A stretch of 64,000 nt of DNA from Oculina patagonica. Lineage: Eukaryota. The stretch covers positions 17,112,001-17,176,000 of the forward strand of contig NC_135770.1 in assembly GCF_052425735.1 (NCBI RefSeq), given 5' to 3'. Shown piece after piece: positions 1 to 64,000 of this stretch. Below the pieces are notes generated by a model that saw only the letters and a list, made by a program, of their open reading frames with translations, did not search any database and was not told the origin of the DNA. The first letter of the stretch is position 1. Each line of letters begins with the position of its first letter. Position numbers and translations under genes: made by a program.

Positions 1-982
1 TCATATAATGAAATATAATCATCGAGCCCAGAGAACGCAGCCGAAGAACACCTTCGGTGATTTTACCAAATATCCAGGAAGAGAGTGTTGCATGAACCAG
101 GAAGAGCCAAACCACCTAACTCTATTTCACTGACCTACCGTGCTCACGACTAAAAAACGAAGAAAATGCGAAGATCAACTTGTACTGCTGGTCAGTTGAC
201 GAATCAAGTAATCGCATGAAATACCAACATAAAATAGGAACCTTCGACGGAAATTAAGATGGACTAGAGAAAACTTGCAATCTTTTAGAAGCTTAAAGAC
301 GATCACCTAAAGTGGTCAACAAGACCGTGAAATTTAGATCGTCACAGGTGCACACAAACCCTTGCATGGGATACTGGTGATCAGGAATTTTGGACTCTCA
401 TCGACTCTCTTGTAAACCAAGCGGTTTTCATAAAACTATAATCATCGAGCCCAAAAAACGCAGCCGAAGAACACCTTCGGTGATTTTACCAAATATCCAG
501 GAAGAGTGTTGCATGAACCAGGAATAGCCAAACCACCTAACCCTATTTCACTGACCTGCCGTGCTTACGTCTAAAAAAACAAGGAGAATGCGAAGATCGA
601 CTAGTAGTGCTGGTTAGTTGACGAATAAAGCAATCGCGTGAAATACAGACGGAAATGAAAACTCCGTTAGAAATCGAAATGGTCTGAAAAAACTTGCAAT
701 CTTTAGAGGACGTTCACGTAAAGCGGTGAACAAAAACGTGAAATTTGGATCGACACAGGTGCACACAAACCCTTGCATGGGATACTGGTGATCAGGAATT
801 TTGGACTCTCATCGACTCTCTTGTAAACCAAGTGGTTTTCATATAATAAAATATAATCATCGAGCCCCAAAAACGCAGCCGAAGAACACCTTCGGTGATT
901 TTACCAAATATCCACAAAGAATGTTGCATGAACCAGGAAGAGCCAAACCACCTAACCCGATTTCACTGACTTGCCGTGCTTC
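1..982. repeat. Tandem repeat, ~411-423 bp unit, ~2.4 copies visible (runs off window start)
   Basis: ATCATCGAGCCC recurs at ~18, ~441 and ~855; the 79-bp block CACAGGTGCACAC...TGTAAACCAAG is identical at 343-421 and 754-832. Confidence 0.9.
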
Positions 983-2320
983 CTATTGTTTTCTGCGTTC
1001 TTTGTCAAAACGTTTCGATACGGCGAATTTCATTTGCCGGGTTTTCCGCAGTTGCTCCAACAATTTTAGTTGATGACAACTAAATTATGACAAGTCTGTG
1101 GATGCCCTTAGTTTCCATGCAAGTTGAAACCAACATATGACCTGACATCAACTTTGAAAAGAGCGCTGTTTACTTGGAAAAATTTAAGTTGACAAAGAAC
1201 AGCATCACGTAAAACGAAGCTTGAAACGAAGATTATTACTCTAAATTTCTCATTTGTTTTGTGGAAAAAATTAACTGGAATATCGATACAGTTTGAAAAA
1301 ACATTTTACTGAAATAAAAAAGCCATACGCATTGCGTTTATTCCACGGTAAATTTTGTCAGTGCGGATTAAATCTCTTGTAGCGGACATAGCTGTAGCGA
1401 TATCATTAAATGTTTTGGAAATTGTGTTCCTTTATCACGACTTCGAGCTTACATACATGTAAGATATCCAGCTTGCTTATTCAAGGACTTATTGACCAGT
1501 AGTCCAGTATTAAAGCGCAAATAAACCGACTAACCTTGCTGTCTTTGCTTTCAAAACCTCTTCTTGCACATTAACAAAGCCAACATAACTTTGTTTGTAC
1601 TCGTTTTCTTGGCTGGAAACAGCGGCTTAAACCCATTTATACTTTTGTGTCCTGTTTCACTAACTCCCAGCCATTTTCACGCAGTAAGCCAACTAAGTCT
1701 GGACTTGGAAAGCCGATCAGTTTGAAGTCGTAAACTTTATCGAAACGTGACATGCAACTCGAAGCACAAGCAGCAAATAATTAAAAACTTTGCATAAAAC
1801 CAACATTAGCATACACTGCACACGCCTGGAAAATAGGGAAATTCCATCATGCAGCGTCTGCAGAACAATACAAGCATTCAAGCGCACTGATTGCAAACAT
1901 CTTTGCTATTGTTTTCAAACTTCCAGACTAGAAGGATTGTTCTACACCCAACACTTCGCTAAAACACAGAAAGGGATATTGGAGAGAATTGTTAATTTAT
2001 GCATTCGATTTAACAACTAAAAAATGATTGTCCATCCTCTGTAAAAAAAAATCCATTGGGCGTATTCAATGGTTATATTCCAAAACACCGTCTACATTGT
2101 TCCGGATCAATTTGAACACGCAGTTTAATATTTGCCTTTGAAAACGGATAAAATGTTTTACTTCCACAATCCGGATAAAATTAAAAACGAACTCTACATC
2201 GCACGCAACTTTGCAACCCACAAGCGCAGATTTGTTTATGTTCATGACCTTTTGACGTATGCGTTTTCGCAAAGCCCCGTTTTCGTCTTCCACACTCCAC
2301 TACCGACACCAACTAGCGGT

Positions 2321-2479
2321 TAGCCTGCGTAGTTTTTTTTTTTTTTACAAAAGAGAGCGCGATCGCGAGAAGGCCACGCGAAGAAAAATCGAGGAAGATT
2401 TTTTCCTCGCGTGGCCCCCTCGCGCCTTTCGCGTTTCCCATACGCGCGCTCGAAACTACGGCGCCTGCTACGCATGCTA
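2321..2479. mobile_element. Non-autonomous DNA transposon (TAG..CTA termini, 9-bp TSD; AcademH-like)
   Basis: TIR TAGCCTGCGTAG / CTACGCATGCTA; perfect flanking duplication ACTAGCGGT at 2312-2320 and 2480-2488. Confidence 0.75.
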
Positions 2480-5084
2480 ACTAGCGGTGTTTTCAAATTC
2501 CCGCTTTCTGGTGGCTGTTTTTGAAAAGCCCCATTTTCTGTGACCGAAATCACCGTTTAGAAGTATGGACAGGGCCAAACCGGAAAAAGTAAGATGAGTT
2601 TTCAAATTTACCACACGTTTAACCTTTTACCATTTCATATTAGTGAAATGCAAGTTTAAAGGCGTTTCCTCGCCCACCAAGGGGATCAAATGGAGAGGTA
2701 TATTGTTCGAAAAACTGCGAAGGATAATTTTCAGCCTGGAAAGCAGTGTCAAATTTTTATACAAAAGCTGGAAAAAACATCGCTCAGGGACAGAGGTTAT
2801 ACTCCCGGGACAACTGTTCGGCTCCACAGCAAAGGGACGTGCATCTAAACTGTGGAGCAATTATAAAAAGAGAGAACATTTTGCGATAGGGGCAACCGTT
2901 TCAGATCGACTTAGGGAGGGGGGGGGGGGGGGGGGGGGAGAGGGATCCCAGCATGGGCCACTCATTTCTCCTCGTCAAATTTTCCTTTCAAGATTTATAT
3001 TTTTGTGAAACACTTCTAATGCTTCTACAACTCTTCATTTTCCACTTGAACCAGTTAAATTCCGGCGTTCACGCGATCAGTTTCACCGTAAACTCGGTAA
3101 ATTGCAGTTAAATTAAAACGCATTCCATGTGCAGAGGGGGGGGCCCGAGCCGGAGACAGAAGGGGAGTTTTGTGAAAACATGAATCGTGGCTAGTCTGAC
3201 GCAGCGTTTCCTTCACGCGGCCAAGGGACTCTTTAGAAAAAGTTTCAGCGAGTTTGCTAAGCAGAAAGATAACTGTCAACTTCTATATTTAACTTGACTT
3301 TTGCCATGGAAATGACTAAGGTATGCTCTATCTCACGTCATTTCATTCTTCCTTTGCCACAAAACCTAACAGAATAATATACTTATTATTAGCAATCAAT
3401 CTTTTCGGGAGAACTTAACTCAAGCTAACATCCTTTTAAAATTCTCGGGTAAAAAATTTTTTTTTTTTTTTTCCTAACTCGGAAATCATAAAAAATGTTC
3501 ATAACACAAACACAATGCTCTTTCTAATGATTTCTTGTTTGTCGTTAGATGATAGCTCCAAAAATTAAAGTTTCCAATGAAGCAAGGTCAAGTGTAGCCA
3601 AGGACTGCCATTATAAAGTAAAGACGATAATATGCTAAGGTGCTACGATCACGTAAACTGTTTCAGGGGGTACACGTGCGCAATGCAGCAAGTCACTGTT
3701 GTAGCTCGCAGAATACAGTCGGGGAAATAAGTGCCAGATATTAGAGGCAAATCGTAGGAGTCGTTGAAGCACTCGACAGAATTTCCGAATTATGGTTGCA
3801 TCCAAAACTACAAAAACTGGCGGCAAGCGCTCACGAGTACTCCAAAAAAGCTATCGCGCGTACAAATACATCATGTTGCTATATATAATACAACCGATGT
3901 GCACGGTCATGGACCTGCGCGCCTAGTCAGGGACTCATCGGTACGTTGATATTTGGGGATTCAAACCATTGCGCGAGACTTGTAGCAATGTGGCATCGTT
4001 GTTGAGTCTCAAGACGCATGGTTGATGAATACAACTACTGGCGCAAGTGCTCACGAGTACTGCAAAAGCTAGCGCGCGTATAGAAGGAATCGTGGTACTT
4101 AGCAACCTCTGGGACAAAAACCGCGGGCTCAGTCACTTCTCGGAGAAGTGATGTCGCCATCAACTGGCACTTGTTCTCCCGACTGGAATTCAGGTTTCCG
4201 TCGACTCCAGGTTACTTTATGCTTTTCATTCTCCATCGGTTACTGATATTTGTAACATTACATCGTCTAGACTGAAAAAATATATCGTTTAATATTGCTT
4301 TCAATTATTTTATTACAATGCTTTATAACTTTAATTTTATACATTTATATTATATATGCCATTCTTTTCTGTTAGATTTGTTTATCTGTATATAGGTATA
4401 AAATGTTATTTTTGTGTGAATATACTAAACCTTTGCATAAAGAAAAAGATCGATGTTTATCTATGTAAGTGTAAAGAACGTTCCTTTGAGAACGGAGCAA
4501 ACTTTTGGTTAAAAATACTGCAGTCTATTTTTGAAATATCCTTTGTTCTGAAATCATACCTCAAACGTCACAAAAGATAACCAGGAAAATCCAGCACGAC
4601 CTCATGTTTTGGATATTCAATGAGGCATCTCTTAACGAACGTTTTGCACGGAAATATCTGTTTTATCTGAGTAATGTTGACGTTATAAATTGATTCAAAC
4701 AATGACTATTTATCGAAAACATAGTGGTGACTTTTAGCTTATTACTTGTTTCAGTCAATTTGAACATGTACAACTTTGATAATGTTTCCTTTTTGGTTAC
4801 TAAATAATTTTGATTCCATATAATTTAACGAAATGATCAAGTTGAGACATTATAAAGTATAGGGGTAAAATACAGCGATTGTGTATAACTAATGTGGATA
4901 TTTGTAACGTCTTTTTATTGTCCAGTTAATAATTTTTCGTGGATCGATTTTAAATTAAGTGCGTATAATTAATGTTATTTGCCATCGTATCCATATGTTG
5001 GTTTTGGAAAACATTTTCTTAAGAAACCGTTGCACAAAAATCTATAGTAATAAAAATGCTTTGCCTTCCAAGGCAGACCGTTGC

Positions 5085-5213
5085 TTAGGAACAGAGAACA
5101 ATGTTGCCTGTGTCGCTACCAATCAGCAGCAGTCTGTTGAGTGGCAGGTACCCAAGACACGTGATACCACCGCGGAATACGTCACTGCTCAGCTTGTAAC
5201 TGATGTAAGGATC
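5085..5213 (-). CDS. WDR81: WDR81 last coding exon with TAA stop
   Basis: [42 protein letters not shown]. Confidence 0.9.
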   Translation of the reverse strand, partial: [42 protein letters not shown]

Positions 5214-8200
5214 CTGTGCAAAAAAAAAGAAGAAAAGTTGTTAGACAAAGAATCGTGTACAGACGCTGTTTAAAACACAACTCTGCTTAAAGAAGGAGAA
5301 GAAGAAAACAATGATCTATAGCGAGGTCCCCTAGCAGTTTTTCATATAAGCGGGTGGTTTCAGGCAAAAAAAAACGAGAAGGTCAGCTACCTGGCTCGTC
5401 AAATTACCAGAAAACTTCTGATGATTTCGTGGGAGCAGTGGGAATTTGGTCGAATTTGACACGTGGAATTCCTTGCTGACACCTAGCCTAAAAACCTAAC
5501 TGAAACGCTGCCCTAATGTACTGGCATAGCTTTTCACTCATAGAAAAGATGGACTCATGGAAAAAATGCAAAGAACTACATATAGGAAATGCTCAAACTT
5601 TGTGGGAAGCGCGGTGGCCTAATGGTTAGCGCGCTCGACTCCGAGTCGAACGGCCCGGGTTCGAGGCCTGGCCGGGGCGCTGCGTTGTGTTCTTGGGCAA
5701 GACACTTTACTCTCACAGTGCCTCTCTCCACCCAGGTGTATAAATGGGTACCGGCGAATTTACTGCTGGGGGGTAACCCTGCGATGGACTAGCATCCCAT
5801 CCAGGGGGGAGTAGCAATACTCCTAGTCGCTTAATGCTACGGAAACCGGGATAAGCTCCGGCTGTATGAGCCTCATGGCTCGGACACAGACTTTACCATG
5901 GAAAAAATGCAAAGAACTACATATAGGAAATGCTCAAACTTGTTCCCAAACCTACTAAGTTCTTTGCACGCGATGCGTGCCTATATCTCATAGTTAATGG
6001 CAGCGAAGGAGGGAGAAGGGATGACAAGCTAACCAGCAAGGTACCTCACCTCTGAGAGATCTTCCTGTAAGTTATGCACACCAATTCTACCGCTGATACT
6101 GGCTGAGATCACCTGGTCACGCCACACCAGTAGAGAGGGGAGAGGATCGCTGGGACCTGCAAAATAAAGAGCAATTTAATTTAAAACCATCTCGCATAAG
6201 GATCCCATCATCCTCTGTTCAAAGCGAGTCCTGGCGCAAAACGCTTTTACATGAAATACGTTTACTCAGATTTTCATTTTCGTGCAAAACAAGTCAGTTC
6301 CATTTTGAATCGTTTTCCAGCAGGCTTCGTTTTGAAACAGAAATATGCAAAAGGGAATTGGGAAGGCACTGCGAGAGTAAAAAAAGTTGAAAAATGGCTA
6401 TCAACAGTTTCTCATTTTCTCTGACATTACCTTTGAGTGTTTTCAAGCGTAACCCGTCATCTTTCCACAACGACAAACCAGAGTCTACAGATGATGTTAC
6501 AAACGATGTACTTGAGAAGGCTTTAACCTACAAAAATACGAATCGGTTAACACATAATTTTATTATATACTGTGCATTTTCTGTGCCATTATGCCAACCC
6601 TGGGATTCATGATATCTGCCGACTTGACAAAAGTTTTATAGCAAGTAGCCGTTAATCATACAGTGAGGCCATTCCTGTAGAAAATGCGAGGGAAGGAAAA
6701 AAATGAAGACCGCAAGAAATATCGTACAAACTCTAATTAGCCCCATGCACATAGTGGTTTTCAAGCTTTTTTCATAGCGGAGAAAAGGAGACTTAAAAGA
6801 AAGGAAAGAAGCTTAATCAAGTCATAATTAATCTAACACGTGAAAATATACGTAGCGGGCGTTTGAGAATATTTTAATATTAAACGTTTTACGTTAAACA
6901 ACAGCTTAACAAACACAAATCTAAAAATAAACTCAATGGACTGATAGCTCTAAAACCAAATGTACAGTTATTTCTAAATACAATTAGGAAATGTCCTAAT
7001 TGCCATTAGAGAGGGAAAGGAAGCTTGGTAGAATAGGATGAGTCTTATATAAAATTGAGATTAAAGGGCGAAGGGGAGGATGTTAAAAGGAGAGGACTTC
7101 GACTGTTGTGCTTGTTATACCTGAAGTATGTCGCCTGTATGAGCCCGCCTCTGGCTACGAAGCAGTCCACCACGGATATCCAGCACGGAAGCGAGGCCAG
7201 TTGAGAAACCAAAAGCGATCCACCTGCCATCAGGGCTACAACAAACGTCACGCACTGTGCCTGCCAAGTCACGCAGGAAAACATTGTATGGTTAAAACAG
7301 TTTGCGCGGATGAAAGTACAAAAGAAACATCAGGGCCCGGCCTTTCTGGCTGTTCAGGGCTTCCCCGATGTGCGTTGCAGACGAAGTAAACCTCGCATAT
7401 TTTGATCGTCACGCCATCTTTTAGCAAAAAGAAATGTGAGGTCCCAAATCATGGCTGTAAAGTTTACAAATGATGATCATCATCTTTTTAAATTCGGATT
7501 TGCTTCACGGCGGCCAAAGGACTTATTAAAAGTAAAAAGTTCTATCGGACAGACCTATCTGGCAACAAATTTTTTGAATTAATTTGTTCGCCATTAGTGC
7601 GAAATAGATGAAGATCAGCTTTAAGTATTCTTGTGAGGACGTTTAACAAGACAAAAGTACAGTATAACAAACCTGGTACACTACTGGTAGTAACTTTCCA
7701 CTCCGTAACAAAACTGTTCTGACGAACATCAAGAAACCTGCAAACAGATAATCAAGTTGGTAAAACACTTGCAACAAATAAACGGACAGATCTTCAAAAT
7801 ATTCTACAACTAAAACCCGTTGTTTCCATTTTTTGTATTCCATAATAACAAATGACTCGAAGTTACATGAAGACAAAAAGGAAACTTTCATTTCTTTCTT
7901 CGTAAGTTATGCCTTTTAAAACTAGGGCTCTCCTGTCCAGGGTTACCCCCAGCATCAAATTTGCCAGAACTCGTTTATACAACTGGGTGGAGAGAGTCAC
8001 GCGAGAGTCACGAGCTCGAACTAAGCTGCCCAACCCGGAGTTATACGCACTAACCATAAGGCAACCAGTCCCATACCTTGAGATATGAACGTCACTAACG
8101 TAACAAGGTCTCTCTCTCTACCCCCAAACAATCTTGTAAAAAGTAAAATCGTTTGCTGGTTAAAAGTTTGTAAAACTATTAGCCTTGCGCTGCCAACATA

Positions 8201-11200
8201 CAGGCTTACTCAAATTTAACCAGTGGGCGTTTTCAGCTTTTACAAATATGGTTAACCATATTTATTTACCATATTAATTTTTCACAGAGTAGTAATTTAT
8301 ACTATTTTGTAGTTCATTCGTTGGTTGGTTGGTTGGTTGGTTGGTTCACACTTTAGTCGTTAGAGTAAGAATTGACAAAATTCTCTCCATCCGTTATTTT
8401 TCTTCAATATTAACCTGGCAGTTCGTTCGTTCGTTCGTTCGTGCGTGCGTGCGTTCGTTCGTTCGTTCGTTCGTTCGTGCCTGCGTGCGTGCGTGCGTTC
8501 GTTCGTTCGTTCATTCGTTCGTTCGTTCGTTCGCCATCCTTTATTTTTCTTCAGTATTTACCTGGCAGTTCCTTCAGTCGTGGCCGCCACAACACATTGA
8601 CTTGGTGCTGGAAGGGTCGTCACGGCAGCTATAGGGTTGTTCCTAGGCTGGTCAAACACGCCGAGACAACGACCGGAGACTGGGTCCCACAACTGAAAGA
8701 AAAATTGATTTTGGGTTCTGAATGGGCCTTTTGCAGCTTACGGTCACATTGTACAACACTACAAAAACCGCCACGCTGAAGGGCAAGCTCCGCTATGGGA
8801 TATTCAAAACAAAGGAAAGTCAAGCATGACTGGTTGAAGTCGCTTTGTCTTGGATGTCCCAGTGCGTTGCTTGCCCTCCAGCAAGGTGTGATTTTGTACC
8901 ATGTGAACGTTAGCTGCAAAGGGCGAGCACGCAAAATTGGGACTGGTCAATATGCACGGAAGGAGACCGAGGGGATGACCTTTGAGAACATTTAAAAAGG
9001 TTGCTTTGCAAAAAAAAAAATAATAACGTGTGACACAAAAGAAAAACATTTTACGAAAAAACAACAACTTATATTTTCCTTTTTCCCACAACCTAGATAC
9101 TATACCACCAGTCACGTTTGTACTTACATTAAGCAATGAAAGGTCAGTTAACAGTTCAGTTATTGAGTTACAAAATCAAATGGGCATTGACGACACAAAA
9201 TGATAACTCACATGAAGGCTGCCATCACATGACACGGCTTGCCGCACGGACTCCACCATACCCACGTGAAACACGGGCCGCGTGTGCCGGTAGTACGTCC
9301 ACGAGCTTGCTGACTGGGCGGTGCCATCACCATGGTTGCTAAGCGACCACAGTTTGACAGTTTTGTCTTTACTGGCCGACAAAAAGCAGTGTTCACTATC
9401 CTGAACATAGACTGAACGGACTGGTCCACTGTGACCTGTGCAACGTAAAATTATCAAGATTATACTCCAACAGAGGGGAGGGTGCTTATGTGGCGAAGAT
9501 ATAGTGTTGACTGGCACCACTGGTGCGGGTACTATTTTTTTTTTTTTTTCATTCTCGTCCCTAGAGCCGCCTGTCCCTCTTACGAGGGGCCTTTGCACAA
9601 GGCAAATGTAACTCTGGGAACACATGATTTCATTGGCTATGTCATCTATTCCTGCACGTGAAAGATAAAATAACCTGGCTCCCAACGTGCAGCTTCATAG
9701 CTCAGTTGGTAGAGCATAGCCCCCGTATCGCGGATGTCACGAGTTCGAATCTCCTTGAAGCCCTGAATTTTTCAGGTTTCTTTTTCCCAATTCGTTACCG
9801 GTAAATTTACGGGTTAACGGTCAGGATTGTGTCATTACCCATTTACTCAGTCTGTTTTGTTCACCCTTGTACACTAGATATCGATTTCTCCTGTGGATAG
9901 TGTTATCCACCCTTTGAACAACTGAACCCGGGCATTATCGCAAAGGTCACGAGTTCGAGTCTCATCTAACATTATTTCATGGACTTCCCTTGCATTTCTG
10001 CTCCAATTGGGGGGATCATTTTCGGTTTCAAAGTTACAAGACTTGCTATTTTCTCCAAGAAGATAAGTAGTTGTATGCAGTAAACTCACCAGTAAAGGTC
10101 TGTAGTTTGACATGTTGAAGACTGAACTTGTTTCCCACCTTGCCCTTCACACCTGAATTAAACAAAACAAACATTATCATAGATTTCGTGGTGTCATTAA
10201 GTGACAGAAAGAAACCTTTGACTGTGCTATTAATTCCTCCCTCCCCACTCTTTTATCGTAGTCGTACAGTAAACAGAATCTATCACCCTTTAAAAGAAGC
10301 TTTGTGATGTATCTAGATTTTCTTCAATCTTAACCATCTTGGTTTGGTTCAGCTTTGTTTTGTTGTTAAATTTATGGTGTTTCTTTTTCACCTTAGTAAA
10401 CTGTCATTTTGTGATTTCGATCGATTTGGAAGCACAATTCTACAAATAGAAAAAAACGTAAAATATATTGTGACGTACTTTATTTTTTAGCCAAAAGAAG
10501 GCCAGGCGTCACTAAGTCTATTTCATAATAATAATATTTTCTGTACAAATTTTACATACTGTCGCATGCGACTTAGGTTCACAGCAACTTTTAACTTCTT
10601 CTAAACTCGCCCAACTGCGTTACATTGGCCGGTGTAAACAAGAGTGCTAGATTTCTATTACATGAATTTGAATAAGAAAATTTTACATACTGAGTTGGTT
10701 TTCCCAGTGAGTGAGCCAGCTACCACGGAGATACTGGTCAGAGGACGAGGAGGAGGGCCTGCCAGAAGATTAAGACAAATAATTTGTGAGGGGCGGAAAA
10801 GGGGAATGGCGAGCTAGATATCCTGACAAGCGAAGCTAAAGCACTACATAATTATTTTCTTGGGCGTGAATCAAGTGAAAGTTGTTAAAAGCTACTCTCC
10901 TCAATTGTTTGCCAGAACGGGGAAAAGGTTCTCTTATCACTAGAATCCAGGCTGAGATAGTTCAATGAGGGGTTGGCTAAAAATTAATATAATTATATAT
11001 GAATCAAAGCTTGTTGCGACTTACAAGTTCGTGGGTACATCCTTTGTCTTGGACAATTTTCTAAACCACATTTGTGGCTTAGGCTTTTTCTTGATCTTTT
11101 CTCCTTCCTTGCTTCCTTTCTTGTCCTGCAATCGTTCTTCAGCAGTGCTATCCGCGCCATGAGAGTCACCTACATCCGCAGAATCAACTTCGGATACTCC

Positions 11201-14200
11201 AACACCTACTGTGTGGTTACCATTCTCCTCCCCATCTTCTTCGTCCTCTGAAGCCCTGGTATCTTCACAAGTGGGGTGAGACAGCTGGACATCATGACTG
11301 CAGCACAAGTTCCAGATGAGGTCGTGGTTATGCAGTGAGGTTTCCATGTATTTGCTTCCCATGATGCCGCACAAGGGGACAAAAGCGTGGTGAGCTATCG
11401 CTGCGGAGAACGTCTGGCACAATTCCTCGTAAACCGGCGTGTTGTAGAGGTCTTCTTGAGCCCCTTTAGCACCGTCGTTTTCCTCGACACCTAAAGCATG
11501 ACAACAATGTTAGGGCGTTTTAAGTCATTCTTCTGATTACGTTCAAATTGAAGGGAACCACAAAACAGTAGTTTTCTAACGTACAAAAAAAACATGAGAG
11601 TACTAATAACAAGCGCAAAATAAATAAGGATGGTTTCGACTGACGAAGATAAAGATGGATTATGAACAACAAACTTGAAAAAAATTGCCATCAAGTTGAG
11701 TTGTCCGTGACGTACAGTAGCTCCTTTAAGGTTACTTTATCTGTTTAGACGCTAAGATAAGAATTATAACCCTTTTACAAGATAACCCCGGGGGGGGGGG
11801 GGGGGGGGACTGGAATAGTTACATTTTCACCAAAATTTCTTTCATTTGCATTGGACAGATTTTCTTTTTTCGTCTATTTTTTCTTTTTTTTATTGGCCTT
11901 ATTGCCGATTTTCCGAGAAACGACATCACTTCAATGTTTGAACCCTTACAGACCAGGTGGCTTATTTGCATTATAATATCAAAGTATCATGGCAGGTATC
12001 GTGAACATGGTCTATATAGTAAAATGTTAGAAAGTAGAATCGTGGTTTTATCAGACTATATATATCCTGCAAGAACGGCTCAGCGGCTGTCTAAGACATG
12101 AGAGGTTTACTCCATATACACGCACCTGAGGTGTCCTTCTCCTCTCTCCCCTCTGAAGCTCCTTCCACAGCATTTTCAGAATTTGTTTCATGCCCCACAG
12201 GCGAGGACTTCCCTTCCATCTCATTCATCTTAATCGTTCTCATGCGCTCCAGCTCGAAACACGAGAAAAACTGCTGTAGGGGAGCCGTCATGTTTTCTCG
12301 TGCCAGGTCTCTCTCCAGTTTTAAACACACAACCGTTAGGACATCAATGTAGCTCCGACAGATTGCCTGGCGCGCTGAAACACCGCCTGGAAACGTCAGG
12401 TTGTAAGATGACAAGATACGGATTACAGGTTGAAAGACGCCGGTCATTAGTTCAGCTTCGGTGTAGCTGGACAGAGTGTCACGTGATAAATAGGGAATGC
12501 AGTACTTGAGAAGTGACAGGACACCAGCCAGAGCAGCTTCACCTCTTTGCGTCACTTTGGTTTGCACTCCTCTAATCTAACAATATATAAAAAAGAAAAC
12601 AAATTTGATGATAAGACCAGATGTCCGTTATATTTAACGACTATAACGGACAACGGATATATATATGTATCAAACAACGGATATAACGATCAACGGGATT
12701 AACGAACGGATATAACAGCAGCTGCAACGAACAACGGAGCCAAGCGCGTTAGTTTACCCGGATAACCCTGTAGCCTGTTGTCACAAATCTATCAGTTTAA
12801 AGGTGGGGGTGTTACACGTGAAATTGTTTGGCAACTGGCAGTGCAACGTTTGTTGCATTGCGAGTTGCAAGGAAAATTGCGTCGTGAAACACGACCTTTA
12901 CACAACGGGTCTTTAGGTCTACACTTGTATTTATGCGGTCACTTACCGTTTTGTCGATATAGGGCAGGTATTGATTCAACATGAATGCTTCTCCATACAG
13001 GGTACAGAAATTACTCAAACAGAACAATAACCACTTGGCATTTCTATCGTTCACCATTTTTGTATCATCATCGTCATCATCTGATCCCACGTATCCCAAG
13101 TAACAGTGCGGTAACATGGTTAACAGTTGACTAGCAATGTACTTTGATGTGAGGACAGGCCCCAGACGAGGGGCCAGCCACACGATGCTCTCTGCTGCGA
13201 TACCTGAGATAGTTCCGGGGGTCAGCTCATCGTGTTGTTTTGGGGGCTTCTTTTCCTGCTGCACAGTTTTAGATTTGGTGCCATTGTAGAACGTGTTGAT
13301 TTGATAGGCTGATGGCTCGTCCTTTGTAGCCTCTTCATCTTCTGGCTCTAGCATTGCATTACCCTGTGAGTCATCTTCGCTAGAGGATTCTTCATCTTCT
13401 TCAGACGCCAGATTTTCCTCCGCCGGTAAACCGATCTCTTCAAGGCTATCCTCCCCATTGCCGTTAGATTCTTCAATGTCCTCCTCCTCATCATCATCAA
13501 CGGACCCATCTGGATTTCTGTCACCAACATCTTCTTCATTAAATTCCTCCATTGCTCCAACTCCTTTGTCCTTCGTTTTTGTCTGAAGAATCACATTCCT
13601 GGCCACCATGTTGTTCACTCCAATTTCGTGTCCTGCCTTCCCAGTTACCGACGAATCAGAGATTTCATTTTCTAACTCTTGCAATTCTACGTCTCCCTTA
13701 TTCACATCAAGATCTTCTTCTTCGCTTTGCAGCAACTCCATTTCTAGGTCATTCCTGTTGTTGGCTTCAAACTCTACAGATTTTCGTTTCTTCTGAATTG
13801 CACCAGATGAAGGCTCATTTTCAGACAGAAGGTATTTGTCTTCTACATCAATGATGTCAAAATTGTTGGCATTACCATTGCCTGTACCAACAGCAGGAGA
13901 AGTAAAACTGTCGTTCACATCAATAGCGCCATCACCGGCACCTCTTTGTTGAGAAACAACATCACGGACGTTGTCAATGCCGGCAAACTTGCCAGACCGA
14001 ATTCCGTCATCTACTTCATCTGCGACAGGATCATCGTCATCTGAAATATGTCCCTGAAACAACCGTCCCTCGCCTTCTTCGTCGATAATGCCCCTTGGTA
14101 ACAGTGTCACTTGTTCAGCAATCTCGTCATCTTTATCATCGTCATCCCGAACTTGACCAAGATTATGGCGGCTGACTGCGAAATTTCCCTGCGTCTCGAG

Positions 14201-17200
14201 TTCTTCAATACCCATGGAATAACTGGCAATTTGAACGTCTTGATCTTCGGATGTTTCCCTTAGGAAGCTACCAGGAAGTTCCAGATCGTCTATGTCCAGT
14301 GAAACATCTTTAGCAGGGTACTCCATTTCTGAAACAGGTCTGTCTGAGGAAACACCTTCTGCGCTGTGGATAGACAGCCTGTCTCCTTTCTCAGCCTTTG
14401 ACTCCACCTTGGAGCTGAATGCAACGGCGTCGACAACAAAGCTGATGAAATGTTTCAGAAATCCATCCAATCCAAAACGAACTATGATCTGAGACAGAAA
14501 GGTTTGCTTCGTGATAACCTCGTAAATATCCAGCGCGTGTGAGTCGAACAGGCTTAGCAGGCATTTCAAGAATGTCTTCACCGTGTTCTTTGGTCCAAGA
14601 GCTTGTGCTAGCATATCAAACAGCTGCGTGCAGGCGTGAAGCCGTGTCTGTACACAGGTGAATAATGGCTCCAAGTGATACAGTAGCAGCTTGATGCCTT
14701 CGTCGTCTACAATGGAAAGCAAATCAGGAAGGAAGGACGCAGCTATGTCGACTTGTTCCAAAGTGTACCCAGCTTCATTTCGCAAGAATATGAAACTGTC
14801 TTGTAATTTGGATTTGAGAGTGTTCCCGTCTACTTTTCTACCGGAGTGATATAACGCTGCCAGGAACTGATGCAACGCACTGAAATATGAAGGAAAAGGG
14901 AACAAGCCAAGGTGAGGCTGCAGCAGCAGATCAGCTGTCAGAGGAGGAAGCCATTCATCATGGGAAACCGTGTCATCTTCAGTGGACAAACACTCTCCTT
15001 TGAAAAGGGCCTGGACGGCAGCACGAACATACCTAATGAAGACAAAACAAGGGCAATTTCATGTTTGCACTATGGCAGCCCAAAATAAAAATTAAAATGA
15101 TTTGTGCCGCGTCGGCAGCTAAGTGAAATGCTAAGTCGTTATCAGCTTGAAGACGATTAAGGTAAACTAACCGCCATAGTGTTTGGAAAAGTTGACGTTT
15201 CGAGCATTAGCGCTACAGTTCCCGCCAAAACTGGCGCCTATAAATGTCCGTTTTGTACAATGTACGCTGAATGTGCATTGAAAATAAACAATTGTTTTCC
15301 ACCTAGCTAGTTAATCAGCTCATAATTTGGTTTGTCATATTCTCGTCCCCAGGGCTGCCTGTCCCTCTTAGCTGGCGAGACTTTGGCACGAGAAACAGGT
15401 GACTGTCTAGATTTTTTAACAAAGGAAAATTAAAAACTAGCTAATCAAATCCACCGTTTTACAAAAAGGTATCAAACGGTTGGTTTGATTGGCTAGATTT
15501 TAAACACCCTTTGTTGAAATCTAGTCAATCAAATCTTGTGTGTCCAAAACCACTTGCTTCTCGTGCAAAGGCCCCGCCGACTAAAAGAGACGGGCGCTCT
15601 CGGAACGAGAATGGGTATGTCGTGCTCTTTTATAGCGTCTTCTTCCACAAGTCTTGCACATTTTCGCTTCCAACTCTTTCAAACTTTCAGCAACGAAATC
15701 TGGAAGCCGTGGCGTTAGATTTTTTGTCTTTGATGGCTGTGAACGTTTGAACGGCTACATGACAATTTTTGGCTTGTTAAGTTTAGGCAATTCTTTAGTT
15801 AGTAGTATCCAACACTTGCTAACAGAATGTCTTCGGTTCATTTTACAAACCTGGGAAGATGCTTGCTGTTTGTTTCACAAAGTTTGATAATGGCTCTTTC
15901 TCTGTGTTTTCCTGTCAGACCACACGTGGATAGTTGAACTTTTCCTGGCATAAGCATCTCCACTATTGCACACCCTACGCTTATCATGTCTGCTTGAACC
16001 AGTTTCCCAAAAGTGGTCTTCTCCTTAGACTGTTGGTAAGAAGAGAAAAAATAAAATAAACGGTGACCAAAAGAAACAATCTGTAGCACTTTTTTGCACT
16101 CTTTGATGGTTGACACAATATTTCCAAGCCCAGTGATCAATGTTCAATTTCTCCTAACAGTATCAATATCTTTTCAAGCAAGCCGGTAACGAGAAGACAG
16201 AAAACCATCAACTGGAGGTATTGTCTTGATGTAATAACAAATTCTCAAAATTGACATTCAAGGAAAGGTATATGAATCATTAAGGAGAATTTGTCGAGTC
16301 TGACAAGAACAGATTGTTTTCTTTCCGTTGGGTATCAGCAAGTGTGAAGACTAATTTTGGGATTTGCCGTTTTCCCCAGAAGATTGTAAAATAACTGTTA
16401 AGAGCTGACAACTGTAAAAGCAGTAAGCGCTTAAGAAAACCCTTGTTCATTTGGGTGCCTTTGCACTAGCGGCATTATCCAATTTTCGTGATTTTCATCT
16501 ACGACCTTTTGATAAATGAGGGGTAGTTGTAAACAGTCTGGTTTCCTTGTGCAGTTGGAAACGTGTCACCACTTAAGGCCATTAACCCAAATGCACATAA
16601 AATGACACACAAATTACGGAGCAACCTTAACAATAACAGTCGGGAGTTTTCCTGAACTTTCCAACCTCAATGCTGACAACGTTGCTAGCATATACACATA
16701 CTGTAATGCATACATGTACAATGGTCTTACCTTTCCTCCTTTACCACCAATCGCTTCACTTCTGGGGCCAAATTGGTTCTTGAACTTTTCAAGCGCTTCA
16801 AACCTTTCCAACATTTCCAGCGGGTTGTAATTCGGTGGAATGAATATTGGCTCAAACTGTGCGCCTTTTGAGCCTTCATCTTCATTGATGGCTTCTTTTC
16901 CCGGCACTGCTGCCGGCTTGTTGTTGTGTTCTGGTCCATTATCTACTGCCTTCGGCTGGTGACCGAGAAGGAAATCACTCTCATGGACACTCTCGACAGA
17001 CATAACAGAGTCCTCTAGTATGGAAGATTTCTCCGCCATGTGGTCACTGTCTAAATGAACCAAGCTTCGTATGACTTTGCCATCTACGAGTTCACGAACT
17101 CCTCGTCCAAGGAACAAAGTGCTCGTGTGTGGCAAACAAGGTTGCGCTCGCTCTGGGTGAGGCTCTGTAAAGAGTTGCACAACGCCATGGTTGCTCAACG

Positions 17201-20200
17201 ACTGGTGTTTGTCGATGAGATGGAGGTACACGTTCTTCGCCTTCACGGCTGCTTTACCAGCAAGCTTGTATCCGAAAGTCAAGTCAATCCAGTGATGCAA
17301 ATTACCAGACACTGCCTCGCTTTCTAACACACATCTATGCCATTCAATAAACTCCTCTGCAGAATTTGTCCATGGCGGCAGCTCCAAATCGGGAAGGTCT
17401 TCGTGCACAGATTCAAAAATAGTTGCATCAGAAAAGAACTGTGGAATGCATTCATCTGGCGTCCAATGGTACAACCTTTCCATACTGGATGGGTACTCAT
17501 TTGCAACCCAGTTAGTCCTCACATGATCACAAAGAACTGATTTAGGAGTTCTTCGCGCCAGATATACATGGTATGTAATGTCGGACAGCACATCCGACAC
17601 ATGGTGAGGAGGAGCCCCTTCCTGGCTGTCCAGTAAGGCAGCTTTGTACGTCACATCAAGCTGTCTGTCTCCTTTGTTCAGGCGAAATTTAGACTTTTTC
17701 AAGTCTCTATATCCACCATCTCGAACAGAGAAGTCTGTCACCCATGGAAACACTGGATGGTAATTGGGATCGCCAAGCCGACGACCCACTAAGAAGTTCA
17801 GTGCCATTAGGTAATCAAAGTTGCTAATTGTTCCATGCACCCATAACTCAACAAGATTGGGTAAATCGTCTCTAGTGTATTTAGAAACCAGTGATCTATT
17901 TACGTTGAATTGTGGCGCTGTGACAGCTTTACCGCGAGATACAACGTCAACTTCAGATAACGAAAGCTCTGAATGGCAAGTGCGAAAAAAGTCAGGTGAT
18001 TTAAGGTAAATCCACAACCCTTTACTGACTTTAATTTTGTGAAGGGTTAATGCACCGTGCGCTAGTCCACGGCTGTGGTACCAATGAAGGGCATGAAGAA
18101 GCTCGTAAATCATAAACAATGGCCTCATGTGCGATCCAGACAAAACCGACGGGCTAAATGTTACCATGTTATGAAGACTGTACTGAAAGTACGGTTCGAT
18201 AAGAAAGTACGCAGAGTTTCCTTCCAGAGCGCAAACAAATGGAACAACATTCTGTTTCATTATCAGTGATAATAATGACCCCTCTGACTCCTCTTTAAAA
18301 TCATCAAATGCATCCCGTTCAGCTGTTGACTCAAAATTACCGTGCTCTGAACTCTCTGAATCTGGAAACAGTTTTCTTGCTGACAGACCATATGCTTGTA
18401 ATAGCATTTCGTCAAGAACATTCTGCAAGGATACACATTCTAATTAATTCTATTAAATATTTAAGTTAGTTTGGTAGTGTGAAAGCTGTTTTTGTGTGTC
18501 CAAACATTTTAAAATCTGGGGCTAAGCCTATGTGCAAAAAAGTTAATTTTTCGAATGTAGGAGTACACATAGAACATACTGATAGAAGCTGGGGACTTGA
18601 AGATGTCCATTACCACAAAATAAATTATTTTAAAAACTTGGGGCTTTGCACTTGTGCTGTACGAATATAGTAAAAGAAATAATACCTCAGTTTTTATGTT
18701 TTTACTCTCAAATAAAAAAGAAAGGGTCACACTGCAGCAAGTCATCTCTACCATCTTGGGAGTGGTCATAGATAAGTATGACATGCTATAATAATTATCA
18801 CAGTAGCCATGATTGGGCTCCATGGCACCATAAAGACATAAGGCCTCCAGAACAAACATGAAACCTGAGTTTTACAGTGCAATCCTGATTTCAGTCTTGA
18901 ACCTCCTGATAACTTTAACCAAAAGCCAATCCACTTTGCTCAGTTGAACTATGCAATTCTCCCTACCCACCCATATACCTGCCAACTTTTTCTCGGTCAA
19001 AGACGTGAGATTTTTATCCTGAGAGTGCCAGGATTTCCAAAGATGATATGACCATGTCCGACGATTTCCAAAGATGATACGACCACATCCAGTGCTTGGA
19101 TGTGTTTTGCTATAAAACACGACCTTGTCCTAATGTTTTTCTTGTCAAAACTCTGAGATTTCGGGGAATGAATTGTCATTTACTCATTTTACATGGAGTT
19201 TTTGTTTCTCACATTGGTTTGAGTTTACATATTTTTGGAAAGTGTGTCGGTTATTGTTGTAATAACTCACATTTTTCGACTAGGCGTGAGAAATTGGTTT
19301 GTAAGCTTAAGCGTGAGTTGGCGTGAGATTTGGCAGGTAAACACCCACCCCCGCCCTGTTCCTGATTTCTCAAACCAATTTTCATTTCCCTTGGAGGTTC
19401 AATAAATCGGAATTCCACTATATTCCTTAAATAGCTCTGCATACATGCACACCAGAGTTACCCTCTGGAAACCACTTAATTTTGTTTCCTGAGAATCTCA
19501 ACGTTTCAGGAGGTGGTTTCCCTCAGGACCAGTCAGTAAATATCAAATGTAAAGCGTTACCTTGTCTGATTCCTTCCTTATTGGAGCAGGCAGGACACAG
19601 TGTGCTGCAAGAGGGTAACTGTCCAAAGCACTGTCCCAGCTGTGTTGGAAATTATGGACACCCACGCTCTGCATGAGCTCAGCAAATGACAGGACACTTG
19701 ATTTACCTCCATTATCCACTGCACTTCCAAAAGCATTAGGAAAGCTGAAATTATTTTTAACATTTAATTGGATATTGGAAGGCAGTTGACAGTGGGATAT
19801 TAAAATTAATGATCAGAGTGTTGGACCTTGAACCAAGTGATCTGAATTTACTTGTTATTCCTTGCTACCCTGGTAGCTTTTCTCCAAGTAAATGGTACTG
19901 GTGAATTGTTAGGGTCACCTGACAAAACTTATGTTGCGGGGGGGGGGGGGGAACCTGACACAGACAAGCACCCACACACAGGGGTCAGGGGGTTATTCAG
20001 GGTTCTCAAAACAAGCTGGCAACTGCCGGCAACAATGTGCTTCACAAAAGGGGAGGGTCAGGAGAATGTTAACATGGCCTCCCTCATTTGCACAAGCTCC
20101 CCTACCCCTCTAAATAATGACTGGTCCCTAGGAAAAGCTTCATGTACTTGATGCCCAATTGAACCTTTTTGAGAGCTGCACAAAGCTCTGAAGTAAAAGC

Positions 20201-23200
20201 TAGTGCAGCCTATATGAATCCAAATATGGACATCAATATCCCAAGATGAAGACTGATTTTATTACGGTAATTGTAACATGGGTGCTTTCTTGCAATAAGG
20301 GTACCTTTAAAAAGGGAGGGCACTTATGAGAGGAGTTTTCATTTTGTTACTCTCTGTGATTGGTTTAGAAAACTAAAGCCCTCTGCTCCTCTGAGCATTT
20401 GCAAAACAAAAATCAATTCTGACAAAGAGTTGCTTGTGTTTTTCCACACATGGCACAAGTTATGTGTATTTCCTTGCATTCCCATTGGATCATTGCATTG
20501 TGTACATTTGTTGTTACTGGTAAACATTATTCAGTTTCGTTTTTACAACACTCAGTTAAAAAGTGCTCTAGGGAAAGTTATTTAAACCCTTTTTTCAAAC
20601 CAAGTGACTCAAAAAATTGCTGCTTAAATCTAGTTTCCGTCCTTGTAAACAGTCGCTTTGTCAGGTTGCCTGAACAATTTACCAGTAGCTACATTCATCC
20701 ATCATGCCGGCACAGTAAGAACGTGCACAAACAATTAGTGCAAGTGAGGTTACACCCGCTTTCAGTGTTATGTGTATAGCGCTACCTTTTGACATGCTAA
20801 ACAAACAAGATGGTTTGAATTCCCCCAATCACAGTCCACCAGGCATGACCTTCTGAACTTGTGGGTCATTTGCAAGAAACAAGCACAGGTATTCATTGGT
20901 TTTGATTGAGGGCCTCCCAGGAGGGGTCCAGGTTCCCTTGTTCCCAACAAAATTTTCCTTGTATTCCATGTTCCTTGAAAGTATTTCTTCGATTTTAGTG
21001 TTCCCTGTTCCCTCAAAAATAATATGCTTTTGTTCATGTGTCCCCAGTTTTACTTTTCTTTTGCTCCCATGTTCCCAAAGAGTTAATGGCCATGTTCACT
21101 TGTTCTCGAAACCCCTGGGGAGCCTCTTGATTGGCTCATTTTCAAACAGCACGTCGAAAGACAATGTTGAAAAATGGATGTCGAATAGCCGCTGTGCACA
21201 TAACACTGAAAGCCGGTGCATTTGCTACAGAATGAGATTAACCTTTTCCTTAATGGAGCCTTCCTGATTGGCTTCTTGATAACCTGGATGCTGATTCGGA
21301 TCCAAGGGGCAGCTGGTTCAGGGTGTGACGGCTGCAAAATGAGCTGATGTTCATAGGGGCTCCACGGTGACACATGTCCAGGTTCCTCATGAGATGGGAC
21401 CCCTGCTGTGTGCCTCTGAAGCCAGCCCTCGTGAACCTGAAAACAAAGTTCATAGGTTCAAGATCCTTCTAAAGAAGTATATGTTGTGGTTTAATTTTAT
21501 ATTTGGTTTAAATTTTTTTAAACCAGTTTGATTTTTATTTCCCGGCCATTGTCTCATATTCATTATTATAATCTGGAACAAAGAGAAATGAAAATCAAAC
21601 TGGTTTGAAAAATTTTAAACCAAAGATAAAATTAAATCATAATATATGTACACTGTATGCAATCTATGCATCTAAAAGAAAACAAACAAGATTTAAGATT
21701 TATCTTGTTCTTTTATAGGTAATAGTGGGGAAGATGAGGTAGCCTAATGGTTAGTGTGCTAGACTCCGGATTGGGCAGTCTGGGTTCAAGCCCTGGCGAG
21801 GTCAATGTGTTGTGTTTTTGGGCAAGACACTAATTACTCTTACAGTGCCTCTCTCCACCCAGGGGTCACCTTGTTATAGAACAGCATCCCATCCAAAGGG
21901 AGTAGTGATACATGTACTCCTTGTCACGTTATGCTACTAAAACCGGGATATGTACTAGGCTTGAATGCAGCATCCCCCCCAATTACCTCAGTTTATAGGT
22001 AATAGTAAATTACATAGTACACTCAGGATCATTATTTTGTACTCTTGGACAAGACACTTTACTTTCACACCGTGCCTCACTTCAACCAAGAGTACAGATG
22101 GGGTAATAGTAAACTAGGGCAAACTGCAGAAGTGATGAAATGTTATGTGAGGGGGAGGGTGAAGTGGACAAGTGGTTAGGCAATTGGTTTCAGTGGTATC
22201 TATCTATGGTCTTTAAGAGTGCAGACCATGGAAAAATGTGGACTGTTTGTTTTATACAATAATATTGAAAATTTCCCAGTGAATTACATGGAAAATCAGT
22301 GTAAAGTTGCACGTACAGTATGTGTGACAGCTCATAAGATCAGAGTATTCCTACAAAAACCATGACTGTGTAAGAAATTCTGCCCACAACTTGCTAGGTC
22401 TGTTTTGGAAACGTCACAGGTTTCCTGAAATTTGCCTTACATTGCATTACAGGTTACATCATTTTCATGGTCTTTACTCTCATCAACCAAAGCTCTTGAC
22501 CAATAAGAGTATGAGAATTTTCTTGGTTATTGTAGCAAGAATCCTAGCCCCTAGGAGTCACTTCCATGGGTGATGTGCTTGCACTGATTAGCCATTTTTC
22601 TCTTCCAGACCACTGGATTACTGTCTAGTCCAACAGCCTGCCCTTGACAAAGTCTGAGAGGCATCAAGGGGTAACATGGGAACTGGGATTTGGGCAAATT
22701 TTCACTGGGAAAATGGAATTTGGGTCACTGGGACTGAGAATCACAAACAAACAAAGAATAGAACTGGGAATGATATTTGAAAAATCAGGAAAACAGTAGG
22801 CTGGGAAATGGGATTTGGGCAAAATTTGTGCTGGTAATTGGGACTTTATACCCCCCCCCCCCTTTCAGGACTCTCAAGTCTGTGTGACTGGTATTCTCAT
22901 AATTTTTCCAAAATCGACAGATGGCTCAGATGTAACCAAGAATGGTTTCCATCCAAGGAATTTGATACCATCATAAAATGGGTTCACAGACTTAGATCTT
23001 ACATTGGCCTCATGGTAAAGATTATTATTGCATCATGAAGAAATCCACGTTCACGATATTCACAATTTATTGCTTTGAAATTAAATTTTAAACTTTGCTG
23101 AAGAAACTGAAAGTATAAGTCATTTATCAGTTTTGCCCCTCTCTTATTCTATAGAAACATGTACAAAATGTGCCCTCTAAAAATGGCTTAGATGTTAAAA

Positions 23201-23632
23201 AAGTCCTAAAACTAACTTATATATATAAATCTGGCAACGTAAGCTTAAATAAGCTTAAAACTTTCAACACAAAATGAGTTCCAATCAACAGCTGACACCG
23301 TTTTAGTAAAACGAAATAATCTCACGTTTTTGCTCGATTTATTTCTAGTACATTATCATTGTGGCTGGCTCGACATAAGCTAACAGAGTCATTCTCCAAA
23401 CTACACACAAAACGAAATAATTTTTCACGGAAGAGAAATCTCAAGATATTGTTAAGCCTTAATACGTTCCACGACAGATCACGTCAAATTACGAGCTATT
23501 GTACTTTGTACCTACCAAACAGCAAACACGACTGTCACTTTCGTCAAAGCAGGATCGAACACATGATCTATCGATGCCAAGTTCCTCCACAACTAATCTG
23601 CATGCTTCCTCTGGACTTAATCTCTTCTCCAT
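5085..23632 (-). CDS. WDR81: WD repeat-containing protein 81 (BEACH + C-terminal WD40), 17 coding exons, ~2130 aa
   Basis: Exons 23516-23632, 21243-21436, 19561-19744, 16731-18422, 15851-16029, 12947-15032, 12126-12576, 11025-11490, 10691-10758, 10090-10152, 9212-9435, 8562-8692, 7673-7737, 7121-7260, 6431-6527, 6050-6156, 5085-5213. All introns GT-AG with consistent phases; total 6393 nt. BEACH motifs (NFDYLMALNFLVGRRLGDPNYHPVFPW, WTPDECIPQFF, HHWIDLTFGYKL) and WDR81-type WD40 ([52 protein letters not shown]). Confidence 0.95.
5601..5896 (+). mobile_element. Full-length tRNA-derived SINE with CORE-like central domain
   Basis: A box GGTGGCCTAATGGTTAGCGCG, B box GGTTCGAGGCC, core TTCTTGGGCAAGACACTTTACTCTCACAGTGCCTCTCTCCACCCAGG, tail GACTTTAC; perfect 45-bp flanking duplication 5556-5600 / 5897-5941. 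Confidence 0.9.
6050..6156 (-). CDS. WDR81: WDR81 exon 16 (PSDPLPSLLVWRDQVISASISGRIGVH)
   Basis: GT-AG bounded. Confidence 0.87.
6431..6527 (-). CDS. WDR81: WDR81 exon 15 (VKAFSSTSFVTSSVDSGLSLWK)
   Basis: GT-AG bounded WD40 repeat. Confidence 0.87.
7121..7260 (-). CDS. WDR81: WDR81 exon 14 (VRDVCCSPDGRWIAFGFSTG...AHTGDILQ)
   Basis: GT-AG bounded WD40 repeat. Confidence 0.88.
7673..7737 (-). CDS. WDR81: WDR81 exon 13 (FLDVRQNSFVTEWKV)
   Basis: GT-AG bounded, phase 2/1 bridges exons 12 and 14. Confidence 0.85.
7925..8062 (-). mobile_element. Degenerate SINE fragment (same family as 5601-5896)
   Basis: Reverse complement contains ATGGTTAGTGCG, CTCTCTCCACCCAGTTGTATAAA, GCAAATTTGATGCTGGGGGTAACCCTG. 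Confidence 0.65.
8425..8533. repeat. (GTTC/GTGC)n microsatellite between 38-bp direct repeats
   Basis: Visible tetranucleotide array; flanks 8387-8424 and 8534-8571 match at 35/38. Confidence 0.9.
8562..8692 (-). CDS. WDR81: WDR81 exon 12 (LWDPVSGRCLG...LPAPSQCVVAATTEGTAR)
   Basis: GT-AG bounded, WD40 continuation. Confidence 0.88.
9212..9435 (-). CDS. WDR81: WDR81 exon 11, WD40
   Basis: [30 protein letters not shown]...SCDGSLH|GTGAGT. Confidence 0.92.
9676..9785 (+). repeat. tRNA-like repeat fragment (pseudo-tRNA)
   Basis: GCTTCATAGCTCAGTTGGTAGAGC...GAGTTCGAATCTCC TTGAAGC followed by a T-run; anticodon arm decayed. Confidence 0.6.
10090..10152 (-). CDS. WDR81: WDR81 exon 10 (FSLQHVKLQTFT)
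   Basis: GT-AG bounded, phase 1/1, leads into the first WD repeat. Confidence 0.85.
10691..10758 (-). CDS. WDR81: WDR81 exon 9 (YLRGSWLTHWENQL)
   Basis: Matches the WDR81 G-x-W-L-x-x-W motif; GT-AG bounded. Confidence 0.85.
11025..11490 (-). CDS. WDR81: WDR81 exon 8
   Basis: ELCQTFSAAIAHHAFVPLCGIMG..LHNHDLIW; tttag acceptor, TT|GTAAGT donor. Confidence 0.85.
12126..12576 (-). CDS. WDR81: WDR81 exon 7
   Basis: EAALAGVLSLL...FPGGVSARQAIC; gttag acceptor, G|GTGCGT donor. Confidence 0.88.
12947..15032 (-). CDS. WDR81: WDR81 exon 6 (helical region + long acidic linker)
   Basis: 725-aa ORF with WLPPLTADLLLQP, WLAPRLGPVLTSKY, LYGEAFMLNQYLP; ACG|GTAAGT donor. Confidence 0.93.
15338..15613. mobile_element. 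MITE with ATTCTCGT..ACGAGAAT TIRs and imperfect 9-bp TSD
   Basis: TIR TATTCTCGTCCCCAG / CTCGGAACGAGAATG; flanks GGTTTGTCA / GGTATGTCG; a related short copy lies at ~9550-9630. Confidence 0.65.
15851..16029 (-). CDS. WDR81: WDR81 exon 5 (LVQADMISVGCAIVEML)
   Basis: Polypyrimidine-caacag acceptor, AG|GTTTGT donor. Confidence 0.85.
16731..18422 (-). CDS. WDR81: WDR81 exon 4, BEACH domain
   Basis: 604-aa ORF with BEACH motifs; ccttgcag acceptor, AAG|GTAAGA donor. Confidence 0.93.
18977..19339. mobile_element. MITE with TACCTGCCAA TIRs
   Basis: TACCTGCCAA ... TTGGCAGGTA, with subterminal CGTGAG repeats. Confidence 0.55.
19561..19744 (-). CDS. WDR81: WDR81 exon 3 (FAELMQSVGVHNFQHSWDSALDSY)
   Basis: tttcag acceptor, AAG|GTAACG donor, phase-compatible. 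Confidence 0.8.
20908..21126. mobile_element. MITE, GAG..CTC termini, 6-bp TSD TTGATT
   Basis: GAGGGCCTCCCAGG..CCCCTGGGGAGCCTC; TTGATT on both sides; internal TGTTCCC repeats. Confidence 0.75.
21243..21436 (-). CDS. WDR81: WDR81 exon 2 (VHEGWLQRH...PWIRISIQVIKKP)
   Basis: ttttcag acceptor, AG|GTTAAT donor, open frame. Confidence 0.8.
21727..21950 (+). mobile_element. Degenerate tRNA-derived SINE (family of 5601-5896)
   Basis: GGTAGCCTAATGGTTAGTGTG..GGTTCAAGCCC..TTGGGCAAGACAC..GTGCCTCTCTCCACCCAGG..AGCATCCCATCC. Confidence 0.75.
22656..22875. mobile_element. MITE, GAG..CTC termini, 6-bp TSD AAGTCT
   Basis: GAGAGGCATCAAGGGG..CCCCTTTCAGGACTCTC; AAGTCT on both sides; internal CTGGGA repeats. 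Confidence 0.72.
23516..23632 (-). CDS. WDR81: WDR81 coding exon 1 (MEKRLSPEEACRLVVEELGIDRSCVRS...)
   Basis: ATG at 23632, donor TTG|GTAGGT; resembles the WDR81 N-terminus; phase 0 fits exon 2. Confidence 0.75.
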
Positions 23633-25263
23633 AAAACAGAGAACAAATTAACACATTGTGCATGGAGAATAAAAACAACACGAAATCTGCGCTTTGAACA
23701 TGGCTACCATATCACTACGGTCGCCCCAGTCTCTTACGGAAATAAGTTGCCGAGGTCGTGATCCCAGTGCAAATTTAAGCACAGATATCGAAAATTTTAA
23801 ATGAAAATGAAACCCAGTGTAAGATGGAAGCTGCCCCTCAACAGTTTTGGTACAATCGTTTTCTTCAAACTACTAATTCGTCGTTGTTTTGCTCAAAAGA
23901 CAGATCCAGCATTAATTGGTGACTGTCACGCAACACCTTTCCTGAAAAATCTGTATTGTGTGACACAACTCATTGTATACTGTACTTGGTACATACTGCA
24001 ACTGGTAAATAATAAATATCTTTTCTATAAATTGTTCTTCAATTAAATGCTGATCAAGGGCAAAGAAAACTGTTTTGTGAGGTAATGAAATTATCATTTT
24101 ACTGATTACTTTTTTTTAATTATGCAAACTTCGTCAGTTGGCATAGTTTGACGTGACTTTTTCAATAGAGAGAACAGAATGTTTTTTTTTTATTAATTCA
24201 AAAAGAAAATGAATGGTTATAACTAGAAGTTTTTATTTTTTTACATTTTATCTGGGAAAATGGAAAAAGGGTATGGAATTTGCCAGCCTGGCAGTACCAC
24301 AGTAAGCTGCAATGGAGCTTGTATAGGTGGTTTTCACTGTCACGCCACTGTCACGGCGCGAAAAAATAGATCCAAAACTATTGAGTCAAAAAAATGAAGA
24401 ATATTACAGGTTGTAGAAAACTACTAAATAAACTTCTTGTCCCAGTCTAAGGTCAGTATGTTGTTCCGTACTCGAGTTATCCATCAAAATGTTTCACGCA
24501 AATTTAGAGAGCACAGTATGGAAACGCCATGTTGGAGTCCATCTGCTTGGGCTCCAACATGGCGGCCGGAAATCAAAGAAACATCTGGCATTAAATTCTG
24601 CTACAAACTTCGGTCAGATCACCATCATGAACAAGTAAACATTCACATAAACACTTCTCGCAAAACCTCAACTGTTCAGATTGTTAAGATAAGGCATTTT
24701 TTTAAGAGAACGTGACAGCCTTCTGGCGGCAATCTTTGATCTCTTGTGGCGTGAAACTCCGAAATTAAAAATGCTCTATCTTAAAGACCGCGAATGCTAT
24801 CGAGCTAAAAACCTTCAACAAGATATATATTAAGGACGTCTTATAGCCAGTAAAGGATAAAAACTCAGGGGTCTGGCGATTCTGGATTTTAGAATTTTGA
24901 TGACGTCACGTGAAAACCAAGAATTGTATCAGAGAGCTACAGCTGTAGTGTCACTGATCTGACTGAGTAATATCTTTCTAGACAGTCAAGAAGTTGTCAT
25001 CCTCCGATACCCACGGGCAGTTAGTGGGGCTGAGAGAAAGTCTATACTTTTCTTCACCATTTTTTTTTTACCATATAGACCTTCCTTCACCCCACTTACT
25101 GCCCCTGGGTATCTGAGGGGTTGTCAAAAAATGTCAGAAATGAGTTGTCAGAAATACAAACATATAAGATTAAAGATTCATAAAAGCAGGAAACTAAGTG
25201 TGAGGTATGAAAAAAAAAATCATTTAGTTTAAATTTGGCACATCATGGTAAGATTACTTCCAA

Positions 25264-25496
25264 GAGGCCCTGCCAGGGGGGGTTCCCGTGTCGCTTATCT
25301 AAATTTAAAAATGCGCCATGTCACTGTTTTATCAAACTTCGCATCACTGTTGGTAGCAAAATTGAAGGAAAATTTCTTGTCCTTGTCGGCATTTAAGTTC
25401 TTTCAAAAGGGTTGTCGTTTGTCGCGATTTTATTTCATGTGCTGTCGCTACTTTTTGGGCCATGTCGCTTGTTGGAATTTACCCTGGCAGGGCCTT
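25264..25496. mobile_element. MITE, GAGGCCCTGCCAGGG TIR, near-6-bp TSD
   Basis: GAGGCCCTGCCAGGG / CCCTGGCAGGGCCTT; flanks TTCCAA / CTCCAA; internal TGTCG repeats. Confidence 0.7.
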
Positions 25497-26320
25497 CTCC
25501 AAGTCTGGCAACAGAGAGGACTTCCTCAGTACATTATATACATGTACCTATTCTACTCAGATAAACACTTTCAAGAGTGAACTTATATTGTTTTCTTTAT
25601 ATATTGCTATGGCAACAGCTGCATGGTAAATTAGATATCACTGTGCTCAGTGCAACCAAACTCAACCCTCCATGCTCATCCCAGTGTTACAGCCCAGGGG
25701 GGGGGGGGTGTGTGCTCGGGATGTCATGTGACTGGGATGATCAATTTATAATCAAAAACTCAGGCATTGATAATGAACAGTGATCATTAAGAGATTGGTG
25801 AAGCAACTCTTATAAGTTGTCTTTTCTGCATAGAAAATCAGGACCAAATAACAAACAATTATCAGAGAAAGTACATACAATTTTTATTAGGTTTTTGTAT
25901 TGCTATGACATTAGGATGAAATGGTTCCTTGTGTGGGGATATCATGATATAAAGTACATGTAAAGAAATGTCTGATTACCCAGGTGGCAATCGTTGACTA
26001 AGAGCACCTAGGACACTTTAAAATACAGCATGGCATTCTATGATTTTTTCTGGGTCTACTTTCTCACATGTATCTTGGGTTGATTCTGATTCACCTAGGC
26101 CGTACTTTAAATTTGTGAAGCTGCAAAGGTTTACAACATGAAGACACCATGAATAACAACATGAAGGCTTCCACCTCTTATTGAACAGCACCCCTACGGG
26201 GCTACTCCCATATGTAAAAGATACGGATGCCTATTGGAAAGTTTGGCTACACATAATTAGTTCGAAGTACATGCAAGGTTATAAAGATGTCCATGTCTGA
26301 TAATTTAATGGTTACATAAG

Positions 26321-27812
26321 TTAACTGTTTTTACTGTGAACAAGTCTTGTCAGCTCTCGGACTTGAGCTGCATTAGTGTCTACCAAAAGTTCCAGTTCCT
26401 TGACTTGACTTTGAAGATCAAGTAATTTTTCATTTTGCTCCTGTTCTTTGAGTTCCTCCTTCCTCTTTCCTCTGTTATATTCCAGATACATTAATGCTAC
26501 TGCCACGCCAAACACCAGTGACTCTCCTAGAAGCTCAGCGCCAACATCAACTGCCGCTTGTTCACTCAATGGCTGCACCTTATCTGGACCTGACAGCCCC
26601 ATTATTCGCATCTTTACATTGGTCTCAAGCCAGTGATAGCCTGCAAGTGCAAACAATATGGGCAGTTATTTTTCTGTCAGCAGCATCGGGGAGTCGGTGA
26701 GATGCAGCTCTGCATGCTAAAGCCCCATTTACACGGCAGAAAATTTGTGGCACGACTCGAATAAAATTGGTACGCGTACCAGAAAAAACGGTTCGGCACG
26801 GATAAATTTTGTTGTGTAAACGACTTTTCCTCACCCGTGCCGAACCAAAATTTTACCCGTGCTCGGACCTAGTGGCGAGGTAGTTCGAGCACGATGTACT
26901 AGGAGTTGAACCAAATAATGCGAGAAGAATAAAATAATAATAAAAAGAATAATCGTTGTTAATAGGAGAGGTACAAGCCATCACTGCTGCCATCTGAACA
27001 AGAACCATATACAACTTTCACCCTTTCCTAGTCTTCTGGGAAAAAGCGAAAAGACGCGCGACCCGTATGTGACATTTAAATGAAATAGCGGCATGCTCCA
27101 CCACCAAGGCATCTAGAATTCAAGATGGCGGAGCATGCCTGACGAGGCTGAGATTTCAGCAAAATTTATAGGAGTGATACAAAGATATACAAATATTTTT
27201 CAATATTTTAACTCCAAAATCGTGCGTTCAAAGAAATTACAGAAGTTCAGAGAATTTCAAAGTGAAACAGCGAGCACTGAGGGCATAGAAACACATAAAA
27301 GGCTCAGGAGTATATGTTTCCTGTGGATCTCTGAAGGCAAGAAACCATGAGAATTAAAACATTAAATTAAAAGTTTTTCTCGCCCAGTGGCACAACCACC
27401 CCTACTTATTTTTCAACGTACATACCCCCCTCCCCCCAACCCCCAGGATTCATCCCCAGGTCCCAACCATTCCAACTAAAATGGCCAAATGCTTCAAACA
27501 CGGGTAACATTATTTTGGAATTAGAATTTTTTAATCACAATTCTCAAGCCTAAAACAAAATAAAACCGAAAAATGAGTTGCTTAAGACTTAATCTCAATC
27601 GAATATCAGTAAGCCTTAAATCTGATGAAATAGGTAGACGTCTTTGCCGATCGATTATAATTCTACTCACCTTGTCCTGGCCAAATACAGACATACTTCT
27701 TGAAGAAATTGCTTTGCTTTGCTGTCGTCTTTAAACTATTTGCTATTGGTTTGGAGATTTGCTTTATAGTTAAACTTGCCAACTTGAACAACGGAAAAGC
27801 ACCCACGACCAT
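26321..27812 (-). CDS. OPA3: Optic atrophy 3 protein homolog, 2 exons (27671-27812, 26321-26640), 153 aa
   Basis: Exon 1 MVVGAFPLFKLASLTIKQISKPIANSLKTTAKQSNFFKKYVCIWPGQ G|GTGAGT; exon 2 ttgcag|GYHWLETNVKMRIMG..PLSEQAAVDVGAELLGE..coiled coil; classic OPA3 signature. Confidence 0.95.
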
Positions 27813-27965
27813 CGCGGAAGAGCGGAAATACAGCTTTCAGTCGTCCTTCTGTCATGTACGTCATGTACGCCGTGGCGAAAATGTCTCTGGACAATCTTTT
27901 AGAACCCAGTCCTTGCGACCCAAAATTTTACATTCGATTTGTTTCGGACCGGTTCCAGAACGGTA

Positions 27966-28819
27966 CAGTATGTGGCCCTTGGTCCGCGAGTAAAAGTTAT
28001 AAACTTGAATATCTTACCTGAATCAAAGCCCGATGAGCTGAAATTTTTGCTGAAGATAGATTTTATGTCTCTCTTTATAATTGCAAAGTGGCAATGCCTG
28101 AACTAAAATATTTTTCGTGTAATTCAAAAAAACAGTGACCGTGCTCTCAGGTCCTTGGTCCGCACATTTGGTCCTTTATCGGCGAGTCACGTAAACAAAG
28201 TGAAAATTACTGTAAATCTCAAAAGAGTTGCAATGTTTTAGCAATATTTAAGTTATTCTTTTCTATTTTTGACATTTTTAAGTTCAGTCTTGCTGGAAGT
28301 CGTTGTTAGGTGCGAGTATAAAACAACCAGTATATTCTTCAGATTTCTTTCAGACCGAAGTCTCCAACGAAACCCGCGTCTTAATTTCTTCTCTTTATAA
28401 CTCTCCAATTTAATTTTGAAACATTTGAAGCGAGGATAAATGCCGTAGCACCAATGTGTGCACCCAGTACTTAATATTTTTCTGAATGATCGTTGTTTTA
28501 GAACATTTTTTTAATTCACAGTCAAAGGTCACGGACCAAGGACCCATATGCGAAAATTGTTTATAACTTTCATTAGTCGCTAAACCGAAAATTTGCAACT
28601 TTGCAGCAAATTTCTTCGCAGATTCTGAAATCTATTGATCTATTAACCTGTTCTCCAAAAAAACACGTTATCCCGTTGCGTTTAACATACCAAAGAAGAA
28701 TAGTCAAAGAATCATTGGAAACATTCATTTTTTGCCGAAGTTTAGATATCGAGGAAATATTAAATCATATTCGAAAAAGTCGCGGACCAAGGACCTCACG
28801 GACCAAGGACCACATACTG
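27966..28819. mobile_element. Tc1/mariner-type non-autonomous element (TA TSD, CAGTATGTGG TIR)
   Basis: TA|CAGTATGTGGCCCTTGGTCCGCGAG ... CTCACGGACCAAGGACCACATACTG|TA; internal GGACCAAGGAC motifs. Confidence 0.8.
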
Positions 28820-29129
28820 TACCATGTAAACATCTGGATCGGTTCCAAACGGTTCAAAACCAACAAAAACAGACGTTAATTTGCAAGGACCACCGTGGCA
28901 AAATATAATTACCGGAACGCCCCACTGTAGAGGATCTAAACAGCCATAACTAAATAACTTACTGTGACTATATTTAAATTCCTGTATTTCGGAAGGTAAA
29001 CGTTACAGATTTAAAATATGGGAAATACGATATAACAGTAAATAACAAAAGCCAAAGAAAAAAACGTTAACATTTCAAATTGTCCAAACGGTTCCATGTA
29101 AACAGCAGCCGATAGAACTGTGCGATACT

Positions 29130-30010
29130 AATGTTTACATCAATGCATTCTAAATCGATTCTAAATTAAATGTATTGACGAGCAGTTAAAATTTGTTTCA
29201 CTCGGATACATCCTTTGCAGCTTTCTTTCACATTGTATCCGAAATACCAGCCTGCGTGGCATACGTTCAAACCGCGCTTCCAGCTTCTCATTCTTCCCTC
29301 TAAATCCCGGTTGGGGGAGGGGAGGTTATCCCCTAAGAAAATTACGTGGGTACTCGTCGGAAAATTTCAAAAAAAAACCTCTAAAAGGTACCAATTTTGT
29401 GGGCGTGGACTTAATCCATTTTCACCCCTTATGTAAGAGGTACTTATCCTTAAATAACATATTAACTGGCCCTGGCAATTTGATGACTGGATGACTTTTT
29501 TCAAGTAGCTTATTCAGGCCCCTTAAAGGTACCGCGACGACTCTGGTAGCGTTCATTTTAGGTTTTACCACCCTAAGCGGTACAAATCCACAAATGTTAC
29601 CCCCTAGCAAGTGCAACGAACACCCCACCCCACGCAGGCTATCGAAATACTTTTGCATTATATATCATCTTTCTTTTCAGGAACGCGAAAATGAACCGGA
29701 AATCTCAAAAAAATCGAAATAAAGCGGATATTAAACTACAACCAATAAGATTTTACTTTCTGCAATTCAGTGTTTTCCTTAAGCCAAGAGAATATGAAAA
29801 AATATGCTAAAGCTCACTCGATTTCCCACAATGAGTATCAATATTCTGCTAGAGGTATGTCGTCATACATGTATCGTGTTTAATTTTACACGAGGAGTGA
29901 TGGAGCATTACAATCCAGAAGAACCGTAACCTGATGAGCAGGCTTTTCTTTTCCCTACCCCCCCCCCCCCTTAGGAAGGCCTGATACTCAGGTTAGAAGA
30001 ACCGGTATCG
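29130..30010 (+). pseudogene. Decayed duplicate of the promoter/5' coding end of the 541-aa gene
   Basis: TACATCAATGCATTCTAAAT, AAGATTTTACTTTCTGCA and ATGAGTA..CTG(C/T)TAGAGGTAT..TTTACACGAGGAGTGA..CCAGAAGAACC recur at 30134-30508; the copy is frame-disrupted and ends at a MITE. Confidence 0.65.
29927..29995. mobile_element. 69-bp mini-MITE with 9-bp TSD
   Basis: TAACCTGATGAGCAGGC / GCCTGATACTCAGGTTA; GAAGAACCG on both sides. Confidence 0.75.
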
Positions 30011-30419
30011 CTCCTTTCAAAGTCCTTTCGATCTGATTACAACCGTGATATTAAATTTCCTTGTTACTTTTGATAAAGTCCCTACTTTCCCAGGCGGCAC
30101 TCAATACTTATGGAACTTTGCTATGCTAAAGCTTACATCAATGCATTCTAAATTAAATCTGCGACGAGGGATAAACCTCAAGAGAGCTACTTAGAGTACT
30201 ATTTGGACGATCAAAGACAATACTGAGATTAACACTTTCTAACTGAAGCTGATTGCACTGATACGTCATTTGCAGTTTTCTTTCACTTTGCAGTTGGCAT
30301 ACTACCTAAATAATGTAACATGAGATCTGAAGCGGAAATCAAACCACAAGCAAGAAGATTTTACTTTCTGCATTTCAGTTTTTTAATTTCGTGAGCTACT
30401 TCGCCATCATCTCTTAACA

Positions 30420-32045
30420 ATGAGTAGCAGTACTCTGTTAGAGGTATTTGGTCACGTCGTGTTTAGTTTTACACGAGGAGTGACAGAACACTACAACCCA
30501 GAAGAACCTGAGTTCCCAGCAGAGTATTTTGGCTACGATCCTCTACAGAGCACAGGTCGAGAATGGTATTATCTTCCTGTTGATGAGCTGATTTATCAAG
30601 AATACAGCGACAGAGAAGTCACGAGTTTCAGCAACTACCTAGCGTCTAACAGTCTTGATATAAGGGTTATAGACGCGTGCTCGCCAGAGGAAAACGAAGA
30701 AACACAAGTAGATCAACAAGATGAAGATAGATCAATGGCTTGGAAGCAAATCAGACCATCCGCTCTCCGTACAGTTTGTAAAGCAATGTACACTGGAGCT
30801 TTGATTTCACTCCTAACTGCAACCATCATAGGTTCATTATACATGTTGATCTCCTATCTATGTTATAAAACTGTAAACAACTGTGAATTTCACCCAAAGA
30901 AGTCTATTCCGGTACAAGTGCAATGGACGAGATCAATTTCTGATGTGATCTCTTGTGCTTTTCTTTACACCTGGTTCTTTTTATGTTCGTTATTCCTTTT
31001 CCGCTCATATCAGTTGACGGGGGCGAAAAGAAAACTAATATTTGTCATTTGCCTCGCATATTTCTTGGATACAGTTTATCGTGTGACTCTTCAAGCCCTG
31101 AAAATAACTCATTCTAAGCTTTCTACTTTGCAAAAGATTCCACTCAACGTAGTATTTTCAATAGCTGTGTGTTGGCAAGTTTATATTCTAACGAATCATT
31201 TCCGTGGACAAAGGACAGGGAGGCAGCAAGTGATTTTGTTCTTCCAAATGATAATTCCACTCGCTTCTGCTTTAATTACCAGCAATCCAGTGGCTGATAT
31301 CATTTATCCAGAGTATAACAAACAAAGTAGTGTAGGCAAACAGCGTCTGGTGATAGCTCTCTTCGCTCCTCTCATTGGAGTTGTACTCAAAGTCATCTCG
31401 CGAATTTGTGTTCAGCGATTATGGAATATTACCCATCCGGGATATTCGTATGTCTTATTAGCGCCGTTGTATTATGCCTCTGCGGTTATTTTTCGAGTGT
31501 TGCAAGCGGATCTTGACAGTTTGCAATCCATTGCTATTCTTGGAATAATTCATGGCGCTGCAGAAGTCATAGAACGAAGCACCATGGTGATTATCGATCA
31601 CATTTGTCATCTGGTCTGGAAGAGAACATCAGCTTCTTGGGGAACCTTTCGGACGCCTCGCCGTGAGAGACTTATGGCTGATATTGCTATCATGAGCATG
31701 TTGTCTGAATCAAGTGCTATAGTATCTGTTAACGGCTTTTTGTACTTGTATCAGTATATTTACGAACAAAACGATTCCCTTTTAATGCTGCTGCAGTCCT
31801 TTGCCCTCACAACGGCAGTTCAACTGGTGATTGAGTGGTTTTTCACCAGCATATCTATAGCGATCGAGACTCGCTATCAGAATATGGCTGTCATGGCTGT
31901 TTGGCAAAGAAGATGGAAAAGACACATTTTGGTGGCAATTCTTACTGCGTCGTCAATAGCAATATGGACCTGCGGAAATATTTTAGAATTTGTAGATGAG
32001 CGCTTTAAGCACTCTAATCAGCCTTGTAAAATGCCATTTACTTAG
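30420..32045 (+). CDS. Uncharacterised intronless multi-pass membrane protein (541 aa, ~10-11 hydrophobic segments)
   Basis: Uninterrupted 541-codon ORF from ATG; acidic N-terminal ~105 aa followed by repeated hydrophobic helices. Confidence 0.85.
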   Translation: MSSSTLLEVFGHVVFSFTRGVTEHYNPEEPEFPAEYFGYDPLQSTGREWYYLPVDELIYQEYSDREVTSFSNYLASNSLDIRVIDACSPEENEETQVDQQDEDRSMAWKQIRPSALRTVCKAMYTGALISLLTATIIGSLYMLISYLCYKTVNNCEFHPKKSIPVQVQWTRSISDVISCAFLYTWFFLCSLFLFRSYQLTGAKRKLIFVICLAYFLDTVYRVTLQALKITHSKLSTLQKIPLNVVFSIAVCWQVYILTNHFRGQRTGRQQVILFFQMIIPLASALITSNPVADIIYPEYNKQSSVGKQRLVIALFAPLIGVVLKVISRICVQRLWNITHPGYSYVLLAPLYYASAVIFRVLQADLDSLQSIAILGIIHGAAEVIERSTMVIIDHICHLVWKRTSASWGTFRTPRRERLMADIAIMSMLSESSAIVSVNGFLYLYQYIYEQNDSLLMLLQSFALTTAVQLVIEWFFTSISIAIETRYQNMAVMAVWQRRWKRHILVAILTASSIAIWTCGNILEFVDERFKHSNQPCKMPFT

Positions 32046-32299
32046 TAAAAGTAATCAGTCTGCGGTTTCCATGCCAACTGGCAGGTCGTACCAGATGACG
32101 TCGCTCTACAGAGATGTGTGTTGTCTCTGATTGGTTGTTGTTTGGTTTCAAATTTTCGCGCGCAAGTCACGACCAATCAGAGTCTCTGCAGAGCTACGTC
32201 ATCAGTATTGAATCACGCTTTTTGCGGAACAAGAATTGACCCCATAATGAGAAGTAAAAGCATTACTCATGATTAAAAATGTTCTTAAAGTTTGTAATA

Positions 32300-32345
32300 A
32301 AGTCCACGTTTCGGCTGACACTTCAGCCTTCATCAGGAAAAAGTG
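32300..32345 (-). ncRNA. Minimal type I hammerhead ribozyme motif (probably decayed)
   Basis: Minus strand: TTTC CTGATGA AGGCTGA AGTG TCAGCC GAAA CGTGGA; conserved core plus stem II, just downstream of the GIY-YIG ORF. Confidence 0.65.
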
Positions 32346-32641
32346 ATAAAGTAATTTGCAAAGGGTACGTTTTATCTTATGCAAATTCGAGTTCTGTCCC
32401 TCAAAGCTAAATTTATAAACTCGATGAATGCAGTCATCCCGATTCAACGGATTCCTGCAAATGTTTGTTTCCCATGCTTCTGGAATGGGTCGGTTACGCC
32501 AATTTGCACTTGTGCGTAAAATCCTGGAAGACTCCCAGGAGACAGTGTAGCCAAAACATAAACAATGTTCTGCCAATGCTGACTTCTGCCCGCGACTGTT
32601 CGAGACTGTGTTTATTTTCTGCCCCTTTCTAGTGTTCTTTA

Positions 32642-33473
32642 GGCCCCGTTTACACGGGTCCGGACACATTTTTGCACGGACGAATTTTGTACCTGGACCG
32701 CCTGTTTACATGGATCCGTGCAAATTTTGTTACAGATTGCAGTGGTGTTTACACGGAACCGTGCAAATTTTAGACCAGTCGCGGCATTTGAATGGCTTTT
32801 TTACGTCTCTGTTGTGATTGGTTATCGCTAATGTTTTAAGCCAATCATGTTGCAGCTAATGCAGCACGCGGCAAATCAAACATGGCGGCAGAAGCGGCAG
32901 ACAAGAACTTTACGTGGTCTGATGAAGAAATTAATTTGTTGCTTAATGTAGTTATAGACTACAAAGCAAGAAAAGCAGGGGAAGGAGTTGATTGGGAAAC
33001 GGTCAGGAGCAAGTACGAAGACGTAACCAAAATGTTTTTGGAAAAGTACCCTCATAACGACAAGGAGAAATTCCCCCGACGTACCGCCGCTCGTCTTCTC
33101 ATATCTGTGAACTGCTTTCTGGGTTTCTTTTGCCTCAAATTTTTAAATTTTTAAAACAAAATGTAACAAAATAGGAGCATAATGCGACAAAATGTTTCAT
33201 TTTTGCTAAGCAACCAGGCAAAATATAACTAGATTCCAGGCCTTAACCGCGCTATCTGTGCAAAAAGTTGCACGGTTCGGGTGTTTACACGAGTCCGTAC
33301 GAAATATGGAACCGTGCCGGTCAAAAATTTGACCTGCTTTTTTCAGGTCCCAAACTTGCAAAATTAGCCGTTCAAAAATTCGTCCAGTTCCGCCGGTCCC
33401 GTGTAAACGCAAGGTGGAACCGTGCAAGTTTTTGTCCGTGCAAAAATTTGTCCGGACCCGTGTAAACGGGGCC
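32642..33473 (+). mobile_element. PIF/Harbinger non-autonomous derivative carrying a Myb/SANT-like ORF fragment
   Basis: TTA|GGCCCCGTTTACACGGGTCCGGACA ... TGTCCGGACCCGTGTAAACGGGGCC|TTA; ORF 32882-33154 FTWSDEEINLLLNVVIDYK..GVDWETVRSKYEDV. Confidence 0.88.
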
Positions 33474-35387
33474 TTAGTCGAGTAGCAAATTTGCGTTTCA
33501 TTTCCCCGATATTAATAGTTCTTGTCACATTCACAATCTTGGCAAGGGATTGAATAAATGGCGCCATGAGTCTGATCTTTTGGGACTTGGTCTTTCGGTT
33601 TAGAAAACAAGTTGCCGACTTTGGTTTACAGCGACTCTCCGAATAGAAGTCTAATATTTATTAGATTAAGATTTAGTTCGTAAAGAACAAATTAAGTCCG
33701 TGACGATTTAAGTCTAACTGATACTGATGTCAATGTCCAGTTAATGGCTCAGTAGTGTCTCTGTTGCAGGTTAAATCCTTTTTTACACACAAAATAACTT
33801 GAATTCATTGGAAGGAAGTCCGATAGATTGTTATCTTCAGGTTGAAACAGATTAAAGGAGCTACGTCACGAACAACGCATCTTGAAAAAGCTGGCAAGTT
33901 TTTTCAAGTTTGTCATTCGTAATCCATCCTTGTTTATTTTTGAGGGTTTTTTTATCCGTTGGTGTTTTTCTGCATAAGAAAACTACTATTTTGAGGTTCC
34001 TTGCAATTTGTCTCGCTTGTTTAGCTGTAAAAACTGCGTTACTCTCTTTAAAAAAAAGTAACTGGTATTCGCCGGTTTCAAATCGTGTGCTATTGTAAGC
34101 ACCAACTGTGGTACATGTGCCAGTGCAGTATGATCACAGCTGAGTAGCACTCTTTGGTCGAGCCATGGTTCGTATTTTGGCGAGACGCAGTCGAGCCAAA
34201 ATACACATGGCGAGACTGAAATTTAGCCAAAAATTCGGTTATATTTAACGCTCTGTTGAAGCCATGCTTGCCAGGTACGTAGTGCAAATTGTGTTGACCT
34301 GCTTGTGCTGATACCTGTTTGTTCTTCAAAACTTTTATCAAGTTCCTCTTCTGCCTTTTGTTCCACTCGTTTGGAGTTTCATTCTCTAAATTTTCAAAAT
34401 CAAATTAAGCGAAAAATGTGGAAATTCCAACTCCATTGTTTCAGTCTGAATGTTACAGTACTTGTCGGCAAACATCGCGCAATTGGCGAGCGCGCTCAAG
34501 TTTAGTTTTGGCGGGAAAGTTTTTCTCCTTTTACTATCGCTTAACACCAGCTAAATTTAAATTACGAGGTTCTGTTTTATTGGTAAAACATCTTTTTAAT
34601 TCATCGCTCGGTAACACTACTTTACTTCAAAGTGACCGTGATATGGTGGCATATCAGGTCAGTGACTTGATATCGTAGGATATCAGGACAGTAGATCGCG
34701 CTTCTGATTGGCTACTTGCGAATTTGGGTACGGTAATATATAAAATTTCTCTTCTTTAGAAATTTTAGCTATCATGATGTTAGTCGACTTAGCTGTAACA
34801 ATGATATACAATAAAATACAATACCTTTAATACAAGGTATTGTAGAGAGAATTCTCGCGCTCTCATTGGTCGAACGTTCAAGGTTAAGGTCAATGAGAGT
34901 ATCGACCATGAAAATGATGTAACCTGTAACGCAGCGCAAGGCAAATTTCCGAAAGCTTGACAAATGATTATTACTTTTCCATAAAACATATACTGGTGAC
35001 TTGCGAAACAAATAAGACGGAATTTCCCAACATTCACCGGCTTCAAGTCGACAAAATGCGATCTTACGAGCTGTCACTCGCGCGGTTGAAATCCACAATA
35101 GGAATAATTTTTTTTCACTTTTCGGACAGAAAAATGCGCGCCTGGTTCACATGTCCCATTGGCGAAAAGAAAACAGCAGGAGAAACAATCAGATTCAAGG
35201 ATTTCCAATAAACCACAGCGAGTGTCTTCAATCTGCCGAGGGCCAGCACAACATTTACTGAGAAATGACTCAAAACAAGAAAGATTCTCCTGATAGAAAT
35301 TCGTATGCGCAATCTGACGACATAGAACGACTAGTCGAGACCAAACCAACAAGGCAAAGCCTAATCTTTCACCGTCTTGGTTTTAAT

Positions 35388-35517
35388 TTCAGTCTTGAAT
35401 TCATTTTTAATTGCAAATCCAATCTCCGTTAACTTTGATGGCAACTGTTAATTAAATGTTGCCATCAAAGTTAACCGAGATTAGATTTGCAATTATAATT
35501 GAATTCAAGACTGATTT
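35388..35517. repeat. ~130-bp near-perfect palindrome (hairpin MITE-like)
   Basis: CAGTCTTGAATTCA..GTTAACTTTGATGGCAAC / GTTGCCATCAAAGTTAAC..TGAATTCAAGACTG. Confidence 0.75.
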
Positions 35518-36228
35518 TAATCCTGAACATTGGACATTTGAGCAAATATTAGCATGCAAGTTAAGCAGGTGTTTTTATAACATCACTTTATTACCGGGAA
35601 ATCAAAAGATCATCACATCGCTTTTTAAGCACACCAGAATCAGGTCAAGACGATAATAATTGCGTGTTTGAATGTTTTGATGAGTCGTCAATTCCTATTT
35701 TCACACTCTTATCTACCATTAGCTTGTTGAAAACAGGGCTAAATAACGTGTATTCTCGGAAAATTTTGAATGAAAATTTGATCATAGTAGCAGTTTAATA
35801 AAGGTAAAAACAATAAACAAATCCTCATCGGGACGGCCAAAAGATTAATTCAATGGCGAAACCAAATTATACCTAAACGCTAACGAAACGAAACTTAAAA
35901 ATATTCCCATCGTAATCACTCCCGCTGAAGAAATACGACACATGAGCACGTTGTCAAGTTTCGTCCTTTATGCCCTGCCGTGCAATAAAGTAAGTTTCTA
36001 CCACGCTTTATGCTAATTTCTGACGAACCCCTATTAGCGGCAACTTACCAATTTCCTAAAGGTGGCCGCCTTTAGGGTTCCGAGTGCATTTTAATCCCTT
36101 CTCTTGCCTTTGAATATCTTTTCTAAACGCTTCGTTTTACTTTTAAATATTCGAAGACAAAGCCTCTACTATTTAAATTACAAGTGAAACTTCGGCGAAA
36201 AAGCATTTTTTCACTAATTTGAAGAAAC

Positions 36229-37261
36229 ATGGATTCGTCTGCCTCATCTAACTGGACTGAAAACATTTGTAAAATGTTACCGAAGTTAGATCCACAGCAT
36301 TTTTCTTTACTGTTTTACGGTTTTCTCATCACAGCCGCTGTTATTGAATTGCTTTCTTGTCCTTTTACAGTTTTGTTGAACGCGTTGGTAATGGTGGCCG
36401 TGAAAACCAAACGACGACTACAAACACATCTTAACATTTTGTTTGCAAGTTTGGCGCTTACTGATCTGATGGTGGGTCTTGTTGTACAACCCCTGCACAC
36501 AACTGTGGAAATTTTGCTTCTTCAAGGTAAACGTTCGGATGAAATTTGCAATATAACATCAGCATTTCTCATCTGTTTTTTTCAGTTTCGGCGCTACATC
36601 GCTGTTTTATCTGGCTTTAATCAGCGGAGAGCGATATTTGGCCATTAAACACCCTTTTATTCACAGCACCGTAGTCACTAAACGTCGCCTAATGTTTGCT
36701 TCGATTGTTGGGATGCTTCTCATCCCATTAATACTCGTTTTAACGTCTATACTGCTGGATGCTGCAATTACTGTTGTTGCTTCGATTATCTTGCTTCAAG
36801 TTCCAGTTTATAGAGAGGCCCGTAGACACGAAAAACAGATTATTTCTCAACAAGTTTCCTTGGAGGCTAGAGCGAAATTTCAAAAGGAAAAGAAAGCATT
36901 AAAATTAACGACCATAATAATATTAGCGATCGGCTTGTGTTACTTTCCGCCATTCATATTTATATTAACTTTAAGACAGTATATCGGACAGCCGTCCGAT
37001 ATAGAAACTGTAGTTCTTCAGATAGCCATTGTACCGGTGATTCTAAATTCGCTTCTAAACCCGGTTATTTACACAGTACGAAAGAAACAGTTTAGAATCG
37101 CGTTTATTGAGCTGCTATTAATGAAAGATTTTCAGGGAGCCAAGGACGTTGAACGAAGACTGTTTGGATCTCCAAACGTTGTTGAGCCTGCAATCAAATC
37201 TGAATCCAGACGACGAATCGAAGCGGGGCGGGAACAAAACGGCAAAGGAGCGAAGGAGTAA
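36229..37261 (+). pseudogene. Rhodopsin-class GPCR, family A, frameshifted
   Basis: Two ORFs (36229-36648, 36638-37261) together match 47018-48013; +1 T in the run at ~36576-36582; TM4 Trp lost. Confidence 0.8.
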
Positions 37262-39454
37262 CTACAGTCAACGTCAATGATCACTGAATTCCTTGACCCT
37301 GGCGGCAATTTTATATACACTTAACAGTCTAAAACGACAAAACAAGAAAGACAACCAGAGAAAGCGGGACATGAAAAAAGTGCAAAAACGTGTACAGTGT
37401 ATCAGAAAGGAAAAATTTCAATTTCAGCAGGGCAAGAAACAAGTTAAAACTCTTTAAAGTTATTATAACTGCAGCGACCAAAAAAATGACAAAGGACGCC
37501 TTGTTCTTTAAGATAAGCATACTATTTAAAATGCAAATTACCTTTCGTTTTCTTCGAGGCAAAACCCCGAAGGCTTCAATTGTAATTTTAATGCTTTTTA
37601 ATCCGTGATAATAATGTTACATGGTTACTTGCCTAATGTACATATTCATTTATTTATTTGACATATTTTAGGCATTGGGGTTCTCGGAATTCTTGCTCTA
37701 AGTTAAACCAAAAAAATCCGGAATTTAAGAATAGTTGAATCTACGATATTGCAATAAAGAATTGTAAATTAAAGATTGACTAAACAAAACTTTAGTGATG
37801 ATTTAATGATGTATTTGTATAAAATGGCTTCGTCAGGTGCTTCGTCATTGCTCCAATAATTATCGCTCGATCCGTCAACTGGGAAACTCTCCAAGCAGAA
37901 ATCTGCTTATGGCAGCAAAATACTGTGTTGGTCAGATTTTACATCTTTTCACTGTAATCTTGGCACTGTTATTATGGATATTTACATTTCGAATCATGGA
38001 CCTTATTTTAAAGGCGGTACAGTATTTCTAAGTTTTTCCCATTATTTATTTATCCATATTGCAAAATTACCGTTACGTAAGTCTGATTTTATTGTATCAA
38101 AATAAAAAAATGTGAACAGACACTTGTTCATTCCTGCAAAACGTAGGAACAAAGGCATCGGCCCTGAAATACCTGTAACGTATACGTTTCATCACAAAAG
38201 GGGGTCAAAAATACTGAAACTTATGATAAAGAGGCTTAGAATACAGATCATTCGTACGAAGCTGTTGAGAGGTAGTTGGGGATCACTTGATGATAAGATG
38301 AGTGAAAGGGGAGACTCATTTATTTCACCTTATAGGATGATCGATGATGAAATTCATGCCGGAGATTTATGCCGGCCGAAATGCCTTTTTAATGTTTAAA
38401 ATGTGCAATCAGTGCCGGTAAATGGAAAAATTTCAAAATAGGCGGCCTTTTTAAGACACATTTCCAGATATTTTTGAAGACCAAATATACCTAGGGGAAC
38501 ATGCCCCCAGACTCGCCAAAATAGCTTGTGAACTCTTAAAATTTTGCTCCCCTCCTCTCAGTGGTCGCGTTGTATACTCTACTTTAGGTTATTTCCAGTT
38601 CGTGTGCGCTATTTTCGAGAACGACGCATTAATATAAGCTGCGGTTGTTCGCTTACAAACCTAACCACCCTAATCACTAGCTGGATATTGAGTTTACACG
38701 GTGTATCTGTAATTCTCAGAACAATTTTAGCTTACATTCAGGGGGATATTTACTTTTTAAATGACAAAATATACAAGAATGCAAAACCGACAGAATTGAG
38801 AGTGAACTCAAGTAAAAAAGAAACTTTAATAGCTTTCAGTTGTAGCGTTTTCATAACCGAGTAAATGCAAAAGTAGTTTTAGGAAAATTACAGTATTTAT
38901 TATGCAGCCCCTATGTAAAGACGTTTACAAAACATGGACCCAAATCCGTGGACCACCCCGGCCCTGACAAGCTGTGGACCAGGTCCATGGACTACCTCGT
39001 GGACCAAGGACCTGGCCCATGGACCGCCTCATGGACCCGGTCCATGAATCACCCCTGTAGTCTTTGGGGAACCAATAGATGGTTTTTGTATTATCGTTTG
39101 ACAACTGGCTAAAAAAAGTTTAACAAAAATAAACATTACAACGAACGTTGGAAAAAGACGTTTCCATCAAAAAACCTTCATCTTTATATCAGTTGATGAT
39201 TTAATGTCACGGTAATTCTAAAATATATGAGGAGCAGCAAATCATGTGTCCTAGTATATATTTCTTCTTGTTCCTTTTTCTAGCATAAGTTTATAAGCTA
39301 AAATGAGGTTTTTATTCGTCTGTTGTTTGTATTGGCTGCCATTTGAGGTGACTTATTTTTGTTCGGTGTCAGCGCTGTTGCCATGGAAATTGCCTCCAGG
39401 AGCTAGGACTTCACAAGTGGAGTGGGGTTACTCCATCGGCCTCCTGTTCCTTAC

Positions 39455-40447
39455 TTAGTCGTCCGGCTCCGGTGTTACCGGCCTAACAATGTTTGGAGAT
39501 CCAAACAGTCTTCTTTCGACTTCTTCAGCTTCATGAAAATCTTTTGTTAATAACAACTCAATAAAAGCGATTCTGAACGGTTTCTTCCGTATTGTGTAAA
39601 TGACTGGATTAAGAAGCGAGTTGAGAATCATTGGCAAGACTGCAATAAGACATAACGTTTCCTGCATATCGCCAAAAATTTGTCGCCTAAAAGTTATAGC
39701 GAAGAATGATGGAAAATAACACAAACCGATTGTCAATGTCATCAGAGTCGTTAATTTTAAGGCTTTCTTCTCTTTTTCAAATTTCGCTCTAACCTTCAAA
39801 GAAACTTGTCGAGAAAGAATCTGTTTTTCGTGTCGACGGGCCTCTCTATAAACTAGAACTTGAGACGAGATGATTGAAGAAACAATTAATCCTTGGAGAA
39901 TAATTGAGATGGCCGGTACTCGCGTTAAGACGAGTCGTAATGGTATAACTGTCCAGCCCAGAATCGAAGCAGCCACTAGGCGACGTTTAGTGATGAAGGT
40001 GCTATGAATAAAAGGGTATTTAATGGCCAAATATCGCTCTCCGCTGATTAAAGCCAGGTGAAACAGCGATGTAAAGCCAAAACTGAGAAAACAGATGAGA
40101 AATGCTGATGTTATTTCACAAAATTCATTAGAACGTTTGCCTTGAAGAAGCAAAATAGCCACGGTTACGTGCAGCGGTTGTACAACAAGACCCACCATCA
40201 GATCAGTAAGCGCCAAACTTGCCAACAAAATGTTAAGATGTGTTTGTAGTCGTCGTTTGGTTTTCACGGCCACCATTACCAACGCATTCAAGAAAACGGT
40301 AATAGTACAAGAAAGCAATTCAATGACAGCTACTACGATAAGCAAACCGTAAAACTTTGTAGGAAAATATTGTGAATGAGAGTCTGACATAAATAAGACT
40401 TTACAACTGTTTTTAGACCCGTTGGATGAAGACGAAGTCGACTCCAT
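39455..40447 (-). CDS. Intronless rhodopsin-class GPCR, family A (330 aa)
   Basis: LN(TM1), LALTD(TM2), SGERY(TM3), CYFP(TM6), LNPVIY(TM7). Confidence 0.92.
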   Translation of the reverse strand: MESTSSSSNGSKNSCKVLFMSDSHSQYFPTKFYGLLIVVAVIELLSCTITVFLNALVMVAVKTKRRLQTHLNILLASLALTDLMVGLVVQPLHVTVAILLLQGKRSNEFCEITSAFLICFLSFGFTSLFHLALISGERYLAIKYPFIHSTFITKRRLVAASILGWTVIPLRLVLTRVPAISIILQGLIVSSIISSQVLVYREARRHEKQILSRQVSLKVRAKFEKEKKALKLTTLMTLTIGLCYFPSFFAITFRRQIFGDMQETLCLIAVLPMILNSLLNPVIYTIRKKPFRIAFIELLLTKDFHEAEEVERRLFGSPNIVRPVTPEPDD

Positions 40448-41611
40448 ATTTAAACTGTTAGATACGTGCTCAACTGTCTTTTCGCCGCACTTTTTACCTG
40501 CAATTTAAATTGCAGAGGCTTTTAATTGCCGTTTATTTCAACGTAAAACAATGCCTTTTTTAAAGAACTTCAAAGCGGCAAAACTTCGATAAAGTGAAAA
40601 TAATATAAATGTAAAGTTGTCGGAAAACGTACGTAAAGGAAAATCATTCTATGTCTTTCTACAACGGCGAAATAAGGCAAATTCATATCTGAACAGGGAG
40701 GATTAAATTCAGGATTAGCGTCAGGCTCCAATTCATTTTAATTCGCATTTCATTTTAGTTTATGTTTTTAATCAACGTTGATTGTAAAATTCAAATAACC
40801 AACCATATTCTAACTCGAGGTTTTTGCCTTCCCCGGCTTGCTACGTTCATCAGCGTCAGAATTTACTAAATATTCGCTTTCTTAAATGTAGATTCAGAGT
40901 TGTTGCTAAGGGATTACTGAAGACCGTGTGTTGTGGCAAGCAATTTTGGAGTGTTTTGTAATGCGGCTAAATATTGAATTTTATTAGGGGGAGCACCTGG
41001 TTTGAAAAATATATCATTGTACGTGAGTATTATAAATTAGTGCCAGTCCTAAACAGTGCGTTAAAATTAAAAAACCCAACACCATGATGTAAAGCGTTAG
41101 AGTTCCGATCTTTTATTACGAAACAGAAATAACAGAGCCTTCTTTATAATCTGACTTATATAGCAATAACACACAAAAAACCGTTAACACACAAAAAAGA
41201 AACGTTACTGAAGAAACTCTGTAAATACGAGTGTTAATTACATTACAACTTTTATTAAAATGCGAATTTCAAAAAAAAAAATGAAACGTCAAATTAAGGT
41301 TGTGGACGTTCTTAATCTAAGGCACTCCTTTTAATGTCCAAATCTTAATGCCGTTAGAGTTTTAGTTTTTTTTTCATCTTTTTGTTCTGATCGCGTGTCA
41401 ATATGGCCGTGATTTGAAAATCTTAAAGGACTCTTTATGTAACAAACATGTACAAAAAGCTTATCTGTGAAAGGTCTGCCGGGTTTTAAAAATATGATGG
41501 TTAGAAACCTATCTTTGCAACGATTGACCCCCCTGAACTGTTTGCTGTAAATTTCTAAAATATTCACCGTTAGCGTTATAACGTTAACAACTCAGTACTG
41601 CACTATTAACA

Positions 41612-41953
41612 GAGGGTCTCAATGGGGTTAACCGTTAGCCGTAAAAGGGCCAAAAATTTAGCCGTTAGGCGTAAAAATTGGAAAATTTTAACCGTTAGCC
41701 GTAAAATATGTTAACCGTAAAACATCGGTCAGTAGTTATGAATAAACCAAACTAGTTCACTTTATCGTCCCAGAATGGTCCTAAGTCCTAAAATATGTTT
41801 TTCAATAATGGAAATTAATTTTTAACTTTTAAAAACAATGGAAATTAATTTTTAACTTCTGTTAACCGTAATGGAAATAAATTAACCGTTAGCCGTAAAA
41901 AAGCCAAAATTTTAACCGTTAACCGTAAAAGCCACCACCCCATTGAGACCCTC
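41612..41953. mobile_element. MITE, GAGGGTCTCAATGGGG TIR, 6-bp TSD TTAACA
   Basis: Perfect 16-bp TIR; internal ACCGTTAGCCGTAAAA repeats; empty site in the duplicated block at ~52425-52440. Confidence 0.85.
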
Positions 41954-42413
41954 TTAACAGAACTCTCATAAGAAGTTCTCAAATCAGTTTCTATCATCAA
42001 ACACGAAGCAAGTACTACAGACCGCTGGAAGAACGACTTTCAAAAAGATTAACTTAAAGAAAAGAGCTAATAAATTATTCTCCTCAGCAACACTTTCGAA
42101 CCCGCTTGAAAAGTAAAACTCATAGTGCGAGATGTTATAGATGTTAAAATACAACCTTAAATGTATCATTCTCGAGGTATTCTTTACACAATGAATTAAA
42201 AAACGATGGCATTTTGTTAAAAAAAAAAAACAGTTTTTGTGCCTTGTTTTTGTAAGTCTTGTCCTGCTCGTCCCAGTGAAACTCAACTAACAATTATAAT
42301 CCGATGACAATTTCATTTATTCTGTCAAATATAATCCGATGATGAATCTTTCTGAGCTACCTTCTGTTTTAGCCTTCCTTTGTAAAGGAATACTCTACAA
42401 CAAATTATCTCGA

Positions 42414-43355
42414 TTAACAGCAAAGTGCGTCTCTGATCGTCTGCTTTACTGCGTGTTTGACTTCGCTGATCTTCCAGCAATAAAGAAGCGGGTTTAACGA
42501 TGAGTTTAGGTATACCAGAGTCACTGCAAACTCCAAGACAATAGGACCAATAAGATTGGATGAAGATAGTACACGTCTTCGGACAAGAGCTGCCATAATA
42601 CCATAGACACAATACGGTAGATAACAAAAAACTAATGTCAACTGCAACCATATTGCAGTGAACACTGCGTTTCTGTATCGCGCTATGTTCAGTGGAATGG
42701 CTTGGCTCGGTTGTTCCCGTTGAACTTGAGTTTGATGGTGACGGAGTGTTAAGAAAATCTTTGTGTAGCAAATGATTGAGGTTAACAGACATGATACTAT
42801 CATCATATTGCCATACCAATATGCAATAAGGTGATTAATAAGGTACAATGTCGCAGCGACAGTGGACACAACCCAAAAGCTAACTACGACCACGTAGGTT
42901 CTCTTCAAAGTTACAACTTGTCTATATCTCAGCCCCAAAACTAAGGCGAGAAGTCTGTCCACGCTTATAGCAGTAAGCGTCATCAAAGAAACTGAAGCTA
43001 AGGTATATCCCGCGATGAAGTAAGAGGCAAATGAATATCGGCAAAGATTCCAGTCTTCGTTAACTATAGATATCCAACGGATAACGCCGAGAGGCTCAGA
43101 AATTAGACCAACGCAGAGGTCAGTTGTTGTCAGACAACGAAGCAAAAGTTTGGACGGCGGATGAAGGGAAGACTCCTTGCGAAGGGCAACTAGGATTAGA
43201 GTATTTCCAAGAAATGCAGTTATGGATAGAAAAATGTTGAGTGCTGATAGATATATCAAGTGTACGTGCATTCCCTCTGTCAAAACGACCGAACATCGAA
43301 GTTCCTTAAATGTTTCAGTATTGCTGTCTTCTCCAGTAAAGTTTGTTGTCGCCAT
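42414..43355 (-). CDS. Intronless rhodopsin-class GPCR, family B (313 aa)
   Basis: GN(TM1), LTTTD, SVDRL, CYLP, LNPLLY; ALRKESSLHPPSKLL signature. Confidence 0.93.
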   Translation of the reverse strand: MATTNFTGEDSNTETFKELRCSVVLTEGMHVHLIYLSALNIFLSITAFLGNTLILVALRKESSLHPPSKLLLRCLTTTDLCVGLISEPLGVIRWISIVNEDWNLCRYSFASYFIAGYTLASVSLMTLTAISVDRLLALVLGLRYRQVVTLKRTYVVVVSFWVVSTVAATLYLINHLIAYWYGNMMIVSCLLTSIICYTKIFLTLRHHQTQVQREQPSQAIPLNIARYRNAVFTAIWLQLTLVFCYLPYCVYGIMAALVRRRVLSSSNLIGPIVLEFAVTLVYLNSSLNPLLYCWKISEVKHAVKQTIRDALCC

Positions 43356-44633
43356 TGTTCTGCAATGAGGTGATCTGTAGCTTTACCGTTAAAACTTGTA
43401 CTCAAGTGAAAAGTGTTTTCTGAATAAACAACATACTAACTGGAAAACGGAGTTCGATTTTCGTTTTCTGTGTGTCGTCACTTTCGAAAACAAAAGCGAG
43501 AGTTTCGACTTCCGTTTGCTAATTCAAAATAAACATTGCATTTACAGTACAATCAGGGGAGGGGGGGGGGGATGTCTCTAAGGAAAATGTTGGTTTAATC
43601 ATCGCTACCAGTATGACGTCACGCTTCGCATGAGTGCTATTCAAGATGGCTGGCAAAGTGTCATTTGAGAAACGAGTTTAGAATGTGGCATTTCCCTCCG
43701 TTACCTTCGTTCATTTACTAACTTGATGATACAGAGATGTTTGTGAATATCACCGTCTCTCTTCTGGTATTTTTGTGGTAGATCAGACATTAGATTCTTT
43801 TTTTTAAATCAACTGAAACACGCTCTCAAAGGGTAGAATGTTCAAGAAACTTCCGACTTCTCGAACCAATTTTATTTTCCCTTGGATAGTACTTCTCTGT
43901 TATTTTACTCCCGATTTTTTCGAAGCAACGTTCGTTTCCACTGTAGGTTCGAGAAATCAGGGGTAAAATTACAGAGAAGTATTATCCAAGGAAATTGAAA
44001 ATTGGTTCAAGAAAACGAGAGTTTCGAGAAACCGTGGGTTCGAGAAATCGAGATTCTACTGTACTTTAAACTAATCTTAATAACGAAATCATTATTCCAT
44101 AACTCTCAAATGTGATTTTGGCGCAAGATACTTCACCATTTTGACGAGCCAATCAATGTTTTCCCCCTGCCAGACAGCATGGTTAGTTTGCTTTATAAAA
44201 AAACAAAACAAAAACCATCATAGCGGTGATCATGAATATGAAAAATATAGACGGCAAACTGATCCTGACGGCGTAAGCGAAAATAAACAAAATGGATAAA
44301 ACTATTAAAATATAATGAAAAAACTTTGCCCTATATTTCGGTTTGCAATACCAACCTTCCTTAGGGGTTGGGCGGAAAAATGTGAGAAAAGTAAAAGGAT
44401 CGTTACAAACAAAATGTTTTGAAAAAGTACTTAACAATGATTGGTTATAAGAACTAATTAACAAGTGCAATTGACGTGCTTCGTCACGTCTGTTTACGCC
44501 AAGGGGATGTAATGTTTTGGCTTTGTTAACTGTGGTTTACGTGGAAAGTTTGTCCATCACAATATGGAGTCCATCTTGGATATGATGACGTAAACTACGC
44601 ATGCGTACCCATTCCAGTCTTTCAAGAGACTTA

Positions 44634-45057
44634 CCGTATTTATTCGATTAAACGCCTTCCTCGAATTACCGCCGCCCTCGAATAAACACCGCACATCAGG
44701 GTAGAAATATGAATAAACGCCGCCCTCGAATAAATGCCGCATCATGATGCGGTTATTGCAATAATAGAGTCAAAAAGCAAATGCAGTAGTGATCAAGTTT
44801 AAGCAAGCCTCAAGAAAAACATTTTACTTGATTGTAACAATGTTTTAAGATATTGAAAATGCCTTTTCAGACAAGAACAAAAACATTTTTTTCTGTTTTT
44901 AAAATTCAAATGTTCAGTTACCATACTATTGTTAGCAAGAAATAAATTGAATTCTTAATAAACGCAGCCCTCGTATAAACGCCGCCCTTGAAGAAACGCC
45001 GCACTCGAATCACGAAAAATTTAATAAACGCCACGGCGTTTAATCGAATAAATATGG
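44634..45057. mobile_element. Tc1/mariner(pogo)-type MITE (TA TSD)
   Basis: TA|CCGTATTTATTCGATTAAACGCC ... GGCGTTTAATCGAATAAATATGG|TA; internal TAAACGCCGC repeats; empty site at ~54885-54900. Confidence 0.85.
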
Positions 45058-45379
45058 TATTTCATATCGAAACGAGTGGCCGTTTATCGTTTATATGATA
45101 CTGGATCGAGTTTCCATTAATGAACGTTAATGAACTCGCACCGTTGTGGTGTGAACCAGTGAACCAAAAAGTAGTGTTCGATTTACACTCCAACTGAAAT
45201 TTCCGTAAATATTTAATAAATGGTAAACAACCATGGTTTCCCATTTTTTGTTTTCAGTGACAGGTACAAAAGAACGTCTTATCGTTTCGGCTTAATTCTA
45301 TGTAACTATGTGTTAAAGTAAACTAAAGAAATTGTAAATTCCGCGACGAGACATGTCGTTGAGAGAAAGGTTACTTTTA

Positions 45380-45725
45380 CGTGCTGAATGGAGCACTAGT
45401 ATGGAAGTCTCACTGCAAGCAACTAATGTCAACTGTACCCCCAATGCACTGGACACTGCCTTTCTGTATCATGCTATATATGTTCAGCGGTTGCTGTTCT
45501 TGTTGAACATGGTCTTGTACTTGAGTCTAATAATGATGAAGTGTGGTAAACATTTACTGTAGAAGACGATTAACGTTACTAGGCATAATGGTATAACTAG
45601 ATAGCCATATCTAATCTTTATGAGGTGATTTATAAGATACGACGTGGCAGCGACAATCGTCATTAGCCAAAAGGTAAAACACATATGATCGCTTCAAAGT
45701 TACAACTTGTTTGTATCTTAGCTCA
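45380..45725 (-). pseudogene. Degenerate family-B GPCR fragment (TM4-TM6)
   Basis: AGATACAAACAAGTTGTAACTTTGAAGCGA and YLINHLIKIRYG..CLVTLIVFYSK, CAGTTGACATTAGTTGC match neighbouring genes; frameshifted. Confidence 0.8.
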
Positions 45726-47017
45726 AGCGACCACCCGATCTACTTAGGGAGGAGGGAGAAATGGCCAAAAAAATAAGAGAGGAGGGAGAAATTTTGGCAA
45801 AAAATAGTGAGGATGGAAAAATTTTGGCTTAACAAAATAGGGAAGAGGGAGAAATTGGCACATATTGGCCGGCAGACTTTATCGAGGAAGCCATATGTAA
45901 ACATATTATCATACGTCTAGATAAACACGCTTTTAACAGATTTATTATTTGTCAGTTGCCAACTTTAATCCCAGTGGAAAAAATATTGATATTAAGAGAA
46001 ATGTAAAGAAACTTCCTCGTGATGATTTTAAATGTTTGGTAGAAAATTGAGCATCTTGAGTCTATATCTTGAAGCACTTAATTTCTGACTTATTTCCTAG
46101 GTAAATACGTCCATTTCTTGACCATTTCCTTGGTAAAAGAGACCATGTGAACCTAGTTGTGAATGTGCAATAAGCATTTCTCGTCAAAAGTTGAAAAACA
46201 GATAGCGCGTTGACGTGTGATATCAAGAATGTTTATATTTAAGGCTCTAAATCTAACACAAACACAGACACACAATCTGACGACAAAGAACGACAAGCCG
46301 GGACCAATCCAACAAGACAGAACCTAGATTTTCACCGCCAATAAAAAGTTAGCGTCAAAGTATTTTAATCTTGAACATAATCCTTATAAGCAAAGGTTTA
46401 GTGATACATAAGCGAGTTAAAAAAAGTCCGAATTTTGGCTTATGCGCATGCGCCAAAGTAAAATATTGTACATTTTTACATGGAATTTTCATCAAAATTT
46501 ACTGATGTTTCAGAAAGTGCATTTCTAGCAAAGTTTAGAGAAATTTAGGACCGTAGAGTCAAGAAAACCAATTAACGGTTAAAAAAACGTGTTTTTGGAG
46601 TAATTTCAGCATATTAAGGGTTAATATATTCAGTGCAATTGTTACTGAAAATTGACATTCTTTTTAGGTTTCCAACCGCACAAATATATATTTTGGTTGT
46701 TTTAAAATTCTTTTAAAATCCGTGACAAAGCCCCATTGAACAAAAGAGCTAAGTGCTGATCTTTTAATTTCCCGACAATAAAGTAGTATTTCTATCAAGC
46801 TTAAAGATAATTGCCGACAAACTCCTTTAAGCGGCCACTTACCATTTTAATATGGGTTCGACTGAATTTAAATCCCTACTTTTGCCTTTGAAGTTCTTTT
46901 CAAAAAGCTTTGTTTTACTTGTAAAGATTCGAAGGCCAAGTCTCTTTTATTTGAATTACAGGTACAACTTCAGCGAAAAGGCATTTGACTATCGCTGATT
47001 CACTTACTAGAAGAAAT

Positions 47018-48013
47018 ATGGATTCGCTTTTCTCGTCTAACTGGACTAAAAACATTTGCAAAATCTTACCGAAGTCAGATCCACAGCATTTTCCTTCACA
47101 GTTTTACGGTTTTCTCATCGCAGCAGCTGTTATTGAATTGCTTTCTTGTCCTTTTACAGTTTTGTTGAACGCGTTGGTAATGGTGGGCGTGAAAACCAAA
47201 CGACGACTACAAACACATCTTAACATTTTGTTGGCAAGTTTGGCGCTTACTGATCTGATGGTGGGTCTTGTTGTACAACCCCTGCACGTAACCGTGGCCA
47301 TTTTGCTTCTTCAAGGTAAACGGACTGATGAAGTTTGTGAAATAACATCGGCATTTCTCATCTGTTTTCTCAGTTTTGGCGCTACATCGCTGTTGCACCT
47401 GGCTTTAATCAGCGGAGAGCGATATTTGGCCATTAAATACCCTTTTATTCATAGCACATTCGTCACTAAACGTCGCCTGATAGTTGCTTCGATTCTTGGG
47501 TGGCTTGTCATACCATTACGACTCGTTTTAACGTATATACCGGGCGCTGCAATAATTCTCCAAGGAACAATTGTTGCTTCGATCATCTTGCTTCAAGTTT
47601 TAGTTTACAGAGAAGCCCGTCGACATGAAAAGCAGATTCTTGCTCAACAAGTTTCTTTAGAGGCAAGAGCGAGATTTAGAAAGGAAAAGAAAGCCTTAAA
47701 GTTAACGACCATAATAATATTAGCGATCGGCTTGTGTTACTTTCCGCCATTCGTATTTTTATTAACTTTAAGACGGTATATCGGTGGACAGCCGTCCGAT
47801 ATAGAAACTGCAGTTCTTCAGGTAGCCATTTTACCAATAGTTCTCAACTCGCTTCTTAACCCGGTGATTTACACAGTACGAAAGAAACATTTTAGAATCG
47901 CTTTTGTTGAGCTGCTGTTAATGAAAGTTTTTCAAGGAGCTAAAGAATTCGAACGAAGGCTGTTTGGATCGCCAAACGTTGTTGAGCCAGTCACGTTGGA
48001 AACCGGACGATGA
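47018..48013 (+). CDS. Intronless rhodopsin-class GPCR, family A (331 aa from ATG)
   Basis: ATG at 47018 aligns with paralog starts; SGERY, CYFP, LNPVIY. Confidence 0.92.
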   Translation: MDSLFSSNWTKNICKILPKSDPQHFPSQFYGFLIAAAVIELLSCPFTVLLNALVMVGVKTKRRLQTHLNILLASLALTDLMVGLVVQPLHVTVAILLLQGKRTDEVCEITSAFLICFLSFGATSLLHLALISGERYLAIKYPFIHSTFVTKRRLIVASILGWLVIPLRLVLTYIPGAAIILQGTIVASIILLQVLVYREARRHEKQILAQQVSLEARARFRKEKKALKLTTIIILAIGLCYFPPFVFLLTLRRYIGGQPSDIETAVLQVAILPIVLNSLLNPVIYTVRKKHFRIAFVELLLMKVFQGAKEFERRLFGSPNVVEPVTLETGR

Positions 48014-50334
48014 AAACTGGCGATCGAAAACTGGCACCTTTTCATGTCCGTGAAATGTGCTAACGCTCACTCTTGCCCTACTTGCTATTATGGCTATGGC
48101 TTTGTGTTTTAGGGCAACTCTGCATCGACCAAAAATGTGAAAGAGGACGCCTTTTACTTGTAAGAAAAGCATGCTATATATAATGCAAATTACCCCGAAG
48201 GCTTTAATTAAAATTTCAATTCTGTTTAATCCGTGATAATAATGGTACATGCCTAATGTACATATTCGTGTATTTATTTGACATATATATTTTAAGCATT
48301 GGGGGTTTTCCGAATTCTTGCTCTAAGTTAAACCAAAAAATCCGGAATTTTAGAATAGTTGAATCTACGATATTGCAAAAAGAATTGTAAATTAAAGATC
48401 GACTGAACAAAAATTTAAAGACGATTTAATGATGTATTTGCCTAAAATGGCTTAGTCAAAATGCTGTGTCATTGCTCCAATAATTATCGCTCGATCCATC
48501 AACTGGGAAACTCTCCAAGAAGAAATCTGCTTATGGCAGTAAAATACTGTGTTGGCCAGATTTTACATCTGTTACCGGCGCTGTTTTCTTGGCAATGTTA
48601 TCATGGATATTTACATTTCCAATCTTGGAACGTAGTTGAAAGGCGGTATTTTCAAGTTTTACTCATAATTTATTTATCCTCACTGCAAAATTACTGTTGC
48701 CAAAGTCTGATTTTATTCTGTCAAAACTGATCTTTGTAATTTTTATACTACTGTCGACAATTTATTAAGCTGCACAGGCTGGGATCAGTGGTTAAATTCG
48801 ATTCGTCAAAAAAGTGTTTCCTCTCTGATTGCTTGGTCGAAGAAAATATGCCACTTACTCAGCCGGTCTCGTGCGCAAGCTTACACTCGCTGGTTGCCGT
48901 AACTGTGCAATACCTTGCTTTAGCCTAAATTACGACTGACATAGAGGTAAGGATTTGGCTGACAGTTCCAATTATGCATTATAGGCACATCTTAACTGGC
49001 AGGTTTCATTTACAGGTCACGGGTCACAAAGATATATTTCTAATTTAAGTATAGCATTGGCACCCGGAAAATTCTCAGTCAAAGTGAATTACAGTTTGAG
49101 TACAAAAAAATGATGATATGAAAACAATCCGTCTATGAAGTCCATGCATTCAGTTTTTTGTGGAGTCTTAAAAATGTTGCCCCCTTTCAACGCTACACGT
49201 TAAAGAGATGTCCTGGCTGTGACGTTGTGTTCCATGTGTGTTCCATGTAGGTTCCATGTGGTCTTAGCTACCGCAAAAAAGTGGTCAAATCTTTCAATTA
49301 TGGCGTCCGCATAACACGGCAGATAAGTCGGAAGATTGAGGGAACATGTCCATAAAATCATTGGGAACAGGGGGGGGGGGGGGGATAAGGCTGGGAACCC
49401 AGGAACAAAAGCTGGGTTTCTGATATTTTAGGAAACGTGGATCACAAATATCGACAATTGTTTATTGCTAGACGGCAAGTTTGAGAGGTTTCTATCGGCT
49501 GAGCCCTAAACCCACTAACCCTAAGTAACCTTTTGTCATTCACAATTTTGTTCTTACCCAAATTTCAGCCTTGGGTACGTTCTTTGGATGTTTTAATTTT
49601 AAATCTTTATATTCAAATTTCTGATCGTGTGGCCGAATGCAAAGCACTTTTCAACTTTGATGCTTTTAAGTTGGCTCACAGGTATTCGGTGCATCTCCCA
49701 GCCAGTCAGGGAAGAAAACACTCACTATCACAGTGTGCTGAAGAATGAGCAACGTCCAAGAGATCTTCTGCTGTTAGTACAGGTCCTTATGCAAAAAAAA
49801 GTGATTTGTGAAGCTCCAAACTAATAGAACAAGCTGAAAACAAAAGCGGGAAACTGTCCTCGTGAATCACTAGTCCCATTACAGGCAATGGGCGAACTTC
49901 TGAAGACGAATTGGACACCTTCAGAACCAACAGAAGTGTGTTGTTCTTCACCGTAGCATGACAAAGGACCCTTGATGAGTGACACTAGTTCATACTGTTT
50001 ATTTTCCACTAAATTAACCGGATGATTAAATAACACATCAAAGCCATAATAACCACAAGTCTCATCATGTACCGAAGCGTAGGATCCTGATTGTTTCACA
50101 AGGGAAGAGCCATCTGTGGTATCTTTTACTTCAGTGGAAACCGTGTGCTTGCCACCTTTGGACCCAAAATGCTGAACTCTGTGTAACATGATAGGCTTGT
50201 TGACAGTGACAAAAATACGGTCGGCTGTAGAACTAGAATAGCCCCATGAATTACTTTCCAGAGGGAACTTTGCAAATCTGGAGCATCGGTAAACGAGTGC
50301 AGTTCTTGGGGCTTCTACAAATGGCAAAGAAGAT

Positions 50335-51001
50335 AGTGAAGAAATTATTCTACATGACACGAGCGTGGGACAAAGAAAAACAATCTGAGTCCCCGACGGG
50401 AATCGAACCCATGGCCTCCCAGATACCGGTTGGGCGCTCTAACCAACTGAGCTACGTGAGACTCGCTGTGAGCTAGGCCATTTACTTGGTTGATAAGTGG
50501 CACGCGTCCTGCATACTGCTAGGATCAGCAATGTCGAAATCATCAAATTTGTAGTAAATAATAAAGATGGTAGATTTTAAGCTCGGTGATAAATAGTGAA
50601 GAAATTATTCTACATGACACGAGCGTGGGACAAAGAAAAATCTCAGATTTTTTTTTCTTTCTTTGTCCCACGCTCGTGTCATGTAGAATAATTTCTTCAC
50701 TATTTATCACCAAGCTTAAAACCTACCATCTTTATTATTTACTACAAATTTGATGATTTCGACATTGTTGATCCTAGCAGTATGGAGGACGCGTGCCACT
50801 TATCAACCAAGTAAATGGCCTAGCTCACAGCGAGTCTCACGTAGCTCAGTTGGTTAGAGCGCCCAACCGGTATCTGGGAGGCCATGGGTTCGATTCCCGT
50901 CGGGGACTCAGATTTTTTTCTTTGTCCCACGCTCGTGTCATGTAGAATAATTTCTTCACTATTTATCACCGAGCTTAAAATCTACCATCTTTATTATTTA
51001 C
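50335..51001. mobile_element. Palindromic insertion of a 259-bp tRNA-cored monomer, 12-bp TSD
   Basis: Left arm 50335-50643 is the reverse complement of right arm 50644-50960; GGCAAAGAAGAT at 50323-50334 and 51002-51013. Confidence 0.85.
50832..50910 (+). other. tRNA-Thr(GGT)-like cloverleaf within repeat (pseudo-tRNA); mirror copy at 50386-50464 on minus
   Basis: GAGTCTCACG TA GCTCAGTTGGTTAGAGC G CCCAA CCGGTAT CTGGG AGGCC ATGGG TTCGATT CCCGT CGGGGACTCA then T7. Confidence 0.7.
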
Positions 51002-52885
51002 GGCAAAGAAGATGATAAAACATCACTATAGTATTTCATCATGTCACTAATCTCTTTGAAAGTAAGAATATAACAATCAAATACAACAGAGACAAACACC
51101 TTCTGTGACATCAATGGAAACCTAATCGCTTTTACGATCTCTTCTCCCAGGATTCGTCTCTTCGTTTTGCCACCAGGAGTTATTCCTTGCCTTTCAATTT
51201 CTTTTGTGGCCCAGCGATCAACAGCTTTAAACAGTTCCACTTCTTTCACGTTCAACCTTTCTCTCTTCACAACAGACTCGACCAGGGAACGCTCAAGTGT
51301 AACAAATTCATCTGACGTCACACCTTCTTCTGTTTGCTTGTCAATCACTTTCCAGCATCAACCTTCCAAATTTTTTTCTTCGTCAAATTTCTGAGCGTGC
51401 GGCAAAATGCAAAACACGTTTGATGCTTTTAAATTGTCTCGTAGGTATTTGGTACATTTCCCAGAGAGTGAAGGCACCCTATATTTGTTCGCTAAGTAAA
51501 ACACTTGCATCACATTACTTCCGCTTAAATTTACTTTGTCGCTGTACAAGAAACGAAACAACTCCAGCAGACTCTCATACTCACAGTCAGGCAGTTCAAT
51601 AGAGTCTGTAGTCTCCGCCATTTGACCATAGAACATGGCAAAGAACACAGGACTGCTGATCGCTAGCACAAACTGTCGCTTTCTTAAATGCAGATCCACA
51701 GTCGTTGCTAAGGGATTACTGAAGACCGCCGTGTGTTGTGGCAAGCAATTTTGGAGCGTTTCGTAACGCGGCTAAATATTGAATTTTATTAGGGGAAGCA
51801 CCTGGTATGAAAACTTTATTCATTTATATATATTCATTGTACGAGTGTAATTAGTGCCAGTCCCAAACAGTGCGTTAAAATTAAAAATCCCAACCGTCGG
51901 ACGTAAAGATTAAGAGTTCCGATCTTTTTTTTACGAAACAGAAATAACAGGGCTTCTTTATAATCTGCCTTATATAGCAATAGCTGTTTTAAACACATAA
52001 AAAAGAAACGTTACTGAAGAAACTCTGTAAATACTAGTGTTTACTACATTACAACTTTTTTTAATAATGCGAAGTGCATGACCACTATAAACAACATTTA
52101 CTATACATTTTTTATACGTCAAATTAAGCATGTGGACGTTCTTTATCTAAGGCACTGATTTTAATTTCCAAATCTACGTGCTGTTAGAGTTTTTAGCGTT
52201 TTCATTTTTCTTTCCGGTCTGATCACGTGTCTTGTCAATATGGCCGTGATTTGAAAATCTTAAAATGACTCTTTATGGAATAAACATGTGCTAAAAACTT
52301 ATCTGTGAGAGGTCTGGTTAATAACCCATCTTTGCATTGCAACAATTGACTCCACCTTAACTATTTGTTAGAAAATTTTGGCGTATTCACCGTTAGCGTT
52401 ATAACGTAAACTACTCAGTACTGTACTATTAATAGAACTCTCATAAGAAGTTCTCTATTCGGTTTCTATCATCAAACACGAACAAGTACGACAGACGGCT
52501 AGAAGAACGACTTTAAGAAGCTTAACTAAAAAACAAGAACTAAAAAATTATTCTCCTCAACAACGCTTTCGAAGCCGCTTGAAAAGTATCGAAAAGTAAA
52601 ACTCGTTGTGCTAGATATTGTATTGCGGATGTTATAACACATCCTTTATTTTATCATTTATCATTTATTTCACTGTGAACTCAAAAACGATGGCTTTTTA
52701 AACAAACAGTTTTTGTGTCGTGTTTTTGTAAGCCTTGTCCTTATCATCCAAGTGAAACTGACGAAACTAACAATTATAATCCGATGACAATTTGATTCTG
52801 TCAATTATAATCCGATGATTAATCTTTCTGAGCTTCCATGAGTTGTAGTTACTTTGTAGAGGAATACTCTACAAAAAATAACTTT

Positions 52886-53818
52886 TTAACAGCAAAGTGC
52901 GTCTCTGATCGTCTGCTTTACTGCGTGTTTGACTTCGCTGATCTTCCAGCAATAAAGAAGCGGGTTTAACGATGAGTTTAAGTACACCAGAGTCACTGCA
53001 AACTCCAATGCAATAAGACCAAAAAGATTGGATGAAGATAGTATACGTCTTGTGACAAGAGCTGCCATAATACCGTATGGTAGATAACAAACAACTAATG
53101 TCAACTGCAACCATAGTGCAGTGAACACTGCCTTTCTGTATCGCGCTATGTTCAGTGGAATGGCTTGACTCTGTTGTTCCCGTTGAACTTGAGTTTGATG
53201 ATGACGGAGTGTTAGGAAAATCTTTGTGTAGCAAATAATTGAGGTTAACAGACATAATAATATCGTCATATTGGCATACCAATATGCAATAAGGTGATTA
53301 ATACGGTACAATGAAGCAGCGACAGTGGACACAAGCCAAAAGCTAACTACGACCACGTAGGTTCTCTTCAAAGTTACAACTTGTCTATATCTCATCCCCA
53401 GCACTAGGGCAAGAAGTCTGTCCACGCTTATAGCAGTAAGCGTCATCAAAGAAACTGAAGACAAGATGTAGCCCGCGATGAAGCAAGTGGCAAATGAATA
53501 TCGACAAAGATCCCAGTCCTCGTTGACCATAGATATCCAACGGATAACACCGAGAGGCTCAGAAATAAGACCAACGCAGAGATCAGTTATTGTCAGACAA
53601 CGAAGCATAAGTTTGGACGGCGGATGAAGGGAAGACTCCTTGCGAAGGGCAACTAGGATCAGAGTATTCCCAAGAAATGCAGTAAGTGACAGGAAAATGT
53701 TGATTGCTGCTAGATATATCAAGTGTACGTTCATTTCCTTTGACAAGCTGGCCGAACATCGCAGTTCCTCGAAAGTTTCAGTCTCTTTGTCTTCTCCAGT
53801 AAAGTTTGTTATCGCCAT
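52886..53818 (-). CDS. Intronless rhodopsin-class GPCR, family B (310 aa)
   Basis: Near-identical paralog of 42414-43355; SVDRL, CYLP, LNPLLY. Confidence 0.93.
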   Translation of the reverse strand: MAITNFTGEDKETETFEELRCSASLSKEMNVHLIYLAAINIFLSLTAFLGNTLILVALRKESSLHPPSKLMLRCLTITDLCVGLISEPLGVIRWISMVNEDWDLCRYSFATCFIAGYILSSVSLMTLTAISVDRLLALVLGMRYRQVVTLKRTYVVVVSFWLVSTVAASLYRINHLIAYWYANMTILLCLLTSIICYTKIFLTLRHHQTQVQREQQSQAIPLNIARYRKAVFTALWLQLTLVVCYLPYGIMAALVTRRILSSSNLFGLIALEFAVTLVYLNSSLNPLLYCWKISEVKHAVKQTIRDALCC

Positions 53819-55783
53819 TGTTCTACAATTAGGTGATCTGTAGTTTCACCGTTAAAACTTGCACTCAAGTGAGAAATGTTTTCTAAATAAACTTTATATT
53901 AACTGGAAAACGGAGTTCGATTTTCGTTTTCTGTGCGTCGTCACTTTCGAAAACAAAAGCAAGAGTTTCGACTTCCGCCGTTGCTATCGCTTGGATTTAA
54001 AATAGGCATTAGCTAACATTGCATTTACAGTAGAATCCAGATTTCTCGATCCCTCGGTTTCTCGAAACTTCCGATTCCTCGAAACAATTTTCGTTTCCCT
54101 CTAGAGGTTCGAGAGATCTAGATTCTACCTTATAGCGAAATTATAATTCATAACTTGGTTCTTAAATACCATTTTGGTGCAGATACGTCACCATTTTTAC
54201 AAGCCAGTTTTCCGAGAAACGGCATGATTTTGAACTTTGTTTGCCCTCTTCCAGGTAGAGAACAAATGGCTAGTTTGAAAAAAAAATGCTGTGTAACCCT
54301 TTTTGTTTCAGTACTATACGTTTTGGAAGTAACTTCAACTGTCACAAAGTTTATTTTTTTATAGTAACATGGTCAGTTTGCTTGACAAAAAAAATCATTG
54401 CGGCTATCCTAACTATGGTTTGTTCTGGGATGCCAGATATCAAGTGAAAGATCTCGATAATCAGCCACAGTCATCAAATTCGGGTGACAACGCTTACACG
54501 AAATTGGTTATTCTGGATATCATAAAAAACCCTCAAAGGTCCTCAGACTGCAATCATTATCTACAGGTTATTCCATGCGGTTAGCAATCTTTACATCAGA
54601 AACAAACTCCAATGTTAAAGCTGCCTGTTAACTTGTATGGTCAACCAAATTGTATGGCCTGCCTTATTGCAAAATAAACACTGTGTCTAAGGGTGTTCAC
54701 ACGTGAAAACTCGAGTCGGTGGGAGTTCCATACCGGTGCGGGAGTGCGTAATTCAGTCATGCTGCGTTTACCGGCATGAAGAGACAATTTGCACTGATAA
54801 AATACGCATGTCCATCACAAATAAGGAATTCATCTTGGATTTGATGGCGCAAACTACGCATGCGTACATATTCCAGTCTGCCAAGACACTTATCTCATAT
54901 CGTTAATTGTTTACATGTTACTGGATCGAGTTTTCGTTCAAGAACTCGCACCGGTATGACTCATTGTGGTGTGAACCAGTAAACCAAAAAGTAGCGTTCC
55001 GCATGTTCCGTTTACTTGAACTTAACTAGTATTAAATTTGACCGAGACAAATTTCAGCGAGTACTTCATTGAGCGATTTTCGCCCAGCTATTAAATTAGT
55101 AGCCGTTAGCAAATAGTAACCTTAAAGTAATCTGCGAGCTTTCGACTAAGGTAGCTAGTTGTCACTGGCATTGAAAGCATAACAAAGAATTGAAAGCATG
55201 TAAACTATATATAGTTTTTATGAGCACTTTATTTGGTTTCCATATTTGATGAACTTTTGATTGACAGGTTAAACCCTTTGGAGTTGTGACGTCATACATT
55301 TGCATTTTTGGTAACATTAAATATTAAATTGTTTGCAAGGTGGGCTACTTTGGAGTTGTCAAATTTATATTTCGAAAAACATCTGGTCTCTTCCGCATTT
55401 TAGTTATTGCGAAAAAGCGATTTCTTCTTATATGCAAGAACACCTGATCAATTTGAAAACCTTTGTTACAATTTTTAAAGCGCGCATGCAAACTCATCGT
55501 TCGCCGGCACACAATTTAGAAAAAAAACACGTTTAAGGCCAAAGGCATGCAGCATGTTTTAAATCTAGATTTATTACTTCCTTACTACTCAGTAATTTTA
55601 ATTTGCAAACGTATTTTAAAAGTACTTTTGACAGCATCTTTTAAAAAAGTACTTGACATTTTCCATCACCAAGTCAAAAATCTTCAAAATTAAAGCCAAC
55701 ACATTATCGACATTAACATACAAACTAACAACGTTTTAGATTTATTTTTAAGGAATACAACATGAGTGTTAAACAATGATGAA

Positions 55784-56728
55784 CTAACTCGATAAACAGC
55801 AAAGTGCGTCTCTGATTGTCTGCTTTACTGCTTGTTTTACTTCGCTGATCTTCCAGCAGTAAAGAAACGGGTTTATCGTTGAATTGAAGTAAACAAAAGT
55901 CGTTGTTATTTCCCAAGCGAGGAACATCGATGATGTTAGAGGGCTGTAACTAAGCACAGCTGTCACTATACCGTATGGTAAATAACAAACAACTAATGCC
56001 ATTTGCACCCATATCGTACTTAACACTGCCTTTCTGTGTCGCATTATGTTTAGTGGAATTGCTTGGCTCGGTTGATCTTTTTTAACATGGACTTTTACTT
56101 GAGTTTGATGACGACAGAGTGTGCAAAATATCTTTGTGTAGGACGCGACTGAGGTCACTGAACATATCAGTATAACTACATAGCCAAACCAGAATGTTAT
56201 AAGGTAATTTATGAGGTACAGTGTAGCACCAGCAATGGACACAACCCAAAAGACACCTAAAATCGCATATGTTCGCTTCAAAGTTACAACTTGTCTGTAT
56301 CTCAGCCCCAACGACAGAGCGAGAAGTCTGTCCACGCTTATTGCAGCTATTGTAAATAAAGACGCTAAACCCAAAGCAAAGCTCACTGCGAGGCAAGTGT
56401 CTATTGCCAAACGACAAAGGCTCCAATCTTCGCGGAGCAAAAATATCCAATAGGCAACAGCGAGAGGCTCTGAAATAAGACCAACGCAGAGATCAGTTGT
56501 TGCTAGACAACGAAGCAAATGTCTGGACGGCGGATGAAGGGAAGACTCCTTTCGAAGGGCAACTAGGATTAAAGCATTTCCAAGAAATGCAGTCATAGAA
56601 AGGAAAATGTTCAACATCAAAATAAACGTCAAATGTTTGTGTATTCCGTCTGTTAACCCAGCCGAGCATAGCAGTTTTTGGAACATTTCAGTGTGTTTTT
56701 CAGGTTCAGTCAAGTTTGGTATTGCCAT
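55784..56728 (-). CDS. Intronless rhodopsin-class GPCR, family B (314 aa)
   Basis: GN, LATTD, SVDRL, CYLP, INPFLY. Confidence 0.93.
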   Translation of the reverse strand: MAIPNLTEPEKHTEMFQKLLCSAGLTDGIHKHLTFILMLNIFLSMTAFLGNALILVALRKESSLHPPSRHLLRCLATTDLCVGLISEPLAVAYWIFLLREDWSLCRLAIDTCLAVSFALGLASLFTIAAISVDRLLALSLGLRYRQVVTLKRTYAILGVFWVVSIAGATLYLINYLITFWFGYVVILICSVTSVASYTKIFCTLCRHQTQVKVHVKKDQPSQAIPLNIMRHRKAVLSTIWVQMALVVCYLPYGIVTAVLSYSPLTSSMFLAWEITTTFVYFNSTINPFLYCWKISEVKQAVKQTIRDALCCLSS

Positions 56729-58606
56729 TTTTCCTTCAGTGCAGGCGTTTAAAGTTTAAACGTTAGATAACTTATCAAAATCTATGCGCTTCTGTTTTGT
56801 TCTACACTAATTTACATGGCGTATTCACTTCTTTTATATCTTCAAACATGTCAACTGCCAAATGATTTAAAGTACGAGAGTTGACACCTTTTATGAACTC
56901 TGAGCTCTTATCATGTGCTCCATCAAATTTAATTTCAGTCTAAAAGATAAGAAAAGAAAAAAACTACTTTACCTTGTCAAAGTATAAGAGTAAATCAACC
57001 GTCTTGAGAGTTAATGGGCCTCGAGGCAGGATATGAAGAAAATTAAATACAAAAGTAATGAAAGTAGTATTGAGTGTTTCAGCTGGTTTCAGCTTTCAGA
57101 TGCTTGGAGTTCAGTGTTTGCAATTTTTTATGGGGGAGACCTTATCTTCACATCTGAAAAATGGTGTTCATACGACAGGGGATTGATATTTTTTGGTCTA
57201 CACTTTAAAGCTGATTTCCAGTCCGTACTGCGCAGACTCGGGGTTTGTTTTCGTTTTTGTTTTGAATTCGTTGAAACGTTACACTTCGGTGACAGCATAC
57301 ATGACGTTTTTTAGTCCGCCATTACGGTTCGTTTCGTTCAAGAGTTTCCGATGAGCTGAAACGTCGGTTTGAAATAGCGTCAAGGTTCTTCTACTCGTTA
57401 TTATTTGTTCTGCAAGGATATCTGGCGTTAATAATGAAGAAAAAGGTAAGTTTGTCGCGGAATTTTTAGTTTTGCTTGTAAACATTCCCTTCGAGTGGGC
57501 TCACATAAACATTGCAGCCGAGATTGCGCAGTACGGACTGGAATTCATCTTTAACACAGAGGGCCCACGCATCAAAATTTAGAACGGATAAATCTCTTTC
57601 CTTAATATGTGAGTTTTATGTTCATTGTCTTGCTTCCCTTAGCATGTAAGCATTTCGGAAGATTAAAGGTCATCACAATTACTTACGCTCACAGGCTTGC
57701 TGAGTACCCGTGGTGCTGCCAATAGTAATTTACAACCGAAGCTTTATCGTGCTTTAAGAAAATGAAACGGGAAGTGAAAGACCTCACGGTTATAAATAAA
57801 CAAGTGGCAGATCGGGAAAGAAAGACGGTGCTGACAATATTGACGTTATTTTACGTCCCCCGCGGGGGGGGGGGGGGGGACTGACAATTTCGGATAGGTG
57901 AGTGTAGCAAAGGGTCTTTAAAAACCCTGACCCTATTAAAGGATGAAGCAGAGCCGAGGTTCACCTCGGCTTTATTAGAACCAGAATTTACTTCAATTCA
58001 GGGGATGCTTTTCCGGGGGTTGGTTTTATTCAGTAACATTAGAAGCTTCCTAATTAAGAATTAATCATTTTTCCAACAAGAAGGATTTTGGATGATAAAA
58101 CAACGATGTTAGTTCTTGATCTATGGAAATAAGGCATGACTTTGAATGCAAGCAGTGAAAGATTTTGCTTCGCTTCACTTCCCTTCGGCTTTAAGCTGTT
58201 TCTAGACGTCTGCCGTTGTTGCTTAGTCCTTGAATTTGTTAGTTTCTTGCCAATGTTGATCTCTGTTTTACGGTTGCCGTCCAGATAGCGATCAAAACGC
58301 TTCCGGTGAGAACTAAAGGGGATCAGGTCAGCCGAAAACACACTGCGCATTTTCTATGTTGTGATTTAACAACAAAATCAGCTAAAGGAATTTACATAGT
58401 ATTTATTTTTAATTGCTTTTCCTTTAAATGTAGACTCTTATTACTCCTTAACCCGGGGGATTTGACCCCTAGCGCGGATGAACACCTTTCACTAAGTACC
58501 CTTGGGGGATTATCACCCCCCTCTTGAGAATTAGCACCTCGTACTGAGTACCCTGGTGGATTATCACCCCCGGGGTAATCCTAGGAAAAGTGACATAGAA
58601 CTCTTA

Positions 58607-58773
58607 ATAGGCCAATTCCGATATATTAATATTCTTACTTGGCTCCGAGGCTTGGGGGAATAAAACAAAAGAAATGATTTATTCATCCCTGAACCTCAAC
58701 GTGATTTCTTTTGTTTTATTCCCCCAAGCCTCGGATCCAAGTTAGAATTTTAAAATATCGGAAATGGCCTATT
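58607..58773. mobile_element. Palindromic MITE (~165 bp)
   Basis: AATAGGCCAATTCCGATAT..CCGAGGCTTGGGGGAATAAAACAAAAGAAAT / ATTTCTTTTGTTTTATTCCCCCAAGCCTCGG..ATATCGGAAATGGCCTATT. Confidence 0.8.
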
Positions 58774-59571
58774 GGTGTGCTTCATCCCTTACCTCTTTCC
58801 CCACAAATGTTCTGGTTGTGTTGTTTGTTTATATATAATTAATAATAAGGGTTATGGGTTAGGAACATTTAAGTGTCGTTTTGAGAGGTGTTTGGCCTGC
58901 AGAGCTGAACTGAATCAGTCTCAGCACTTGTCGCTAAATTAAATCATTAGCTGAATCACTTATTGCGGGTGACCATCTCATATTAAATAACTGAACAAAT
59001 GGAAATAGGTACTACGATTGTCGAAACAGAGGGTGGCAGCATTTAGGCTTCTTGACAGTTTTTGCAGACTATTCGTAAAAGCGCAAGTTTTAAGTAGCGT
59101 TTTTGCGACATGTTGATAACAAACTTAATTATGGCATCACGTGAACTGTCAAGTTTTTGCGAGCCGTAATGTAGAAAACGGCCCGTAAAATTGACCATCA
59201 CAGCCTCGTTCTATCTGAAAGATATAGTAATGGTGGATTATACTTTCTATAATATCCTGAAAACTTAAGCTGTTTATTAAAGAGACCTTAGTTTGTTAGC
59301 GCATACGAAAGAAAATAACAAACTATTTTCCTGAGTATCATTTTCTAGCTGACTTATGAGCCGAAAATGTTTCGGGAAGCTGTTGTAGCATACCATATTT
59401 TATAAAGATTATTCATAACAATGTGAAAATATAAAAATGATGGCTTTCAAAATCAAGTGCTTTGACTCCTATAATTTGGCTATTTAATCGCGGCAACAAT
59501 TCCAATCTAATTTACATGAAACTCTACCTTGACTTTCCAACCATTCAGCTTTACTTATGAAGAACGATGAA

Positions 59572-60521
59572 TTAATTCGATAAACAACAAAGTGCGTCTC
59601 TGAGTGTCTGCTTTACTGCTTGTTTTACTTCGCTGATCTTCCAGCAGTAAAGAAGCGGGTTTAACGACGAGTTTAAGTAGACTAGAGTTGACGTAACGTT
59701 CAAAGCAAGGACACTCGATGGAGACAGGTTACTATAACTGAAAGCTCCAGCTATACCATATGGTAAATAACACGCAACTAATGTCAACTGCACCCACAGT
59801 GCACTGGACACTGCCTTCCTGTATCGCGCTATGTTGAGTGAAATTGCTTGGCACGGTTGTTGTTGTTGTTGTTGAACGTGACCTTGTACTTGAGTCTGAT
59901 GTAGCCGTAGGGTAAGAAAAATCTTTGAGTAGGAGACGATTGAGGCTACAACACAAAAAAGAATGACTATACGACCATACCAGATGGTTATTTGGTGATT
60001 TGCAAGATACGCTACTGCAGCGACAAAGGAAATGACCCAAAAGGTAGCTACAAGTGCACATATGTTCGCTTCAAAGTTACAACTTGCCTGTATCTCAGCC
60101 CTAACAACAGGGCGAGAAGTCTGTCCACGCTTATTGCAGCCGTTGTAAGCAAAGTCACGGGACATAGAATAAAACTAACTAGGTACGTCGTGAGCAGTGT
60201 GTAGCGACAAAGATTCCATTTTTCGTGAACCATAGACATCAGATGGATCACAAAGACCGGCTCTGCAATTAGACCAACGCAGAGATCCGTTGTTGTCAGA
60301 CAACGAAACAAGAGTTTGGAAGGCGGATGAAGGGCAGACTCCTTTCGAAGCGCAACCAGGATCAGAGCATTGCCAAGAAATGCAGTCATGGATAGAAAAA
60401 TGTTGAATACGGAGATATGCACCAACTGTTGGTATATTCCGTCTGTCAAAGCAGCCGAGCATAGCTGTTGTTCAAGTGTTTCAGTCTGTTTATCGCTTCC
60501 AGTAAAGTTTACAATCGCCAT
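59572..60521 (-). pseudogene. Rhodopsin-class GPCR, family B, single frameshift
   Basis: MAIVNFTG..SVDRL..KRTY (60048-60521) switches frame at ~60055 (TATGTGCA) to ALVATFW..LNPLLY..DALCCLSN*. Confidence 0.8.
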
Positions 60522-61648
60522 TGTTCTGCACAAAAGGTATCTACAGAATCCAGCCAGGAACACTCGATTAATCGGATTGATGTTTCATGCTCTGAATTTC
60601 ATTCAGGACGGTTCCTTGACAGTGAATAATATTCCCGCCTTCAAGGCTGCTTTTTATGCCAGACATGTCATGTTTTTGCATAATAACGCCTACAAACAGT
60701 TAATTATCAAACAGGTGATTATGATAACACTGAAGTGACGTTGCTTTTACATGATGTTAATTCCTTTTTGCCATCATTTTGGTTGAGAACGGGCATCACC
60801 AATCTCGGCCATAAATAAAGTGGTCTGCCACAACCGCCACAATCCCCACAGCTTCAGAGCCTGAATCCTTAATAAACTGGGGACCCTCTTGTAGATGATA
60901 TTAGAGGCGCAATTAACATGATAAAGAAGAAATGATTTTAATGCTATCAATTCTAATTAACAATGACGTAAATTAAGGTGATTAAAATTAACGCGAAGTT
61001 TTAAAATACGTAAAATACGATTTAAAATACGTAAATTAAGGTGATTAAAATTAACGCGAAGTTTTTAAATACGTGTTAATTACTTGCATCGTAAAGTTCC
61101 TATAATACGGTAATAGATCTCGGTTAATTTTAATTATTTTTGTGAAAAGAAGGTTTTGGAATATATAGTCGTTCAAAATCAACCACTTGTTTAAAACTCC
61201 CTGGGTTAATTATTAAACAGGCGACAAATGAAGTTGCTTTACAGGATGTGTAATTTATTTTTCTCGCTAATTGATGGAGAACGGGTGTCACTACTCTAGG
61301 ACATAAATAATACGTTTTGCCACAACTGCCAAAAACCAGAATCAGAACCAGAATCTATTTTAGTCAAACTTGGGACACTCCTGCAGGAGTTGATTGCATT
61401 TAGTAATATTAGAGGCCTTCTCATAATGAGGCGTGATTGACATGATAAAATTAGCGCGATCGAAGGCCTGAAGCGGTTCACGGCAAAATGGTTGTGTACA
61501 CAAAGGAAGAGATCATTTTTTCCAACTTGAAAATGGGACGTTTGGCTTTACCACATGAACTTCTGCTCATTCCCCATTTACAGATCCTGAGTTCTACTGA
61601 ATTCGTGTGTTAACTACGTTTCGAAATTAACGTGAAACGTTGGGAATA

Positions 61649-62148
61649 NNNNNNNNNNNNNNNNNNNNNNNNNNNNNNNNNNNNNNNNNNNNNNNNNNNN
61701 NNNNNNNNNNNNNNNNNNNNNNNNNNNNNNNNNNNNNNNNNNNNNNNNNNNNNNNNNNNNNNNNNNNNNNNNNNNNNNNNNNNNNNNNNNNNNNNNNNNN
61801 NNNNNNNNNNNNNNNNNNNNNNNNNNNNNNNNNNNNNNNNNNNNNNNNNNNNNNNNNNNNNNNNNNNNNNNNNNNNNNNNNNNNNNNNNNNNNNNNNNNN
61901 NNNNNNNNNNNNNNNNNNNNNNNNNNNNNNNNNNNNNNNNNNNNNNNNNNNNNNNNNNNNNNNNNNNNNNNNNNNNNNNNNNNNNNNNNNNNNNNNNNNN
62001 NNNNNNNNNNNNNNNNNNNNNNNNNNNNNNNNNNNNNNNNNNNNNNNNNNNNNNNNNNNNNNNNNNNNNNNNNNNNNNNNNNNNNNNNNNNNNNNNNNNN
62101 NNNNNNNNNNNNNNNNNNNNNNNNNNNNNNNNNNNNNNNNNNNNNNNN
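61649..62148. other. Assembly gap (500 N)
   Basis: Run of N. Confidence 1.
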
Positions 62149-63690
62149 AAGTGGGCGTCCGTGTAAGAACCGACCACTCGATTTTCGGCCCAGAACAGAA
62201 TTCCTTCAAATTTTCTGTGCAAGACAATTGATCCATATGATAAACAAAAATAGCAATATTTTGGCTTGTAGTGTTATTTGTCAATATTTTTGGCGATGAT
62301 TGCTGAGAACGGTCAAAAACCGAAAAAATCATCCTGTTTCGAGTCAAATTTAGGCGTCGCGCTCAACGCGCTGAAAAATTACTCTTTAACTCAAATAAAA
62401 TGAAACTTGTATATCATTTTATTTTATGTCTTGTCTATTAGTTCATGTTAAAATATTTGAAATCGGACTTAACAAAAATTAATTATGATTTTTTTTAAAC
62501 ACCCCATAAAGAGCCATCGCAAAAATCACGCAAACATACTGTTGGTTAGAGAAGTTTTTCTCAAAAGTTTAACGCGATCTAGAGCCCTGGACACTATCCA
62601 CGATTAGTACTAGGGTTGGTGTATTAGAAACAAGAAAAAAAGTTTTGGGCACTAAGCTTTTTGAATTTTAGGAGTTTTATCAACAAGGCCTATTTTTAAC
62701 GGTCGTAACGCGCGTCACGCAATTTCTTACTATTGTGTTTCCTATCTTTCCCACATAAAACAGTTGTCCGAGGGAGCAAATATTTTCGAAACTAGCTTTC
62801 TGCTCGGAATAAGGCATGGACAATCCTACATTTATCAAATATCGCCCCAAAAATAAGAATTAAGAAGGTTTTAAAAATCATAGCGGCTCCGGTGTGAGTC
62901 TTTAGTTTCACCGGAAAGCTTCGAAAAAGACGTTTCCGTGATTTGGATATCATAAGGAATGAACTATGAAAAACCCCTTCGCGCATTTTGACAACGAGAT
63001 TTTTAACAACGAGAAGTTTTATTCATAGTATAAAGTGCCTTAAAAAATTATGTACGGCGAATTTACATCGACTTATACTACGGCAAAAATCTTTGCAGGG
63101 AATGTAGATTTCAATCGGCTAACACGCTGGAATGTAAATGTTATTTTTAGGATGTCAAGTACATTAATATTTTGCCCTCCCTTTATACTTCATTTCTTAA
63201 ATTGTTACGTTGGCAAAGCAAAACGACTTCTATAATTGGTTTCGACTTTTGAAAATAGCCCATATGCCGTCATCAAATAATTCTCAGTCTTCGCTGAATT
63301 CAATTTATGCAAATTTGTAGAAGGTTTACACGTCGCGGCGTATCAAAACAAAGTTGATGTCAACTCTGGTAAAATTGACCCCCCAAAACAGAAAAAAAGA
63401 ATTGAGTGTCTAGTTTCTTTCTCTCTGCTTCCACTTTTATTAAAAGATACTGTAAGGCTTACATCGATGGCGAATCGAAAAAGAAGAGAAGTAAGGGACC
63501 TGTCAATGCAATCGAAACATTACTCAAGCGTTGTTGTAACAACTGGCGAAGCTGAAATCTATAACAGTCAACTGTGCAGCGATTTCTACCCAGCCGATTT
63601 CGTTGAAACTTGCTGAAATGAATTTTTGGATAATTTTAACTTATTGACAGTAATAAAAAAGCTATCTTTGCGTTTAGAAAAATAGTATTA

Positions 63691-64000
63691 CAGTCGAAGC
63701 TCTCATAAGCGGACACCCTCGGGACGCGAAAAAAGTGTCCGCAACTGGAGCTGGCCGCTTACGAGAATGGTTCTTGTAAGCGGCCACTAGAGGTGTAAGG
63801 GGATAGATGGTTGCTTACGGGAGCTTGTGTTTCAAAATGTAACCGGACGTGAATGACGACAAAACAAACACTGAAATATGGTTCTGTAATTACAGTAAAA
63901 TCATTGTGACGAACGGCGATGTGAAGTTGATTGATTAATACAAGATACAGAGGTTTTTTATATGATTCTCTTTGCGGTGTCCGCGTAATCTCGGAAAGTG
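63691..64000. mobile_element. Tc1/mariner-type MITE, left end
   Basis: TA|CAGTCGAAGCTCTCATAAGCGGACACC with repeated GTGTCCGC/CCGCTTACG motifs; right end not seen. Confidence 0.55.

Follow-up and report, generated by a model that had tools for sequence, protein, structure and literature searches.

A palindrome-like insertion in a coral BTB-PHR gene belongs to a young, protein-free retroelement family probably inserted by Penelope-like machinery

What is the 667-bp, palindrome-like sequence that splits a BTB-BACK-PHR gene of the coral Oculina patagonica, and which machinery put it there? The gene lies on the minus strand of the window, that is, the whole 64,000-nt stretch of DNA that was analysed and to which all positions refer. 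Its PHR-domain part is located downstream of the insert (49824-50321; Pfam PF08005, E 4.9e-23) and its BTB and BACK parts upstream (51014-51744; PF00651, E 8.8e-19, and PF07707, E 1.2e-7), the latter in open frames at 51361-51744 and 51001-51348. Read on the minus strand, the host frame runs ..DVLSSSLP up to the insert and FVEAPRTALVY beyond it. The insert spans 50335-51001 and is bordered by a directly repeated 12-bp target-site duplication, GGCAAAGAAGAT, at 50323-50334 and 51002-51013. An earlier note on this DNA had proposed the insertion, its duplication and the interruption of the BTB-PHR frame, and all three were confirmed by the mapped repeats and the Pfam domains. Contigs from two independent runs bridge an empty site that carries a single copy of the 12-mer; since the flanks are ~95% identical, this empty site could be allelic, orthologous or paralogous. 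None of the short-read contigs from public runs crosses the centre of the palindrome.

The insert is made up of two arms of one repeated unit that point away from each other, as had been described, and whose lengths could be measured. The left arm (50335-50643) is antisense and comprises 309 nt or 1.19 units, and the right arm (50644-51001) is sense and comprises 358 nt or 1.38 units, with a direct period of 259-260 bp. A 25-mer marker of the unit occurs four times, versus zero occurrences expected by chance, and the inverted-repeat portions of the arms (50377-50638 and 50658-50919, 262 nt) are 98% complementary. The inversion centre maps to approximately 50642-50644. There, both arms open at the 3′ edge of a tRNA-like acceptor stem, in agreement with the placement of the arm starts at the 3′ end of a pseudo-tRNA in the earlier note. 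The arms start with AGA.. and CTCAGA.., i.e. (CTC)AGA followed by a T-run, which in the right arm is the T9 trailer of the tRNA-like module at 50648-50656 (plus strand). The outer ends differ. That is, the left arm ends at unit position q44-46 (..TTCTTCACT), the presumed first reverse-transcription start site and an end shared with dozens of other copies, and has no tail; the right arm ends at q85 (..TTATTATTTAC), the presumed second start site, and so carries a 40-nt 'tail' (q46-85; 50962-51001, plus strand) that agrees with the tail of Penelope-like elements (PLEs; PMC8557442, PMC11167929). The unit has a GC content of 44% and contains no reading frame. Rfam also returned spurious MIR matches on the palindrome.

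The same unit, hereafter F1, is found throughout the genome. A 22-mer marker gave 1273 matches at ~800 loci on all chromosomes. Copies share 95-100% identity and depart from their consensus by ~1% per site; F1 is a young, abundant family. Its arms are partial tandems of between 0.2 and more than 4 units, constant at the 3′ end and variable at the 5′ end. Outer ends are fixed at q43-46 or q84-92 while inner ends are spread over q16-q236, a pattern expected of priming on the 3′ side with 5′ truncation. The suggestion that the element is a non-autonomous retroelement is supported. Among the first 64 loci in genome order, inverted pairs were exclusively head-to-head (17 (-,+) pairs versus 0 (+,-) pairs). 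Furthermore, all 15 head-to-head copies scored (eight sequenced and seven read from coordinates) have one arm of each outer-end type, 40 nt apart (P ~3e-5), and in 8/8 head-to-head copies the target duplications are 12-14 bp. The 3′ ends read ..TTCACTA and ..TATTTAC, with no A-rich or simple-repeat tail.

These features are those of PLEs, the hallmarks of which include partial tandems, an inverted 5′-truncated copy next to them and, at just one end, a tail of 30-40 bp (Craig et al. 2021, PMC8557442). The PLE protein cuts and extends both strands, using two internal start sites whose spacing equals the tail, an arrangement that has been called unique to PLEs (Frangieh et al. 2024, PMC11167929). 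Like PLEs, F1 has 5′-truncated partial tandems with an inverted neighbour copy, a one-ended tail equal to the start-site spacing, start sites that lie within short motifs containing AC, target duplications that exceed those of LTR elements in length, and a structured RNA (the hammerhead, in PLEs) a few tens of nt upstream of the start sites. The Penelope-like geometry put forward earlier thus holds for the partial tandems, the head-to-head orientation and the one-of-each use of the 40-nt tail. Unlike PLEs, F1 has no reading frame and a unit of just 259 bp, carries a tRNA-like module and T-run in place of the hammerhead that most canonical PLEs possess (Naiad-type PLEs have none; PMC8557442), and matches no sampled PLE of the genome in sequence. 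We consider it probable, with good support, that the insert is a recent copy of a protein-free retroelement inserted by PLE machinery; its anatomy is directly observed, and the mechanism is drawn from analogy with published systems. By that analogy, the PLE protein would make a staggered double cut ~12 bp apart, as in the in-vitro PLE mechanism, and both DNA ends would prime reverse transcription on multimeric F1 RNA at q45 (..TTCAC/TA) and q85 (..TTTAC/TA). The two cDNAs would run toward one another and then be joined head-to-head; the product would resemble a palindrome, be flanked by a target duplication and have the 40-nt tail on just one of its sides. In the present copy, both cDNAs would have halted at the tRNA-like 3′ edge, the most frequent single stopping zone in F1. 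The autonomous PLE partner of F1 is one that we infer: the genome contains at least 860 GIY-YIG candidates, many of them paired head-to-head and many followed, 220-330 nt downstream of the endonuclease domain, by a hammerhead, and none of the 73 PLE 3′ regions sampled from these shared sequence with F1, nor was such an element found by pattern search.

The tRNA-like module lies at 50386-50464 in the left arm (minus strand; ARAGORN 50387-50462; Rfam tRNA 40.3 bits, versus a gathering score of 29) and at 50832-50910 in the right arm (plus strand; ARAGORN 50834-50909, Rfam and a refolded acceptor stem). The best drawing of the acceptor stem pairs 50832-50838 with 50903-50909, which places it two bases outside the ARAGORN call. 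The right-arm module has consensus A and B boxes, a GGT anticodon and a discriminator A as its last base, and the Rfam alignment covers model positions 6-65 only. Its acceptor helix is bulged and 9 bp long, position 33 is a C and positions 31:39 are mismatched; the module is tRNA-like and not a tRNA. A functional tRNA gene, which would require U33, a standard anticodon and a canonical cloverleaf whose acceptor stem has 7 bp, was considered and rejected. A T7 run of Pol III-terminator form, also present in the family consensus, is located three bases past the discriminator (50913-50919, plus strand), which argues against Pol III producing the template RNA. Within F1 the module is no better conserved than the remaining unit (1.15% divergence versus 1.0-1.4%). 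As had been reported for the monomer, no hammerhead could be found: the insert gave no Rfam ribozyme match at E<=10 and no CUGANGA core is present on either strand of F1.

A second family, F2, has the same layout with a 236-bp unit unrelated to F1 in sequence. Its tRNA-like module scores 65.9 bits (Rfam tRNA), no hammerhead was found in F2, its outer ends are 36 nt apart with one of each in 3/4 head-to-head copies, its target duplications are 11-13 bp, and its tandem arms extend to at least 12 units, versus several in F1. Importantly, the 3′ region of F2 is homologous, with a 15/15 identical block, to an autonomous PLE family, PLE-X (L076, L072, L074, L100, L101 and L105). In the alignment, the F2 module occupies the position of the minimal hammerhead of PLE-X, and the 3′ end of the F2 tRNA falls within ~6 nt of the PLE-X hammerhead cut site. 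The spacing from module to start sites is common to both families (42-48 nt and 81-85 nt after the T-run), with units that are unrelated and modules that differ; in F1, module and T-run lie ~42 nt upstream of the first start site. Given that the F2 module coincides exactly in position with the minimal hammerhead of the related autonomous PLE, the module is probably a functional stand-in for, or a template-switch replacement of, the structured RNA upstream of the start sites, a role that is putative.

Where the arms begin bears on what the module does. The 3′ edge of the tRNA is the commonest inner end of F1, with 10 of 56 arms (~18%) starting in a 15-nt window that includes the T-run, where ~3 were expected (P = 0.0013), and at least 20 other loci have a centre of the same class as the present insert, some with very short arms (q1-45 and q1-87). 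Yet in an unbiased sample both arms start at the tRNA 3′ end in just 2/17 head-to-head copies, and ~80% of F1 arms start elsewhere, the stretches q205-211 and q223-227 within the tRNA-like module being further hot spots. The earlier note had proposed a tabulation of copy boundaries as a check. Its outcome was divided: the enrichment at the tRNA 3′ edge is real, but most inner ends lie elsewhere, and inversion at the tRNA 3′ end does not hold as a rule. Moreover, the starts at this edge form a ladder over ~7 nt rather than marking one cut site (ACTCAGA, CTCAGA, TCAGA, CAGA, AGA, GA and positions within the T-run). Most retain 1-4 nt of the acceptor 3′ strand (CTCAGA in six cases, TCAGA in four, ACTCAGA in three), and a few begin precisely at GA.., which is what RNase Z canonically yields. 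The tRNA 5′ end shows no enrichment of starts (2/56 arms), and most F1 arms hold whole, uncut modules. Such a ladder is no less compatible with reverse-transcriptase arrest than with RNase Z cutting. Arrest of the reverse transcriptase by the folded tRNA-like RNA is the most likely reason for the stop at the 3′ edge, a template pre-cut there by RNase Z being less likely.

The broader proposal of the earlier note was that multimeric RNA is cut by RNase Z (tRNA 3′) and RNase P (5′) in place of a ribozyme, with a 181-nt spacer RNA or partly processed multimers serving as template. The enrichment at the 3′ edge, the exact GA.. ends and the recurrent centres with short arms, as expected of a fully processed spacer, speak for it, as do the modules themselves, whose resemblance to tRNA suffices for scores of 40 bits (F1) and 66 bits (F2), and the proximity of the F2 tRNA 3′ end to the hammerhead cut site of the related PLE. 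The ladder tells against it, since most starts keep nucleotides that a cut after the discriminator would remove, as do the majority of arms that start at the other hot spots or elsewhere, the lack of enrichment at the 5′ end and the intact modules. PLE insertion in vitro can, moreover, do without hammerhead cleavage (PMC11167929), and such processing appears doubtful overall. It is also possible, though we would not favour it, that the module is a passenger with no role in mobility and now a mere roadblock, i.e. a Pol III transcript (tRNA, trailer and oligo-U) captured once per family. Capture could have come about through a template switch by a PLE reverse transcriptase that had reached the 5′ end of a PLE-derived RNA cleaved by its hammerhead. 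The module indeed has its own trailer and T7, like a complete tRNA gene, the F2/PLE-X homology begins right at the hammerhead cut site and the tRNA 3′ end, the F1 module is not preferentially conserved, and the end ladder agrees with arrest at a folded helix. Against this, two unrelated families with different modules share the distance from module to start site, F1 and F2 belong to the repeats with the latest activity, suggestive of an advantage, and the 'trailer plus T-run' of F2 may be a homologue of PLE-X sequence (TTAAAACTTTTT) rather than a captured terminator.

Other origins can be given little weight. An ordinary tRNA-derived SINE, transcribed by Pol III, mobilised by a LINE and inverted by twin priming, would account for the consensus A and B boxes, and variable 5′ truncation with 11-14-bp target duplications would also suit LINE-type target-primed reverse transcription. 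However, the tRNA is internal and directly followed by T7-T9, so that a Pol III transcript would stop short of the start sites; an A-rich or microsatellite tail is lacking, the two fixed ends lie 40 nt apart in strict one-of-each use, arms contain several (F1) or at least 12 (F2) units in tandem, and F2 is homologous to a PLE 3′ end. A SINE is thus very unlikely, as the earlier note had already held from the internal tRNA, the T-run and the missing tail. We regard as extremely improbable a DNA-level origin, whether an assembly palindrome, a fold-back element or a MITE with long terminal inverted repeats. The 98% complementarity of the arms and a centre spanned by no short-read contig would be compatible with it, but the outer ends are not reverse complements of each other and differ by 40 nt, the inner junctions vary by copy while the outer ends are fixed, the same architecture recurs at hundreds of loci on all chromosomes, and the 12-bp duplication has its empty site.

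Among known elements, F1 also resembles the metazoan non-LTR retrozymes in its protein-free tandem units (~170-400 bp in retrozymes), low GC content, many dispersed copies and longer target duplications (PMC7229834; bioRxiv 10.64898/2026.07.22.740005). Retrozymes of this type abound in corals, and it has been proposed that they derive from PLE pseudo-LTRs as non-autonomous elements (Cervera and de la Pena 2020, PMC7229834; Li et al. 2026, bioRxiv 10.64898/2026.07.22.740005). The type I hammerhead that defines and is present in all of them is missing from F1. RNA cut by RNase P and RNase Z would have 5′-phosphate and 3′-OH ends, on which the RtcB ligase that closes retrozyme RNA into circles does not act, so that no circular RNA stage would be expected for F1. 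With tRNA-derived SINEs F1 shares a tRNA-like sequence with A and B boxes, non-autonomy and 5′ truncation, and differs from them in that its tRNA is not 5′-terminal and has its own T7 terminator, and in its lack of a LINE-like tail and its PLE-type tandem and inverted geometry. The TRIMp3 elements (Helenus, Ajax and Cassandra), in contrast, belong to the LTR elements: they have a primer-binding site and a polypurine tract, produce target duplications of 4-5 bp and contain a small-RNA part proposed to serve as a Pol III promoter (Kojima 2024, PMC10886601). Such a role is unlikely for F1, given its T-run, and the partner of F1 would be a PLE.

In PLEs and animal retrozymes the hammerhead motif is conserved, although its cleavage can be dispensed with in vitro. 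F1 and F2, both very young and highly successful, amount to a natural swap experiment, with the full PLE insertion signature and a tRNA-like module in the hammerhead's place, and for F2 a base-by-base alignment is possible with an autonomous PLE that bears a hammerhead. This makes it testable whether PLE machinery needs a cut, a fold or nothing at that position. A tentative reading, which we consider rather unlikely as it stands, is that F1 and F2 are 'ribozyme-free retrozymes', in which a host-type tRNA fold has replaced the hammerhead just upstream of the start sites and does its job in at least two independent PLE-dependent families. With the help of RNase Z and RNase P, the fold could fix the 5′ terminus of the unit RNA, or it could be a structured boundary needed by the telomerase-like reverse transcriptase. 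If true, self-cleavage and a circular RNA stage would not be required by PLE hitchhikers. The one-of-each use of start sites is a quantitative in-vivo constraint on PLE integration not seen in published in-vitro work: in vitro the sites are used alike on the two strands (PMC11167929), a result that does not account for the strict rule in F1. Finally, copies of this kind are easily mistaken for SINEs, tRNA genes or miRNA hairpins in annotation, and they disrupt genes, as at the BTB-PHR locus.

The insert in the window occupies 50335-51001 (667 bp) and has an exact direct copy of the 12-bp sequence GGCAAAGAAGAT on each side (50323-50334 and 51002-51013). It consists of two opposed arms, an antisense left arm of 309 nt and a sense right arm of 358 nt, each a partial tandem with an internal period of 259-260 bp, and the inverted-repeat portions of these arms (50377-50638 and 50658-50919; 262 nt) are 98% complementary. 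The insert lies within a minus-strand BTB-BACK-PHR gene, between ..DVLSSSLP and FVEAPRTALVY.. of the encoded protein. A stop at 51348-51361 separates the BTB and BACK open frames of this gene; it may lie in a short intron or mark a gene that had already become a pseudogene when the insert arrived. The comparison with public data used 23 runs, all as assembled contigs. An empty site, with the 12-mer in single copy, was bridged by contigs of two public runs carrying two organism labels; the flanks of the empty-site sequence are ~95% identical, and it may represent an allele, orthologue or paralogue. Whichever of these applies, the empty site shows the 667 bp to be inserted sequence. Coordinates, arm identity and empty site thus confirm the earlier note's description of an insert with a target duplication, built of opposed arms of a 259-bp unit, that splits a BTB-PHR gene. 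In a poly(A) RNA run the element was present only as fragments within longer contigs.

Each arm of the window insert carries one tRNA-like module, identified as Thr-GGT by ARAGORN and scoring 40.3 bits with the Rfam tRNA model (gathering score 29). Its A and B boxes correspond to the consensus, and a T7 run starts three bases 3′ of the discriminator base at the end of the acceptor stem. The module folds into an irregular, cloverleaf-like shape whose acceptor helix has 9 bp and a bulge, and position 33 is C. At the centre of the insert (~50642-50644) both arms start at the 3′ edge of the module, that is, with (CTC)AGA followed by the T-run. The monomer had been described as hammerhead-free, and it proved to be so: no ribozyme was found in the window insert with Rfam at E<=10, and a regular-expression search for the hammerhead core CUGANGA was empty on both strands. 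Plant miRNA precursor families (MIR8562, MIR821 and similar) did match at 50521-50775 on both strands, with E-values down to 2.6e-20. These Rfam matches score under the gathering thresholds and are artefacts of the long palindrome, and such palindrome-driven miRNA matches are a trap in automatic annotation.

The insert is one copy of a young family, F1. In the genome of the window (529 Mb, 14 large scaffolds), a 22-mer F1 marker gave 1273 matches with at most one mismatch and, since the first 100 matches represent 64 loci, about 800 F1 loci would exist overall. Copies are 95-100% identical to the window unit, and units deviate from the consensus by ~1% per site. We numbered the unit from q1 at window position 50658, placing the tRNA-like module at q175-253 and the T-run at q256-259 plus q1-3. 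End positions were taken from 24 sequenced loci and ~20 more from coordinates, and arm counts from 44 loci and coordinate tables. The outer, flank-side end of an arm was always at q43-46 (..TTCTTCACTA) or q84-92 (..TTATTATTTAC), and the inner end varied from q16 to q236. Fixed outer and varying inner ends are the pattern left by target-primed reverse transcription from defined start sites with 5′ truncation, on a template RNA of tRNA-sense orientation. Head-to-head copies combined one q45 arm with one q85 arm in all eight sequenced cases, and in 15 of 15 when copies known from coordinates only are included (P ~3e-5 under independent ends); the window copy has its left outer end at q44-46 and its right one at q85. 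Target duplications were 12-14 bp long in 8/8 head-to-head copies. All pairs were head-to-head: the 64 loci that come first in genome order held 17 (-,+) pairs and no (+,-) pair. One F1 copy (L012:1793-2627) is interrupted at q34, where ~835 bp of unrelated DNA have inserted, after which F1 resumes and ends at q85.

Insertions of Penelope-like elements (PLEs) show 5′ truncation and partial tandems, are often directly adjoined by an inverted 5′-truncated copy, and carry a tail of 30-40 bp at one unit end only (PMC8557442). F1 matches all of these features, and its 40-nt end difference corresponds to the PLE tail. In vitro, the protein of a lizard PLE cleaved both strands of DNA and extended them, and reverse transcription began at two adjacent internal RNA sites (PMC11167929). 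Both F1 start sites bear one short motif (TTCAC/TA and TTTAC/TA), reminiscent of the published AC-rich PLE start site. The genome contains at least 860 GIY-YIG candidates, many arranged as head-to-head pairs; in many of its PLE families the endonuclease domain is followed, 220-330 nt downstream, by a hammerhead, and microsatellites often form the flanks. Many PLE copies abut (TA)n or (TATC)n microsatellites, as seen in the 3′ flanks of loci L035, L054, L067, L070, L071, L078 and L081. PLEs have a published microsatellite insertion bias, with which these copies agree. The Penelope-like geometry proposed from the window alone is therefore supported genome-wide by the fixed two-position ends, the head-to-head pairing and the 12-14-bp duplications, and F1 appears to work like a non-autonomous PLE derivative.

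The earlier note had also placed the inversion at the tRNA 3′ end, which holds as a preference and not as a rule. In a roughly unbiased sample of 56 F1 arms, 10 begin within a 15-nt stretch that runs from the end of the acceptor stem through the T-run, where ~3 would be expected (P = 0.0013). This makes the tRNA 3′ edge the strongest inner-end hot spot, yet ~80% of the arms begin elsewhere, with lesser clusters inside the module at q205-211 and q223-227. Both arms start at the tRNA 3′ edge in 2/17 head-to-head copies of the genome-order sample, as they do in the window copy, and a query from the window centre recovered at least 20 further centres of this class. Nineteen of these were sequenced and displayed a ladder of starts: ACTCAGA three times, CTCAGA six times, TCAGA four times, also CAGA, AGA and GA, at least eight starts within the T-run, and several deeper inside the module. 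Having been chosen by similarity to the window centre, this sample gives positions and not frequencies. Such a ladder is the pattern expected if the reverse transcriptase, arriving from the 3′ side, is arrested on entering the folded acceptor/T-arm helix. RNase Z cleavage of F1 RNA past the discriminator may also set inner ends, but a single endonucleolytic cut at that point would yield GA.. only, whereas most ladder starts retain 1-4 nt of the acceptor strand. A cut that RNase Z measures ruler-fashion along the over-long F1 acceptor helix is a less likely alternative to arrest. Starts at the tRNA 5′ end, i.e. the RNase P site, were unenriched (2/56).

An autonomous partner of F1 was sought by blastn (word size 7) of the F1 unit against 73 PLE 3′ regions, out of at least 860 GIY-YIG candidates: 30 + 20 + 20 GIY-YIG loci and three further relatives of PLE-X, an autonomous PLE family. 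No match was obtained, with the sole exception of a weak, chance match of the tRNA-like part in L083, downstream of a PLE endonuclease domain, which led to a second family, F2. Pattern searches ('not-T upstream of 3′ block' or 'hammerhead core then F1 block') returned truncated F1 copies only, or none. A 1371-aa GIY-YIG family (ending ..CACATGTAGT) was rejected as evidence of a partner, having a 7-mer alone in common with F1. This element (L039-L048, e.g. G000:C3:1321794-1325015) is present in at least nine copies 100% identical over >2.6 kb, all ending exactly in ..GGGACAGCACATGTAGT with no tail variant, and looks to have been active extremely recently.

F2 has a 236-bp unit and 540 marker matches, its arrays reach at least 12 units, and many copies are 100% identical; examples are L094:753-2487 (G000:C8, about 17136534-17138268), L085, L086, L089, L091 and L083:428-640. 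Its tRNA is near-perfect (65.9 bits over the whole Rfam model; Ala-GGC by ARAGORN) and is followed by TGAAAA and T7; no ribozyme was found in F2 at Rfam E<=1. Apart from what tRNAs share in general, the F2 unit has no relation to that of F1. Its outer ends are again two alternatives separated by 36 nt, at q97-101 and q133-137 in F2 numbering, with one of each in 3/4 head-to-head copies, and its target duplications are 11-13 bp. The start sites lie 45-49 and 81-85 nt after the T-run in F2, and 42 and 82 nt after it in F1.

The 3′ region of F2 is homologous to the 3′ end of PLE-X (blastn, E 1.5e-7), represented by L076:215-420 and, on the reverse strand, L072 and L074, with relatives L100, L101 and L105. 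The block CAGTAGTGTAAGGCC is identical across all F2 and PLE-X sequences, and the tail segment GCTACTG..GGACA is conserved too. Preceding the F2-homologous region, ~240 nt downstream of the GIY-YIG domain, PLE-X carries a minimal hammerhead (CUGAUGA, a bulged U, the helix GCCG/CGGC, GAAA, a palindromic GC and UU), which went undetected by Rfam and has each of the four traits that PMC4209133 gives for the minimal hammerheads of PLEs. The F2 tRNA-like module aligns to the position of this hammerhead, with the tRNA 3′ end at most ~6 nt from the predicted cut site. Judging from this alignment, the tRNA-like module has probably replaced the hammerhead of a PLE pseudo-LTR in F2; F1 has this architecture too, but its partner was not found among the 73 sampled PLE 3′ regions. 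Spacer RNAs between tRNAs fold no more stably than shuffled sequences (z-scores 0.05 to 0.6). The only helix conserved in both F2 and PLE-X is CAGUAG/CUACUG, around start site 1, and an analogous F1 helix, AUGUAGA/UCUACCAU, was spotted by eye and was unpredicted by folding. A classical retrozyme repeat adjoins a PLE copy at L070:576-900, where canonical type I hammerheads (CUGAUGAGGCCCAGAAGGCCGAAAC) occur twice, at a spacing of 243 bp.

That two families carry different tRNA-like modules at the same position argues for a role of the module, as does the exact hammerhead substitution in F2. Against a role counts that the F1 module is conserved no better than the rest of the unit; divergence is uniform at ~1% without covariation, in a family too young to reveal selection on the module. 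A role as Pol III promoter for the whole element is unlikely, since T7-T9 follows the module ahead of both start sites, and the template must thus arise by read-through or from another promoter. Alternatively, module and trailer, which together resemble a Pol III primary transcript, could be just that, captured through a template switch at the 5′ end of hammerhead-cleaved RNA. RNase P and RNase Z products have 5′-phosphate and 3′-OH ends, which are not RtcB ligase substrates, and F1 and F2 would therefore be expected to lack a circular RNA stage. In retrozymes, the RNA is circularised by RtcB (PMC7229834). Both modules have G34 (F1 Thr-GGT, window 50869-50871; F2 Ala-GGC, L094 modules). Eukaryotes normally encode A34 in the Thr and Ala codon families, which is edited to inosine and copied as G by reverse transcriptases. 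A footprint of inosine editing before reverse transcription was considered and dropped: no A34 parent gene of the F2 module was found in the genome, and F2 possibly derives from a Cys-like tRNA.

F1 is like metazoan non-LTR retrozymes in all respects but their defining hammerhead and, lacking it, should not be classed as a retrozyme. We found no description of tRNA-bearing, hammerhead-less PLE hitchhikers in the open-access literature, Repbase reports excluded. The closest conceptual parallel is provided by TRIMp3 LTR elements (PMC10886601), in which a small-RNA gene fragment is built into a non-SINE hitchhiker. Nor is F1 a SINE in the usual sense, as had been noted from the window, the T-run after the module preceding both start sites. 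The same genome does contain an ordinary SINE family of tRNA origin (..GGTTCGAACCCCAGACCGGACCAACACTCAGGG..), with no relation to either F1 or F2, at G000:C1:6791195-6791271 and 18 similar sites.
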